A stretch of 64,000 nucleotides of DNA from Pristiophorus japonicus (lineage: Eukaryota), in assembly GCF_044704955.1 (NCBI RefSeq), contig NC_091985.1:165912001-165976000 (forward strand), in the 5' to 3' direction. Shown here piece by piece: positions 1 to 64,000 of this stretch. A model generated the notes under the pieces. The model saw nothing but the letters and a program-made list of their open reading frames with translations. It did not search any database and had not been told where the DNA came from. The position numbers were made by a program, and so were the translations under genes. Position 1 is the first letter of the stretch. The number at the start of each line of letters is the position of its first letter.

Positions 1-944
1 AGGACAGTTGGAAACCCCAAACCCATCTTCGCCCTCCTCAGCTGAGGGGTGTTGAAGCCCTCCACCCTCCCCCCACCCAAGATACACTGTTGGAGACCAA
101 CTAGTTCAGCACATGATCCAAGACCATCCCTGGGAACCTCTGGTCTGTACGGCCGGGTCTTAATGGAAAAAGACATCAGGCAGCTTTTAACCTACATCCC
201 TAGACAGATTGTTCAAATTACTAATCCCTAGCGAGCAATTTGGTGATTCTTAGCTAACCAACTCGAAGGTACATTTTGTCGAAACATAATGCTAGCTGAT
301 TGATTTATTGTCAGCCAATTCCCACTGACCATGACGTTTGCTACAGAAAACATCCGGGGCTCAGATTCATGCTCCTCCTTTCAGCTTGGCGATGCGGGGA
401 AATTAATAAATGCAAAACAAAAAAAAAGACGAAGAAACTATTGCTCCTTAAGAGAATTCAGTTAGAAGGGGATGGTTTTAAAAATTATTTAAGCAAGTGC
501 TTCCTGCACTGCAAAACCGGTAACTGGGTTAAATTTGTGCTATGAGTTAGTGTGTTGCAAAGTATTGCACCATCTCGCCCCCAAGATCTAATTAAAATAA
601 TAACTTCAAACTATGAAAGGTTACCATATGTTTTTAATATTTTAACTGATGATAGACCATATAGTTTAATATTTTCATATTATTTGAAAAACTCAACGTC
701 CTTGAATCTCCCTATAGCTCAGTGCAATGTAAAATGTTGTGGTTTATTGCATGTGTATGTATATACTGCTTTCCTACACTGCTTTCATCCTCGACTCCGG
801 GGGACTGCCCAAGAAGGACACTGCTTTAACTACACAAGGTACAAGAAAGCAATCAATTAAAAAGAACAAGTTAACGCATGTGTTTACTTAAAACCACATG
901 GAAAAATTATTTTAAACGTGGAAGAAATATATATTTTTTTTAAT

Positions 945-1620
945 TCGTTCACAGGATGTGGGCATCGCTGGCAAGGCCAGCATTTATTGCCTATCCCGAA
1001 TTGCCCTTGAGAAGATGGTGGTGAGCCGCCTTCTTGAACCGCTGCAGCCCGTGTGGTGATGATACTCCTACAGTGCTTTTAGGGAGGGAGTTCCAGGATT
1101 TTGACACAGCAACGATGAAGGAACGGGCGATATATTTCCAAATCAGGATGTTGTGTGAATTGGAGGTGAACGTGGAGGTGATGGTGTTCCCATGCGTCTG
1201 CTGCACTCGTCCTTCTAGGTGGTAGAGGTCGCGGGTTTGGGAGGTGCTGCCGAAGAAGCCTTGGCGAGTTTCTACAGTCCATCTTGTAGATGGTACACAC
1301 TGCAGACATGGTGCGCCGGTGGTGGAGGGAGTGAATGTTTGAGGTGGTGGATGGGGTGTCGATCAAGTGGGCAGCTTTGTCCTGGATAGTGTCGAGCTTC
1401 TTGAGTTTTGTTGGAGCTGCACTCATCCAGACAAGTGCAAAGTATGCCATCGCACACCTGACGTGCCTTGTAGATGGTGGAAAGGCTTTGGGGAGTCAGG
1501 AGGTGAGACACTCGCCGCAGAATACCCAGCCTCTGACCTGCTCTTGTTGCCACAGTATTTATGTGGCTGGTCCAGTTAAGTTTCTGGTCAATGGTGACCC
1601 CCAGGATGTTGATGGTTGGG
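945..1620 (-). mobile_element. CR1/L2-group LINE 3' fragment
   Basis: ORFs 1079..1450 and 1272..1553 (QRLGILRRVSH...LKKLDTIQDKAAHLI); related pieces at 42345-42460, 45161-45400 and 62210-62410. Confidence 0.8.
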
Positions 1621-2368
1621 GGATATGCTGACTATATAAGTTTATATAGCATCATCAACATAATAAAACATGCCAAGGTGCTTCACAGGAGCGTTAGCAA
1701 ACAAAGTTTGACACCGAGCCACGCAAGGAGATATTACAGCAGATTGATCAAAAAGGTAGACTTTAAGGAGGGTTTTAAAGGAGGAAAGAGGGGTAGAGAG
1801 GCAGAGAGGTTTAGGGAGGGAATTTCAGAGCATGGGGTCTCAGCAGCTGAAGGCCCGGCCACCAATGGTGGAGCCACTTGCAAAGATACGCATAAACCAG
1901 GAAGGTCCTAGATTCGATCACTAGTCTGTGCCAATCTCAAGAGAGGGCAAGGGCGTTACAATTATCTTCAGGTTGCACAAGGGGGAGGGAAGAGCGCTCA
2001 CTTCTGATCACAGTACAGTGATCCCCTTCCCTTCAATGAAAACTGTGCAAACAGGAAGTAAGGAGCAGGATCAGGCTTCTCTGCAACAGCCCAACACTCG
2101 CTGTGTTCACTCAAACCTGAAAACAGCCACTTAGATCAAGTACGAGAGGGCTGCCACTGCCTGATCATCGAACACCAGTAGGACTCACTGCTTCCAGGAC
2201 AGAAGCAGCGAATGAGGTAAAACCAGGGTGAAACTGTTTTTAATTTAAACTAAGAAAGTTTTAAGGAGAGCCAAGACATATTGCATATTCATTTTAGAAC
2301 ACTGATCTTCAAGGAAAACAAATCCGGCAAGTACATTTTATTTAAGTAAATACTAATTTAGTCCCTGT

Positions 2369-4222
2369 AATTCTTTGAGGATGTAACGAACAGGGTGGAT
2401 AAAGGGGAACCAGTGGATATGGTGTATTTGGACTGCCAGAAGACATTTAACAAGGTGCCACATAAAAGGTCACTGCACAAGATAAAAGTTCACGGGGTTG
2501 AGGGTAATATATTAGCATGGATAGAGGATTGGCGAACGAACAGAAAACAGAGAATCGGGATAAATGGTTCATTCTCGGATTGGCAATCAGTAACCAGTGG
2601 GGTGTCACAGGGATCAGTGCTGGAACCCCAACTATTTACAATCTATATTAACGACTTGGAAGAAGGGACAGAGTGTAACGTAGCCAAGTTTGCTGACTAT
2701 GTATGTGTGAGGAGGACACATCTGCAAAAGGACATAAGACAGACTAAGTGAGTGGGCAAAAATTTGGCAGATGGAGTATAATGTTGGAACTTTGGCAGAA
2801 AAAAATCAAAGAGCAAGTTATTATTTAAATGGAGAAAGACTGCAAAGTGCTGCAGTACAGCAGGACCTGGGGGTACTTGTGCATGAAACACAAAAGGTTA
2901 CTCTTGTGTTCCTAACACAGATGAGGCTACACACAGGGAGGTTAAAGTAACAGTGACCTCAATCTTTAATAAGACACTCCAGAGTGAGGAACAGGCCTTA
3001 GGGGCTGGCTTATAAACAGTGCTCCCAAGGGATGCTGGGATCCCTTGGGACTTCAGGGGATGAGCTCCCTGGTGCGGAACATGGGAATGCATGCTTTACA
3101 GATACACAACAGTTAGTATGCAGGTACAGCAAGTAATTAGGAAGGCCAATGGAATCTTGGCCTTTATTACAAAGGGGATGGAGTATAAAAGCAGGGAAGT
3201 CTTGCTACAGCTATATAATGTATTATTGAGGCCACTGCGTGCAGTTTTGGTTTCCATATTTACGAAAGGATATACTTGCTTTGGAGGCAGTTCAGAGAAG
3301 GTTCACTAGGTTGATTTCGGGGATGAGGGGGTTGACTTATGAGGAAAGGTTGAGTAGGTTGGGCCTCTACTCATTGGAATGCAGAAGAATGAGAGGTGGT
3401 CTTATCGGAAGATATAAGATTATGAGGGAGCTTGACAAGGTGGATGCAGAGAGAATGTTTCCACTGTTGGGGGAGAATCGAACTAGAGGGCATTATCTTA
3501 GAATAAGGGGTCGGCTGTTTAAAACTGAGATGAGAAGGAATTTCTTCTCTCAGAGGGTTGTAAATCTGTGGAATTTGCTGCCTCAGAGAGATGTGGAAGC
3601 TGGGACATTGAATAAATTTAAGACAAAAATAGACAGTTTTTTTAATAAGGGGTTATGGGGAGCGTGCAGGGAAGTAGAGCTGAGTCCATAATCAGATCAG
3701 CCATGATCTTATTGAATATCGAGGGGCCGTATCTGTAGATTGAGTAGGCTGGGTCTTTACTCTTTGGAGTTCAGAAGGATGAGGGGTGATCTTATAGAAA
3801 CATTTAAAATAATGAAAGGGATAGACAAGATAGAGGCAGAGAGGTTGTTTCCACTGGTCGGGGAGACTAGAACTAGGGGGCACAGCCTCAAAATACGGAG
3901 GGGCCAATTTAAAACCGAGTTGAGAAGGAATTTCTTCTCCCAGAGGGTTGTGAATCTGTGGAATTCTCTGCCCAAGGAAGCAGTTGAGGCTAGCTCATTG
4001 AATGTATTCAAGTCACAGATTTTTAACCAATGAGGGAATTAAGGGTTACGGAGAGCGGGCGGGTAAGTGGAGCTGAGTCCACGGCCAGATCAGCCACTAT
4101 CTTGTTAAATGGCGGAGCAGGCTCGAGGGGCTAGATGGCCTACTCCTGTTCCTAATTCTTATGTTCTTATGTTCTTATGTATCGCCTACTCTTGTTCCTA
4201 TTTCTTATGTTCTTATGTTCTT
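2369..4222 (+). mobile_element. CR1 RT 3' fragment with a second CR1 3' end (3734-4178) nested in its tail
   Basis: RT peptides in ORFs 2395, 3091, 3239, 3740; two (TTCTTATG)n tails; GTATC duplicated at 3729-3733 / 4179-4183. Confidence 0.88.
2901..3111 (-). mobile_element. Solo LTR inserted in CR1
   Basis: Minus strand begins TGTTGTG and contains TTATAA and ATTAAA; GTTA duplicated at 2897-2900 / 3112-3115; the CR1 frame resumes after it. Confidence 0.8.
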
Positions 4223-4540
4223 ATAAATTGCTTTTGGCGGTTTAAGCAATTTTCTTGTCCTGCAGAGAATTATTCCCCCTTTGTACAGGGCCAGTAAATT
4301 TCATCCCAACAGCGTTTGTCTGGCTGCAGTAACAAATGGCAGACAGCTGGCAGACAAGAGAGGTAACTCGGGATCAGATAAAACAGAATGGAAAGGATAG
4401 CCAGCCAGAAAAAATGAACAAATACAAGGTATTTTTCGTGAGAAAACTACATTTCCAAGCATACAAAACAAAGACTGCCATTTTTAAAGTGTCAACTGTG
4501 GCCCAGTGGAGGCACTCTTGCCTCTGAGTCACAAGGTTAT

Positions 4541-5146
4541 TTCCACTGCTGAAGCCTTCATCCATGCCTTTGTTACCTCTAGTCTGGACTACTCTAACTC
4601 ACTCCTGGCTGGCCTCCCACATTCTACCCTTCCTTAAACTTGAGGTCATCCAAAACTCGGCAGCCCATGTCCTAACTCGCATCAAGTCCCGCTCACCCAT
4701 CACCCCTGTGCTTGCTGACCTACATTGGCTCCCGGTTAAACAATGCCTCAATTTCAAAATTCACATCCTTGTTTACCAATCCCTCCATGGCCTCACCTCT
4801 CCCTATCTCTGTAATCTCTTTCAGCCTCACAACCACACGAGATGTCTACGTTCCTCAAATTCTGCCCTTTTGAGCATTCCTGATAATAACTGCTCAACCA
4901 TTAGTGGCCATGCCTTCAGCTGCCTGGGCCATAATCTCTGGAACTCTCTCCCTAAACCTCTCCGCTCTCTACCTCTCTTTCCTCCTTTAAGACGCTCCTT
5001 AAAACCTACCTCTTTGACCAAGCTTTTGGTCATCTGCTGTAATTTCTTCTTATGCGGCTCAGTGTTAAATGTATTTGTTTTGTCTTATACCGCTGTGAAG
5101 CACCTTGGGACATTTTGCTACATAAATAAAAGTTGGTGTTGTTGTT
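4541..5146 (+). mobile_element. L2 3' fragment inserted in a SINE
   Basis: IQNSAAHVLTR..SRSPITPVLADLHWLPV; tail ...tgttgttgtt. Confidence 0.88.
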
Positions 5147-5927
5147 CAAAATCTAGGCTGGCACTGCGGTGTAGTACTGAGGGAGTACTGCATTGTCGGA
5201 GTGCCGTCTTTCGGATGAGACGTTAAACCTGTCTTGCCCGCTCAGGTAGACATAAAAGATTCGTGGCACTCTGCAGAAATGCAGGGGTTTCTCCTCAAAC
5301 CCTGGTTAATATTTATCCCTCAACGAAGATCACTTCAAAAAATTATCTGGTTATTTATTTAATTACTGTTTGTGAGACAAATTGATTGCTGTCTTTCCTA
5401 CATTACAGTAACTACACTTCAAAAGTACTTCATTGGCTGTAAAGCACTTTGCGACATCCTGAGGTCATGGAAGGCGCTATATAAATGCAAGTCTTTCCTT
5501 TTTTTCCTACCATTTGAGCTTGTGTTTTTTTTAATGTATTTTCTGCAGTTGTTTCACAGGAACTCCCAACTCTATTATTAGTTTGTCACACAACTTGTGT
5601 CAAGCAATATTTTTAATCTTTGTTTGCGTGTCGAGTCATTTCCTCGTTCTTCTAAGCCTCCACATCCCGTGCGCCATTTCAGGCTGAGAGGATGGGTTCA
5701 TACTTGTGCCTTGACTACAAGTGTCAGAAGACTATTTAGCCATGGGGTCCAACAGACAAACCCAATCACATCCTCAACCAGCATTGACATACTCACCTCA
5801 AACAGGGTGTTGCTGGATAGTACTAATCGTGTGCAGGAGTTCTGGTTGAATTTTCTACACTGTACTGCACCTTCGGTCAATCGTACCAACCTCCAGCTAA
5901 GGTCAGATAACTAAGCTCAGACTGGGA

Positions 5928-6290
5928 ACAACAACTTACATTTATATAGCACCTTTAACATAGCAAAATGGCCCAAAGCGCTTCACAGGAGTGTAATAGA
6001 CACCGAGCCAAAGAAGGAAACATTAGCACAGGTGACTAAAAGCTTGGTCAAAAATTTAGATTTTAAGGAGCGTCTTAAAGGAGAGAGAGAGGTGATGAGG
6101 CGTAAAGGTTTAGGGATGGAATTCCAAAGCTTCGGGCCCAGACGGCTAAAGGCACGACCACCAGTGGGGGATGCACAAGAGGCCAGAGTTGGAGGAACAC
6201 AGAGTTCTCGGAGTTGTACGGCTGGAGGAGGTTACAGAGATAGGGAGGGGTGAGGCCATAGAGAGATTGGAACACAAGGATGAGTATTTT
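5928..6290 (-). mobile_element. L2 3' fragment
   Basis: acaacaacttacatttatatagcacc terminus; similar copy at 1655-1900. Confidence 0.8.
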
Positions 6291-7551
6291 AATGTAACTA
6301 GAACCAGCTCACTAACACAGGTATAGCGCCAACATTCCTGATGTACAACAGCTGCCAATACTGTAGTGCCATTTTTTTTTTAAAGCTACATTATAAATCA
6401 TCAAAACTCAAGTTAAAAAATTGCAATTTTCATCAGCTACACGGAGTGGCTTTCAATTTGATTCTTTAGATTAGATGACTAACACACATTACAGTAAACA
6501 ATTACAGTGGAGAGTCCATTCATCCACCATGATATCAAAATTCTTTGTTAAACCTTCGACAAATAGACACTTTAAAATCAATCAAATTCTAGTATTCAGA
6601 AAGCTACGGGTATTTACATATTTGTTGGAAGTCCTAAAGCACTTACAGACATGGGCCAAGATTCTCTGCTATTCTCCAGGATTTTATATATTATATTTCT
6701 TGCTTGGCATTTGATTCTCTGAAGAAAAAAAACCATATAGGGTCTTGTACATGTTCTCTAAGACTCTGAACTATTTTAACATCAGAAGCATAATTGGAAA
6801 CAAACTGAAGAGGCCAAGGAAAAGAAAATCACAAATGTTTCTTATTGTAACCTTAGATCAAGATATCGTTTATATTATTACACTCGTACTCAGTTGTGTG
6901 TCTGCATGCAGTGAACACACAGTGGGAAACAAAGGGGTTAAATAAATCAAGGCAAAACATAAAATTGATTCCGTAATATGCAGGAAAAAACCTAATCTTG
7001 GTTTCAGAATACTGCTGTACTTTTATGGGGTAAAATTTCACCTTTTAAAAGAAAGATGGAAGAATGCCCACATTTTTCCATAATTAAATGGTCCACTAAC
7101 AAAATTACAGAAAAAACATTTCTTAGTAACTTGTGATATCAGAACATAATTTTGCTTGCATGTCATTACAGCGACAAGTATGTGCATGTACCGTGCCGAG
7201 AATTCTTTTACAAACTTTGGCAAATAGGCACTTTATTTGACATAATATTTTGCACTCTCAAATCTACGGGAATTTGTAAATTTATTGAGAAATACTTTGT
7301 TTCTAAAATAAAATTCTCTAACGGATTTTATAATGGTGCAATTTTTCCTTGGCTTTTAATTCCTTGAAAATTTGTTTTGCGTCTATCAAAGACCCTAAGC
7401 TATTTCAACGTCAAGGAGATATAAAAGGATCATTTACTCCCATTACATGCAATGGCAAAACTCTTGAGGGTGCAATTCTATTGCCACTTTTGTATAAATG
7501 TTACACAGCTTTTTGGGGTGTCACATCCGTGCAACAGTGGCAGTATAACTC

Positions 7552-7790
7552 AGGAGACATGGGGAGCACACGAGGAACAATACAAAACCCTTCGAGCATG
7601 CAGAAAACAAGCGCAGGCAGCGGAAGGAGCGTGCGGCAAACCAGTCCCACCCACCCATCCTTTCCCTCAACGACTATCTGCCCCACCTGTGACAGGGACT
7701 GTGGCTCTCGTATCGGACTGTGCAGTCACCTAAGAACTCACTTTTGGAGTGGAAGCAAATCTTCCTCGATTTCAGGGGACTGCCTGTGAT
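7552..7790 (+). mobile_element. RTE 3' fragment
   Basis: CPTCDRDCGSRIGLCSHLRTH zinc-finger-like end plus RTE tail gggactgcct. Confidence 0.85.
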
Positions 7791-8972
7791 CTCACACCAA
7801 ATACAACTGGCACCGAGTGCAGTATAACTCCTGCCTGGAACACACTATAGGGGTGCTGCGTTACTTTTTTTTTAAAGTAGCTCGAATCCATTGGGATGTT
7901 TGATCATGGGGTCAGTAATTGTGAGAAAACTGAACCTCAAGTGTTTTTTTTAAATTAAAACAAGAAAAATTCTGACAGACTGAACTTCAAAGTTTGGGAA
8001 TAATGGCAACTCGCCCAGTTAAAATGCACAGAGGTTCATTTAGCAACGGGTTACAGCACATTTGTAGTCTGTCCGCTTGGATTCCTGTTTGATTGCAGCA
8101 AACCCCAAGTACTTTGAGGTGTTACACAGACAGATAAATAGGACAGGTTTTTCGCTCGGATAAAGAGGACATCCCATCGCCCGCCATTAAAAGCCCAATG
8201 CAGGAGACGCGCAGGGAATTGGCTGGGTGCAATTATCTTCAAAATATAGTACCTGAAAAATAAAAATTCAAGGAAAGTGAAGGTTTCCAGTCACAAACCT
8301 CACGGAGAACAGGAAAAGAAGTCTCTTTAAATCCTTTCCAGACAGCGTGTTGGGGGTGAGGGGGCAGACAACGCTTCACCATGGGAACCGAACCGATCGA
8401 CTTAAAGCGAGCTCATAAATATGTCGGAAGCTTAATATTATTACTCATTCTTTAAAATGCAATCGGGAACGGAGAAAGGGGAAAAAACTTTTATTTTAAA
8501 AAAAGAAAAAAAATCTTACCGCTTTTTTCCCACCTCACTTTATTTTCTTCCCCCAAACTCTCTCTCTCATGCCCTGGTACTGGGTGCCGGCGAGGCTGAT
8601 CCCTCCATTGTATCCTGTGTGTGGAGTCGGGCAGCTATCGCAGGGAGCAGACGAGCTGATACTCTGCCGCTTGGTTACAATGTAGCGGGTGAGTGTTGCT
8701 CTTCACCATTCAATCAAACCCAGCTCGTCACCACTGCACTCCAGCAAGTGTCAACCAACTTCCCCCCTCCAAACCACCAGAACAGCAACGAGGCAAACCC
8801 ATCCTGCCCTTTCCTAATTGCAACCCCTACTGGCTGGGAGGAATATTACTTGCAAGATATATATTTTTTACATATGTGTGAAATTCTCATTTATATAGTG
8901 GAGAGGGGCTTGGTTTACACGAATAAAGAGGTATCCGCTGTGGCTCAATGGGTAGAAGCCTCGCCTCTGAGT

Positions 8973-9549
8973 TATCAGAGGCAGTCCCTCGGAATCGAGA
9001 AAGACTTGCTTCCACTCTCAGCATGAGTCCTTAGGTGGCTGAACAGTCCAATACAACTCTTTTGTAGTGAACAAATTAAACATTTAAATCGAGTGCACTC
9101 CAAACATTTTTCCAGGCCCTTTTTTTGTGTTTTTTGGGCTCTAAAACATAAATATATACAAGTGCCCCCTATAAAAGGGGAGGGGGACACTAAAACCGGC
9201 AATAAAACAAATTAAACTTTAAAACATATAAAATCAAATTAAAATTTGGTTGCCGGGGCAGTCCAATACAAGAACCACAGTCTCTGACACAGGTGGGACA
9301 GACAGTCATTGAGGAAAGGGGCGGGCAGGGAGCCTGGTTTGCCACACACTCCTTCCGCTGCCTGCGCTTGATTTCTGCATGCTCTCGGCGACGATACTCG
9401 AGGAGCTCAGCGCCCTCTCGGATGCACTTCCTCCACTTAGGGCGGTCTATGGCCAAGGACTCCCAGGTGTCAGTGGGGATGTCGCACTTTATCAGGGAGG
9501 CTTTGAGGGTATCCTTGTAACGTTTCCTCTGCCCATCTTTGGCTCGTTT
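8973..9549 (-). mobile_element. RTE 3' fragment (contains Tx1 insertion)
   Basis: GQRKRYKDTLKASLIKCDIPTDTWESLA..RPKWRK. Confidence 0.88.
9057..9258 (-). mobile_element. Tx1-clade 3' UTR fragment inserted in an RTE
   Basis: Same 3' UTR as 28466-28670 (gtgccccctataaaaggggagggggacac); 13-bp TSD CAGTCCAATACAA at 9044-9056 and 9259-9271. Confidence 0.85.
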
Positions 9550-9897
9550 AGTAGTAATATTAGGCAGTCCCTCGTATAGAGGATGACCAGCTTCCACGCC
9601 AAAAATGGATGAGTTCACAGGTGTTTTGATGAGGGACCTGACAATCTAGGTCCCGAACTACATACTAAAGGGTGGAAGATGCCTGTGCGTGGATTCTTTT
9701 AAAGTGGGGTGGTCGTTGCACACCAGCCACTACACGGGCTTGACAGAGCTAGGTCTTGATCCAGTGGCAAGGGTTAACCAAGACGACTGGAGACTGCTCT
9801 GCTGCATGGACCTAGTGCGCACGCATGCTCCTACTATCCATAGATCGCAGTGTAGGCCGGCCCGTGCTGCCCCTGGGCCCTCGCCTCTTTTAGGTCC
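9550..9897 (-). mobile_element. Non-autonomous bipartite RTE derivative (5' UTR + 3' tail)
   Basis: Homologous to 52690-53020; RTE tail joined to the 5' UTR/ORF start. Confidence 0.75.
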
Positions 9898-9919
9898 TTA
9901 CATGAATAAAGAGGTATCA

Positions 9920-10335
9920 GCTGTGGCTCAATGGGTAGCAGCCTCACCTCTGAGTCAGAAGGTTGTGGGTTCAAGTCTCCCAAAAATTAGGCTCACAGTG
10001 CAGTGCTGAGGGAGAGTTGCACTGTCGGAGGTGCCATCTTTCAGATGAGATGTTAAACCGAGGTCCCGTCTGCTCTCTCAAGTGGATGTAAAAGATCCCA
10101 TGGCATTATTTCAAAGAAGAGTAGGGAGTTATCATCCCCTGTGTCCCGGTCAATATTTATCGCTCAATCAACATAACAAAAAAAACAGATTATCTGCTGT
10201 TTGTGGGAGCTTGCTGTGTGCAATTGGCTACCTTTCCTACATTGCAGCAGTGACTACATTCCAAAAGTACTTCATTGGCTGTAAAGCACTTTGAGACGTC
10301 CGGTGGTCGTAAAAGGTGCTATATAAATCCAAGTT
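9920..10335 (+). mobile_element. tRNA-headed Deu-domain SINE (SacSINE1/DeuSINE-like)
   Basis: A box TGGCTCAATGG, B box GGTTCAAGTCT, core ctttcagatgagatgttaaaccgagg, L2-like tail; other copies at 4495-5500 (split), 10360-10880, 34390-34560, 47860-48120 (-), 49490-49870 (-). Confidence 0.8.
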
Positions 10336-10480
10336 TTTCTTTTTATAAGTGTTCTATTTCGAATGAGATGTTAAACCGAGGTCCCGTCTGCTCTCTCAGG
10401 TGGATGTAAAAGACCCCATGGCACTATTTTGAAGAGCAGGGGAGTTCTCCCCGGTGGCCTGGCCAATATTTATCACTCAT

Positions 10481-10843
10481 TGATGCAGACTATAGATATA
10501 CTCTCTGTGTAGTCACTGTATAGTTGCATAAGGGGGTGGAGACTTGTTACCTGATGTACTTTCAATAAGGTTTACACTGTGTATATACTATGCTGGCACC
10601 ACTAGAGGGTGCAACTGGTGGGGACCGGGGTTTCCTGCCCCTGTGGCAGAGGCTGTCCACCAGAGGGCATTGCGGTGGGAGACCTGAGGGTCACCTGCAT
10701 AGGTGTGCAGGGCCCAGTATAAAAGGCTGCCCACCATGCTTGTGCCTCACTCTGGAGTTATGAATAAAGGACCAAGGTCACTACAGTTTGAGTAAAACAC
10801 ATTGCCTCGTGGAGTCATTCATGAGTGCATTACAGACATAATA
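10481..10843 (+). mobile_element. Solo LTR inserted in SINE
   Basis: TATAAAA 10718, AATAAA 10763; shares CCTCACTCTGGAG with the LTR at 2901-3111; TSD not clean. Confidence 0.75.
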
Positions 10844-11034
10844 ATTATCACATTGTTGTTTGTGGGACCTTGATGTGCGCAAATTGGTTTCTTTATTTCT
10901 TTCCTTCTTTCTATCTGAACTTGTATTTATAAAACGCTTTTTGCAACTGTAAAGCAAGTAAGCACTTTTGAATTGTAATCATTGTTGTTAATGTAGGAAA
11001 CTATTTTAAAATGAAGCTGCAGGACAATTTGCAT

Positions 11035-11850
11035 TTATATATAAGCACCTTTAACTTCGCCGAAGCAAGGAGATATTAGGAAGGGGTCAAAAAGGTGGGT
11101 TTTATACAAGCTCTTAAGGGGTCTGGACAAGTGGAGAGGTTTAGGGAGGGAATTCCAGAGAATAGGACCCGAGCAGCTGAAGGCATAGCCGCCGATGGTG
11201 AGCAAAGGGAGGGAGGTATTCACAAGAGGTCAAAGTCAGAGGATCAGAGTTTGGGCATGGGGTTATTGGGCTGCAGGAGTTTCCCATTGATGGGAGGAGT
11301 GAGGCCATGGAAGGATTTAAATACAAAGATGAGAATTTTTAATTTGATGCCTTGGAGGCAGGGAGGCAATGAGATCAAAGAAGATAAAGGGTTTGGGACA
11401 AGCAGGACTTGGCTCAAGTGTGCAGAATTTCAAACAATTTGGAGTTCATGGAGGATCTGAGATCAGTATAGAAACCACTGGAGCAATCCAGTCTGATGTG
11501 ACAAAGGCGTGTATGAGGGTTTCAGCAGTAGATGGCCTGGGGCAGTGACAGTGACAGGAAATGTTGCAGAAGTAACGGAGAGGATATGAGGTCTGAACAG
11601 GACGCCGAGGCTGTGAACAGTCTGGTTCAACATGAGACAGTGGCTGGGGAGGAGGTTGGAATCAATTACAAAGAAGCAGAATGTGTGGAAGTGGCCAAAG
11701 GGAATGGCTCTGGTCTTCACAATGCTCAGCTGGAATAATCCAAGGTTTATCCAATACTAGATTTCCCACAAACAGTCTGACAGCACAGAGGTAGCGCAGG
11801 GGGTCAAGAAGGGTGGTGGGGAGATAGAGCTGAATGCCATCGGGATTGAA
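11035..11850 (-). mobile_element. Degraded L2 3' fragment
   Basis: IGGYAFSCSGPILWNSLP peptide; L2 terminus. Confidence 0.75.
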
Positions 11851-12416
11851 AGAAAGAACTATCACAAGCTGAGGGCCTCCCAAAGTGTTTTACAGCCAAT
11901 GAAGTACTTTTTCAGTGTAGTCATTGTTGCAGTGTCGGAAAGAGTCCACATCTACTGATTATGTTGCTGAGGGACATATAGATGAAGAGGAGGAGTGGGC
12001 CATGGGTAGATTCTTGGGGGGGGGGGGGAATGGGCTTGAGGAGAATTAGCATAGGAACAGGAATAGGGCATTCATCCCCTCAAGCCTGTTCCGTTTGTGA
12101 GTAGAAATGTTTTCTAATTTCACTCCTGAAAGATCTGGCTCTAATTTTTAGATTATGCCCCATAGTCCACAAATCCCCAACCAGTGGAAATAGTTTTTCT
12201 CTATCTACCCTATCTGTTCCCCTTAATATTTTGTAAACTTCAATCAGATCACTCCTTAACCTTCTAAATTCTAGAGAATACAACCCTAATTTGTGTAATA
12301 TCGCCTCTTAACTTAACCCTTGAAGTCCGGGTATCATGTTGGTAAATTTACGCTGCACTCCCTCCAAGGCCAATATATCTTTCCTAAGGTGTTGTGTCCA
12401 GAATTGCTCACGGTAC

Positions 12417-15400
12417 ATAGAAACATAGAAACATAGAAAATAGGTGCAGGAGTAGGCCATTCGGCCCTTCTAGCCTGCACCGCCATTCAATGAGTTCATG
12501 GCTGAACATTCAACTTCAGTACCCCATTCCTGCTTTCTCGCCATACCCCTTGATCCCCCTAGCAGTAAGGACCTCATCTAACTCCTTTTTGAATATATTT
12601 AGTGAATTGGCCTCAACAACTTTCTGTGGTAGAGAATTCCACAGGTTCACCACTCTCTGGGTGAAGAAGTTCCTCCGCATCTCGGTCCTAAATGGCTTAC
12701 CCCTTATCCTTAGACTGTGACCCCTGGTTCTGGACTTCCCCAACATTGGGAACATTCTTCCTGCATCTAACCTGTCTAACCCCGTCAGAATTTTATATGT
12801 TTCTATGAGGTCCCCTCTCATTCTTCTGAACTCCAGTGAATACAAGCCCAGTTGATCCAGTCTTTCTTGATAGGTCAGTCCCGCCATCCCGGGAATCAGT
12901 CTGGTGAACCTTCGCTGCACTCCCTCAATAGCAAGAATGTCCTTCCTCAGGTTAGGAGACCAAAACTGTACACAATACTCCAGGTGTGGCCTCACCAATG
13001 CCCTGTACAACTGTAGCAACACCTCCCTGCCCCTGTACTCAAATCCCCTTGCTATGAAGGCCAACATGCCATTTGCTTTCTTAACCGCCTGCTGCACCTG
13101 CATGCCAACCTTCAATGACTGATGTACCATGACACCCAGGTCTCTTTGCACCTCCCCTTTTCCTAATCTGTCACCATTCAGATAATAGTCTGTCTCTCTG
13201 TTTTTACCACCAAAGTGGATAACCTCACATTTATCCACATTATACTTCATCTGCCATGCATTTGCCCACTCACCTAACCTATCCAAGTCGCTCTGCAGCC
13301 TCACAGCATCCTCCTCGCAGCTCACACTGCCACCCAACTTAGTGTCATCCGCAAATTTGGAGATACTACATTTAATCCCCTCATCTAAATCATTAATGTA
13401 CAGTGTAAACAGCTGGGGCCCCAGCACAGAACCTTGCGGTACTCCACTAGTCACTGCCTGCCATTCTGAAAAGTACCCATTTACTCCTACTCTTTGCTTC
13501 CTGTCTGACAACCAGTTCTCAATCCATGTCAGTACACTACCCCCAATCCCATGTGCTCTAACTTTGCACATCAATCTCTTGTGTGGGACCTTGTCGAACG
13601 CCTTCTGAAAGTCCAAATATACCACATCAACTGGTTCTCCCTTATCCACTCTACTGGAAACATCCTCAAAAAATTCCAGAAGATTTGTCAAGCATGATTT
13701 CCCTTTCACAAATCCATGCTGACTTGGACCTATCATGTCACCTCTTTCCAAATGCACTGCTATGACATCCTTAATAATTGATTCCATCATTTTACCCACT
13801 ACCGATGTCAGGCTGACCGGTCTATAATTCCCTGTTTTCTCTCTCCCTCCTTTTTTAAAAAGTGGGGTTACATTGGCTACCCTCCACTCCATAGGAACTG
13901 ATCCAGAGTCAATGGAATGTTGGAAAATGACTGTCAACGCATCCACTATTTCCAAGGCCACCTCCTTAAGTACTCTGGGATGCAGTCCATCAGGCCCTGG
14001 GGATTTATCGGCCTTCAATCCCATCAATTTCCCCAACACAATTTCCCGGCTAATAAGGATTTCCCTCAGTTCCTCCTCCTTACTAGACCCCCCGACCCCT
14101 TTTATAACCGGAAGGTTGTTCGTGTCCTCCTTCGTGAATACCGAACCAAAGTACTTGTTCAATTGGTCCGCCATTTCTTTGTTCCCCGTTATGACATCCC
14201 CTGATTCTGACTGCAGGGGACCTACGTTTGTCTTTACTAACCTTTTTCTCTTTACATATCTATAGAAACTTTTGCAATCCGTCTTAATGTTCCCTGCAAG
14301 CTTCTTCTCATACTCCATTTTCCCTGCCCTAATCAAACCCTTTGTCCTCCTCTGCTGAGTTCTAAATTTCTCCCAGTCCCCAGGTTCGCTGCTATTTCTG
14401 GCCAATTTGTATGCCACTTCCTTGGCTTTAATACTATCCCTGATTTCCCTTGATAGCCACGGTTGAGCCACCTTCCCTTTTTTATTTCTATGCCAGACAG
14501 GAATGTACAATTGTTGTAGTTCATCCATGCGGTCTCTAAATGTCTGCCATTGCCCATCCACAGTCAACCCCTTAAGTATCATTCGCCAATCCATCTCAGC
14601 CAATTCACGCCTCATACCTTCAAAGTTAGCCTTCTTTAAGTTCTGGACCATGGTCTCTGAATTAACTGTTTCATTCTCCATCCTAATGCAGAATTCCACC
14701 ATATTATGGTCACTCTTCCCCAAGGGGCCTCGCACAACGAGATTGCTAATTAATCCTTTCTCATTACATAACACCCAGTCTAAGATGGCCTCCCCCCTAG
14801 TTGGTTCCTCGACATATTGGTCTAAAAAACCATCCCTTATGCACTCCAGAAAATCCTCCTCCACCGTATTGCTTCCAGTTTGGTTAGCCCAATCTATGTG
14901 CATATTAAAGTCACCCATTATAACTGCTGCACCTTTATTGCACGCACCCCTAATTTCCTGTTTGATGCCCTCCCCAACATCACTACTACTGTTTGGAGGT
15001 CTGTACACAACTCCCACTAACGTTTTTTGCCCTTTGGTGTTCTGCAGCTCTACCCATATAGATTCCACATCATCCAAGCTAATGTCCTTCCTAACTATTG
15101 CCTTAATCTCCTCCTTAACCAGCAATGCTACCCCACCTCCTTTTCCTTTTATTCTATCCTTCCTGAATGTTGAATACCCCTGGATGTTGAGTTCCCAGCC
15201 CTGCTCATCCTGGAGCCACGTCTCCGTAATCCCAATCACATCATATTTGTTAACATCTATTTGCACAGTTAATTCATCCACCTTATTGCGGATACTCCTT
15301 GCATTAAGACACAAAGCCTTTAGGCTTGTTTTTTTAACACCCTCTGTCCTTTTAGAATTTTGCTGTACAATGGCCCTTTTTGTTCTTTGCCTTGGGTTTC

Positions 15401-15713
15401 TCTGCTCTCCACTTTTCCTCATCTCCTTTCTGTCTTTTGTTTTTGCCTCCTTTTTGTTTCCCTCTATCTCCCTGCATTGGTTCCCATCCCCCTGCCATAT
15501 TAGTTTAACTCCTCCCCAACAGCACTAGCAAACACTCCCCCGAGGACATTGGTTCCGATTCTGCCCAGGTGCAGACCGTCCGGATTGTACTGGTCCCACC
15601 TCCCCCAGAACCGGTTCCAATGCCCCAGGAATTTGAATCCCTCCCTGCTGCACCATTGCTCAAGCCACGTATTCATCTGAGCTATCCTGCGATTCCTACT
15701 CTGACTAGCACGT
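12417..15713 (-). mobile_element. Young CR1 LINE with intact ORF2, 5'-truncated within ORF1
   Basis: (ATAGAAAC)n tail at 12417; TSD GGTAC 12412-12416 / 15714-15718. Confidence 0.95.
12516..15422 (-). CDS. CR1 ORF2: APE endonuclease + reverse transcriptase, 968 aa, uninterrupted
   Basis: CLNARS, ITETWL, GDFN, SDH (APE); [30 protein letters not shown] (RT). Confidence 0.95.
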   Translation of the reverse strand: MRKSGEQRNPRQRTKRAIVQQNSKRTEGVKKTSLKALCLNARSIRNKVDELTVQIDVNKYDVIGITETWLQDEQGWELNIQGYSTFRKDRIKGKGGGVALLVKEEIKAIVRKDISLDDVESIWVELQNTKGQKTLVGVVYRPPNSSSDVGEGIKQEIRGACNKGAAVIMGDFNMHIDWANQTGSNTVEEDFLECIRDGFLDQYVEEPTRGEAILDWVLCNEKGLISNLVVRGPLGKSDHNMVEFCIRMENETVNSETMVQNLKKANFEGMRRELAEMDWRMILKGLTVDGQWQTFRDRMDELQQLYIPVWHRNKKGKVAQPWLSREIRDSIKAKEVAYKLARNSSEPGDWEKFRTQQRRTKGLIRAGKMEYEKKLAGNIKTDCKSFYRYVKRKRLVKTNVGPLQSESGDVITGNKEMADQLNKYFGSVFTKEDTNNLPVIKGVGGSSKEEELREILISREIVLGKLMGLKADKSPGPDGLHPRVLKEVALEIVDALTVIFQHSIDSGSVPMEWRVANVTPLFKKGGREKTGNYRPVSLTSVVGKMMESIIKDVIAVHLERGDMIGPSQHGFVKGKSCLTNLLEFFEDVSSRVDKGEPVDVVYLDFQKAFDKVPHKRLMCKVRAHGIGGSVLTWIENWLSDRKQRVGVNGYFSEWQAVTSGVPQGSVLGPQLFTLYINDLDEGIKCSISKFADDTKLGGSVSCEEDAVRLQSDLDRLGEWANAWQMKYNVDKCEVIHFGGKNRETDYYLNGDRLGKGEVQRDLGVMVHQSLKVGMQVQQAVKKANGMLAFIARGFEYRGREVLLQLYRALVRPHLEYCVQFWSPNLRKDILAIEGVQRRFTRLIPGMAGLTYQERLDQLGLYSLEFRRMRGDLIETYKILTGLDRLDAGRMFPMLGKSRTRGHSLRIRGKPFRTEMRRNFFTQRVVNLWNSLPQKVVEANSLNIFKKELDEVLTARGIKGYGEKAGMGY

Positions 15714-15724
15714 GGTACCCTAGG

Positions 15725-16296
15725 ACAAAAGCAAAATACTGCGGATGTTGGAATCTGAAATAAAAACAGAGAATGCTGGAAATCTCAGCGGGTCAGGCAG
15801 TATCTGTGGAGAGAAAAACAAAATTAACATTTTGGGTCAACGAACCTTCATCAGAACTGCCGAATGTTCGAAAAAAGCACACTCTTAAGAAGCATTGAAA
15901 GGGGAGGGGAAGAACAAAAGGGAAGGTCTGTGTTAGGGTTGAAGACAGGAGAGATTAGAGAGACAAAAGAGATGATGGGCTGAATTGAAATGGTAATGAC
16001 AGAAGTTAGAAAAAAGTTAATCTAGATAGGGTGTGAATGGCAGAGTAATGACCAGCTGGCATTAGAGACAAAGAGGGAAAAAAATAAAAAAAAACATAAG
16101 ATGCAAGCGGGGGGGAGGAAAGGGAGCCAAAGATGGTCAGAGGTTATGCTCTGAAATTGTTGAATTCAATGTTGAGTCCAGAAGGCTGTAAAGTGCCTAA
16201 ACGAAAGATGAGGTGCTGTTCCTCGAGCTTGTCCTCAACTTCATTGGAACAGTGCAGGAGTCCGAGGACGGAGATATCAGAGTGGGAGTGGAGTGG
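15725..16296 (-). mobile_element. Penelope-like element 3' fragment
   Basis: Minus strand encodes ...LEEQHLIFRLGTLQPSGLNIEFNNFRA* (GIY-YIG C-terminus) followed by the terminal repeat; TSD GGTAC(C/T)CTAGG 15714-15724 / 16297-16307. Confidence 0.8.
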
Positions 16297-18852
16297 GGTA
16301 CTCTAGGTGTGGTCTAACCAGGGTCTTGTATAACTACAGCATAAATTCTGCCCCTTTGTACTCTAGTCCTCTGGATATAAAGGCCAGCATTCCATTAGCC
16401 TTTTTGATTATTTTCTTGACTTGTTCATAACATTTTAATGATCTATGTACCTGGACCCCCAAGTTTCTTTGGACCTCCACTGTTTTTAGCCTTTCACCAT
16501 TTACAAAGTACCCTGTTCTATCCTTTTTAGGTCCAAAGTGGATGACCTCACATTTACCTTCACTGAAATCCATTTGCCAGTTTTGCCTACTCACTTAATC
16601 TGTCGCTATCCCTTTGTAATTTTATGCTTCCATCTACACTGCCTAAAAAACCACCTATCTTTGTGTCATCGGCAAATTTGGATTATATGACTTTTTATGC
16701 CATCATCTAAGTTGTTAATAAATCTTGTGAATAGTTGAGGTCCCAACACAGATCCCTGTAAAACACCACTAGTCCAATCCTGCCAGATGAGTACCTGCCC
16801 GTTATCCCTACTCTCTGACTCTTGCTGCTCAGCCAATTTTCTAACCAGGTCAATAATTTGCCCTCAATTCCGTGGGCTTCTACCTTAGTTAACAGTCCTT
16901 TATGTGGGACTTTATCAAATGCCTTCTGTAAGTCCATTTAAATAACATCCATGGTCATTCATCTGCCCACTACCTTAGTCACCTCCTCAAAATTCAATCA
17001 GGTTTGTCAGGCATGACCTACCTTTCACAAATCCATGCTGGCTCTCTCTGATCAACCGAAAATGTTCAGTCACCCCACCCTTATTTATAGATTTTGTCGA
17101 TTTCCCAACAACTGATGTTAGGCTCTGGACTATAATTCCCTGGTTTCCCTCTCTCACCATTTTTAAACATCAGAGTGACATGCACAATTTTCTAATCTAA
17201 AGGAACGGTTCCTGAACCGAGAGAACTTCGGAAGATTATAGTTAGGGCATCTGCAATGTGCTCACCGACTTTCTTTAAAACCCAGGGATAGAAACCATCT
17301 GGCCCTGGGGATTTGTCGCTCTTTGGTGCCATTATTTTCTTCATTCCTGTTATTTTATTTATATTAATCTTATTGCGCCCCCATCCCTGATTCATGGCAT
17401 GCTATCCTCTTCCTCTACTGTAAATACTGACACAAAGTCATTCTTCAACATGTCCGCCATTTCCTTATCATTATTGACACTATCACCGTTATCAGTTTTC
17501 AAGGGCCCACAGTGCTCCTGACTAACCTCTTTTTCTAATATAATTGTAACAACGTTTTGTGTTGATTTTGATATCCCTTACACGTTTCTTTTCATACTCA
17601 CTTTTTGTAGCTCCTATTATCTGTTTTGTGACCCTTTGCTGATTGTATCTTTCCTATTCGCCAGGATCTATGCTATTTTTTGCATTTTTGTATAAGTTAA
17701 AAAACATTTTTATGCTGTCCCTTACCTCTTTAGTTGTCGATGGCTCTTTTTTTTGGCAAGTAGCGCTCTTGCCCCTCAGGGGTATAAACTGGTTCTGTAT
17801 CACTTTAAATTCTTTTTTAAACATCTCCCTCTGATCTTCTGTCATTTTACCCAGTAACAGATTTGTCCAGTTAACTGTGGACAATCTCTGTCTCATCCCT
17901 TTGAAGTCAGCCTTACCCAAATCTAGAATCTTTGTAGCTGTTTTGTGTTTCTCCCTTTCAAACATTACATTGAACTTGATCATGTTATGATCGCTATTCG
18001 ATAAATGGTCACACACAGTAAGGCTGTTAACTAAATCTGGCACATTGCTCACTACTAAATCTAATATGTATGCCCCCTTATTCCCTTCGGACATATTATT
18101 GTAGAAAACTATCGCGGACACACTCAAGAAATTCACCAGCTTTCTGACAGGTGCTACTCTGCTTATCCCAAGCTATGTGAAAGTTAAAATCCCCCATTAA
18201 AACCATTCTGCCTTTGCTACACGCTTGTTTATTCTCTATATTTATACAATCTAGCACTTCACAGCTGCTACCAGATAACCTATACACAACTCCCTCTACA
18301 GTTTTAAATCCTTCCTTAATCCTTAATTCTACCCATGAAGTCTCCACTGCCTGCTTACCTCTCGTTATAACCTTTATCATTGAAGTGATTTCATCCTTAA
18401 TCACTAAGGCTACACATCCCCCTCTGCCATTTTCCCTATCGTTCCTGTAGACCTTATAACCGGGTGTATTTAGTTCCTAGTCCTGACCATCTTGCAGCCA
18501 TGTCTCAGTAATGGCTGCCATGTTATACCCTCCAATTTGAATTTGCATCTGCAGTTTATTCAATTTATTCCTTATACTCCGTGTGTTTGTATAAAGAATG
18601 CTTATTTGTGCCACACACCCTATCATGTCCTTCAACACTAATGTTTTACTCACTAGTTTCTTATTTCTCACTCTTGGTTTAATCACTTTACATCTTTTAA
18701 TTTTCCCTCTACATGTAGTGCCTAAAGCACAATTTCCGTCTGTTACTCTACTCTCCCCCCCTTTTGTTTGTTTTTGAACTACTATTTTTACTACAATTTC
18801 CACCTGAGCTCCCTCCTCCCCCCCACCACCAATGTCCCCATTTACTAGTTTC

Positions 18853-19413
18853 ATCATTATCATCATAGGCTGTCCCTCAGAATCGAGGAAGACTTGCTTC
18901 CACCCTAAAAATTAGTCCTTAGGTGGCTGAACAGTCCAGTGTGAGAACCACAGTCCCTGTCACAGGTGGGACAGACAGTCGTTGAAGGAAGGGGCTGGTT
19001 TGCCGCACACTCTTTCCACTGCCTGCGTTTGATTTTTGCATGCTCTCAGCGATGAGACTCGAGGTGCTCCCGAATGTACTTCCTCCACTTAGGGCAGTCT
19101 TTGGCCAGGGACTCCCAGGTGTCAGTGGGGATGTTGCACTTTATCATGGAGGTTTTGAGGGAGTCCTTGTAACGTTTCCTCTGCCCACCCGGGGCTCGCT
19201 TGCCGTGAAGGAGTTCCGAATAGAGCGCTTGCTTTGGGAGTCTCGTGACAGGCATGCGGACAATGTGGCCTGCCCAGCGGAGCTGATCAAGTGTGGTCAG
19301 TGCTTCAATGCTAGGGATGTTGGTCTGGTCGAGGACGCTAATGTTGGTGCGTCTGTCCTCCCAGGGGATTTGTAGGATCCTGCTGAGACATTTTTGGTGG
19401 TATTTCTCCAGCA
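18853..19413 (-). mobile_element. RTE (BovB-like) LINE 3' fragment
   Basis: LRWAGHIVRMP..RLPKQALYSEL..GKRAPGGQRKRYKD; (CAT)n tail. Confidence 0.9.
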
Positions 19414-21681
19414 ACTTTAAAGTCCTTGTGACATCCCTATTTATTCTTTCCACTGGGGCCCTGGTCCCAGATCGGTTCAGGTGTCCCAAACATACAGCTC
19501 CTTCCTGTCCCAATGCTGGTGCCAGTGCCCCATAAAATGGAATGCCTCTTTCACACAGCACTTCATTAGCCACGTGTTCACTTCCCTAATCAGTTTATCC
19601 CTACGCCAATTTGCACATGGCTCAGGTAATAATCCAGAGATTATAAACCCTTGAGGTCCTGTTCTTTAACTTAGCTCCTAGTTCTTGGTACTCCCCAAAC
19701 AGGGCCTACTCTTCCCTACGTTGTTGGTCCCAACTTGGACCCCAATGACTGGATCCTTTCGCTTCGCTCCAGTATCCTTTCAAGCCAGATCGAGATGTCC
19801 CTCACCCTGGCACCAGGTTGGTAACATATCATGTGGGACTCTCGATCCTGCTTACAAAGGAAGCTATCTGTCCCCTAATTATAGAATCCCCTACAACATC
19901 CACATTACGCTTTCTCTCATCCTCCTCTTCCTCATTTAGGACAGCCTCCTGCTCCAAAGTGCCATGGTCCACATTCTGGCTGTCCTTCCGACAGTCTTTA
20001 TCCTTATCTTCACAGGTAGAAAGTGCAGTGTATCTGTTGGACAGGATCAGTTTCTGTGGATCCTCATTCCCTTTCTTACCTTGGTTCCCTTTACTCTGTA
20101 CACTGTCAGTCACACCAACCCCGTTCTGAACGTGCACCTCCCTACGAGGTGTGACTGAAGTCTGGAGCAAACTGTCCCCTCCGTTATGTGTCAGAGTGTT
20201 TCTAACTCGCACTCCAGCTCAATGACTCTGAGCCGGAGAGATTCAAAATGGAGACATCTCCTGCAGACGTGTTCGCTCGGGACAGTCTCGCTGTCCACAA
20301 GCTCCCACACAACCTGCTCTGCTGTGACTTAGACTAACCTTGTTTTATTTATTTAATTAGTTAAAATCTTTATTCAATGATTATTTATAGTTATATTAAT
20401 TAGTTTATTTAGTTACGCTTTTAATGTATGTTTTAGTTTCCCGCTCTTCGATTAAACCACTGTCCCAGCTTAGAGAAAAAATTTTAATACAACAATAACT
20501 TGTATTTATATAGCGCCTTTAACATAGTGAAACGTCCCAAGATGCTTCACAGGAGTATTATGCGCTAAAAATTTGACACCGAGCCGCATAAGTAGAAATT
20601 AGCGCAGGTGACCAAAAGCTTGGTCAAAGAGGTATGTTTTAAGGAGCATCTTGTAGGAGGAAAGAGAAGTAGGAGAGGCGGAGAGGTTTAGGCAGGGAGT
20701 TCCAGAACAACAGAAGGCACGGCCACCAATGGTTGAGCGAGTAAACTCAAGGATGCTCAGGAGGGCAGAATTAGAGGAGCGCAGGCATCTCAAGAGGATT
20801 GTGGGGCTGGAGAAAATTAGAGAGCTAGGGAGGGGAAAGGCCATGGAGGGATTTGAAAATAAGGACGAGAATTTTGAAATCGAGACATTGCTTAGCCAGA
20901 AGCCAATGTAAGTCAGCGAGCAGAGGGCTAATGGGTGACCGGGACTTGGTGTGAGTTAGGACATGGGAAGCCGAGTTTTGGATCACCTCTTGTTTACATC
21001 GGATAGAATGTGGGAGGCCAGCCAGGTGTGTGTTGGAATAGTCAAGTCTAGAGGTAACAAAGGCATGGATGAGAGCTTGAGCAGCAGATGAGCTGAGGTA
21101 AGGGCGGAGACGGGCGATGTTATGGAGGTGAAAATAGGCGGCCTTAATTATGCTGCAGATATGTGGTCAAAAGCCCATTTCAGGGTCAAATATGACACCA
21201 AGGTTGCGAACAGCCTGGTTCAGCCTCAGACAGAAGTTACGGAGAGGAATGGAGTCAATGGCTAGGGAATGGAGTTTGTGACGGAGATCAAAAACAATGG
21301 CTTCGGTCTTCCCAATATTCAATTGGAGAAAATTTCTGCTCATCCAGAACTGGATGTCGGACAAGCAGTCTGACAATTTAGAGTCCATGGAGGGGTCAAG
21401 AGAAATGGTAGTGAGGTAGAGCTGGGAGTCATCAGTGTACATGTGGAAACTGACGCCGTGTTTCCGGATGATGTCGCCAAGGGGCAGCATGTAGATGAGA
21501 AATAGGAGGGAGCCAAGGATAGATTCTTGAAGGACACCAGAGGTAACGATGAGAAGCTGTTGCAGATGATTCTCTGGCTATGATTAGATAGATAAGAATG
21601 GAACCAGGTGAGTGCAGTCCCACACAGCTGGACGGCAGTGGAGAAGGATAGAGTGGTCAACCATGTCAAAGGTTGCAAACA

Positions 21682-24285
21682 TAGAAAAAATAGAAACATC
21701 GAAAATAGGTGCAGGAGCAGGCTATTCAGCCCTTCTAGCCTGCACCGCCATTCAACGAGTTCATGGCTGAACATGAAACTTCAGTACCCACTTCCTGCTT
21801 TCACGCCATACCCCTTGATCCCCCGAGTAGTAAGGACTTCATCTAACTCCCTTTTGAATATATTTAGTGAATTGGCCTCAACTACTTCCTGTGGTAGAGA
21901 ATTCCACAGGTTCACCACTCTCTGGGTGAAGAAGTTTCTCCTTATCTCGGTCCTAAATAGCTTACCCCTTATCCTTAGACTGTGACCCCTGGTTCTGGAC
22001 TTCCCCAACATTGGGAACATTCTTCCTGCATCCAACCTGTCCAAACCCGTCAGAATTTTAAACGTTTCTATGAGGTCCCCTCTCACTCTTCTGAACTCCA
22101 GTGAATACAAGCCCAGTTGATCCAGTCTTTCTTGATAGGTCAATCCCACCATCCCGGGAATCAGTCTGGTGAATCTTCGCTGCACTCCCTCAACAGCAAG
22201 TATGTCCTTCCTCAAGTTAGGAGACCAAAACTGTACACAATACTCCAGGTGTGGCCTCACCAAGGCCCTGTACAACTGTAGCAACACCTCCCTGCCCCTG
22301 TACTCAAATCCCCTCGCTATGAAGGCCAACATGCCATTTGCTTTCTTAACCGCCTGCTGTACCTGCATGCCAACCTTCAATGACTGATGTACCATGACAC
22401 CCAGGTCTCGTTGCACCTTCCCTTTTCCTAATCTGTCACCATTCAGATAATAGTCTGTCTCTCTGTTTTTACCACCAAAGTGGATAACCTCACATTTATC
22501 CACATTATACTTCATCTGCCACGCATTTGCCCACTCACCTAACCTATCCAAGTCACTCTGTAGCCTCATAGCATCCTCCTCGCAGCTCACACTGCCACCC
22601 AACTTAGTGTCATACGCAAATTTGGAGATACTACATTTAATCCCTTCGTCTAAATCATTAATGTATAATGTAAACAGCTGGGGCCCCAGCACAGAACCCT
22701 GCGGTACCCCACTAGTCACTGCCTGCCATTCCGAAAAGTACCCATTTACTCCTACTCTTTGCTTCCTGCCTGACAACCAGTTCTCAATCCACATCAGCAC
22801 ACTACCCCCAATCCCATGTGCTTTAACTTTGCACATTAATCTCCTGTGTGGGACCTTGTCGAAAGCCTTCTGAAAGTCCAAATATACCACATCAACTGGT
22901 ACTCCTTTGTCCACTTTATTGGAAACATCCTCAAAAAATTCCAGAAGATTTGTCAAGCATGATCTCCCTTTTACAAATCCATGCTGACTTGGACCTATCA
23001 TGTCACCATTTTCCAAATGCGCTGCTATGACATCCTTAATAATTGATTCCATCATTTTACCCACTACTGAGGTCAGGCTGACCGGTCTATAATTCCCTGC
23101 TTTCTCTCTCCCTCCTTTTTTAAAAAGTGGGGTTACATTGGCTACCCTCCACTCGATAGGAACTGATCCAGAGTCAATGGAATGTTGGAAAATGACTGTC
23201 AATGCATCCGCTATTTCCAAGGCCACCTCCTTAAGTACTCTGGGATGCAGTCCATCAGGCCCTGGGGATTTATCGGCCTTCAATCCCATCAATTTCCCCA
23301 ACACAATTTCCCGACGAATAAAGATTTCCCTCAGTTCCTCCTCCTTAATAGACCCTCTGACCACTTTTATATCCGGAAGGTTGTTTGTGTCCTCCTTAGT
23401 GAATATTGAACCAAAGTACTTGTTCAATTGGTCTGCCATTTCTTTGTTCCCCGTTATGACTTCCCCTGATTCTGACTGCAGGGGACCTACGTTTGTCTTT
23501 ACTAACCTCTTTCTCTTTACATACCTATAGAAACTTTTGCAATCCGCCTTAATGTTCCCTGCAAGCTTCTTCTCGTACTCCATTTTCCCTACCCTAATCA
23601 AACCCTTTGTCCTCCTCTGCTGAGTTCTAAATTTCTCCCAGTCCCCAGGTTCGCTGCTATTTCTGGCCAATTTGTATGCCACTTCCTTGGCTTTAATACT
23701 ATCCCTGATTTCCCTAGATAGCCACGGTTGAGCCACCTTCCCTTTTTTATTTTTACGCCAGACAGGAATGTACAATTGTTGTAATTCATCCATGCGTTCT
23801 CTAAATGTCTGCCATTGCCCATCCACAGTCAACCCCTTAAGTATCATTAGCCAATCTATCTTAGCCAATTCATGCCTCATACCTTCAAAGTTACCCTTCT
23901 TTAAGTTCTGGACCATGGTCTCTGAATTAACTGTTTCATTCTCCATCCTAATGCAGAATTCCACCATATTATGGTCACTCTTCCCCAAGGGGCCTCGCAC
24001 AATGAGATTGCTAATTAATCCTCTCTCATTACACAACACCCAGTCTAAGATGGCCTCCCCCCTAGTTGGTTCCTCGACATATTGGTCTAGAAAACCATCC
24101 CTTATGCATTCCAGGAAATCCTCCTCCACCGTATTGCTTCCAGTTTGGCTAGCCCAATCTATGTGCATATTAAAGTCACCCATTATAACTGCTGCACCTT
24201 TATTGCATGCACTCCTAATTTCCTGTTTGATGCCCTCCCCAACATCACTACTACTGTTTGGAGGTCTGTACACAACTCCCACTAA
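21682..24285 (-). mobile_element. Young CR1, 5'-truncated, RT catalytic motif mutated (FAYD)
   Basis: ORF 21781..24336 near-identical to 12516..15422; TSD CAAACA 21676-21681 / 24286-24291. Confidence 0.95.
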
Positions 24286-24391
24286 CAAACAAGTCAAGAA
24301 GGACAAGGAGGGATAGTTTACCTTTGTCACAGTCACTAAAGATGTAATTTCTGACTTTGATGAGAGCCGTTTCGGTACTGTGGCAGGCGTG

Positions 24392-24635
24392 TGTCATGTA
24401 TGTAACCTTTATGTAACAACACTGCAATATTGTATATACGTAAGAAATGCACACCTTGACCACAGGGGGTGAACTTGTGGGAGACACTCCTGACCTGGTC
24501 ATCCAGGTATATAAAGGGAGGTCCCACGCAGGCTCATCACTTCTTGGTCCTGTGAATAAAGGTTCAGGTCATGGAGTGACCTTGTGCAAAGAATGTGCCT
24601 CGTGTGGGTTTGTGGTATTGTGTAATGGCTTTACA
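24392..24635 (+). mobile_element. Solo LTR
   Basis: TG...CA ends, TATATAAA and AATAAA inside, perfect 5-bp TSD GCGTG (24387-24391 / 24636-24640). Confidence 0.9.
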
Positions 24636-27600
24636 GCGTGGAAACCGGATAGGAGGGATTCAAACATGGAATTGCAGCAAAGATGGGCACGGATTTAGGA
24701 GGCAACAAATCATTTAAGGACTTTGGAGAGGAAAGGGAGGTTGGAGATGGGGCAGTAGTTTACAAGGACAGAGGGATCGAGGTTTTTTTTGAGAGGGGTG
24801 ATGACAGCAGATTTGAGGGAGAGGGGGACAGTACCTGAGGAGAATGAACCATTAACAACATCAGCTAACATGGGAGCCAGAAAAGGAAGTTGGGTGGTCA
24901 GCAGTTTGGTGGGAATAGGGTCAAGGGAGCAGGAAGTGGGTCTCATGGACAGAATGAGCTCAGAAAAGTCATGAGGGGAGATTGGAGAGAAACTGGAGAA
25001 AGATGTGAAGTCAGGGCTAGGGCAAGGGGCTTCCTTAGGGGAAGTTTGGCCCGGTGGGCTAGGAGAAGGGAAGAGGCAGAGGCAGCCGAACGCATGGTCT
25101 CAATCATAGCGACGAAGAAGTCCATGAGCTCCTCACTTATTGTCGGAGGTGAGGGTGGAGACTGGGGAGAGGGGTTTAAAAATGATTCTGGAATAGTGAA
25201 CCATTTTGGCAGCAGAGAGCAGGACCCGATAGTGCTTTATGTGGTCCAGCCAGATCTGGCGGTGAATCACTAACCCAGTTGTCCGCCATATCCGTTTAAG
25301 TCTACATCCCTTGGACTTAAGGGAGCGAAGATCAGGGGGAATGGTCAGGGTGAGAGAGAGTAATTGTTTTAACAGGGTCTAGGGCATCAAAGGTGGTGGT
25401 GAGGGTGTGATTGAGCAGATCACTAGCTGCAGAAATGTCAGGGTGAATGGAGGGCCAAAGGCTGGACAGTTGGGAGTTGCTGTGCAGTTGTAAGAGAGTC
25501 GGGCAAGAGTTTGTTCCAGGGGCATGTAGGTTTGGGGGTTTGGAAGGGGGATGTGGGTGGAAAGTGATACGAGGAAGTGGTCAGATAAGGTCAGAGATGG
25601 CCTTATCTGCGATGGACACGATGGGAGTAGCGAGGCCACGAGACATGGCAAGGTCGAGGGGCTGGCCGTGAATATGATTGGGGAGATTAAGGATGAACTC
25701 AGAGCAGAGAGAACATGGTGAATTGAGATGGAGGTTGAAATCACCAAGAATGAGAAGTCGTTCTGTGCAGAGGCAAAGGGAGGAAAGTAGTGAAGAAATA
25801 TCGGTAATAAAATGTTTATGGTACTTGGGTGGGCGGTAGAGAACGGGAATTTCTCATCAATAAATCATCTACCTAGTGTCCTGAGACGTCACTCCTGTTT
25901 TTTTTGTTGTTTTAGCATTTGCCGGATTTGTACCGCCTCCTCTGGTGCCGACTCTGCTCAGGTCCGCGCTTCCTCTCATCCCACTCTATTTATGGTCTGC
26001 CAAGGGCCTCCTCCGGTGCTGACTCCGTTTAGGTCCTGGGATCGGTGGAGGCATACTGTCATTCAATGCAATGATATAAATCTCACCAAAATGCATTATT
26101 GTATGATTTACACATGGTGTCATTGTAATAAAAATTATACGTTTTTCTTCTGGTTCTTCCAAATAGAAAATAGCATTTGCAAAACACTATTTTTTCACGT
26201 TTTACTACGTCAAAGGCGCTATATAAATACAAGTTGTAGCTGTTAATATACTGCCCCTATACTTGAAAGATGCATTTCTATACAGTATTTAACCAGAGTT
26301 TACTAAGAACAGTCACAATTCTTTAAACACAGTGTTTGTTTCCCCTGGTTGGAGTGTCTAGAACTAGGGATCACAGTCGCAGGATAAGGGGAAGACCATT
26401 TATGACAGAGATGAGGAGGAATTTCTTTAGTCAGATGGTTGTGAATCTTTGGAATTCTCTGCCCAAAGGGCTGTGGATGCCGAGTCTCTGAATATATTCA
26501 CGGCTCAATGAACAAAATGTTGAATTATTGTGGGTGGAGATTAGAGATAGTAAGGGGAAAAAGTCACTGGTCGGCGTAGTTTATAGGCCCCCAAATAATA
26601 ACTTCATGGTGGGGCGGGCAATAATCAAGGGAATAATGGAGGCATGTGAAAAAGGAACGGCAGTAGTTATGGGGGATTTTAACCTACATATCGATTGGTC
26701 AAATCAAATCGCAGGGGGTAGCCTGGAGGAGGAATTCATAGAATGCATACGGGATTGTTTCTTAGAACAGTATGTAACAGAGCCTACAAGGGAGCAAGCC
26801 ATTTTGGATCTGGTCCTGTGTAACGAGACAGGAAAAATAAACGATCTCCTCGTAAAAGATCCTCTCGGAATGAGTGATCACAATATGGTTGAATTTGTAA
26901 TACAGATTGAGGATGAGGAAGTTGTGTCAGAAACGAGCGTACTATGCTTAAACAAAGGGGACTACAGTGGGATGAGGGCAGAGTTGGCTAAAGTAGACTG
27001 GAAACAAGGACTAAACGGTGGCACAATTGAGGAACAGTGGAGGACTTTTAAGGAGCTCTTTCATAATGCGCAACAAAAATATATTCCAGTGAAAAAGAAG
27101 GGCGGCAAGAGAAGAGATAACCAGCCGTGGATAACCAAGGAAATTAAGGTAAGTATCAAATCAAAGACCAATGCGTATAAGGTGGCCAAGGTTAGTGGGA
27201 AACTAGAGGATTGGGAATATTTTAAGCAACAGCAAAGAATGACTAAAAAAGCAATAAAGAAAAGGAAGATAGATTACGAAGGTAAACTTGCGCAAAACAT
27301 AAAAACAAATAGTAAAAGCTTTTACAGATATATAAAACGGAAAAGAGTGACTAAAGTAAATGTTGGTCCCTTAGAAGATGAAAAGGGGGATTTAATAATG
27401 GGAAATGTGGAAATGGCTGAGACCTTAAACAATTATTTTGCTTCCGTCTTCACAGTGGAAGACACAAAAACCATGCCAAAAATTGCTGGTCATAGGAATG
27501 TGGGAAGGGAGGACCTTGAGATGATCACTATCACTAGGGAGGTAGTGCTGGACAGACTAATGGGACTGAAGGTAGACAAGTCCCCTGGTCCTGATGAAAT

Positions 27601-28465
27601 GCATCCCAGGGTATTAAAAGAGATGGCGGAAGTTATAGCAGATGCATTTGTTATAATCTACCAAAATTCTCTGGACTCTGGGGAGGTACCAGCGGATTGG
27701 AGAGCAGCTAATGTAACGCCTCTGTTTAAAAAAGGGGGCAGGCAAAAGGCAGGTAACTATAGGCCGGTTAGTTTAACATCTGTAGTGGGGAAAATGCTTG
27801 AAACTATCATTAAGGAAGAAATAGCGGGAAATCTGGATAGGAATAGTGCAATCAAGCAGACGCAGCATGGATTCATGAAAGGGAAATCATGTTTAACTAA
27901 TTCACTGGAATTCTTTGAGGATATAACGAGCATGGTGGATAGAGGTGTACCGATGGATGTGGTGTATTTAGATTCCCAAAAGGCATTCGATAAGGTGCCA
28001 CACAAAAGGTTACTGCAGAAGATAAAGGTACGCGGAGTTAGAGGAAATGTATTAGCATGGATAGAGAATTGGCTGGCGAACAGAAAGCAGAGAGTCGGGA
28101 TAAATGGGTCCTTTTCCGGTTGGAAATCAGTGGTTAGTGGTGTGCCACAGGGATCAGTGCTGGGACCACAACTGTTTACAATATACATAGATGACCTAGA
28201 GGAGGGGACAGAGTGTAGTGCAACAAAATTTGCAGATGACACTAAGATTAGTGGGAAAGCGGGTTCTGTAGAGGGCTCAGAGAGGCTGCAAAGAGATTTA
28301 GATAGGTTAAGCGAATGGGCTAAGGTTTGGCAGATGGAATACAATGTCGGAAAGTGTGAGGTCATCCACCTTGGGAAAAAAAACAGTAAAAGGGAATATT
28401 ATTTGAATGGGGAGAAATTACAACATGCTGTGGTGCAAAGGGACCTGGGAGTCCTTGTGCATGAA

Positions 28466-28987
28466 ACTCTTTTTAGGAGAAAACAAAAAACATTAAACCG
28501 TGCCCCCCGATCTGGGGGAAACACCAACATTTACAAGGCCCTTTTTTTTTGGCACAGAATCAAATTTTTTCTCCAAGTGCCCCCTATAAAAGGGGAGGGG
28601 GACACTAAAAGCACCGGCAATTAAAACAAATTAACTTAAAAACATAAAATCAAATTAAAATTTGGTTGCCGGGCGTGATGATGCACTCCAGTTCCTCCGG
28701 TGCCCACCTCTCGTGGAAGGCCGCGAGCGTACCGGTGGACACCGCGTGCTCCATCTCCAAGGACACCCTGGACCGGATGTATGCGCGGAAGAGAGGCAGG
28801 CAGTCTGGTTGAACGACCCCCTCGACCGCCCGCTGCCTGGACCGGCTGATGGCACCCTTGGCCGTGCCCAGGAGCAGTCCTACGAGGAGGCCCTCGGACC
28901 TACCCGCTCCCCTCCGCACAGGGTGCCCGAAGATCAGGAGTGTGGGACTGAAGTGCAGCCAGAATTTCAGGAGCAGCCCCTTTAAAT
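28466..28987 (-). mobile_element. Tx1-clade LINE 3' fragment (ORF2 C-terminus + 3' UTR) inserted in CR1
   Basis: ORF 28650..28919 (LLVGLLLGTAKGAISRSRQRAVEG...FHERWAP) resembles the Tx1/L1 ORF2 C-terminus; TSD TCCTTGTGCATGAA at 28452-28465 and 28988-29001. Confidence 0.85.
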
Positions 28988-29028
28988 TCCTTGTGCATGA
29001 AACTCTTTTAGGGTTCCTTATGCATGAA

Positions 29029-29411
29029 ACTCTTTTTGGATTTTTAAATTTTTTTAAATTTTTTTTTTATTTTAAATTTTTCGTTGCCAATCTTTCCAAT
29101 TCTTTGTCAAATCACAAACGCCAGAGGTCACCTTGCACACATCAAGGATCACTCTGCGCCAATGCTCTTAGCCAAAAGGCCGAGAGCCACTGCACCGTTC
29201 CTGGAAATACTGCAATACCAGGTTCGTGCCATGGAGGTGGATGGGTCAGGCCCCCCACACACCTCCGTGGAGGTGGATGGGTCAAGCCACCCCACCCACC
29301 TCCTATTTCCAAAAAGCATAGGAGAACCACCTTCCTGATCCAGGGAGAACCACTTTGGGGTCATGGTTACTCCCCTGTCAGGTCAGTTACGCATGATCTT
29401 AGCCAAAAGGC
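29029..29411 (-). mobile_element. U2/U1 snRNA-derived chimeric retroposon (SINEU-like) with A-rich tail
   Basis: Minus strand reads, in order: U2 5' (GCCTTTTGGCTAAGATCA), U1 5' (AACTGACCTGACAGGGGAGTAACCATGAC...), U2 Sm/SLIII-like, U2 3' (ACCTGGTATTGCAGTATTTCCAGGAACGGTGCA), U2 5' again (TCTCGGCCTTTTGGCTAAGA), unique segment, then A-rich tail ending AAAAAGAGT. Confidence 0.85.
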
Positions 29412-30337
29412 AGGAATCCCAAAAGGTTAGTTTGCAGGTGCAGCAGGTAATCAGGAAGGCAAATGGAATGTTGGCCTTCATTGCGAAAGGGATGGAGTAC
29501 AAAAGCAGGGAGGTGTTGCTGCAACTGTATAAGGTATTGGTAAGGCCGCACCTGGAGTACTGCGTGCAGTTTTGGTCACCTTACTTATGGAAGGATATAC
29601 TAGCTTTGGAAGGGGTACAGAGACGATTCACTAGGCTGATTCGAGAAATGAGGGGGTTACCTTATGATGATAGATTGAGTAGACTGGGTCTTTACTCCTT
29701 GGAGTTCAGAAGGATGAGGGGTGATCTTATAGAAACATTTAAAATCATGAAAGGGATAGACAAGATAGAGGCAGAGAGGTTGTTTCCATTGGTGGGGGAG
29801 ACTAGAACTAGGGGTCACAGCCTCAAAATACGGAGGAGCCAATTTAAAATCGAGTTGAGAAAGAATTTCTTCTCCCAGAGGGTTGTGAATCTGTGGAATT
29901 TTCTGTCCAAGGAAGCAGTTGAGGCTAGCTCATTGAATGTTTTCAAGTCAAAGATAGATAGATTTTTAAGCAATAAGGGAATTAAGGGTTACAGGGAGAG
30001 GGCGGGTAAGTGGAGCTGAGTCCACGACCAGATCAGCCACGATCTTATTGAATGGCGGAGCAGGCTCGAGGGGCTAGATGGCCTACTCCTGTTCCTAATT
30101 CTTATGTTCTTATGTTCTCAGATAGATAAAACTCAGAGTTTTTGAGTCTAGGGAAATCAAGGGATATGGGGATCGGGCGTGAAAATGGAGTTGAGGTCGA
30201 TGATCAGCTATGATCTTCTTGAAGGGCGGAGCAGGCTCGAGGGGCCATTGGGCCTACTCCTGCTCCTATTTCTTATCGAACTGTCATGACATTTCAATGA
30301 AATGCCGATATGTTACGCAGAAGGAAGAAAAGACATA

Positions 30338-31038
30338 GTCCTGGAAATTACAGTCGGAGGTGTACCTCCGGAGTACGCCTCCAACCCGCAAAACAGTTCC
30401 AAAGTACCTCCAGGCGCCCAGACTGCGAAGAGTTGCGGTCTCAGGCCTCCAAGTGGATGGCAGTGTAATAGCCCAGAGATCCCAGGGATCCAGACAGTAC
30501 AGAAGAGTCCCTGGAATCATGTGGGCCCAGTCCTCCAGTGACAAAGGAGAATTCCATTGCAATCATTTACAACGCTAATGATATGCAATGGAATCCCCAA
30601 ATAATTATACAATGTACAGAATTCTTCTAATTATACAATGTATTGAATAGCAATTTTATTCATAAGTTCCTTCATTGCAACAACCTCAATAAAAATTTAA
30701 TTTTTTTGCTAAATAATTTAAACATCTTAATCCGGGCCAGTATTTGCATAAACTCATTTAAAGTGTTTGTGTATCATTTTTGATTTTTAAATGTTTTATT
30801 TAAGCCTATACCCTTACGCTGATACAAACATGCCCTACGCCTGCTTTTACCAGCCGTAAGAGTTTTGTGGGCATTTGCTGGGCAGTTGTTGGGCAAATAG
30901 TCCAACTCTGTGCTAGCAATGCTTATTTTTCAGGCGGTTGGCATGATCTGTCAAGGCGCGCGTGCGGAAATCCGGAACTTGCAGGGCTTTTCAAAGGGAA
31001 TACGACGGCGTACTCTGAGAGTAGAAACTAACTGGCCC
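30338..31038. mobile_element. Dispersed non-coding repeat, probable non-autonomous DNA transposon (second copy ~53230-53900)
   Basis: Collinear similarity between the two copies (gtcggagg..cctcc.accgca; AT-rich core; aatccggaacttgc); TIRs degenerate. Confidence 0.55.
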
Positions 31039-31464
31039 TGAAATTGCAGTGTCTGCCATGGCGCTGAATGGTTTCAGGGATGAGGGACTTCAGTTACGTG
31101 GTTAGACTGGAGAAGCTGGGGTTATTCTCCTTCGAGCAGAGAAGGTTGAGAGGTGATTTGGTGATTGGCAGGAGAGCCAAAGGCGACATGAGGAAAAACT
31201 TTTTTATGCAACAAGCGGTTAGGATTGGCAATGCACTGCCTGAAAGGGTGATGGAGGCAGATTCAATCGTTTCTTTCAATCGTGGCTTTCAAAAAGGTAT
31301 TGGATAAATACCTGAAGGAAAAGAAATTGCAGGGCCATGGGGAAAGGAAGGGGGAATGGGACTAGCTGGATTGCTCTTGTAGAAAACCAGCACAGGCGCA
31401 ACGGGACGAATGGCCTCCTTCTGTGCTGACTCTTTTAAATACTGGCAGTTGGCAATTAAAAGTC

Positions 31465-32620
31465 ACAGAATCATAAAAATTTACAGCACAGAAGGAGGCC
31501 ATTTCGGCCCATCGTGTCCGTGCCGGCCAACCAAGAGCTATCCAGCCTAATCCCTCTCTCCAGCTCTTGGTCCATAGCCCTGTAGGTTACAGCACTTTAA
31601 GTGCACATCCAAGTATTTTTTAAATGTGGTGAGTGTTTCTGCCTCGACAACCCTTTCAGGCAGTTTGTTCCAGACCCCCACCACCCTCTGGGTGAAGAAA
31701 CTTCCCCTCATATCTCCTCTATACCTCCCCCAATAACTTTAAATCTATGCCCCCTGGTTGTTGACCCCTCTGTCAAGGGAAACGGGTCCTTCCTATCCAC
31801 TCTATCCAGGCCCCTCATAATTTTATACCCCTCAATCAGGCCACCCCTCAGCCTCCTTTGTTCCAAAGAAAACAGACCCAGTATCTCCAATCTTTCCTCA
31901 TAGCCAAAGTTCTGCAGTCCAGGCAACATTCTTGTAAATCTCCTCTGCACCCTCTCCATCTTTCCTGTAATGTGGTGACGAGAACTGCACGCAATGCGCC
32001 AGCTGCGGCCTAACCAGTGTTTTATACAGTTCAAGTAAAACCTCCTTGCTTTTGTATTCCATGCTTCGACTTATAAAGGCACATATTCCATATGCCTTCT
32101 TAACCACCTTATCTACCTGGCCTGCTACCTTCAGGGATCTGTGGACCTGCACTCCAAGGTCCCTTTGTTCCTCTACACTTTTCAGGGTTGTACCATTTAC
32201 TGTGTACTCCCTTGCCTTGTTAGACGTCCCCAAATGCATTACCTCACACTTATCCGGATTGAATTCCATTTGCCACTGTTCTGCCCACCTGACCAGTACA
32301 TTGATATCTTCCTGCAGTCCGCAGCTTTCTTTTTCATTATCAACCACACAGCCTATTTCAGTGTCATCTGAAAACTTCTTAATCATACCCCCAACATTCA
32401 AGTCTAAGTCATTGATATATACCACAAAAAGAAAGGGGCCAGCACTGAGCCCTGTGGAACCCCACTGGATACAGCCTTCCAGTCACAAAAACACCCATCA
32501 ACCATTACCCTTTGCTTCCTGCCTCTGACTCAATTTTGGATACAACTTGCCACTTTGCCTTGGATCCCATGGGCTTTTACTTTTGTGACCAGTCTGCCAT
32601 GTGGGACTTTATCAAGGCCT
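31465..32620 (-). mobile_element. CR1 RT 3' fragment
   Basis: ORFs 31708 and 31898 (YINDLD, FSDD, YKTLVRPQL). Confidence 0.88.
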
Positions 32621-33760
32621 TGAGCGCGCCAGCGGACACCGTCTGCTCCATCCCCAGGGACACCCGGACGCGAACTTTGCCGTCGAAGAGAGCGAGGCGG
32701 TCGGGCCGAATGACCCCCTTCGACAGTCGGAACGACCCCCTTCGATGACCCCCTTCGACCGGCCCCAACGACCCCCTTCGACTGGCCCGAACTTTGACCG
32801 GCCCGAACTTCGACCGGCCCGAACTTCGACTGGCCCGAACTTCGACCGGCCCGAACGACCCCCTTCGACCGGCCCGAACTTCGACCGGCCCGAACTTCGA
32901 CCGGCCCGAACGACCCCCTTCGACCGGCCTGAACTTCGACCGGCCCGAACTTCGACCGGCCCGAACGACCCCCTTCGACCGGCCTGAACTTCGACTGGCC
33001 CGAACGACCCCCTTCGACCGGCCCGAACTTCGACCGGCCCGAACGACCCCCTTCGACCGGCCTGAACTTCGACCGGCCCGAACTTCGACCGGCCCGAACG
33101 ACCCCCTTCGACCGGCCTGAACTTCGACTGGCCCGAACGACCCCCTTCGACCGGCCCGAACTTCGACCGGCCCGAACGACCCCCTTCGACCGGCCTGAAC
33201 TTCGACTGGCCCGAACGACCCCCTTCGACCGGCCTGAACTTCGACTGGCCCGAACGACCCCCTTCGACCGGCCTGAACTTCGACTGGCCCGAACAACCCC
33301 CTTCGACCGGCCTGAACTTCGACCGGCCTGAACTTCGACCGGCCTGAACAACCCCCTTCGACCAGCCTGAACTTCGACCAGCCTGAACTTCGACCGGCCT
33401 GAACAACCCCCTTCAACCGGCCTGAACTTCGACCGGCCCGAACAACCCCCTTCGACCGGCCTGAACTTCGACCGGCCCGAGCTTCGACCAGCCTGAACTT
33501 CGACCGGCCCGAACAACCCCCTTCGACCGGCCTGAACTTCGACCGGCCCGAACAACTCCCTTCGACCAGCCTGAACTTCGACCGGCCCGAACGACCCCCT
33601 TCGACCGGCCCGAACAACCCCCTTCGACCGGCCCGAACAACCCCCTTCGACCAGCCTGAACGATCCCCTTCGACCGGCGACGGTCCGAACGGCCCCCTTC
33701 GACTGGCCCGCTGCCTGCGACCTGTTGAGGGCCACTTTTGCCGGACCCAGGGCAGTTGGT
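32621..33760 (-). mobile_element. Tx1-clade LINE ORF2 C-terminal remnant hosting the minisatellite
   Basis: Left flank encodes GVIRPDRLALFDGKVRVRVSLGMEQTVSAGAL, matching GVVQPDCLPLFRAYIRSRVSLEMEHAVSTGTL at 28650..28919. The right flank (ggcccgctgcctgcgacctgttgagggccacttttgccggacccagggcag) aligns to 28828-28878. Confidence 0.8.
32707..33710. repeat. CpG-rich composite minisatellite (16-bp CGACCGGCCCGAACTT and 23-bp CGACCGGCCCGAACGACCCCCTT units)
   Basis: Directly visible tandem units with C/T and G/A variants; explains the overlapping repetitive ORFs 32530-34403. Confidence 0.95.
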
Positions 33761-33779
33761 TAGGTGTCCACAGCCGCTC

Positions 33780-34320
33780 TGTGATTGGACAGCCAAGCAG
33801 GTGGCGGTTGTCAATGGAAAACCGAAGTACGCGCCATTTGGCGCGCGCGCACAATGACGTCGCCACGCCGCCGACGCTCAAAACCCGAGGCACGCAAAAC
33901 TGCACGTCGCCGCGTCGGTGTTTGGCGGAGGCAGCACGCGCGTGCGCCGTGACCTTTCCCCCCTCTCTCCCACTGCGTGCTGGCGGCCCGGGCAAAGGGA
34001 GCGAGAGGCGATGGCGAGCTCGGGGAGGAAGCGCATGCTGAAGGATGAGGACATCTCCAAGGTGGAGTTCGAGACCAGCGAGGAGGTGGACGTCACCCCC
34101 ACCTTCGACACCATGGGGCTGCGGGAGGACCTGCTGCGGGGCATCTACGCGTACGGTGAGTGCGGGCCGGCCCGGGCCTAGATAGAAAGGAGGCCTCCCG
34201 CTCTCGCCGGCCGCTCCTCCGCTGGGCGCACGCCGGGGGCTGGCGGCCCGAGGGTGCCGAGGAGAGGGGGAAACAGGGGAGTTGAAAGCCGGGGCTCCCG
34301 GCCTGTACCTGGCGCCGTCA
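33780..34320 (+). promoter_or_regulatory. eIF4A3 CpG-island promoter / 5' region
   Basis: High CpG density; inverted CCAAT (ATTGG 33784), YY1-like CGCCATTT (~33832), CRE-like TGACGTCG (33855), GCGC runs; no obvious TATA box. Confidence 0.75.
34011..34155 (+). CDS. EIF4A3: eIF4A3 exon 1 ([10 protein letters not shown]...RGIYAY-G)
   Basis: ATG in gcgATGG context; donor G|gtgagt. Confidence 0.96.
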
Positions 34321-37300
34321 TGTTGTGGCGCTTGTTTACACCCCAAACCCACAGTCCAGCTCCTTCTCCTCTCACCACCCCACCCCGGGCTCGGTGGTCG
34401 CACTCGGGCTCCCAGTCAGAAAGTTGCCCCATTCCACAGGCTTGAGCCCCCAAATCCAGGCTGACGCTCAGTGCAGTGCTGAGGGAGTGCTGCGCTATCG
34501 GAGGTGCCGTCTTTCGGATGCGATCTTAAACCGAGGTGGACATGAAAGACCCCATAGTACTAGAAGCATAGAAAATAGGTGCAGGAGTAGGCCCTTCGAG
34601 CCTGCTCCGCCATTCAATAAGATCATGGCTGATCATTCCCTCAGTACCCTTTTTCCTGCTTTCTCTCCATACCCCTTGATCCCTTTAGCCATAAGGGCCA
34701 TATCTAACTCCCTCTTGAATATATCTAACGAACTGGCCTCAACAACTCTCTGCGGTAGAGAATTTAGAAAGAGATTTGCATTTCTATAGCGATTTTCAGG
34801 ATGTCCCAAAGCGCTTTACTGCCAATGAAGTACTTTTTAAAGTGTCGTCACTGTTGTAATGTAGAAATCGCACCAGACAATTTGTGCACAGTGCAGAAGA
34901 AAGGGGGTATAAAAACAAAATGCTGGAAATCTCAGCGGGTCAGGCAGCATCTGTGGAGAGAAACAGTAAACGTTTCGGGTCTGTGCGGGGTTCACCCCGG
35001 TATCATGACCCATATTTATCTCTGTCAGTATCACTAAAAACTGATTTGGTCGTTATCTCATTGCTATGGGACCTTGCTGTGTGCACACTTTACTACACTT
35101 AAAAAGTACTTAATTGTTTGTAAAGTGTTTTGGAACTTCATGAGGTTGTGAAAGGCACTATATAAATAGCAAAGGCACAGTGACAAGTGCATTCACACTG
35201 CACAAGCCGTAGCTGCTCCACATCCACACTGATGTTGGAGCATCAGTGGAGTGTGAGGCAACCCAAGAAGTGTCACGGGCACAGTGAAATGAGACCCCAA
35301 CCCCACAGCAGGGTTCTTATTTGTGACAGATGCTATACAAGTATTAAAAATCCCCCAAATCTGCTGTGTTCCCCAGCCATCTCCAGATGTGCCAGCAGAA
35401 GAGACTCCTTTTTCTCAGACCCTGGTTTGTTCCTCTCCAGTACACCTCTAACCACCTTCCTTTTGTTTTTTATCCTTTGTTTATCTTTCTCCATGGTGTG
35501 TTTCCTGCTTTAGTTTCACAGAACTCCAATGTCAAGTATTCATACACAATCCGATTTAAAAAAAAAACTAACTTGCAACTCTAACAATTCTCAAACCGTC
35601 CTTTCTCTGCAATAAAGGGCAGTGTTTTTTATCATTACAAATTTAAATTAACTAAAAAATTGACCGGAGAGTGTGTGTAAACAGTTCAGATAGCAATGGC
35701 TTATAAAAACTGACTGGTGATGTAACTGACATAATTAACACGTGAGTTAAGGATTCCTCTAAAGCCACATGTATCCCCCAGTGTGCATGGTGGTACTTTA
35801 ATGTAACGGATATTGTCAGAAGAGGTTAGGCATCTTTCTAGATAGTAGTGATCTACTGTAATTAGTTTATCTGTCAAGAACTCAACAACAACAACTTTTA
35901 CTTAGAGAGCGCCTTTAACATAGTAAAACGTCCCAAGGTGCTTCAAAGCAGTGTAATAAAACAAAATAGATAAAATTGACACTGAGTCACATAAGAAATT
36001 ATAGCAGATGACCAAAAGCTTGGTCAAAGAGGTCGGTTTTAAGGAGAGTCTTAAAGGAGGAAAGAGAGGTTTAGGGAGCGAGTACCAGAGCTTGGGGCCC
36101 AGGCAGCTGAAGGCACGGCCACCGATGATTGAGCTGTCATAATCAGGGATGCTCAAGAGGGCAGAATTTGAGGAAAGCACTCGTGGGTTGTGAGGATGAA
36201 GGAGATTAGAAATAGGGAGGGGCGAGGCCAAGGAAGGATTTGTAAACAAGGATGAGTGTTTTGAAATCGAGACGTTGCTTAACCGGGAGCCAATGTAGGT
36301 CAGTGAGCACAGGGGTGATTGGGACTTGCTGCCGAGATTTGGATGACCTCACGTTTACGTAGGGTAGAATGTGGGAGGCCAGCCAGGATTGCGTTGGAAT
36401 AGTCAAGTCTAGAGGTAACAAAGGCATGAATGAGGATTTCAGCAGCAGATGGGCTGAGGCACAGGCAGAGATGGGCTATGTTACGGAGGCGAAAATAGGC
36501 GGTTTTAGCTATGCCACGGATATGTGACCCGATGCTCATTTCAGGGTCAAATATAACACCTAGGTTGCGAACAGTCTGGTTTAGCCTCCAACAGATGCAA
36601 GGGAGAGGGATGGAGTCAGCGGATGGGGAATGCAGTTTGTGGCGGGGACCAAAGACAATGGCTTCGGTCTTCCCAATATTTAATTGGAGAACATTTTTGC
36701 TCATCCAGTATTGGATGTCTAACAAGCAGTCTGACAATTTAGAGACTGGAGGGGTTGAGAGAAGTGGTGGCGAGGTAGAGCTGGGTGTCATCAGCTTACA
36801 TGTGGAAACTGACTGTTTTTGGATGCTATCACCAAGGGGCAGCATATAGATGAGAAATGGGGGGAGGGGCCAAGGATAGATCCTTGGGGGGCACCAGAGT
36901 AAACGATGTGGGAGTGGGAAGAGAAGCCGTTGCAGGAGATTTTCTGGCTACGATTAGATAGATGCCCACTCTACGTTAAAAGAACTCGCGCACAGACATC
37001 TTCCACTCCTTTAACATGATGATGATGAGGAATGGAACCATTCTACCCGATGTAAACTAGAGGTGATCCAAAACTCGGCTGCCCGTGTCCTAATTTGCAC
37101 CAAGTCCCGCTCACCCATCGCCCCTCTGCTCGCTGACCTACATTGGCTCCTGGTTAAGCAATGCTCGATTTCAAAATTCACATCCTTGTCTACAAATCCC
37201 TCCATGGCCTCGCCCTTCCCTATTTCTGTAATCTCCTCCAGCCCCACACCTCCCAGATGTCTGCGCTCCTCTAATTCTGCCCTCTTTATATCATCCCTGA

Positions 37301-40300
37301 TTATAATCGCTCAACCATTGGTGGCCGTGCCTTCTATTGCCTTGGCCTTAAGCTCTGGCATTCCCTGTCTAAACCTCTCTGCTTTTCTACCTCACCTCCT
37401 TCAATACGCTCCTTAAAACCTAACTATTTGGCCAAGCTTTTGGTCACTTGCCCTAATTTCTCCTTATGTGGCTTGGTGTCAAATTTTTTGTCTCATAATA
37501 CGTCTGTGAAGCGCCTTGGGACGTTTCACTACGTTAAAGGTGCTATATAAATACATGTTGTTGTAGATGAGGAGGGGAGGGAGGAAGTCCATATGGAGCA
37601 TAAATACCGGCATGGGTCTGTTGGGCTGAATGACCTGTTTCTGTGCTGTAAAAACTTCGTAATACTTTGTAGTAAATTATAGTGAGATGTGACATGAGAC
37701 AAGTGGTTAGGATTTGGAATGCACTGCCTGATAGGATAGTGGATCATCATCATCATCGAGGACGGCTTGCTTCCACTCTATATAAAAGTGAGTTCTGAGG
37801 TGATTGAACAGTCCACTTCGGGAATTACAGTCTCTGCCACAGGTGGGGCAGACAGAGGTTGAAGGAAAGGGTGGGTGGGGAGTCTGGTTTGCTGCATGCT
37901 CCTTCTGCTGTCTGTGCATGATTTTCGCATGCACTCGGATAAATATTCAATAGTAGCTTTCAAAAGAGAATTGGATAAATACTTGGAGAAAAAATAGCAA
38001 GGATATGGGGAAAGAATGGAGGAGTGGGACTAACTGGATTGCTCTTTGAAAGAGACAGCACAAACTCGATGGGCCGAATGGCCTCCTGCGCCATATGATT
38101 CCATACGAAGCACGATGTTTTACAGCAGTTTTCAAATATTTGTGTGTGATGTACCCTTTGTACAAATTGATGAACTTCCAGTCCCAAGGACCTGCTGATC
38201 TTAAGGGCCGTGTTAGCTACCCAAAGAAGAACCGTGCTGGTGTTACATAGAAACATAGAAATTTACAGCGCAGGAGGAGGCCATTCCGGCCCATCGTGTC
38301 CGCGCCGACCGACAAAGAGCCACACGGCCCTTGGTCAGCAGCCCTGAAGGTTACATATAAACGTATGAACAATGATGGAAAGGCAAAGAGCACCCAGCTG
38401 CTTCACACAACTGTGACACCCCTTATGCTGAAACATTCTACACTCTTCCGCAACCAAAGCCATGTGATCTCCTGGGAGAGGCAAAAACCAGATTAAAAAC
38501 CCAGGTCAATTTAGGGAGAAAAAAATCTGGGAAAATTCCTCTCCGACCCATCCAGGTGATCGAAACTAGTCCAGGAGATCACCCTGGCCGTATTCGATTC
38601 CCTGCAGTACTTACCATTAATACTGCGTAGGCCAACAAAAGGTCATCCAGTCTAATCCCAATTACCAGCTCTAGATCTGTAACCCTGCAGGTTACGGCAC
38701 TTCAAGTGCCCATCCAACCATCTCTTAAAAGTGGTGAGGGTTTCTGCATCCACCACTCTTCCAGGCAGCGAGTTCCAGATCTCCACAACCCTCTGTGTAA
38801 AGAAGCCCCCCCCCAAATCCCCTCTAAACCTTCCACCAACCACCTTAAAACTATGCCCCCTCGTAATAGACCCCTCCACCAATGGAACTAGGCCCTTACT
38901 ATCCACTATGTCCAGGCCCCTCAATATTTTGTATACCTCAATGAGATCTCCTCTCAACCTCCTGTTCCAATGAGAACAAACCTAGCGTATCCAATCTGTC
39001 CTCGTAACTAAGATTCTCCATTCCAGGCAGCATCCTAGTAAATCTCCTCTGCGCCCTCTTTAGTGCAATCACGTCCTTCCTATAATACGGCGACCAGAAT
39101 TGCACGCAGTACTCCAGCTGTGGCCTAACCAAAGTATTATACAATTTAAGCATATATTCTATGCCTCGGCCAATGGCCTGCTACCTTCAGGGATCTGTGG
39201 ACAAGCACTCCAAGGTCCCTTTGTTCATCTACACTATTAGGTGGCGTACCGCTTAATGTGTATATCATTTCCTTATTAGCCCTCCCAAAGTGCATCACCT
39301 TACACTTCTCTGAATTAAATTCCATTTGCCATTGCTCTGCCCACCTGACCAGTAGATGGATATCCTCCTGCAGCCCATGACTTTCCTCTTCATTATCAAT
39401 CACACAGCCAATTTTAGTGTTGTCTGCAAACTTCTTAATCATACTCCCTATATTCAAATCTAAATCGTTGATATATACCACAAAAAGTAAGGGACCCAAT
39501 ACTGAGCCCTGCGGAATCCCACTGGAAACATCCTTCCAGTCACAAAAACATCCATCAACCATTACCCTTTGCTTCCTACCTCCAAGCCAATTTTGGATCG
39601 AACTTGCCACTTTGTCCTGGATCCCATGGGCTGTAATCTTCTTGATCAGTCTACCATGTGGGACCTTATCAAAAACTTTGCTAAAGTTCATATACACTAG
39701 ATCGTATGCGCTACCCTCATCGACCCTCTTGGTTACCTCAAAAAATTCAATCGGGTTAGTCAAACACGATCTTCCCATAACAAATCCATGCTGACTGTCC
39801 CTAGTTAATCCCTGCCTTTCCAAATGTAGATTTATCCTGTCTTTCAGGTTTTTTTCCAATAATTTTCCCACCACTGAGGTTAGGCTGACAGGCCTGTAAT
39901 TACTCGGCCTATCCCTTTCTCCTTTCTTAAATAAGGGTACTACATTAGCAGTCCTCCAATCCTCTGGCACCATGCCCAAATCCAAAGAGAACTGCAAAAT
40001 GATGGTCAAGGCCTCTGCTATTTTCTCTTTTACTTCGTTCAACAGCCTGGGATGCTTTTTTTCCGGGCCTGGGGACTTGGCTACTTTCAAAGCTGCTAAA
40101 CCCCTTAATATTTCCCCTCTATATTTATTTCATCTGGAATATCACATTCTTCCTCGATAGCAGTATCTGCATTACCCCTTTCCTTTGTGAAAACAAATGC
40201 AAAGTATTCGTTAAGAACCTTACCAACATCTTCCGCCTCCACACAAAGATTACCATCGTGGTCTTTAATAGGCCCTACCCTTTCTTTAGTTACCCTCTTA

Positions 40301-43300
40301 TTCTTTTAATATATTTATAGAACATCTTAGGGTTTTCCTTAATTTTACTAGCCAAGAATTTCTCGTGCTCTCTTTTAGCATTCCTAACATCCTTTTTAAT
40401 TTTGCTTCTTAACTTTCTATATTCCTCAAGATTCTATAGTATTTAGCCATTGGTATATGATGACATAAATGTCCCTTTTTTTTCTTTATCCTCCCCTGTA
40501 AGTTTGGCCTGTGCCTTCCGGATCTCCTCCTTGAATGCCTCCCACTGTTCCAACACTGATTTACACAAGTAGCTGTTTCCAGTCCACCATGGCCAAATCA
40601 CTCCTTAACTTAGCAAAATTAGTTTTTCCCCAATTCAGGACTTTTATTCCAGGCCTATCCTTGTCCTTATCGATAACTGACTGAATCTGACTGAATTATG
40701 GTCATTGGCACCCAAGTGCTCTCCCACTAATGCCCCTTCAACCTGCCCAGCTTCATTCCCCAAAACTAAATCCAAGACCGCCCCCTCTCGTGTTGGGCTT
40801 GCTACATACTGACTCAAAAAGTTCTCTTAGAAACATAGAAAATAGGTGCAGGAGTAGGCCATTCGGCCCTTCTAGCCTGCACCACCAATCAATGAGTTCA
40901 TGGCTGAACATGCAACTTCAGTACCCCATTCCTGCTTTCTCGCCATACCCTTTGATCCCACTAGTAGTAAGGACTTCATCTAACTCCTTTTTGAATATAT
41001 TTAGTGAATTGGCCTCAACAACTTTCTGTGGTAGAGAATTCCACAGGTTCACCACTCTCTGGGTGAAGAAATTTCTCCTCATCTCGGTCCTAAATGGCTT
41101 GCCCCTTATCCTTAGACTGTGTCCCCTGGTTCTGGACTTCCCCAACATTGGGAACATTCTTCCTGCATCTAACCTGTCTAAACCCATCAGAATTTTAAAT
41201 GTTTCTATGAGGTCCCCTCTCATTCTTCTGAACTCCAGTGAATACAAGCCCAGTTGATCCAGTCTTTCTTGATAGGTCAGTCCCGCCATCCTGGGAATCA
41301 GTCTGGTGAACCTTCGCTGCACTCCCTCAATAGCAAGAATGTCCTTCCTCAGGTTAGGAGACCAAAACTGTACACAATACTCCAGGTGTGGCCTCACCAA
41401 GGCCCTGTACAACTGTAGCAACACCTCCCTGTCCCTGTACTCAAATCCCCTCGCTATGAAGGCCAACATGCCATTTGCTTTCTTAACCGCCTGCTGTACC
41501 TGCATGCCAACCTTCATTGACTGATGTACCATGACACCCAGGTCTCGTTGCACCTCCCCTTTTCCTAATCTGTCACCATTCAGATAATAGTCTGTCTCTC
41601 TCTTTTTACCACTAAAGTGGATAACCTCACATTTATCCACATTATACTTCATCTGCCATGCATTTGCTCACTCACCTAACCTATCCAAGTCGCTCTGCAG
41701 CCTCATAGCATCCTCCTCACAGCTCACACTGCCACCCAACTTAGTGTCTTCCACAAATTTGGAGATACTACATTTAATCCCCTTGTCTAAATCATTAATG
41801 TACAGTGTAAACAGCTGGGGCCCCAGCACAGAACCTTGTGGTACCCCACTAGTCACTGCCTGCCATTCTGAAAAGTCCCCATTTACTCCTACTCTTTGCT
41901 TCCTGTCTGACAACCATTTCTCAATCCACGTCAGCACACTACCCCCAATCCCATGTGCTTTAACTTTGCACATTAATCTCTTGTGTATTTCAAGAATTCT
42001 GCACCCACTATATCCTTCACACTATATTTGTCCAATCAATATTTGGATAGTTAAAATCCCCTATTACTACCCTGTGGTTTTTGGACTTCACAGCGATTTG
42101 CCTACATATTTGCTCCTTTATATATCTCCCATTATTTGGGGGTCCCTTTTTTATTTTTCAATTGGAAATGTATTTGTTTATTGGTGTGCAGCAACAAATA
42201 ACACACTTTTGTGATTGAACAAATACTGAAAGATAGAGATATAATATGGAGCGAAATGCTGACTATGTGGATCTCTTGGGATCTCTTTGCAGAACTACAA
42301 TTTGTAAGCATGTGTACAGTTCCAAATGGAAATCATTCTTTTAGATGTAGGCATTGACGGGAAGGTCAGCATTTATTGCCCACCCCTAAATCCCCTTGAG
42401 AAGGTGGTGGTGAGCCGCCGCCTTGAACCGCTGCAGTCCGTGTGGTGACTGCACTCCCATGGGCCCAAGTTCGTTCTCTTTCTCTCCCCTCGCCCCCCGC
42501 TTAAAACGGCGCACCTCCATGAGGTACGACAACTTTGTAGAATAAAAACCACGTCGAAAACGTACCTCGTTATTCTCCCTGCTCCTGGAACGTTGCAGGC
42601 CCTTGGCATGGTGCAGCACAAGCTGGGGGAGGGGGGGGGGGGCGGAGCTAGGGTCATGCTGGATCAACACAGCTGATGGGGTAGGGCTAGGGTTTTTGAG
42701 TGCCGGCAGCATTGCGCATACGCATTGGAGAGTGCGCGCGTGCACAATGGGTCAGTAACATTGGCAATTGGCCATTTTTTTTAAAGGTAAAGCCTGCTGA
42801 GTGATTTTTGGGTGCCTGAAGGAGTGCTGTGAGCAGTACTGTGGAAGAAATCAGCTGTTGGAATCAGTGAATGCTCTGTTGCTGCTAAACTTCCAGCAGG
42901 AGTGCTGCATAGGTGCATGCAAAGTAAGGACTCTGATTTTTCAAAACACAGTGTCCAATCAATACAGCAATGCAACAACGAGCATCTAGAATGAAGAATT
43001 TCTTGCATGAAGAAGTGGAGATACTAGTTAGTCATTGAGAACAGATGGCAGCAGCTGGATACCAGCAACAGAGGTCGCACAAAAGTGCCACCCAAAGAAA
43101 TGAAGAAACGCTGGAACCTAGTTGCAGAAGATTACTTCGCAGTGGTGAATACCACGAGATCTGGAAGCCAGTGTAAAAAGAAATGGCAGGACCTTGGTCA
43201 AGTAGTTAGTGTAAGTAATATTTTCATTTTTCAATGGAATTGCAATTGTAAATGTGACCATCTGTATATGTCGCACCCAGCAGAAAGACACCCTCTCTAA

Positions 43301-46300
43301 AAAGTAATATTTTCATCTTTGCAGGCGAAATTGGTCCACAACAAAAGGGAAAGAACTCGAACAGGAGGAGGCCTGCCAAATCTGCACCAACTGACACCCT
43401 TGGAAGAGAGGGCCGCTGCTTTGATGTGTCAGACATGGAAAAAAGCAACCACCACTGCACAAGCTGGGCCCACACGCGAGGGAGAGGGTAAGAACTGAAA
43501 ATGCATCGTGGCCCTTCAAATCAACCCGCTGCCTGGCCTGCTACATGTGAGACTACTTATGCCACCCATCCTGCCCCCTCCTGTGCTGCTAACCATTTGA
43601 CTGTTCTGTTATATTTTGCAGAACATGATGCCGATCCAGAAGAAGATTCAGATGCGTATGATCCAGACCAAGGCTGGGGGTTGGAGGAGGGGTTCATGGA
43701 TGTGTGTTCAGGGCAGAATGTGGATCAGTCCATAGTACAGGACCTCACTTTGCCAGACACTTCCATGAGTTTTGATCCAACATTCCATGGTTTCATCCCC
43801 TCCCCATCCTTGCGTAGTGCTTTAAGTTCTGGTGCCACATTCCATGGTTTCACAAATTCCGAAGTTGCGGGTCCCAGTGCTGGTGGGGCGCAGCTTGGAA
43901 GACTCCGGGCCCCACTGTCCCAGCCTGCGCCTCGCATTGGAGCACCCCTCGGGGCGAGAGGAAGGAGAATCCGACCAGGCTCTCCTGAGATGCAGCGTGC
44001 AGCAGATGTGCTTGAGGTTATGGCATTGGGTGTGGAGACCAATGGCCTTACCCGATCACTCGTGAACGGCTACAGTAGGGTGGGTGATGAGGTAACGGGA
44101 CTGTCGGGAGAAATAGCAGTAATGACACGGGAACTGAAGGTGGGAATGTGTGAGGTAGCTGCTGCAATAAGGGCTCACAGCCTGGCCAATCAAATGCTAC
44201 TCCCACTGCAATCCCCGCACCAGCCTCTGTAGAGAACCAAGCCGGGCCGCCCCCCCAACCACCACCATGAGGAAATGCACATTCACCAAGATGTGGATGA
44301 GAGATGGGTGCAGCCTTTCTTTGCTGCTGCTGCTGTTGTTGTTGATACTGTTGTAACTGTTTTCAAATTGAAATTGTTTAGTAAGTTTTGTAACATTACA
44401 ACTTTGAGTGATCTTAAAGAGTCATATTAAAGTAAAGTTTGATACAAGAATTATTTTATTGCACTAAAGTGAAGTACATTGTAAACTTTTCAATAAAATA
44501 TATTTTACATTAAAACTGAATCATGTTCCATTAGCACCACACAACATTTAGGAACAACTGCAAAAAATAAACATCCCTCCCCCCCCCCCCCCCCCCCTTC
44601 AGTAATGCCTGCCTCCTGCCCCTAGTCCTGACCGAAGGGCTTGCCGGTGCGGCGTGTCATGCCCCGAAGGGCGTTCCTGCTGCTTGTTGTGAGCCTCCTG
44701 CCCCTAGCTCTGACCAAAGGGCTTGTGTGGTACAGTCGGCGAGGTAGGATTTTTTATTTTTTAGTAATTGATTATTTTTCATTTATTATTGATGGTTTTT
44801 ATGCTTCTTTAATGTTGTGAAGGTGTTTAGTGCTTAGCAAAATCCCCTCTCTTTCCTCCCCTGCCCCCCCCCCCCCCCCCCCCCCGGTATCTCTGGCTAC
44901 CTGCGCTGATTTCTTAATTCACCGCAAGGTTTTTCTGAGCGGACACAAATGTCTGCACACGCTGGCCTTAGTTTGAAATAACTTTTAGCTGGCTAAACTT
45001 GTTTAAACGGCCAAAACAGGCATAAGTGGCTGGCAAGGCCTCCTTTTGGGGAAAAAAACCTAACTAACTCACTTACACCTGGAGCAAATTAAACGGGGAG
45101 AATTGCGATTTTTAAGTTGCTGAAAAAAAAATGGAGCAACTCCTGGAAAAACTTGGGCCCATTGTGCTGTTCGAGAGGGAGTTCCAGGATTTTGACCCTG
45201 ATAATGGAGGAACAATGATATATGCACCAAGTCACAATGGTATGTTAATTTGAAGGGGAACTTGGAGGTGATGTTCTCGTGCACCTGCTTCCCTTGTCCT
45301 TCTAGGTGGTGGAGGTTACGGCTTTGGGAGGGGCTGCTAAAGAAATCCACTATCATGTGGATATACACAGTGCAGCCACGGTACGCTGGTAATGGAGGGA
45401 TTTTAATGGCTTTTAATAAAGTCTTTACAATAAAGAATTGTGTGGAAAACTGGATAATTCATGCAGCCTGTTGTTTGCAATTGCTGGACCCAAAACCTAT
45501 TGGCTGAGCTTCTTGAGCGTGATTGTATTACTCATTGGAGACATTCATGATGAGCCATTTTCCAATAAAATGATTAGAAAGTGAGTGTTTGCTGCAGCTT
45601 TGTTTGCCTATTTAAAGAGAGCTGTGGATCATGTTCACGGCAGAATCCATATTATAGTGATGCTACCATCATTATTGTGGGGAAATATATGCAATTGTGC
45701 TGCAGTTGAATCTGAACCTGATTTACTTGGCATCATTAAATTAAATTTAGTTCAGTTTACAATGAGCAGTGTGATAGATGTTGCCATATATGAAGAGGGA
45801 CAAGAAAAAGGGAGAATGATAAAAGAAAATTGCCTTAAAGAAAAATGATCTCGCACGCAAAAGATAAATGTGTTGGCGTTGTGATTGAATAACAATAATA
45901 TTCCTCAAGCTGCTTGTCATTAGTTACAACCTACGGTACTACTGTTGACCATTAATGCTCCATTTAATCGGATTTGAAATTTAGGGGTGCCCAGAATCTA
46001 GCAGTTTTCAGCAGAGACAGCAACTTTTGAGGGGGGAGGGGGTGAACTTTAGCTTTTATCCAAATGGTCTCTGTTTGCAGGCGTCGTCTTTATTCTTGTG
46101 TGTTTTTTCAAAAGAGAAAGGGAGTAAAGCAGCTATAAATGATTGCTAATCCATAATGGTCATTATGAAATATTTGTTTACACTGGTGTGTACTGTTAAT
46201 AGTGCTGTATGCAATGGGGGTGCAAAGTAAGCAGCTATAGATATGACACTTCTCACTCTATCTTGTTCCACAGCGCACTTCCTCGCTCTATCTTAATACA

Positions 46301-49300
46301 AAATATATTGTTGAGAGTTGAGCACCATGGAACCAATAAGTTTTTTTTACTTTCTGTAGGCTTTGAGAAACCATCAGCCATTCAGCAAAGGGCCATCAAG
46401 CAAATAATCAAAGGGAGAGACGTCATTGCTCAGTAAGTATGTCTTATTTGAAGTTCTGACCTTGCAAGTTGTTGTATATTGAACTGTTGCTATTTAATAC
46501 TAATTATCTTTTTTTCTAGATCCCAGTCTGGTACAGGGAAGACAGCAACGTTCTGTGTGTCAGTATTACAATGCCTAGACATTCAGGTAATACTTCTCAG
46601 CCGATGCATACAACTTTGCCTGAGTAAATTGATCATATTCAGGACTGTATAAGCGAAGACATAAAGCAGTGAAATGTTTTGTGTTGAAGTGACTTTAGAT
46701 AGTTTGTTTTAGCAGCAGTTCTGGATTAATGAGAAGACCATTCACGATAGAATGCTGTACACTTTGTTTCATACATTTTTTACATTTAGGTCCGCGAGAC
46801 CCAGGCTTTAATATTGGCACCAACTCGGGAGCTTGCAGGGCAAATACAGAAGGTAAGAATTATACGTTTTAAGAGTTGGTCTTCCAGCATTGAAACTGAA
46901 TGAAAGATGCCATTTTGTACTCCACCGAAGGGTCATTTTCAATGCTATCGGTTTACAGCTTTCACAGAATGGCCTTGATCCCAAAACACTGGTAAATATC
47001 CTGGAATCACTTGAATAAAAGTGCAGTTTGAATTATTCAGTTACTATGGGCCAGTGGCCCTAATTGTAAGTTGAATCGCAGGATTTGATTCCCAACGTAA
47101 TGTTTAAAAACCCAGAATTGCACAAACTACATTTTTATTATAACAACTTCCTTCAGTGTAAATCAGTGGCTCTGGTCAGTTTCCCTGAGATATAACAACA
47201 TATGTGCTTTCAAACCAGCGAACCATTCTCCCCGACATAAAAGCAAGACTGCATTCAGTTGTTGCACGATACTGATTCAGGGGTACGTTCCAAATTGTAC
47301 TAGTATGATTTCTATTTAATCTTTTCACAAAATTACAATTTCCCTAATGGCGTACTGACAATACATTGCGTGACTTGGTAGATCCACGGTCATGCTGAAC
47401 TAGCTGACCTCAGCCTGGGCAGAGATGGGATATTACAATAGATGTCTATGTCCCTGGGTTAGTGATTGGGGACTAAATCTGTTCTGCTTTTAATTACTAT
47501 TCGGTGATCCTTTCTGGAAAGTGCTCACATGTGGACATGTTGCGTTTTGCTCTGGTGCCATGCATGGTTGAACTGCACCCTACCTTTCAGTAGAGTTGAG
47601 AGGAGGACTTTAACAGTAAAATGCAAGTGATAATCTAGGATATTTGTTTATACATAACTTAATCTGGGTCAGCATCTGTGACAGGTGTTAACTTTTTAAC
47701 TGGACATCATACAAATTATGAGCATAGATCTGAATTGATTTGTCTTTTTAACATATTGTCTAAACCGTTAGCAGCAATCCAATTTTTTCCAGTCTTTTGG
47801 CAACAATGTGTTCTACAATATCAGCTTCTGATTGTGTCTTCAAATATAACAAGAGTTTGCAATTATATAGCGCCTTTCACAACCTCAGGATGTCCCAAAG
47901 TGCTCCACAGCCAAATAATTACTTTTTATTTTAAAGTGTAGTCACTGTTTTAAGGAAGTGTGTCAGCCAATCTGTAAACAGCAAGGTCGCATGTACAGCA
48001 AGGAGATGAAAGACCAGATAATTTATTTTTTAGTGATGTTGCTTGAAGGAGAATTGTTGGCCAAGACACTGGGAAAGCTACCTTGTTCCTCTCTCGAACA
48101 GAGTCATAGGATCCCTTGCTTCTAAACCATCATATTGTAAACTGTATCACTGCCAAACCCATTGGAAGCTTTGACGAGGAATCTGCAAATGCTTGGTAGA
48201 TCTAGAATATGACCTGCAGGATCTGCCAGTCTCTCCTGAATCTCCACATGCCCAACACGAGGAGCAACAAGGATTGCTGTGCACCATTTGGTACCATCTT
48301 GCAGTGTCTGAGTGTCTTGTGTCTATTGATCAGGTTCTCCTTGCTCTCGGTGACTATATGAACGTACAATGCCATGCTTGTATTGGAGGGACCAATGTTG
48401 GAGAAGACATTCGGAAGTTGGACTATGGACAGCATGTAGTTGCTGGTACACCAGGGCGTGTATTTGGTAAGGAACATGTTTGGCCTTCATGTTTTTTTAA
48501 ATTATTATTAAATGCTCAATTCCTTTTGAATGAGTTAACCGAACTGCATTTTCAGTACTTACCTTTCCGCTCTTATCAGTTGGTTCAAAGATTCTGTGCT
48601 CCATTGCAATTCTGCCACTCGCTATTAATCAAGGTGGTCTAATAAAATAGACTGTTGTAAACGGATAACGCTTTAGGAAAGCTTCATAAATCATACAGTG
48701 CACTTAGTGTAAAGGGACCCATTAATTTAGGCACCTCTGTTCATTCTATGTCAGTTAGAATCATAGAATGATACAGTACAGAATCAGGCCATTCAGCCCA
48801 TCAAATTTGTGAGTGAATTGTTGTGTTCCTGCAGACTATGTCATGAGGGAGTGTAGCTCACTAGCTTGGAGATCGCGCAGATCATCAGAGTTGTACTGTT
48901 GGGGGGAAAAAGACTTTGGGCTAGAATTTCCCCAGCCTAACGCACATTTTAATGCGATTTATTAGCATTAAAAGTGTTTTTTTATGTTCTTAAACTGAAT
49001 TGCACAAAATTCCCCAAACCTTAAGAATGGCATTTTGAAAATATCGGCAAAAAGCGGATCACCCCGGTGCAACGCAGAAAAAAAACCTGCACCGTCTAAG
49101 TTTGGCCATTTGGTGAACCTGTTTTTGGAAAGAGGGAAGAAAAAAGAATGCACGAGAAAAGCAAGCGTTGCAACCTCAAACATTGGTAAGTAGGAAGACC
49201 TGCAAAAAAGGCAAGTTAAAGTTTTTATTAATTTGCAGCAGTTATTTAGTTATGGCTCTTGTAAATGTTTTGTGTTTTCTCCCCTCTCTGTGCTAAAGTT

Positions 49301-52300
49301 AGCGACATCGCGGTTTTTAATGCCAATCGTCGTAATACGCCGTTTTTTTAAGAACAAGCGCATTTTGTGTCCAAATTTACCCCCTTAAAAATGGTGCCAT
49401 TTTTTATTATTTATTCACTATTTTGTTGTTTATCAAATATCAGGCTGGGGAATTTCTATCCTTTTTCATTTTTCTATCTCCTTTCACGGCATCCGGACGC
49501 CTCAAAGTGCTTTCCAGCCACTGAAGTACTGTTTTTGAAGTGTAGTCACTGTTATAATGTAGGAAATGTGACAACCAATTTTCACACAGTAAGCTCCCAT
49601 AAACAGCAATGAGATAATGACCAGATAATCTGTTCTTGTTATGTTAGTTGAGGGATAAATATTGACCAGGACAACAGGAGAACTCCTCTTCGAGATAGTG
49701 CCATGGGATCTTTTACGTCCACCTGAGGGGGTTTAAAGTCTCATTCGAAAGGTAGCACCTCCAACAGTGCATCTCAGTACTGCACTGAAATGTCAACCTG
49801 GATTATGTGCTCAAGACTCTGGAGCGGGGCTTGAACCCACAACCTTCTGCCCCACTGAGCCACGGTTAACACCATCAAAAGTCAAATGTAACACATTGCT
49901 CACGTAAAGAATTTAACGCCATAGAATTTAATGAGGTTATATATATTTATCAAATTTAGTGAAACTTGGAGTAAGCCATTCTGAATTCATGTTTAAATCT
50001 ATCGTTATGGTAAGTAGATGCAAATCTGTTGTCAGTTTGAACTTGGCTGTTTTAAAGTTTGTATCTACAAGCCCCAGCCATAATAAGAAGCCTATATTTT
50101 CCTATTGTCTCACCTGTTCCTCCCCTCTCCAGAAAAAGGAAGTTAAGACATTATTCACACCCTCACCAAATAGTTGGCTTTGATAATTGTAGGCTAATAG
50201 ATAGCATCAACTGCCCCGATATTTTTAGGTAGAAAACATCTGTCAAACTGAGTGTGGCGAGGTGGAGTGTTGTAATGTAGCTTGTGGTGGGATCAACTAA
50301 ATTGAACGGGTAAGGCCCTGTTAGTACAGGCAACTCTCCGATCCGTGTACGGATAATCAACGGAGAACCCGCTGCAACAGCGCTTAAATCATTGGGGGGG
50401 GGATCCTTGGGATAGATGAAGTTCTAATGCACATGATAGTGTCCCATGTACAGCTGCACTGAAATGGATCAAATTTGGGACCCAAACATTTTCGCGAAGT
50501 ACTGAACAGTCAAATTACAGGGGCATTTAAAAATAAAACATAACTGACACAGACGATATGTATTTTATTACCTTCACCCTATGATTACACAAACTATGTC
50601 TTTGTGGTTGGTTCTATCACCGTCAAATTTCAGCTCTGAGACGTGCACTCGCCCTAGCGTCAAAATCGTTTACCCGGAATAGCCCGATCCCCGAGGGACC
50701 CGGATAATCGAGAGTTGCCTGTAATTTAATTTTTTATGGTTTTGTCAGAGCACTTATTCAAAACTTTTAATTGTTGTGTTGCCAGCCTTAAGTTGGGAGG
50801 CCAGTGAGCAGTTGGATGGTGACCCTGACTGTGTAGGCTTTATTTTAACAGATATGATCCGAAGACGAAGTTTGAGGACACGTGCCATCAAAATGTTGGT
50901 TCTTGATGAAGCGGATGAAATGCTGAACAAAGGTACCTGATGTTTAAAATGTTAAAGGGATTCAATAGATTGGATGAAGTGAAACTATTTCCTCGGTGGG
51001 GTGTCTAGAACAAGGGGGCATGACTTTTTTAAATTAGTGAGGCCATTCAGAAGCGAAATCAGGCAGCACTTTTTCATATCAAGGTTAGTGGAAATCTGGA
51101 ACTGTTTTCACCCAAAAGGTTAATGAGGTTGGGGGTTCATTGAAAATTTCAGGACTGAGATCAACTGATTTTTGTTGGGTTGGGGTATCAAGAGATATGG
51201 AGCCAAGGCGGGTAAATGGGATTGAGGTACAGATCAGCCGTGAGCTAGTTGAACAGGCTCGAGGGACTGAATGGCTACTCCTGTTCTTGTCCCTTGCAAT
51301 AACTTGTTATCCTCTTCCTCAACATATTTCGCCCAAAGAATTGCAGTAAATATGACGGTTATTCTACTTAGCCCCGTATTAAACATGTGTAAAGTTACTG
51401 AGAAATGATATTATAACTCGTGTGGTTGCCCCATCCCATTGGTTTTGAATGGTTCTGTTTCTTTTGTGTGCAAAGGCTTTTATTTAGACATGCTAGAAGT
51501 GTTCGTTTTAAATAAACGCTTTGAAATGTTTCTACAAGAGGCTGGTGAAATAAATAACCTATTTTTATAGTTTTAATATTGATTGTTCCATGTGACTGGC
51601 AGCATCATTTAACTTTGTTTCCCGATCGCAGGTTTTAAGGAGCAGATCTATGATGTGTACAGATATTTACCTCCAGCCACGCAGGTGATTCTGATCAGTG
51701 CCACACTGCCTCATGAAATCCTGGAAATGACCAACAAGTTCATGACTGATCCAATCCGAATCCTGGTCAAACGGTGAGTTGTTTCTGTGTTAGTAGTATT
51801 TCGGTGTTAAAATTAATTTGAGTCGTCTTGTAACACTGCTGTGAAGCGCCTTGGGATGTTTTACTACGTTAAAGGTGCTATATAAATAAAAATTGTTGTT
51901 GTACCGGCATTTCAAGCTGCCTTGGAAGCATGCAGGGCTAAGCAGCATCTTTGTGTGATTTCAGTACAAGTCAGTGCAATATGAAGTTTCTCATTTACTG
52001 GAATTACTAAAACTCTTTGCACTTGATCCAGATGATCATGTAGTTTGATTTGGCTTTCTTATTCCTCCATTGAATTAACATATATTGCCAAGTGCTAATT
52101 TACAATGAGCCGAATAAATCGGGTCTACGTAGAAATTACTCTCTTCCTTTGCCCTGCTTATTTTAATAGTTGTAAATTTTGGGGAAATTATTCTACCTCT
52201 TACATATTCACTTTTGGTGCAACTTAAGACCAGAGGGTAGCCTGCATATTCGTTACCCCCGCTCCTTCTGCACTGCCCCCTTCTCCTTTCCATGTTGCTC

Positions 52301-55300
52301 CTGCGTGGCTCCTTGCCTGATGATATGGCTGCAATCTGGGCCTCGGTAGTCGTGGATCCATGGGCACGAATCTGTAGTTTACCATGTTGTGGCACTGCAG
52401 TGTGCTTGAGTATCACTGCCCCATTACTGCTGGCCACGTTCGTAATTGAAGAGGACTTACTGTGATAGGGTGCATTAGAGGGAGCAGCGATCGGCAGCCC
52501 GGCCCAGAAATCGGCATGATCCCGGCCTGCAAGACCATCAACGGACTGGGGCCATCAGAGGGAGCAGCATGCGGCGGCATACCATTGCAAAGAGGGCGAT
52601 GGCTGCGAAGTCAGGTCGCTGATTGCAGTGCGGGCAGGCACAGCGGGAGGGGCGAAGGAGCGGCAAGAGTTTGTGGAAGGAAGTGACCAGGGCCCAGAAG
52701 AGGCGAGGGTCCAGGGGCAGCACGGGCCAGTCCTCACTGTGATATGTGTGCTGCACTAGGCCCGTGCAGCAGAGCTGGTCGCCAGTCGTCCTGGTTAATC
52801 CTTGCCACTGGACCAAGACATAGCTCTGTCAAGCCTGTGTGGTGGCTGGTGTGCAACGGCCACCCCACGTTAAAAAAATCGAAGCACAGACATCTTCCAT
52901 CCTCCAAGATGCAGTTCGGGATCTGGAATATTAGGTCCTTCATTGAAACACCTGTGAACTCATTCCTTTTTAGCGTGGAAGCAAGTCATCCTCGCTTCGA
53001 GGGACTGCCTATGATGATGACTGCTGAGGCATTTATAATTGCAATTTCTGTTTCTTACCCCTCCCCCAGCTAACTGCTTTTAGTTATTCAAATGAGTAAT
53101 TCCTTGTAGATTATTTTGGTAGTTAAATTTTTATTTTAGGCACCTCGGGAAGGCATTGTTATGTTGTGTTTTAAACTGCGTGTACTTTTTAGCTTCAACT
53201 TCCAACCAGATTTTATTTGCATTCAACATTGGCTCAGAAATATGGGTTGGAGGCTTCCCGCGGGAGGGTACCTCCGACCGCAATAATTTCTACGGAAGTG
53301 CCTGGTGGTCCCAGGGGTTCGGCGACTTGCGGTCCTGGGGCTCTACGCGAAGGCCAGCTTAGGGGCCATCGTATCCCAGGATCGTACGGGTTTCCTACTG
53401 ATCTCTGGGGTCGTGGGCCGACCCAACCTATCCGAGATGGGGGAATCCCCATTCATACTTAGTCATTCTGTATGTACGGAGCTGCCGTAAGTATGAATGG
53501 GAATACCCCCAAAACACACACGGCTGAAAATAAATTAAAAAAACACATTGCATTTTTAAAATTAATTAAAATGCAATTTAATTAAATATTTTATACAAGT
53601 ATTTTTTTAACAGGGCTAAAAATAAATTTGCCTTGATGGACAGGGTTTTTAATATATAAATGGTAACATTTTGTTCTATTTTAAAACCTCTTGCGTGAGG
53701 AAACTGAGGTGGTAAGCCTGCTTTTACCAGCGTGAGAATTTGAAGAATGTTCGGTGGCCAGGAGTTGGGCAAATGGCCCGCGGATGCCCTTTTCCTTTTT
53801 TACTGATGCAAATCGCAAGCACTTCACATGCCTAAATCCGGAACTTGCGGGGACCCCACGTGCGCACTTCATACGTGCCTGTGGGGAGCATAATTTCATA
53901 AGAATTAGGAACAGGAGTAGGCCATCTAGCCCCTCGAGCCTGCTCAGCCCCATTATCTTTTGGCTTCTTTCATTGCTTCCAGTGACTTCTGCCTTTTCCA
54001 GAATAATAAGTCTTGCAACATTCATTTATCACATTTTAGAAATCACATCAGTGCTAAAAATCAAGGGCTGTCGTGTTGTCTCTGGTCTAAAGTCCACAGA
54101 CAGTTCGGCTACTTACCAGTCCAGGCACTGCCCTAGGTGAAATCTGTGAGCACCGGACCAATCAGCAATAGAACTGTGGGGCTCAGTTTAAATTCTGACA
54201 GATCTGTTTCCTGTTTTGCCCTCCATGTGCTATCTTAATGCAGGTGTTCTACTGGCAGTCATACAGGTGGGTATCAAAATATGTGTCTATATGTTTGAAT
54301 AAAATTAACTGGTGTGGAAGAAGAATGAATGGCCTGATGGGCACTCTGTTTTCCATTGCGATCAGAAAGAGCAAACCAGCCTGAGGATCAGAGTTGGAAC
54401 TGATGCCAGTGGTGGTTTAAACAGTGCAATTCTGCAGCTTCGGGTTGATGTGCAAAATGATTTCTTCTTTACTTGATTGTTTTTAATATGTGATTGTTTT
54501 GTGTTTACAGTGATGAGTTGACCTTGGAAGGAATCAAACAGTTCTTTGTCGCAGTTGAAAGGGAGGAGTGGAAGTTCGACACATTGTGTGACCTGTATGA
54601 CACACTAACCATTACGCAAGCTGTTATTTTCTGCAACACTAAGCGGAAGGTACAAAAAAACATTCCTTATCCACCCGTCTTCTAAATTTGCATGGTTGGT
54701 TTTACATTAAAGTGTTTGTTGCTAGAGCTGACCATTAGTTTTACTCATATAATGAAAACCAGCTAAAGTTCAGAGTGCATTCTGAATGTACTGGCTTTGA
54801 CACGCATATCATTACTGGCTCAATTAGCCCGTCTTAATTTATGTGGCGTTTAGTAATTCTTTTGTAAACTCTATATATAAAGTATGTCCTTCAGCCAACA
54901 TAAGTGGGAGATAGCACTGGAAAATAAAACCCAGAAGTATTGAGACAATAAGTGAATGGTTGGAATATAAAAGTAGTGTGTGCTCTTGTTGTCTTAAAAC
55001 AGAGTTCTGTTTGTTCACTTGAGTAGTAATGAATTCAGTCTGCAGGTTATAATCATTTTATTCTTTAACATCAGCATAAAAAGCAATTTACAAGCGGAGT
55101 ATAGTCACAGAGCACGCAAACTGGGCATGGGTCTTTCCGTGCTGCTTGATCAAAGGAAAAAGCTTAATTTCTACACTGTTTTCTTATCAAACTGCAGCAG
55201 GCATTGCCTAATAGGGTAGTCTCTGGCTACTGCATAGTCCAGAGACACTAGTCTGCATTTTCTTCAATATACACCATCAACATTAGAAGCACATAAAAAC

Positions 55301-58300
55301 AACATGGCCTTGCTGTGGTAACAATATCCAAGGCCAGTTAGTTGCAAACACCAGTTGTTGCTAAGTGAAATCCATGTCTCGCTCGCTCTCTCGTTCTCTC
55401 GCTCGTTCTCTCCCAAATGATACCAGCCACATGTTTTTCCCTGTATCACATGAACACCTTTTCAGAAGCTGAATTAACAGAGCTCCATATGCCAACAGCT
55501 CTACAGTACTAGACCGCTGAGTAAGACTTGACTGACTGTTGTATTTGCGATTTTCTTGGGGAAGGAGACAGTTTGCCTGATTTGGTAGGAATATTAATGG
55601 AGTTTTCCACATTGCTCCAGCATTTCTGCGGGTCAGCATTGACCGTGAGCTGGGAGAGCTCCCTACTCCAGGCTGGCAGTGTACATGGGGATACCCTTCT
55701 TAATAGAGTGGCGGGAATGAGCATGCACAAAACAATTAAGATGTGAAATTGAAATTAATGGGCATGAAAACTATGTAGAAAGGACCGAGGAAAAATAAGT
55801 TAATTCTGAATGTTTTTAAAACGCATTATACTTTTTAAAAAAAAAAAAAGTGAAACCATAAATCTCTCAAACTGCACATCGTTCGAAAAAGAAATGCTTC
55901 TGTGTGTGTTTGTCTGTTTGTTTCCTTGCGACTTGTGTGGTTATAGGAATGTATACGTAACAAACACAATCAAATAAAAGGAATAGGTAAGATAAGGATT
56001 TACTTAACCACTAGAATATATATTAAAAAAACAAAATATGCATTGGGGAATGAAGGAGTGAAGAAAAAATACAGCTAGCATAGTTGTCTTCAATTGTATT
56101 GTGGATTCCTTTTGAATATTAACGGCGGGTTTCACTCAAGTTCTGGATTTCCTGCAGGCATTGCTTGTCACTACTGCTGCAGTATTGTTCTGCCATAACT
56201 TTGTACATTTCAGAAGCTGGATAATAAAGTAGAATTAAAAAAAAATTAAAAATAATCCATCGTGGTGCAAAATCTTTACTGTCCTCCAAGGGGAAATTAA
56301 CAGCAAGTAGCTTCCAATACTAGTGTTTCTTTACTGCAGGTGGACTGGCTCACTGAAAAAATGAGAGAGGCTAACTTTACAGTGTCATCAATGCATGGTG
56401 ACATGCCGCAGAAGGAGAGGGAATCCATCATGAAGGAATTCCGTTCTGGTGCCAGGTGGGTGGTGGTTGAAAACTGCGTGTGTTCAGCTGACTGTTTCTG
56501 ACTGCAGCGCTTGAAAGATAACTGCCTCCTGTGTTTGCTTCACAGCCGAGTGCTTATTTCTACAGACGTTTGGGCGAGAGGATTGGATGTCCCGCAGGTC
56601 TCGCTGATCATAAACTATGATTTGCCAAATAACAGAGAGTTGTACATCCACAGGTAATCTCCACGTGCTTTCCCTGTACCAGGTTTCATTTCATGCATGC
56701 ATCTTCTGACCCTCCAGAACTGGTCAGCAGTGACATTCTTGGGTCCATGCTCCCTTGTTATGCCTTGGTTTCATTCTGGTTAGTCAGTGAAGTCATGGAC
56801 TTTATTCCCCTCTCTCTCTACATTGCTGATAGTGAAATTCAAAATGTTTAATCACTACTAAAAGGGCCACTGTACAGCAAAATTCTAAAAGGACAAAGCA
56901 TGTTAAAAAAACAAGCCTAAAGGCTTTGTGTCTTAATGCAAGGAGTATCCGTTATAAGGTGGATGAACAAACTGTGCAAATAGATGTTAACAGATATGAT
57001 GTGATTGGGATTAGAGAGACGTGGCTCCAGGATGATCAGGGCTGGGAACTCATCATCCAGGGGTATTCAACATTCAGGAAGGATAGAATAAAAGGAAAAG
57101 GAGGTGGGGTAGCATTGCTGGTTAAAGAGGAGATTAATGCAATAGTTAGGAAGGACATTCGCTTGGATGATGTGGAATCTATATGGGTAGAGCTGCAGAA
57201 CACCAAAGGACAAAAAACGTTAGTGGGAGTTGTGTACAGACCTCCAAACAGTAGTAGTGATGTTGGGGAGGGCATCAAACAGGAAATTAGGGGTGCATGC
57301 AATAAAGGTTATAATGGGTGACTTTAATATGCACATAGATTGGGCTAACCAAACTGGAAGCAATATGGTGGAGGAGGATTTTTTGGAGTGCATAAGGGAT
57401 GGTTTTCTAGACCAATATGTCGAGGAACCAACTAGGGGGGGGAGGCCATCTTGGACCTGGGTGTTGTGTAATGAGAGAGGATTAATTAGCAATCTCGTTG
57501 TGCGAGGCCCCTTGGGGTAGAGTGACCATAATATGGTGGAATTCTGCATTAGGATGGAGAATGAAACAGTTAATTCAGAGACCATGGTCCAGAACTTAAA
57601 GAAGGATAACTTTGAAGGTATGAGGCGTGAATTGGCTAGGATAGATTGGCTAATGATACTTAAGGGGTTGACAGTGGATGGGCAATGGCAGACATTTAGA
57701 GATCGCATGGATGAACTACAACAATTGTACATTCCTGTCTGGCGTAAAAATAAAAAAGGGAAGGTGGCTCAACCGTGGCTATCAAGGGAAATCAGGGATA
57801 GTATTAAAGCCAAGGAAGTGGCATACAAATTGGCCAGAAGTAGCAGTGAACCCGGAGACTGGGAGAAATTTAGAACTCAGCAGAGGAGGACAAAGGGTTT
57901 GATTAGGGCAGGGAAAATGGAGTACGAGAAGAAGCTTGCAGGGAACATTAAGACGGATTGCAAAAGTTTCTATAGCTATGTAAAGAGAACAAGGTTGGTA
58001 AAGACAAACGTAAAGACAAATAGCAGATGCATTGACAGTCATTTTCCAACATTCCATTGACTCTGGATCAGTTCCTATCGAGTGGAGGGTAGCCAATGTA
58101 ACCCCACTTTTTAAAAAAAGGAGGGAGAGAGAAAACAGGGAATTATAGACCGGTCAGCCTGACCTCAGTAGCGGGTAAAATGATGGAATCAATTATTAAG
58201 GATGTCATAGCAGCACATTTGGAAAGAGGTGACATGATAGGTCCAAGTCAGCATGGATTTGTGAAAGGGAAATCATGCTTGACAAATCTTCTGGAATTTT

Positions 58301-61300
58301 TGAGGATGTTTCCAGTAGAGTGGACAAGGGAGAACCAATTGATGTGGTATATTTAGACTTTCAGAAGGCTTTCGACAAGGTCCCAATCAAGAGATTAATG
58401 TGCAAAGTTAAAGCACATGGGATTGGGGGTAGTGTGCTGACATGGATTGAGAACTGGTTGTCAGACAGGAAGCAAAGAGTAGGAGTAAATGGGTACTTTT
58501 CAGAATGGCAGGCAGTGACTAGTGGGGTACCGCAAGGTTCTGTGCTGGGGCCCCAGCTGTTTACATTGTACATTAATGATTTAGACGAGGGGATTAAATG
58601 TAGTATCTCCAAATTTGCGGATGACACTAAGTTAGGTGGCAGTGTGAGCTGCGAGGAGGATGCTATGAGGCTGCAGAGTGACTTGGATAGGTTAGGTGAG
58701 TGGGCAAATGCATGGCAGATGAAGTATAATGTGGATAAATGTGAGGTTATCCACTTTGGTGGTAAAAACAGAGAGACAGACTATTATCTGAATGGTGACA
58801 GATTAGGAAAAGGGGAGGTGCAACGAGACCTGGGTGTCATGGTACATCAGTCATTGAAGGTTGGCATGCAGGTACAGCAGGCGGTTAAGAAAGCAAATGG
58901 CATGTTGGCCTTCATAGCGAGGGGATTTGAGTACAGGGGCAGGGAGGTGTTGCTACAGTTGTACAGGGCCTTGGTGAGGCCACACCTGGAGTATTGTGTA
59001 CAGTTTTGGTCTCCTAACTTGAGGAAGGACATTCTTGCTATTGAGGGAGTGCAGCGAAGGTTCACCAGGCTGATTCCCGGGATGGCGGGACTGACCTATC
59101 AAGAAAGACTGGATCAACTGGGCTTGTATTCACTGGAGTTCAGAAGAATGAGAGGGGATCTCATAGGAACGTTTAAAATTCTGATGGGTTCAGACAGGTT
59201 AGATGCAGGAAGAATGTTCCCAATGTTGGGGAAGTCCAGAACCAGGGGTCACAGTCTAAGGATAAGGGGTAAGTCATTTAGGACCGAGATGAGGAGAAAC
59301 TTCTTCACCCAGAGAGTGGTGAATCTGTGGAATTCTCTACCACAGAAAGTTGTTGAGGCCAATTCACTAAATATATTCAAAAAGGAGTTAGATGAAGTCC
59401 TTACTACTAGGGGGATCAAGGGGTATGGCACAAAAGCAGGAATGGGGTACTGAAGTTGCATGTTCAGCCATGAACTCATTGATTGGCGGTGCAGGCTAGA
59501 AGGGCCGAATGGCCTACTCCTGCACCTATTTTCTATGTTTCTACTTGACATTCCCCTGTTCACTTGTGTAGTATGGAGCATCTGAGAATTGAATCCTATT
59601 TATTGTAAAAGGGAGAAAAAAATGAATTGTGCTGTAAAAATGCGAGCAAGGCAGACTACCTGCTTGAAAATATAATGTGCAAATCTCAAATGTGATGAGG
59701 GAATGGGAATATAACGGAGGCCTAACTATAACGTGTTACGTTGTTTCTGGATACATCAAAACAATCGAGCAGTAAATTCTGATCCAAGAGCTGGTGCCTT
59801 CAGTAACTGGTTGCAGGTAATGTGGTGAAGGGTAGTTTTTATTTTGAGTGCTGACCATCAGTTGCTGGGTTAATACTCTCGGAGCTGATGTCTGTTGAAG
59901 CTGCTAGCTCTCTTTCCACCCCCCACCCCTCCCCCTAGTAAATCCTGCTGCAGTATTGGATGTTGATGTACCTTCGTATTTGTTGGCAGGATTGGTCGAT
60001 CAGGCCGATATGGCCGCAAAGGTGTGGCCATCAACTTTGTTAAGAATGATGACATTCGTATACTGCGAGACATTGAACAGTACTACTCTACGCAGATTGA
60101 TGAAATGCCTATGAACGGTGAGCTCTAATTACAACATCTTCTGACCTGACTGGGTGTTCTTAAGCAGTTGGGGCAACCTAGTGTCATCATTATTGATCAA
60201 TTTAACCAACAAAAGGTCCAGATTATATGCTTTAGCAATTTATGAACATAGTTCCTTGACATTTGGAGTTGTTGTCCTGGAGTGTAACTGATGCCAATAA
60301 TAAACTTGGATTAGTAGCTTGAACTAAAGTCCCTTCCACTTAAAATGTCCACGTTTATATCAGCCAAAAGGCACTAACCATTGGCCATTTGCATTAACGT
60401 CAGTAAAGTTGCCAGTTATTGTGCCTTACGTGCTCCGTTTATTTTGGTCAGAAACAGCTGTGCTTGCTCACTAGTTCATACTTCGTTGAGCTGCACGGAA
60501 TGCAAGAACAAGCATAAGTTAATAACTCCTGGTTAATGTTCAGTTGCCTTTTGCGTACTCGAGGCCTTCTAACCTCCTCTACATTATGTGGGCTTACCGT
60601 TTGTACTGAGCACTGACTGCAGTTTAAATAAAGCTGCAGGTCGTAGTGGAGCTGGAAACATTCTTGTTCTGTAGTAGAATATGTTAACAGCGCATCCCCG
60701 TTATCACGGCCATCCCGTATAGCGGCAAACCACATTTGTGCGAATACGCCCACTAAGCGGTGGGACCTGTAATTGTATCCAAACAGATTCAGCTGCTGTT
60801 GATATACTGATATCTGCTCTTACAATAGAAGATATGTTATGTTTGACAAATAAGGCTGTCCTTATAGTACTCAGAGTTTACAGCCACACAATTTTTAGAC
60901 TGGTACAGTAGACTAGAATCTGCCTTTTTTTATGCTCCGCCCCCTCTTTCCCAGCCTCCCTCCCGTGTTACAAGGAGCATGATGCAGTGTGCTGGGATTC
61001 TATCCGGTTCTGGCCTTGAATTGTCCGCTTGCCTGTCCTGTCCCCAAGGCGGCGAATTGCACTGGGTCACCGTTCCAAAGATGACACCAGCGCTGTGTTG
61101 CTAGGTGCCGACGGCCATTACCCACGGGGACTCGGCATCGAGTGCCAGTCCACCGTGGCTCGGCCTTCGCCGCCAAATGTTTATGCTCCATTTTGGAAGA
61201 TGTTGCTGAATAGTGATGGGGAACGGAACCCTGGGTGATCGATCCCATCCACTTCCCTACTATTTTTTTTCCCCGCCCCCAATTTGCTCCATATAACCAA

Positions 61301-61639
61301 TGATGCTAACTTGTAAATATACAACCCCAAGACTGATAGTAAAGATGAACGATAATCACAGCAATTGTAAAAGTATACCACCCAGACAAAAATGGCAGCC
61401 TTATGGTGCTGTCACTCCCAGTGAGCCCGCAAAACTTGGAAGGGGCGTCTGTTAATTAGTGAAGGCCATAAAAAGCCACCTACCTCCATTCATTTTTATT
61501 CATAGTTAAATGCTTCCAACAATTCCTAAGTGCAGCAGGTCGCCTTGTACGATGTGCATACAATTTAGATTGTGCAAATTTTTAACACAAACTATTAAAA
61601 TGATCTCAATTTTTTTGTCTAGTTGCTGACCTTATTTAA
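34011..61639 (+). CDS. EIF4A3: eIF4A3/DDX48 DEAD-box RNA helicase (EJC core), 12 coding exons, 403 aa
   Basis: Exons of 145,73,67,63,133,81,142,139,116,108,128,17 nt join in frame to 1212 nt. Motifs: [10 protein letters not shown] (Q), SQSGTGKT (I), [36 protein letters not shown]; C-terminus MPMNVADLI. The N-terminal [33 protein letters not shown] is eIF4A3-specific rather than eIF4A1/2. Confidence 0.98.
35885..37563. mobile_element. Two L2 fragments in opposite orientation (35885-37040 minus, 37041-37563 plus)
   Basis: ORFs 35902, 36206, 36300 (-) and 37063 (+); L2 tails at both outer ends. Confidence 0.85.
37745..37940 (-). mobile_element. RTE 3' fragment inside a CR1 3' fragment
   Basis: [21 protein letters not shown]; (CAT)n tail. 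Confidence 0.82.
38245..40828 (-). mobile_element. CR1 (older subfamily, extended 3' UTR) in eIF4A3 intron 1
   Basis: ORFs 38652, 38938, 39146; (ATAGAAAC)n tail at 38245. Confidence 0.9.
40829..41985 (-). mobile_element. Young CR1 3' fragment in intron 1 (antisense to eIF4A3)
   Basis: ORFs 40918 and 41668 near-identical to the C-terminus of 12516..15422. Confidence 0.93.
42461..45160 (+). mobile_element. PIF/Harbinger DNA transposon derivative (Myb/SANT gene retained, transposase missing)
   Basis: Perfect 11-bp TIR GGGCCCAAGTT (42461-42471) / AACTTGGGCCC (45150-45160); splits a LINE fragment that resumes at 45161. Confidence 0.85.
42970..44232 (+). pseudogene. Harbinger Myb/SANT-like DNA-binding protein, 3 exons (42970-43210, 43325-43487, 43622-44232), frameshift near 43030
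   Basis: [35 protein letters not shown] | [18 protein letters not shown] | acidic/low-complexity region; GT-AG introns. Confidence 0.8.
46360..46432 (+). CDS. EIF4A3: eIF4A3 exon 2 ([25 protein letters not shown])
   Basis: acceptor tttctgtag|, donor |gtaagt. Confidence 0.97.
46520..46586 (+). CDS. EIF4A3: eIF4A3 exon 3 ([22 protein letters not shown])
   Basis: ttttctag| ... |gtaata; Walker A motif. Confidence 0.97.
46790..46852 (+). CDS. EIF4A3: eIF4A3 exon 4 ([21 protein letters not shown])
   Basis: catttag| ... |gtaaga. Confidence 0.97.
48334..48466 (+). CDS. EIF4A3: eIF4A3 exon 5 ([12 protein letters not shown]...TPGRVF)
   Basis: gatcag| ... |gtaagg; peptide visible inside ORF 48193..48642. 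Confidence 0.97.
48919..49461. mobile_element. MITE (Harbinger-like TIRs)
   Basis: ~20-bp TIR GGCTAGAATTTCCCCAGCCT / AGGCTGGGGAATTTCTATCC. Confidence 0.75.
50327..50721. mobile_element. Tc1/mariner-pogo (Tigger-like) MITE
   Basis: TA|CAGGCAACTCTC ... GAGAGTTGCCTG|TA. Confidence 0.85.
50852..50932 (+). CDS. EIF4A3: eIF4A3 exon 6 ([27 protein letters not shown])
   Basis: ttttaacag| ... |gtacct; DEAD motif. Confidence 0.97.
51632..51773 (+). CDS. EIF4A3: eIF4A3 exon 7 ([15 protein letters not shown]...SAT...ILVKR)
   Basis: atcgcag| ... |gtgagt. Confidence 0.97.
52480..53020 (+). mobile_element. Non-autonomous bipartite RTE derivative
   Basis: RTE-type 5' UTR, ORF start [10 protein letters not shown] (APE motif I), then a jump to tail ...gagggactgcctatgatgatga. 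Confidence 0.78.
54511..54649 (+). CDS. EIF4A3: eIF4A3 exon 8 ([12 protein letters not shown]...IFCNTKRK)
   Basis: gtttacag| ... |gtacaa. Confidence 0.97.
56340..56455 (+). CDS. EIF4A3: eIF4A3 exon 9 ([13 protein letters not shown]...FRSGAS)
   Basis: ttactgcag| ... |gtgggt. Confidence 0.97.
56546..56653 (+). CDS. EIF4A3: eIF4A3 exon 10 ([14 protein letters not shown]...LYIHR)
   Basis: cttcacag| ... |gtaatc. Confidence 0.97.
56865..59543 (+). mobile_element. Young CR1 in intron 10 (sense), frameshifted with an internal deletion near 58015
   Basis: ORFs 56926, 57230, 57533, 58275; KTNV joined directly to IADAL; TTTCTATGTTTCT tail. Confidence 0.93.
59990..60117 (+). CDS. EIF4A3: eIF4A3 exon 11 ([11 protein letters not shown]...DEMPMN)
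   Basis: ttggcag| ... |gtgagc. Confidence 0.97.
61623..61639 (+). CDS. EIF4A3: eIF4A3 exon 12 coding part (VADLI*)
   Basis: ttttttgtctag|TTGCTGACCTTATTTAA. Confidence 0.95.
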
Positions 61640-61863
61640 AGGAAATGAGAGACGAGCGGACCTCGATGGGCAATGGATTACATTTCTTCCGTTTTGGACA
61701 GGAAATACCTGGCGTTGCACAGGGACTCTGTGCATCTCCTGTCTTCTGTTTTTAGAATACGGATCTTTTTCTCAGTACCCCAAGGATTTGTAAACTCGTG
61801 GCGTTGCTTTCTTTTGTACACCAGGAATTTCTAGGTTTATTTTTATTTTTTTTGCAAGTATTA

Positions 61864-61998
61864 AATAAATAATACTGAATTTTAATGTTGAACTCGAGAA
61901 TCTGCACTTGTAACGCTAACTGTGGGATACCATTTAACTTCATTAAAGTTTGGTTTTAATGTTGGTCTGTAATCTCTTTTTAAGTTTGTAGAAATAAA
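61864..61998 (+). terminator. Candidate eIF4A3 polyadenylation signals
   Basis: AATAAA at 61864 and 61993 and ATTAAA at 61942, in an AT-rich 3' UTR downstream of the stop. Confidence 0.65.
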
Positions 61999-63266
61999 GG
62001 CACCAAGTCTGCCTCACTGGTTGTTCTCGTTCCCATTTAGGAAGGTCTATAACTGGCTACTGCCATGTCAGTGGAAAGGTGCTGACACCCGAGGAGAGGT
62101 CCTGTTCTATATGATCTCGCAGTGCAGTTTGTACAATGGTCTTCATTTGAGACTGTAATGGAGAGTTTTAACTCCTGGAGAAGGAAATTTTGAAGCCAAA
62201 AAAATTACTCATTCTTGGATTGGGTGTCACTGACCAGAACATCATATGTTGCCCATCCCTAATATCCTGGTTGTTTGATACAACAGAGTGGTTTGCTAGG
62301 CCACTTCAGGGAACAATTAAGAGTTGACCACCTTGGTATGGGACTGGAGTCACAGGCCCAGACAGGATTGTTTCCCTGAAGGACATTAGTGAACCAGTTG
62401 GGGTTTTATGTTCACATGATGACAATAAATACTCAGATCTTCATCCTGCCCTCCCTAGTTATGTAATTTCATTTGATGGAATTCCAGATCATTTAACTAG
62501 CTGATCTCAAAACCCCTGAGGTGCTTTCTCTGAGGTTTAGCAAAGCCCCTGTCACTTTTATACACCAGCAGAGTGTTCAGCAACAAAGTGCTTCTCTGAC
62601 CCAGCACATAAAAGTGACATTTGAATATCCCGCGGCATCTTGGTAAATAATGATCAGCCATTTCTGGCAGAACTCTAACCATGGGATGTATTTAGTCCTT
62701 AACATGATCTGATCTCGATATTTGAAACCTTTGTCTTTAAGCACTGCTTTAGACACCAGTCATTGGTTCAAGAAGTAACTGATGAACCTGGAGTTTTGTA
62801 CTGTGGGGAGGAGGCAGTGCCGCAACTGCACTGGTTCAACCAGTTTTACCTCCTTTACCTTACAATTCGTGCTTCAGTACTAGCTATGCTAGATGGTTCA
62901 GTCTAGTAATTAACCTGTGGATTGCTGACACCACTACAGTATTTACCCACTGTGCTGACTGACTTGTAAATGTGCTCTGCCTCGAGTTCCTTCCTCCATC
63001 TGCAGATGCTGGGATCACTGGATGTTTGGTGGTGTGCTTTTCCTCTGATTTAGACTTGCACCATGTATTTGTCCCGCCAATCATTGGACTTTTAAGATAA
63101 ACTCCATGGGCGGCAGTATTTCAATCAAGTAGCTATTTTTCAGTTGTCCATTTACAGGCTGCTCAATTGTGGAGAGCATCTCTGAGCTGGATACTTTATT
63201 CACCTAATTGCCTGAACTTGAGTGTCATCGCTGTGCGTTGTCTGAATTCTGTTATCCATGCAGTGC

Positions 63267-63875
63267 CAACAACAACAACTTATTTATATAGCACCTTTAA
63301 CGTAGTAAAACATCCCAAGGTGCTTCATAGCAGTATTATAAGACAAAACAGATAAGAAATTACGGCAGATGACCAAAAGCTTGGTCGAGGTAGGTTTTAA
63401 GGAGGGTAGAGAGACGAGAGCTTTAGGAAGGGAGTTCCAGAGCTTAGGGCCCCAAGCAGTTGAGCAGTTATAATGAGGGATGTTCAACAGGGCAGACATC
63501 TTGTGGGGGTGTGAGGCTGAAAGAGATTAGAGATAGGGAGGGGCAAAGCTGTGGAGGGATTTGTAAACTTGGGTGAGAATTTTGAAATCAAGGTGCTGCT
63601 TAATCGGGTGCCAATGTAGGTCAGCCAACACAGGGGTGATGGGGAGTTTTGGATAACCTCAAGTTTACGTAGGGTAGAATGTGGGAGACCAGCCAGGAGT
63701 GTGTTAGAGTAGTCAAATTTAGAGGTAACAAAGGCATAGATGAGGGCTTCAGCAGCAGATGAGCTAAGATGGGGCCGGGCAATGTTACCGAGGTGGAATT
63801 AGGCAGTTTTAGTTATGCTGCGGATATGTGGCCAGAAGCTCATTTCAGGGTCAAATATGCCTAGGTTGCGAACAA
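63267..63875 (-). mobile_element. L2 3' fragment
   Basis: aacaacaacaacttatttatatagcacc terminus; GPKLWNSLP peptide. Confidence 0.85.
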
Positions 63876-64000
63876 TATATTGCCACTTGCATAGTCGAGT
63901 AGATCTTGAAGGCTATGCTGACTAGATCAAATTGCACATTTCAGGTTGAATGTTGGGTGAGTGGTATTCAATTACACCTTCCACTTCCCTGTGTTTGCAC

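Follow-up and report, generated by a model that had tools for sequence, protein, structure and literature searches.

What could bring three retroposed inserts to one and the same nucleotide of a LINE? In the window, by which the whole analysed stretch of 64,000 nucleotides is meant, a host CR1-type LINE is interrupted at 28465/29417, without loss of its reading frame, by three inserts that lie on the same strand and have target-site duplications between them. The inserts are a 3' fragment of a Tx1 element (522 bp), a stub (13 bp) and a mosaic of U2 and U1 pieces (383 bp), all on the minus strand. It is probable, though by no means strongly so, that a single nick was used three times over by loosely site-preferring Tx1 machinery, which also carried the mosaic as a SINE.

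Architecture of the Interrupted LINE

The host is a LINE which we take to be CR1 from its motifs (KFADDTKI and the (TTCTTATG)n tail), the label not being drawn from a TE library. Its frame is open for 100 codons on either side of the inserts and resumes in frame at 29417 (...LGVLVHE / SQKVSLQ...). The target, a 14-mer, is found before each insert (Table 1), and each of its three copies is directly followed by ACTCTTTT. A 13-base core of this target has four matches in the window at no more than one mismatch, three at the stack and one at 2875; the shuffled window gave a mean of 0.09 core matches, and four were reached in none of 100 shuffles.

Where the host resumes, public contigs that represent empty CR1 sites begin to align at 29410 and carry CR1 sequence ahead of that point (as loose ends, in 4 of 4 runs), so the GCAGGAA found there is in register with the target. 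Since its first two bases are common to the remnant and the U2 piece, the remnant can be read as a duplication of either 7 bp, with one mismatch, or 3 bp. The duplication that goes with the mosaic is thus short and inexact, and the duplications at the stack measure 14, 14 and 7 bp. An earlier note on this DNA had reported the target copies with ACTCTTTT behind each, three inserts of one orientation at one nucleotide, and a remnant GCA(G)GAA where CR1 resumes; motif matching and shuffles, the insert boundaries within the in-frame host, and the empty-site contigs confirm these observations in turn. The stack is known from the window assembly, as no listed public contig runs across all of it; the best run, X1, possibly comes from the source sample.

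Table 1. Positions of the features at the interrupted LINE and at a second Tx1 locus in the window
Feature	Position	Strand	Basis
Host CR1-type LINE, ORF2 upstream of the insertion point	26552..28465 (start approximate)	+	66.8% alignment to another window copy from 26552; open frame, KFADDTKI
Target-site copy 1, 14 bp (TCCTTGTGCATGAA)	28452..28465	+	Motif match
5'-truncated Tx1L-lineage LINE, ends AAAAGAGT, without poly(A)	28466..28987	-	ORF, profile, tree, contigs
Target-site copy 2, 14 bp, identical to copy 1	28988..29001	+	
13-bp stub, terminus same as that of the Tx1 insert	29002..29014	-	
Target-site copy 3, 14 bp, one mismatch	29015..29028	+	
Mosaic tail, 54 nt, 69% A, last 11 nt equal to the majority Tx1 end	29029..29082	-	
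Mosaic body, 83 bp, not snRNA-derived, multicopy	29083..29165	-	Without credible Rfam match; contig depth
Internal U2 5' piece, model positions 7-26, 20/20 identical to the Rfam consensus	29166..29185	-	
U2 3' half (Sm-site region, last two stems)	29186..29316	-	U2 E 2e-5; fold z -3.56
36-bp tandem duplication within the U2 3' half	29232-29303	-	TRF
Two U1 5' pieces	29321..29389 (29341-29389 and partial repeat 29321-29340)	-	U1 E 0.0027
U2 5' head piece	29394..29411	-	Rfam U2 match
Remnant target duplication, GCAGGAA	29410..29416	+	
Host LINE resumes in frame, ends (TTCTTATG)n	29417..30118	+	Frame, tandem-repeat finding
Second Tx1 3' UTR copy, in a different LINE	9057..9258	-	Duplication 9044-9056 / 9259-9271

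At the distal edge, CCAAAAGG is read both in the mosaic's U2 head (29403-29410) and, two bases away from the nick, in the CR1 flank (29419-29426). In reverse complement this flank is likewise similar to the Tx1 terminus, and the sharing of CCAAAAGG is absent at the second Tx1 target. The likeness of U2 head and CR1 flank may be either chance or a help in joining.

The Tx1 Insert and Its Lineage

The Tx1 insert comprises the last 111 codons of ORF2 (28653-28985, stop at 28650-28652) and a 3' UTR without poly(A). Family contigs extend past 28987 in all three listed runs, with a loose end there; the copy is therefore 5'-truncated at 28987, and the T at that position is element-derived. Eight longer protein matches to the fragment were found, of which three bear a species name, all of them pieces inside Pristis pectinata and Pristiophorus japonicus proteins (54-76%); a further match is from Heterodontus francisci. 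Against Swiss-Prot, a profile of 12 sequences matched Xenopus Tx1 ORF2 (YTX2_XENLA) with E 1.8e-26, the alignment covering 90% of the query at 42% identity.

A midpoint-rooted tree was made from the last 250 residues of 32 proteins selected from those fetched, in which the window fragment, at 111 residues, fills 43% of the kept columns and holds neither RT nor endonuclease. The fragment falls in a 7-row group of close relatives (support 100/99), and a 13-row clade with the same support (100/99) unites it with Xenopus Tx1L and with sturgeon and sea-turtle sequences; neither an alligator Tx1 cluster nor teleost Tx1 belongs to it. The ORF2 C-terminus, as predicted from the DNA, thus groups with Xenopus Tx1L, and the membership in the Tx1 clade that had been proposed for this fragment is supported by profile search and tree, for the C-terminus.

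A Pfam search of the window fragment gave no match. Weak RVT_1 and zf-RVT matches, below cut-off, were obtained with P0180, a 68% relative, and the full layout of APE endonuclease, RT and C-terminal zinc motif was seen only in more distant relatives; a search for longer relatives with P0002 found none. The Tx1 3' UTR motif had 0 matches in viral, metagenome and prokaryote contigs. A protein-profile scan yielded one metagenome locus (L001) from 41 candidates, which was rejected as chance at 23 matched residues.

Several observations on Tx1 elsewhere were made alongside. Run X9, which has another organism label (10 records), contains a contig 97.7% identical to window positions 28598-28987 (9 differences and 1 gap in 391), being either trace shark DNA or a transferred copy. 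Tx1 ORF2 pieces lie inside annotated shark, ray and alligator proteins (P0005, P0007, P0008, P0022, P0078 and P0162), and an alligator Tx1 ORF2 of 1308 residues is annotated as 'rhombotin-1'. An older Tx1 ORF2 piece at 32611-32727, with a weak continuation at 33687-33756, abuts a truncated CR1; a minisatellite of about 950 bp (16/23/39-bp units) has apparently grown inside it (32611-33756). This piece lies about 300 bp upstream of the start codon of eIF4A3/DDX48, whose first coding exon (34011-34157, plus strand, E 7.7e-22) occupies a GC-rich stretch about 4.6 kb from the stack.

The U1/U2 Mosaic as a Repeated Element

Read 5' to 3', the mosaic consists of a U2 5' piece, two U1 5' pieces, the U2 3' half, a second U2 5' piece, a body and a tail. 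Both U2 5' pieces end before the branch-point pairing region of the U2 consensus, at about positions 26-29. The U1 and U2 matches are below the Rfam gathering scores, as expected for pieces, and the second U1 piece was assigned by eye against the Rfam consensus. Other Rfam matches (Prion_pknot, mir-202, U6, ST7-AS2 and LSU_trypano_mito) were below cut-off and rejected as compositional.

No second mosaic copy was found within the 64-kb window. Evidence on its abundance comes from contigs of 4 of the 16 listed public runs (X1, X5, X8 and X9). In X1, all nine mosaic bins (29064-29405) have summed depths of 3.2e5-1.1e6, the body bins (29102-29177) reaching 7.0e5 and 9.1e5; the adjacent tail bin stands at 20.6 and the listed single contigs at depths of 11-34. 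Run X5, from another sample and study, likewise covers all nine bins, with 1.3e4 and 1.1e4 in the body. Summed depth is not copy number, and after allowing for 31-fold overlap the mosaic is estimated at some hundreds of copies. Furthermore, diverged contigs cross internal junctions of the mosaic: one in X5 spans 29086-29201 (10 differences, depth 40), and one in X8, a run with another organism label, spans 29294-29386 (7 differences, depth 181). X8 is without coverage of the body and X9 without any mosaic bin, coverage holes that prove nothing.

The depth over the nine bins together with the junction-crossing contigs argues for a repeat family, and not for a one-off chimera or the signal of real snRNA genes. 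The suggestion that the mosaic is a repeated snRNA-derived element therefore holds, being multicopy including its non-snRNA body, with the full mosaic seen in the window copy alone. The size, at 383 bp, is below the 500 bp of SINEU elements, and the head is U1- and U2-derived as theirs is. Because the mosaic including the body is a multicopy family, it is a SINEU-like retroposon, in what is probably, to go by the protein matches, a cartilaginous fish.

The Common Terminus and the Stub

At 28475 and 28480 the public contigs carry another letter than the window (90% and 87% of X1 depth, 81% and 79% of X5), and the majority Tx1 end is the same as the last 11 bases of the mosaic (29029-29039), at an anchored chance of about 3e-7 for one mosaic copy. 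The A-rich 29033-29083 was left out of the contig comparison as repeat, and the mosaic 3' end is known from one copy. Since one such end is seen, the 11 nt may come from a template switch from Tx1 RNA at this locus. In this copy an A-rich tail is capped by the Tx1 terminus, as against the poly(A) of SINEU. A conserved 3' hairpin was sought in the three ends and none was found (z -0.91, -0.74 and -0.71).

The stub concerns a 27-bp repeat whose units match at 24 of 27 positions and both start with T, including the Tx1-derived T at 28987. The similarity starts no more than one base from the duplication edge, as insertion predicts, and the stub resembles the end of Tx1 copy 1. Under a rough model, in which rates were assumed and priors left out, insertion comes out ahead of slippage 9-38-fold, and 125-500-fold once phase is counted. 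As the origin of the stub, an abortive insertion is more probable than slippage.

Target Preference

The Tx1 3' UTR occurs in the window a second time (E 2e-16), again ending in AAAAGAG and flanked by a 13-bp duplication without mismatch. This copy lies in another LINE, presumably of RTE type from its C-terminal peptide, and the two Tx1 targets share little beyond AA before the nick. There are 17 CTCTTTT sites in the window, and outside the stack a convincing flanking duplication was seen only at 9057. Six other CR1 copies in the window span the site, with the left flank found, and a Tx1 or mosaic insert is present in none of the six: five are contiguous and diverged at the site, and one (2879) has the same GTGCATGAA and is empty. 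Mosaic and Tx1 at the same base were seen at one locus.

The earlier note had further proposed that a Tx1 endonuclease prefers this CR1 motif. This is unsupported, as the one other copy of this Tx1 family in the window sits in a different LINE at a dissimilar site, and it is also spoken against by the other CR1 copies, all unoccupied and only one with the same motif. Strict CR1 specificity is contradicted; a partial preference is possible. For a Tx1 family to count as target-specific, Kojima (2015) set a threshold of more than 20% of flanks in one repeat type, to be read here against 2 loci in 2 hosts. In the whale shark, 21.8% of the genome is CR1 according to PMC8455134, and because of this abundance an insertion in CR1 is weak evidence for targeting. 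A target in register with the U2 site of Keno was also considered and rejected, both observed targets being LINE sequence.

Among the other CR1 copies, a 211-bp insert at 2901-3111, with a GTTA duplication and solo-LTR-like by eye, lies 13 bases from GTGCATGAA. The CR1 3' ends at 29671-30118 and 3736-4175 are 93% identical, and four further copies (at about 12.4, 21.7, 40.8 and 58-59.5 kb) are 95-97% alike and form a young family.

Proposed Mechanism and Alternatives

From TPRT, an established mechanism, we infer nick-primed copying at this locus, along with trans-mobilisation of the mosaic by this Tx1 and a part played by the terminus that both have in common. The LINE at work, abundant, of Tx1L lineage and without poly(A) tail, would nick the plus strand after ...GCATGAA, and the nicked end would prime the copying of an RNA that ends in AAAAGAGU. 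The other strand would be cut up to 14 nt away, duplicating the site, so that each insertion would regenerate the target site. Three products of one nick would be the near-complete U1/U2-derived SINE, the 13-nt abortive product and the 522-bp truncated Tx1, with the mosaic 5' end joined at a 2-nt overlap that would leave its short duplication. The preference of the enzyme would be loose and not confined to CR1. Repeated TPRT-type events at one nick, as had been put forward, are supported by the single strand, the single base and the series of duplications, and a Tx1 partner for the mosaic is likely.

A strong form of CR1 targeting, with most Tx1 and SINE copies at this position of CR1 ORF2 much as SINEU-3 is in Mariner-N4, is unlikely. 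It would explain three events at one base, and Tx1L, the closest named relative, has one target site in another transposon; in addition, X1 contains joints at 28470-29417 (depth 330), 28471-29417 (210) and 29009-29416 with GG between (220), which might be very short stubs at the corresponding position of further CR1 copies, but their sides are below 30 at 85% likeness, and joints of that kind are often repeat-derived. An off-target copy would fit a partial preference of the order reported for SINEU-1 (23%) and SINEU-2 (13%) in PMC4494074. However, one of two independent Tx1 loci is outside CR1, the other motif-bearing CR1 is empty, and the abundance of CR1 in the whale shark given above makes landing in this LINE a weak argument for targeting. 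It is quite unlikely, too, that fewer events took place, the stub being a 27-bp slippage and/or the 11-nt end of the mosaic a one-off Tx1-RNA switch onto an A-tailed SINE RNA, in which case there would be no family-wide terminus. The near-identity of the 27-bp units down to the Tx1-derived T would agree with this, as would the crocodilian SINEU, all poly(A)-tailed and none sharing a LINE 3' end in the account of PMC4494074; but the start of the repeat at the duplication edge, the model and the resemblance of the stub to Tx1 copy 1 favour insertion, and a template switch would still require Tx1 machinery at the same nick.

Carriage of the mosaic by the more abundant CR1, L2 or RTE machinery, followed by an independent arrival of Tx1 at the same base, is very improbable. 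Those LINEs are abundant in the window and the mosaic duplication differs in length from that of Tx1, yet the mosaic ends in the Tx1 terminus and not in the host (TTCTTATG)n tail, and stands antisense at the same base. An assembly artefact, in which the 14-bp motif brought together reads from separate copies of a repeat, is hardly credible: although no listed piece spans the stretch and X5 depth falls to 1.34 in bin 28988-29025, the units are non-identical, the host frame continues from one flank into the other, and coverage in X1 extends to all 30 bins.

Repeated use of one nick by loosely site-preferring Tx1 machinery is thus the reading retained here. An extended version holds that the U1/U2 SINE arose independently of crocodilian SINEU, has the non-poly(A) terminus of its partner Tx1 family-wide as a priming or recognition signal, and is enriched with that partner at a fixed position of CR1 ORF2, so that the two would form a LINE/SINE pair aimed at another LINE; this we regard as doubtful. 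If true, the shared terminal signal would be a direct handle on the choice of RNA by Tx1 proteins, and enrichment in CR1, which is the most common repeat of sharks, would place a LINE among the safe-haven targets of Tx1. Without shared terminus and CR1 enrichment, the locus would be a new-lineage record of a known kind of element. An abundant family of this kind in a shark-like genome, with little divergence from the majority sequence, would mean that the pairing of snRNA SINE and Tx1 recurs in vertebrates.

Comparison with Known Systems

In a literature search, no SINEU-like family was found in cartilaginous fish; Repbase, Dfam and subscription journals were outside its scope, so an existing entry is possible. 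As far as consulted, PMC5786205, PMC4758252 and PMC5381603 treat the crocodilian case only, and preprint 10.64898/2026.06.26.733778 makes no mention of Tx1 or snRNA.

Keno, of the Tx1 clade, and Utopia insert before U2 nucleotide 39, so that the 3' flank is U2 from nucleotide 39 (PMC4640811, in part). As at the window locus, U2 sequence then stands beside a non-LTR element, but the target of Keno and Utopia is the U2 gene, whereas here the U2 pieces are inside the mobile unit and neither observed target is a U2 gene entered before nucleotide 39. Tx1L has a highly specific endonuclease and is site-specific in Tx1D, as described in sections of PMC1950540. The window Tx1 resembles it in the 42% identical ORF2 C-terminus, in clade and in inserting in another mobile element; however, Tx1L has one site in Tx1D, and the window family has two dissimilar sites within 64 kb.

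The SINEU-1, -2 and -3 families and Tx1-Mar of crocodilians have shared targets, stacked U1/U2 pieces and tandem copies around a duplication (Kojima 2015, PMC4494074). As far as the consulted sections of that paper go, no SINEU was found outside crocodilians, all are poly(A)-tailed, and no LINE has the same 3' end; their link to Tx1 is made by shared targets and shared U1/U2 heads, and their transcription is an open question. The alligator Tx1 cluster outside the clade of the window element may or may not be Tx1-Mar. SINEU targets are Mariner elements whereas the window hosts of mosaic and Tx1 are LINEs, the poly(A) tail differs from the A-rich tail capped by a Tx1 end (in one copy), and SINEU are crocodilian whereas the window mosaic lies in a shark-like genome. 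Like the mosaic, SINEU-1C/H have a non-snRNA body preceded by stacked, partly duplicated U1/U2 pieces, SINEU-3 has U2 pieces that omit the middle of U2, and SINEU in general are shorter than 500 bp, inserted in another transposon with Tx1, and found in tandem copies sandwiching a duplication. The parallel that the earlier note drew with these elements is real on the published description (PMC4494074), and the crocodilian SINEU/Tx1-Mar may be taken as a close precedent, stacked copies included. In conclusion, the stack is real and works like SINEU/Tx1-Mar in a new lineage; compared with that system, the novelty lies in the lineage and, provided that it holds for the whole family, in a terminus other than poly(A) that the SINE has in common with its partner LINE.

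What the first reader, a model, noticed from the sequence alone, without database searches (positions are those of the whole stretch)
32621..33760. CpG-rich minisatellite born inside a Tx1 ORF, abutting the eIF4A3 promoter
Seen: ~1 kb of mixed 16-bp and 23-bp units, with variant polarity (GAACGACCC on the left, GAACAACCC on the right). Both flanks are collinear with the unexpanded Tx1 copy at 28725-28880, where the seed GAACGACCCCCTCGACCGCCCG occurs once, so ancestor and expanded state are in the same window. The array ends ~300 bp before the ATG and ~75 bp before the inverted CCAAT box. It keeps many CpGs, as expected if unmethylated or recently expanded. Established knowledge: human EIF4A3 has an unrelated 18/20-nt repeat in its 5' UTR whose expansion lowers expression (Richieri-Costa-Pereira syndrome). 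Inference: a convergent, TE-derived VNTR that may tune this dosage-sensitive gene.
Basis: partly seen in the sequence, partly recalled or inferred. Interest (0 to 1): 0.7.

Follow-up and report, generated by a model that had tools for sequence, protein, structure and literature searches.

The report
Retrotransposon-born minisatellite beside eIF4A3 promoter
In a cartilaginous fish, a short piece of a dead retrotransposon lying just upstream of the essential eIF4A3 gene has been copied about fifty times into a 1-kb repeat; this is a clear but ordinary case of a transposon giving birth to a minisatellite, with no evidence yet that it affects the gene.

Summary
A 999-bp array (32710-33708; 27 units of 16 bp, 21 of 23 bp, 3 odd) sits inside a ~140-bp remnant of an L1/Tx1-group ORF2 end. 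Both flanks align, in order, to the unexpanded copy at 28.7-28.9 kb (0 of 2000 shuffles each). It ends 75 bp before an inverted CCAAT box and 302 bp before the eIF4A3 ATG.

Three corrections:
(1) The 28.8-kb copy is a ~75%-identical cousin with a 21-bp seed, not the ancestor.
(2) The CpG richness reflects recent copying rather than protection. 41 of 45 unit differences are CpG transitions (6 of 8 possible types versus 3 of 15 elsewhere, p=0.017), and decay is heavier next to the promoter.
(3) It differs from the human repeat in sequence, probably in position (upstream, not 5' UTR) and probably in methylation; none of 11 promoter motifs occurs in it.

Length polymorphism and any effect on expression are untested. 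'Tx1' is probable but not shown by phylogeny. Best reading: a locus-born, transposon-derived minisatellite at a CpG-island edge, probably near-neutral. This is a known kind; the 'convergent dosage tuner' reading remains a minority possibility.

The parts
28474..28987 (-). Unexpanded, 5'-truncated L1/Tx1-group LINE copy: last 111 codons of ORF2 plus 3' UTR, inserted in another LINE; cousin of the array's host
   Evidence: 22-bp direct repeat at 28452-28473 and 28988-29009; peptide hits 96 proteins; 43% identical to the C-terminus of a 1306-aa endonuclease+RT protein, P0118
28811..28832 (+). Single-copy seed in the cousin copy (21-bp repeat-unit equivalent; encodes part of the ORF2 end on the minus strand)
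31464..32620 (-). CpG-poor LINE fragment (CR1-type label recalled) that cuts off the 3' side of the host remnant; 6 bases at 32614-32619 fit both elements
   Evidence: 75% match to 38630-39672; CpG o/e 0.25; RT-like frame
32621..32709 (-). Left flank: ORF2 remnant downstream of the seed; CpG-rich (13 CpG, o/e 1.2)
   Evidence: aligns to 28725-28808, 0 of 2000 shuffles; tblastn E 7e-8
32710..33708 (.). Minisatellite: 51 parsed units (27x16 bp, 21x23 bp, 3 odd terminal units); the 16-mer is the 23-mer minus 7 bp; higher-order periods 39/55/78/94; a perfect 195-bp internal duplication at 133-bp offset from 32879
33709..33756 (-). Right flank: ORF2 remnant upstream of the seed; detectable homology ends at 33756
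   Evidence: aligns to 28831-28878, 0 of 2000 shuffles; no extension beyond
33784..33788 (-). Inverted CCAAT box, 75 bp from the array; not shown to be transposon-derived
33785..34010 (+). TATA-less CpG-island promoter and probable 5' UTR of eIF4A3: YY1-like 33832, E2F-like 33837, CRE half-site 33855, NRF1-like 33842 and 33938, pyrimidine (TCT-like) initiator candidates 33953-33970 (motif definitions recalled)
   Evidence: CpG o/e 1.27 and motif scan; start site inferred, not measured
34011..34155 (+). eIF4A3 coding exon 1, followed by a GT donor at 34156
   Evidence: E 8e-22 to human eIF4AIII; sequence

Best explanation
A locus-born, transposon-derived minisatellite at the upstream edge of the eIF4A3 CpG island, probably near-neutral. 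Steps: (1) an L1/Tx1-group LINE inserted antisense just upstream of the promoter and decayed to a ~140-bp ORF2 remnant (shown). (2) A 23-bp segment bounded by a 7-bp imperfect direct repeat was duplicated by slippage or unequal exchange (segment shown; mechanism inferred). (3) A 7-bp deletion created the 16-mer, and blocks of 16- and 23-mers were then copied as higher-order units, helped by the self-complementary, hairpin-prone unit (structure shown; cause inferred). (4) The array is at least partly methylated in the germ line, so CpGs decay, but block copying outruns decay and keeps it CpG-rich (signature shown; methylation inferred). (5) It lies outside the mRNA, upstream of the CCAAT box, and has little or no effect on eIF4A3 output (inferred, untested). 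Confidence in steps 1-3 alone is about 0.9; the figure given is for the whole statement.
For: Collinear flanks. Relatives carry zf-RVT upstream of this segment (7 of 34 scanned at E<=0.01, 3 at or above the cut-off), and a full-length relative has endonuclease and RT domains. The left junction has CGGGCCG where internal junctions have CGGCCCG, 6 of 7 alike, the arrangement of the Haber-Louis model as summarised in PMC6947457. Terminal units are 23-mers or degenerate and 16-mers are internal only. There is a perfect 195-bp duplication at 133-bp offset. Single-strand DNA folding gives z -5.75, 0 of 20 shuffles. 41 of 45 differences from the majority unit are CpG transitions; 6 of 8 possible CpG transition types are seen against 3 of 15 at other positions (Fisher p=0.017), or 2 of 9 at non-CpG C/G (p=0.044). 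Intact CpG slots are 70 of 81 in the distal half and 53 of 84 in the promoter-side half. LINEs are hypermethylated in a cartilaginous fish (PMC5437953). 0 hits of 11 promoter motifs in the array against 9 hits of 6 motifs in 33691-34020, and two out-of-frame ATGs (33814, 33854) lie between array and start codon. No array 8-mer occurs in any of 135 fetched proteins, and no protein scored with the array peptide among 1964 candidates.
Against: The mutation test rests on 10 distinct variant types, and units are not independent. An unmethylated CpG may still mutate somewhat faster than other sites (recalled), so p=0.017 against equal rates is only moderate evidence of methylation. The left flank keeps 13 CpGs against 8 in the cousin copy (o/e 1.2), which long-term methylation would not predict. 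123 of 165 CpG slots are intact. In humans, expression-associated VNTRs are 7.9-fold enriched within 2 kb of start sites and are GC-rich (10.1101/2020.12.16.423078), so near-neutrality is a default, not a result. The start site was not measured. The protein searches are insensitive to arrays in non-coding copies, and no genome was held, so locus specificity is only weakly tested.
Confidence: 0.62

Rival explanations
1. Regulatory VNTR. The array varies in length among individuals and modulates eIF4A3, either by spreading methylation toward the CCAAT box or by extending the CpG island and shifting upstream nucleosomes; the first reader's convergent dosage tuner.
For: It lies 75 bp from the CCAAT box and about 245 bp from a candidate initiator, is 67% GC with 135 CpGs, and has a recent perfect duplication. 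In humans 2,980 of 70,787 VNTRs were expression-associated, enriched 7.9-fold near start sites; TRIB3 is a causal promoter example (PMC7425993 abstract). Human EIF4A3 is dosage-sensitive and repeat-regulated (PMC5996909). 13% of 25-bp windows in the array pass a G4Hunter threshold of 1.2 against 2.9% in the window.
Against: No allele-length or expression data. None of 11 promoter motifs occurs in the units. No similarity to the human motif: 1340 and 1612 of 2000 shuffles score as high. The human repeat acts from the 5' UTR and without methylation, so the mechanism would not be the same.
Confidence: 0.22
2. Family-borne array. The repeat arose in an active subfamily of the LINE, as in SVA or LTR12, and was delivered here by retrotransposition, so it is dispersed rather than locus-born.
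For: The host differs about 25% from the only informative copy in the window, so its own subfamily was not seen. The sense-strand frames are stop-free across the array (409 and 612 aa). Arrays spread by transposition are described for LTR12 (PMC3389668).
Against: Units of 16 and 23 bp break the ORF2 frame just before its end. 80 of 98 homologous proteins align across the seed with no insertion of 5 aa or more (biased toward unexpanded copies), and none of 135 contains an array 8-mer. No protein matched the array peptide. Only one coded organism was listed as holding the words. Stop-free frames follow from the unit's composition.
Confidence: 0.1
3. The array is an unmethylated, long-standing extension of the promoter CpG island, kept CpG-rich by protection rather than by recent copying.
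For: The left flank has CpG o/e 1.2 and more CpGs than the cousin copy; array o/e is 1.36; start sites of expressed genes are hypomethylated in elephant shark.
Against: CpG-transition excess. Decay is stronger toward the promoter. The 76 bp between array and CCAAT box have o/e 0.53.
Confidence: 0.15
4. Assembly artefact: part of the length or the perfect internal duplication was made by the assembler.
For: A 195-bp perfect duplication; no read spanning the array was examined.
Against: Four runs of one sample, possibly the window's own source and so not independent, hold 0.73-0.85 of the sampled words, while at most 358 of 959 distinct 31-mers come from the flank and promoter stretches. A second sample has a contig identical over 33700-33778 that runs 51 letters past 33700 on the array side. 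The interspersed variant pattern is complex.
Confidence: 0.04

Closest known systems
Transposon-derived minisatellites (Alu-, B1-, MaLR- and LTR12-derived; PMC3389668 passages, PMC6947457 passages and table; SINE-derived satellites of reptiles, PMC10702118 abstract)
   Same: A unit copied from an internal piece of a transposon, with both flanks continuing the element, a short imperfect direct repeat at the seed, polar variant distribution and local growth. At least 7,276, or 23%, of human minisatellites/satellites were reported as transposon-derived.
   Different: The donor is the coding end of an L1/Tx1-group ORF2 in a cartilaginous fish; I saw no Tx1-derived case in the listings. Two unit lengths related by a 7-bp deletion are interleaved in higher-order blocks.
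Human EIF4A3 5' UTR 18/20-nt repeat (Richieri-Costa-Pereira syndrome; PMC5996909)
   Same: Same gene; a GC- and CpG-rich array of two unit lengths with internal variants near the 5' end.
   Different: No sequence similarity. The human array is 2-17 units inside the 5' UTR, 1.7-2.8% methylated, polymorphic, and lowers reporter output. This one is about 51 units, upstream of the CCAAT box, shows a CpG-decay signature, and has no polymorphism or function shown.
Promoter expression-VNTRs (TRIB3 33-bp VNTR, PMC7425993 abstract; eVNTR/mVNTR survey, 10.1101/2020.12.16.423078)
   Same: A GC-rich minisatellite within a few hundred bases of a start site.
   Different: The TRIB3 unit contains a C/EBP-ATF element and has a proven copy-number effect. 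Here none of 11 scanned motifs occurs in the unit and there are no copy-number data.
Tx1-clade non-LTR retrotransposons (PMC4494074, parts 1-2)
   Same: Endonuclease+RT ORF2 of about 1300 aa in a relative, zf-RVT before the C-terminal segment, 13- and 22-bp target duplications at two copies, and a U2/U1-like element next to one copy.
   Different: No call named the family Tx1 and no RT tree was built; target specificity was not tested.

Membership tests
Transposon-derived minisatellite | Head-to-tail units of 10-100 bp, beyond chance | tested here: met
   TRF score up to 773; 51 units of mainly 16 and 23 bp
Transposon-derived minisatellite | Unit homologous to an internal piece of a transposon, with both flanks continuing that element in order | tested here: met
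   Both flanks 0 of 2000 shuffles; seed single in the cousin copy
Transposon-derived minisatellite | Short (5-10 bp) direct repeats bounding the seed (Haber-Louis birth model) | tested here: inconclusive
   6 of 7 bases alike at the left junction of the array, but not in the cousin copy; too short for statistics (model)
VNTR | Copy number differs between alleles or individuals | not tested
   No read or contig spanning the array was examined. One other sample holds 0.38 of the words and the right junction region, which says nothing on length.
Tx1 clade LINE (host) | ORF2 with APE endonuclease and RT, L1 group | tested here: met
   Shown through relative P0118 (PF03372+PF00078; 43% identical over residues 1195-1302), which matches human L1 ORF2p at E 1e-75 over residues 4-847 only
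Tx1 clade LINE (host) | Placement in the Tx1 clade by RT phylogeny | not tested
   No named Tx1 reference was returned; the label rests on recall of this C-terminal type
Tx1 clade LINE (host) | Target-site duplication; frequent target preference | tested here: inconclusive
   22-bp and 13-bp duplications at two other copies; the host remnant has lost its 3' end; preference not testable with three copies
Regulatory promoter VNTR (TRIB3 type) | Unit carries a transcription-factor element | tested here: not met
   0 hits in the array for 11 recalled motif patterns; a small panel, other factors not excluded
Regulatory promoter VNTR (TRIB3 type) | Copy number associates with or causes expression change | not testable with these tools
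   No paired genotype-expression or reporter data
EIF4A3 RCPS-type repeat | Located in the 5' UTR | tested here: inconclusive
   The array lies upstream of the CCAAT box and of two out-of-frame ATGs, 245 bp from a candidate initiator; start site not measured, probably not met
EIF4A3 RCPS-type repeat | 18/20-nt motif sequence | tested here: not met
   1340 and 1612 of 2000 shuffled motifs align as well
EIF4A3 RCPS-type repeat | Unmethylated | tested here: inconclusive
   Indirect only: the CpG-transition excess points to methylation; the CpG-rich left flank points the other way

The most novel reading that the evidence does not exclude
The array is a length-polymorphic, methylation-sensitive rheostat that a dead LINE donated to the eIF4A3 promoter, possibly read through by the promoter's upstream antisense transcript in the LINE's own sense direction. 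Cartilaginous fish and humans would then have independently put unrelated CpG-rich repeats in control of the dose of the same craniofacial and neural gene.
Probability: 0.12. Interest if true: 0.62.

Novelty: new member of a known kind. Interest (0 to 1): 0.3.

Why it matters
As it stands, it is a tidy natural record of minisatellite birth: seed, flanks, unit shortening, block duplication and CpG decay can all be read in one window. It is also a likely multi-allelic marker beside an essential gene. It would matter more if length or methylation were shown to change eIF4A3 output, because that would be a second, independent case of repeat control over this dosage-sensitive exon-junction-complex gene, about as far from humans as jawed vertebrates go. 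Nothing here shows that yet.

Tried and rejected
1. The CCAAT box as a transposon gift. A by-eye resemblance suggested the LINE continued to about 33840; alignments of 33757-33860 to the cousin copy scored at or below shuffle means (1228-1932 of 2000 shuffles as high, 8 tests) and the family profile gave nothing. Rejected.
2. The host's lost 3' end at 31428-31463: 134 and 429 of 2000 shuffles score as high against two 3' ends. Not supported.
3. A hairpin around the seed in the cousin copy: z 0.50. Rejected.
4. P0013 and P0065, multi-stretch hits that might have been tandem LINE pieces, are unrelated repetitive proteins; they were dropped before the count of 98.
5. The 409- and 612-aa stop-free antisense frames over the array are not treated as genes: no protein matched (lengths 82-263 only).
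6. Whole-genome count of the array: no genome is held.
7. Sequencing runs: no RNA holder listed. Two rows with a share of 0.00 are no evidence. On 33700-34010, three of four runs laid nothing (X1, X3, X6) and X5 left 33779-33980 uncovered; a filter drops contigs, so these holes prove nothing. X5's second contig starts at 33981 behind an adapter-like end (Tn5-type, recalled), but the library type is not on record and contigs cannot give start, strand or level, so I use it neither for the start site nor for antisense transcription. X5's share of 0.38 cannot be split between array and non-array words.
8. Naming the family: three cluster look-ups and one Atlas search returned no Tx1 name.
9. Rfam at gathering threshold: 0 matches in the window.
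10. Earlier scan notes: none by sequence or place; one by words.
11. Dating from the perfect duplication was not attempted; 195 bp is too short.

Full report
Setting. The window is LINE-rich animal DNA. The named close relatives of the element studied here come from Pristis pectinata, Pristiophorus japonicus and Rhincodon typus (8 of the 10 proteins looked up), so the source is most likely a cartilaginous fish. No genome is held for it.

The array. Tandem Repeats Finder reports one long array in 64 kb, with periods 16, 23, 39, 55, 78 and 94 between 32710 and 33678. Cutting at the shared unit start gives 51 units: 27 of 16 bp, 21 of 23 bp and 3 irregular ones of 22, 13 and 29 bp, which lie at the two ends (one search gave 50 because its pattern merged two 16-mers). 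The 16-mer is the 23-mer lacking 7 bp and occurs only internally. As single-stranded DNA the array folds better than all 20 shuffles (z -5.75). Four sub-stretches gave z -2.1 to -3.4, and 13% of 25-bp windows pass a G-quadruplex score of 1.2 against 2.9% window-wide.

The host. Left flank 32622-32705 aligns to 28725-28808 and right flank 33709-33756 to 28831-28878, in order, each beating all 2000 shuffles. The seed stands once between them in that copy. The copy (28474-28987, minus strand) is bounded by a 22-bp direct repeat. Its 111-residue peptide finds 96 proteins at E up to 0.001. Of 34 of these scanned against Pfam, 7 show zf-RVT (3 at or above the curated cut-off) and 2 weak RVT_1 upstream of the matching segment; 18 show nothing, and the rest show other families, including host genes with a piece of the element annotated into them. 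A profile search found a 1306-residue turtle protein with endonuclease and RT domains (P0118), whose last 108 residues are 43% identical to the peptide. P0118 matches human L1 ORF2p over residues 4-847 only. The host is therefore the ORF2 end of an L1-group LINE that is not L1 proper at its C-terminus. 'Tx1' is the likely clade (recalled, and consistent with PMC4494074 parts 1-2), but no call returned that name and no tree was built. The flanks are 65 of 90 and 38 of 49 columns identical to the copy, and the array unit has two more bases than the copy's seed: the copy is a cousin, not the ancestral state. Homology stops at 33756; an apparent extension over the CCAAT box failed all 8 shuffle tests.

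The gene. Exon 1 (ATG 34011) and a later exon match human eIF4AIII at E 8e-22 and 3e-25. From the array end (33708) it is 75 bp to the inverted CCAAT box, 245 bp to a pyrimidine initiator candidate and 302 bp to the ATG. Between 33691 and 34020, 6 of 11 recalled promoter motifs give 9 hits; in the array all 11 give none. Two out-of-frame ATGs (33814, 33854) lie between array and start codon. I infer that the array is upstream of the mRNA; the start site was not measured.

Methylation signature. Against the majority unit, the 48 regular units show 45 differences of 10 types. 41 differences are CpG transitions. Six of the 8 possible CpG transition types are present, against 3 of 15 transitions elsewhere (one-sided Fisher p=0.017) or 2 of 9 at non-CpG C/G (p=0.044). 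All four variants present in several copies are CpG transitions. Five of 10 pairs of features show all four combinations, meaning recurrent mutation or exchange between units. Intact CpG slots are 70 of 81 in the distal half and 53 of 84 in the promoter-side half (units are not independent, so I give its p-value no weight). The 76 bp between array and CCAAT box have CpG o/e 0.53, against 1.27 beyond. This fits a repeat that is methylated at least at times in the germ line and stays CpG-rich through copying, in a group where LINEs are hypermethylated and active start sites are not (PMC5437953 passages). Against it: the test has only 10 variant types, 123 of 165 slots are intact, and the left flank has 13 CpGs where the cousin has 8.

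Is it elsewhere? In the window the long unit has no match with up to 4 mismatches outside the array, and the short unit has 2 isolated ones. 80 of 98 homologous proteins align across the seed with no insertion of 5 residues or more, and none of 135 fetched proteins contains an 8-mer of the array's translations. A search with the array peptide scored nothing among 1964 candidates. These tests are biased toward unexpanded, coding-like copies. The run search listed 7 runs, all one coded organism: four of one sample hold 0.73-0.85 of 106 sampled words (possibly the window's own source), and one of a second sample holds 0.38. That second sample has a contig identical over 33700-33778 that continues 51 letters beyond 33700 on the array side.

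Mechanism. Shown: seed, collinear flanks, derivation of the short unit, block duplication, CpG-biased variation, position. Inferred: first duplication by slippage between short imperfect repeats (6 of 7 bases alike at the left junction; model as summarised in PMC6947457); growth by unequal exchange or conversion, which is usually polar (PMC3389668 passages); germ-line methylation; near-neutrality. I put the origin at about 0.9, the whole near-neutral reading at 0.62 and a regulatory role at about 0.2. The prior comes from a human survey in which 2,980 of 70,787 VNTRs associated with expression, 7.9-fold enriched near start sites (10.1101/2020.12.16.423078, abstract and first third of Results).

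Comparison. Transposon-derived minisatellites are common: at least 23% of human minisatellites/satellites, with SINE-derived cases in reptiles (PMC10702118 abstract). The human EIF4A3 repeat (PMC5996909, parts 1-3 of 4) is in the 5' UTR, has 2-17 units, is 1.7-2.8% methylated and lowers reporter output. It shares no sequence with this array. The parallel is thus one of gene and neighbourhood only. I saw no report of this array or of a Tx1-derived minisatellite in the listings (15 of 475 shown; 7 of 8; 12 of 12; 25 of 130); these are listings of an open-access library, not a full survey, and no supplements were read. One earlier AI note on elephant shark judged tandem repeats beside CpG islands to be ordinary; I did not check it.

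Verdict. A real feature, correctly described, with its origin essentially as proposed; methylation state probably misjudged; function unshown. New member of a known kind, interest 0.3. The convergent-rheostat reading has probability about 0.12 and would deserve about 0.6.

Noticed in passing
window 29040-29421, minus strand: A composite small element with U2 snRNA similarity (E 2e-6, 39.3 bits, below the gathering score of 46) and weaker U1 similarity (E 0.0013), an A-rich tail and the same terminal letters as the neighbouring LINE copies, inserted together with the L1/Tx1-group copy into another LINE. It resembles SINEU, which PMC4494074 found only in crocodilians; the listing (12 of 3,570 shown) showed no shark report. 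Single copy in the window; SINE status untested.
   Followed up: partly
window 9055-9257, minus strand: A second, extremely 5'-truncated copy of the same LINE family: about 200 bp, 92% identical to the 28.5-kb copy over 103 bp, with a 13-bp target duplication. Too short to contain the seed.
   Followed up: partly
window 12516-15524, minus strand: A stop-free 1002-residue frame of an RT-encoding LINE (CR1-type label recalled), with further long frames at 21781-24393 and 26492-28624: recent LINE activity around the gene.
   Followed up: no
window 33700-33778 and 33981 onward (run X5): A second sample of unrecorded library type has one contig over 33700-33778 running toward the array and another starting at 33981 behind an adapter-like end. 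If this were RNA it would fit divergent transcription, but the data cannot show that.
   Followed up: partly
proteins P0014, P0045, P0078, P0099, P0100: Pieces of this LINE's ORF2 end are annotated inside host gene models (for example dynein heavy chain, kinesin-like, monoglyceride lipase-like and collagen-like proteins): exonised fragments or annotation errors.
   Followed up: no
window 29232-29303: A 36-bp tandem duplication inside the U2-like element.
   Followed up: no
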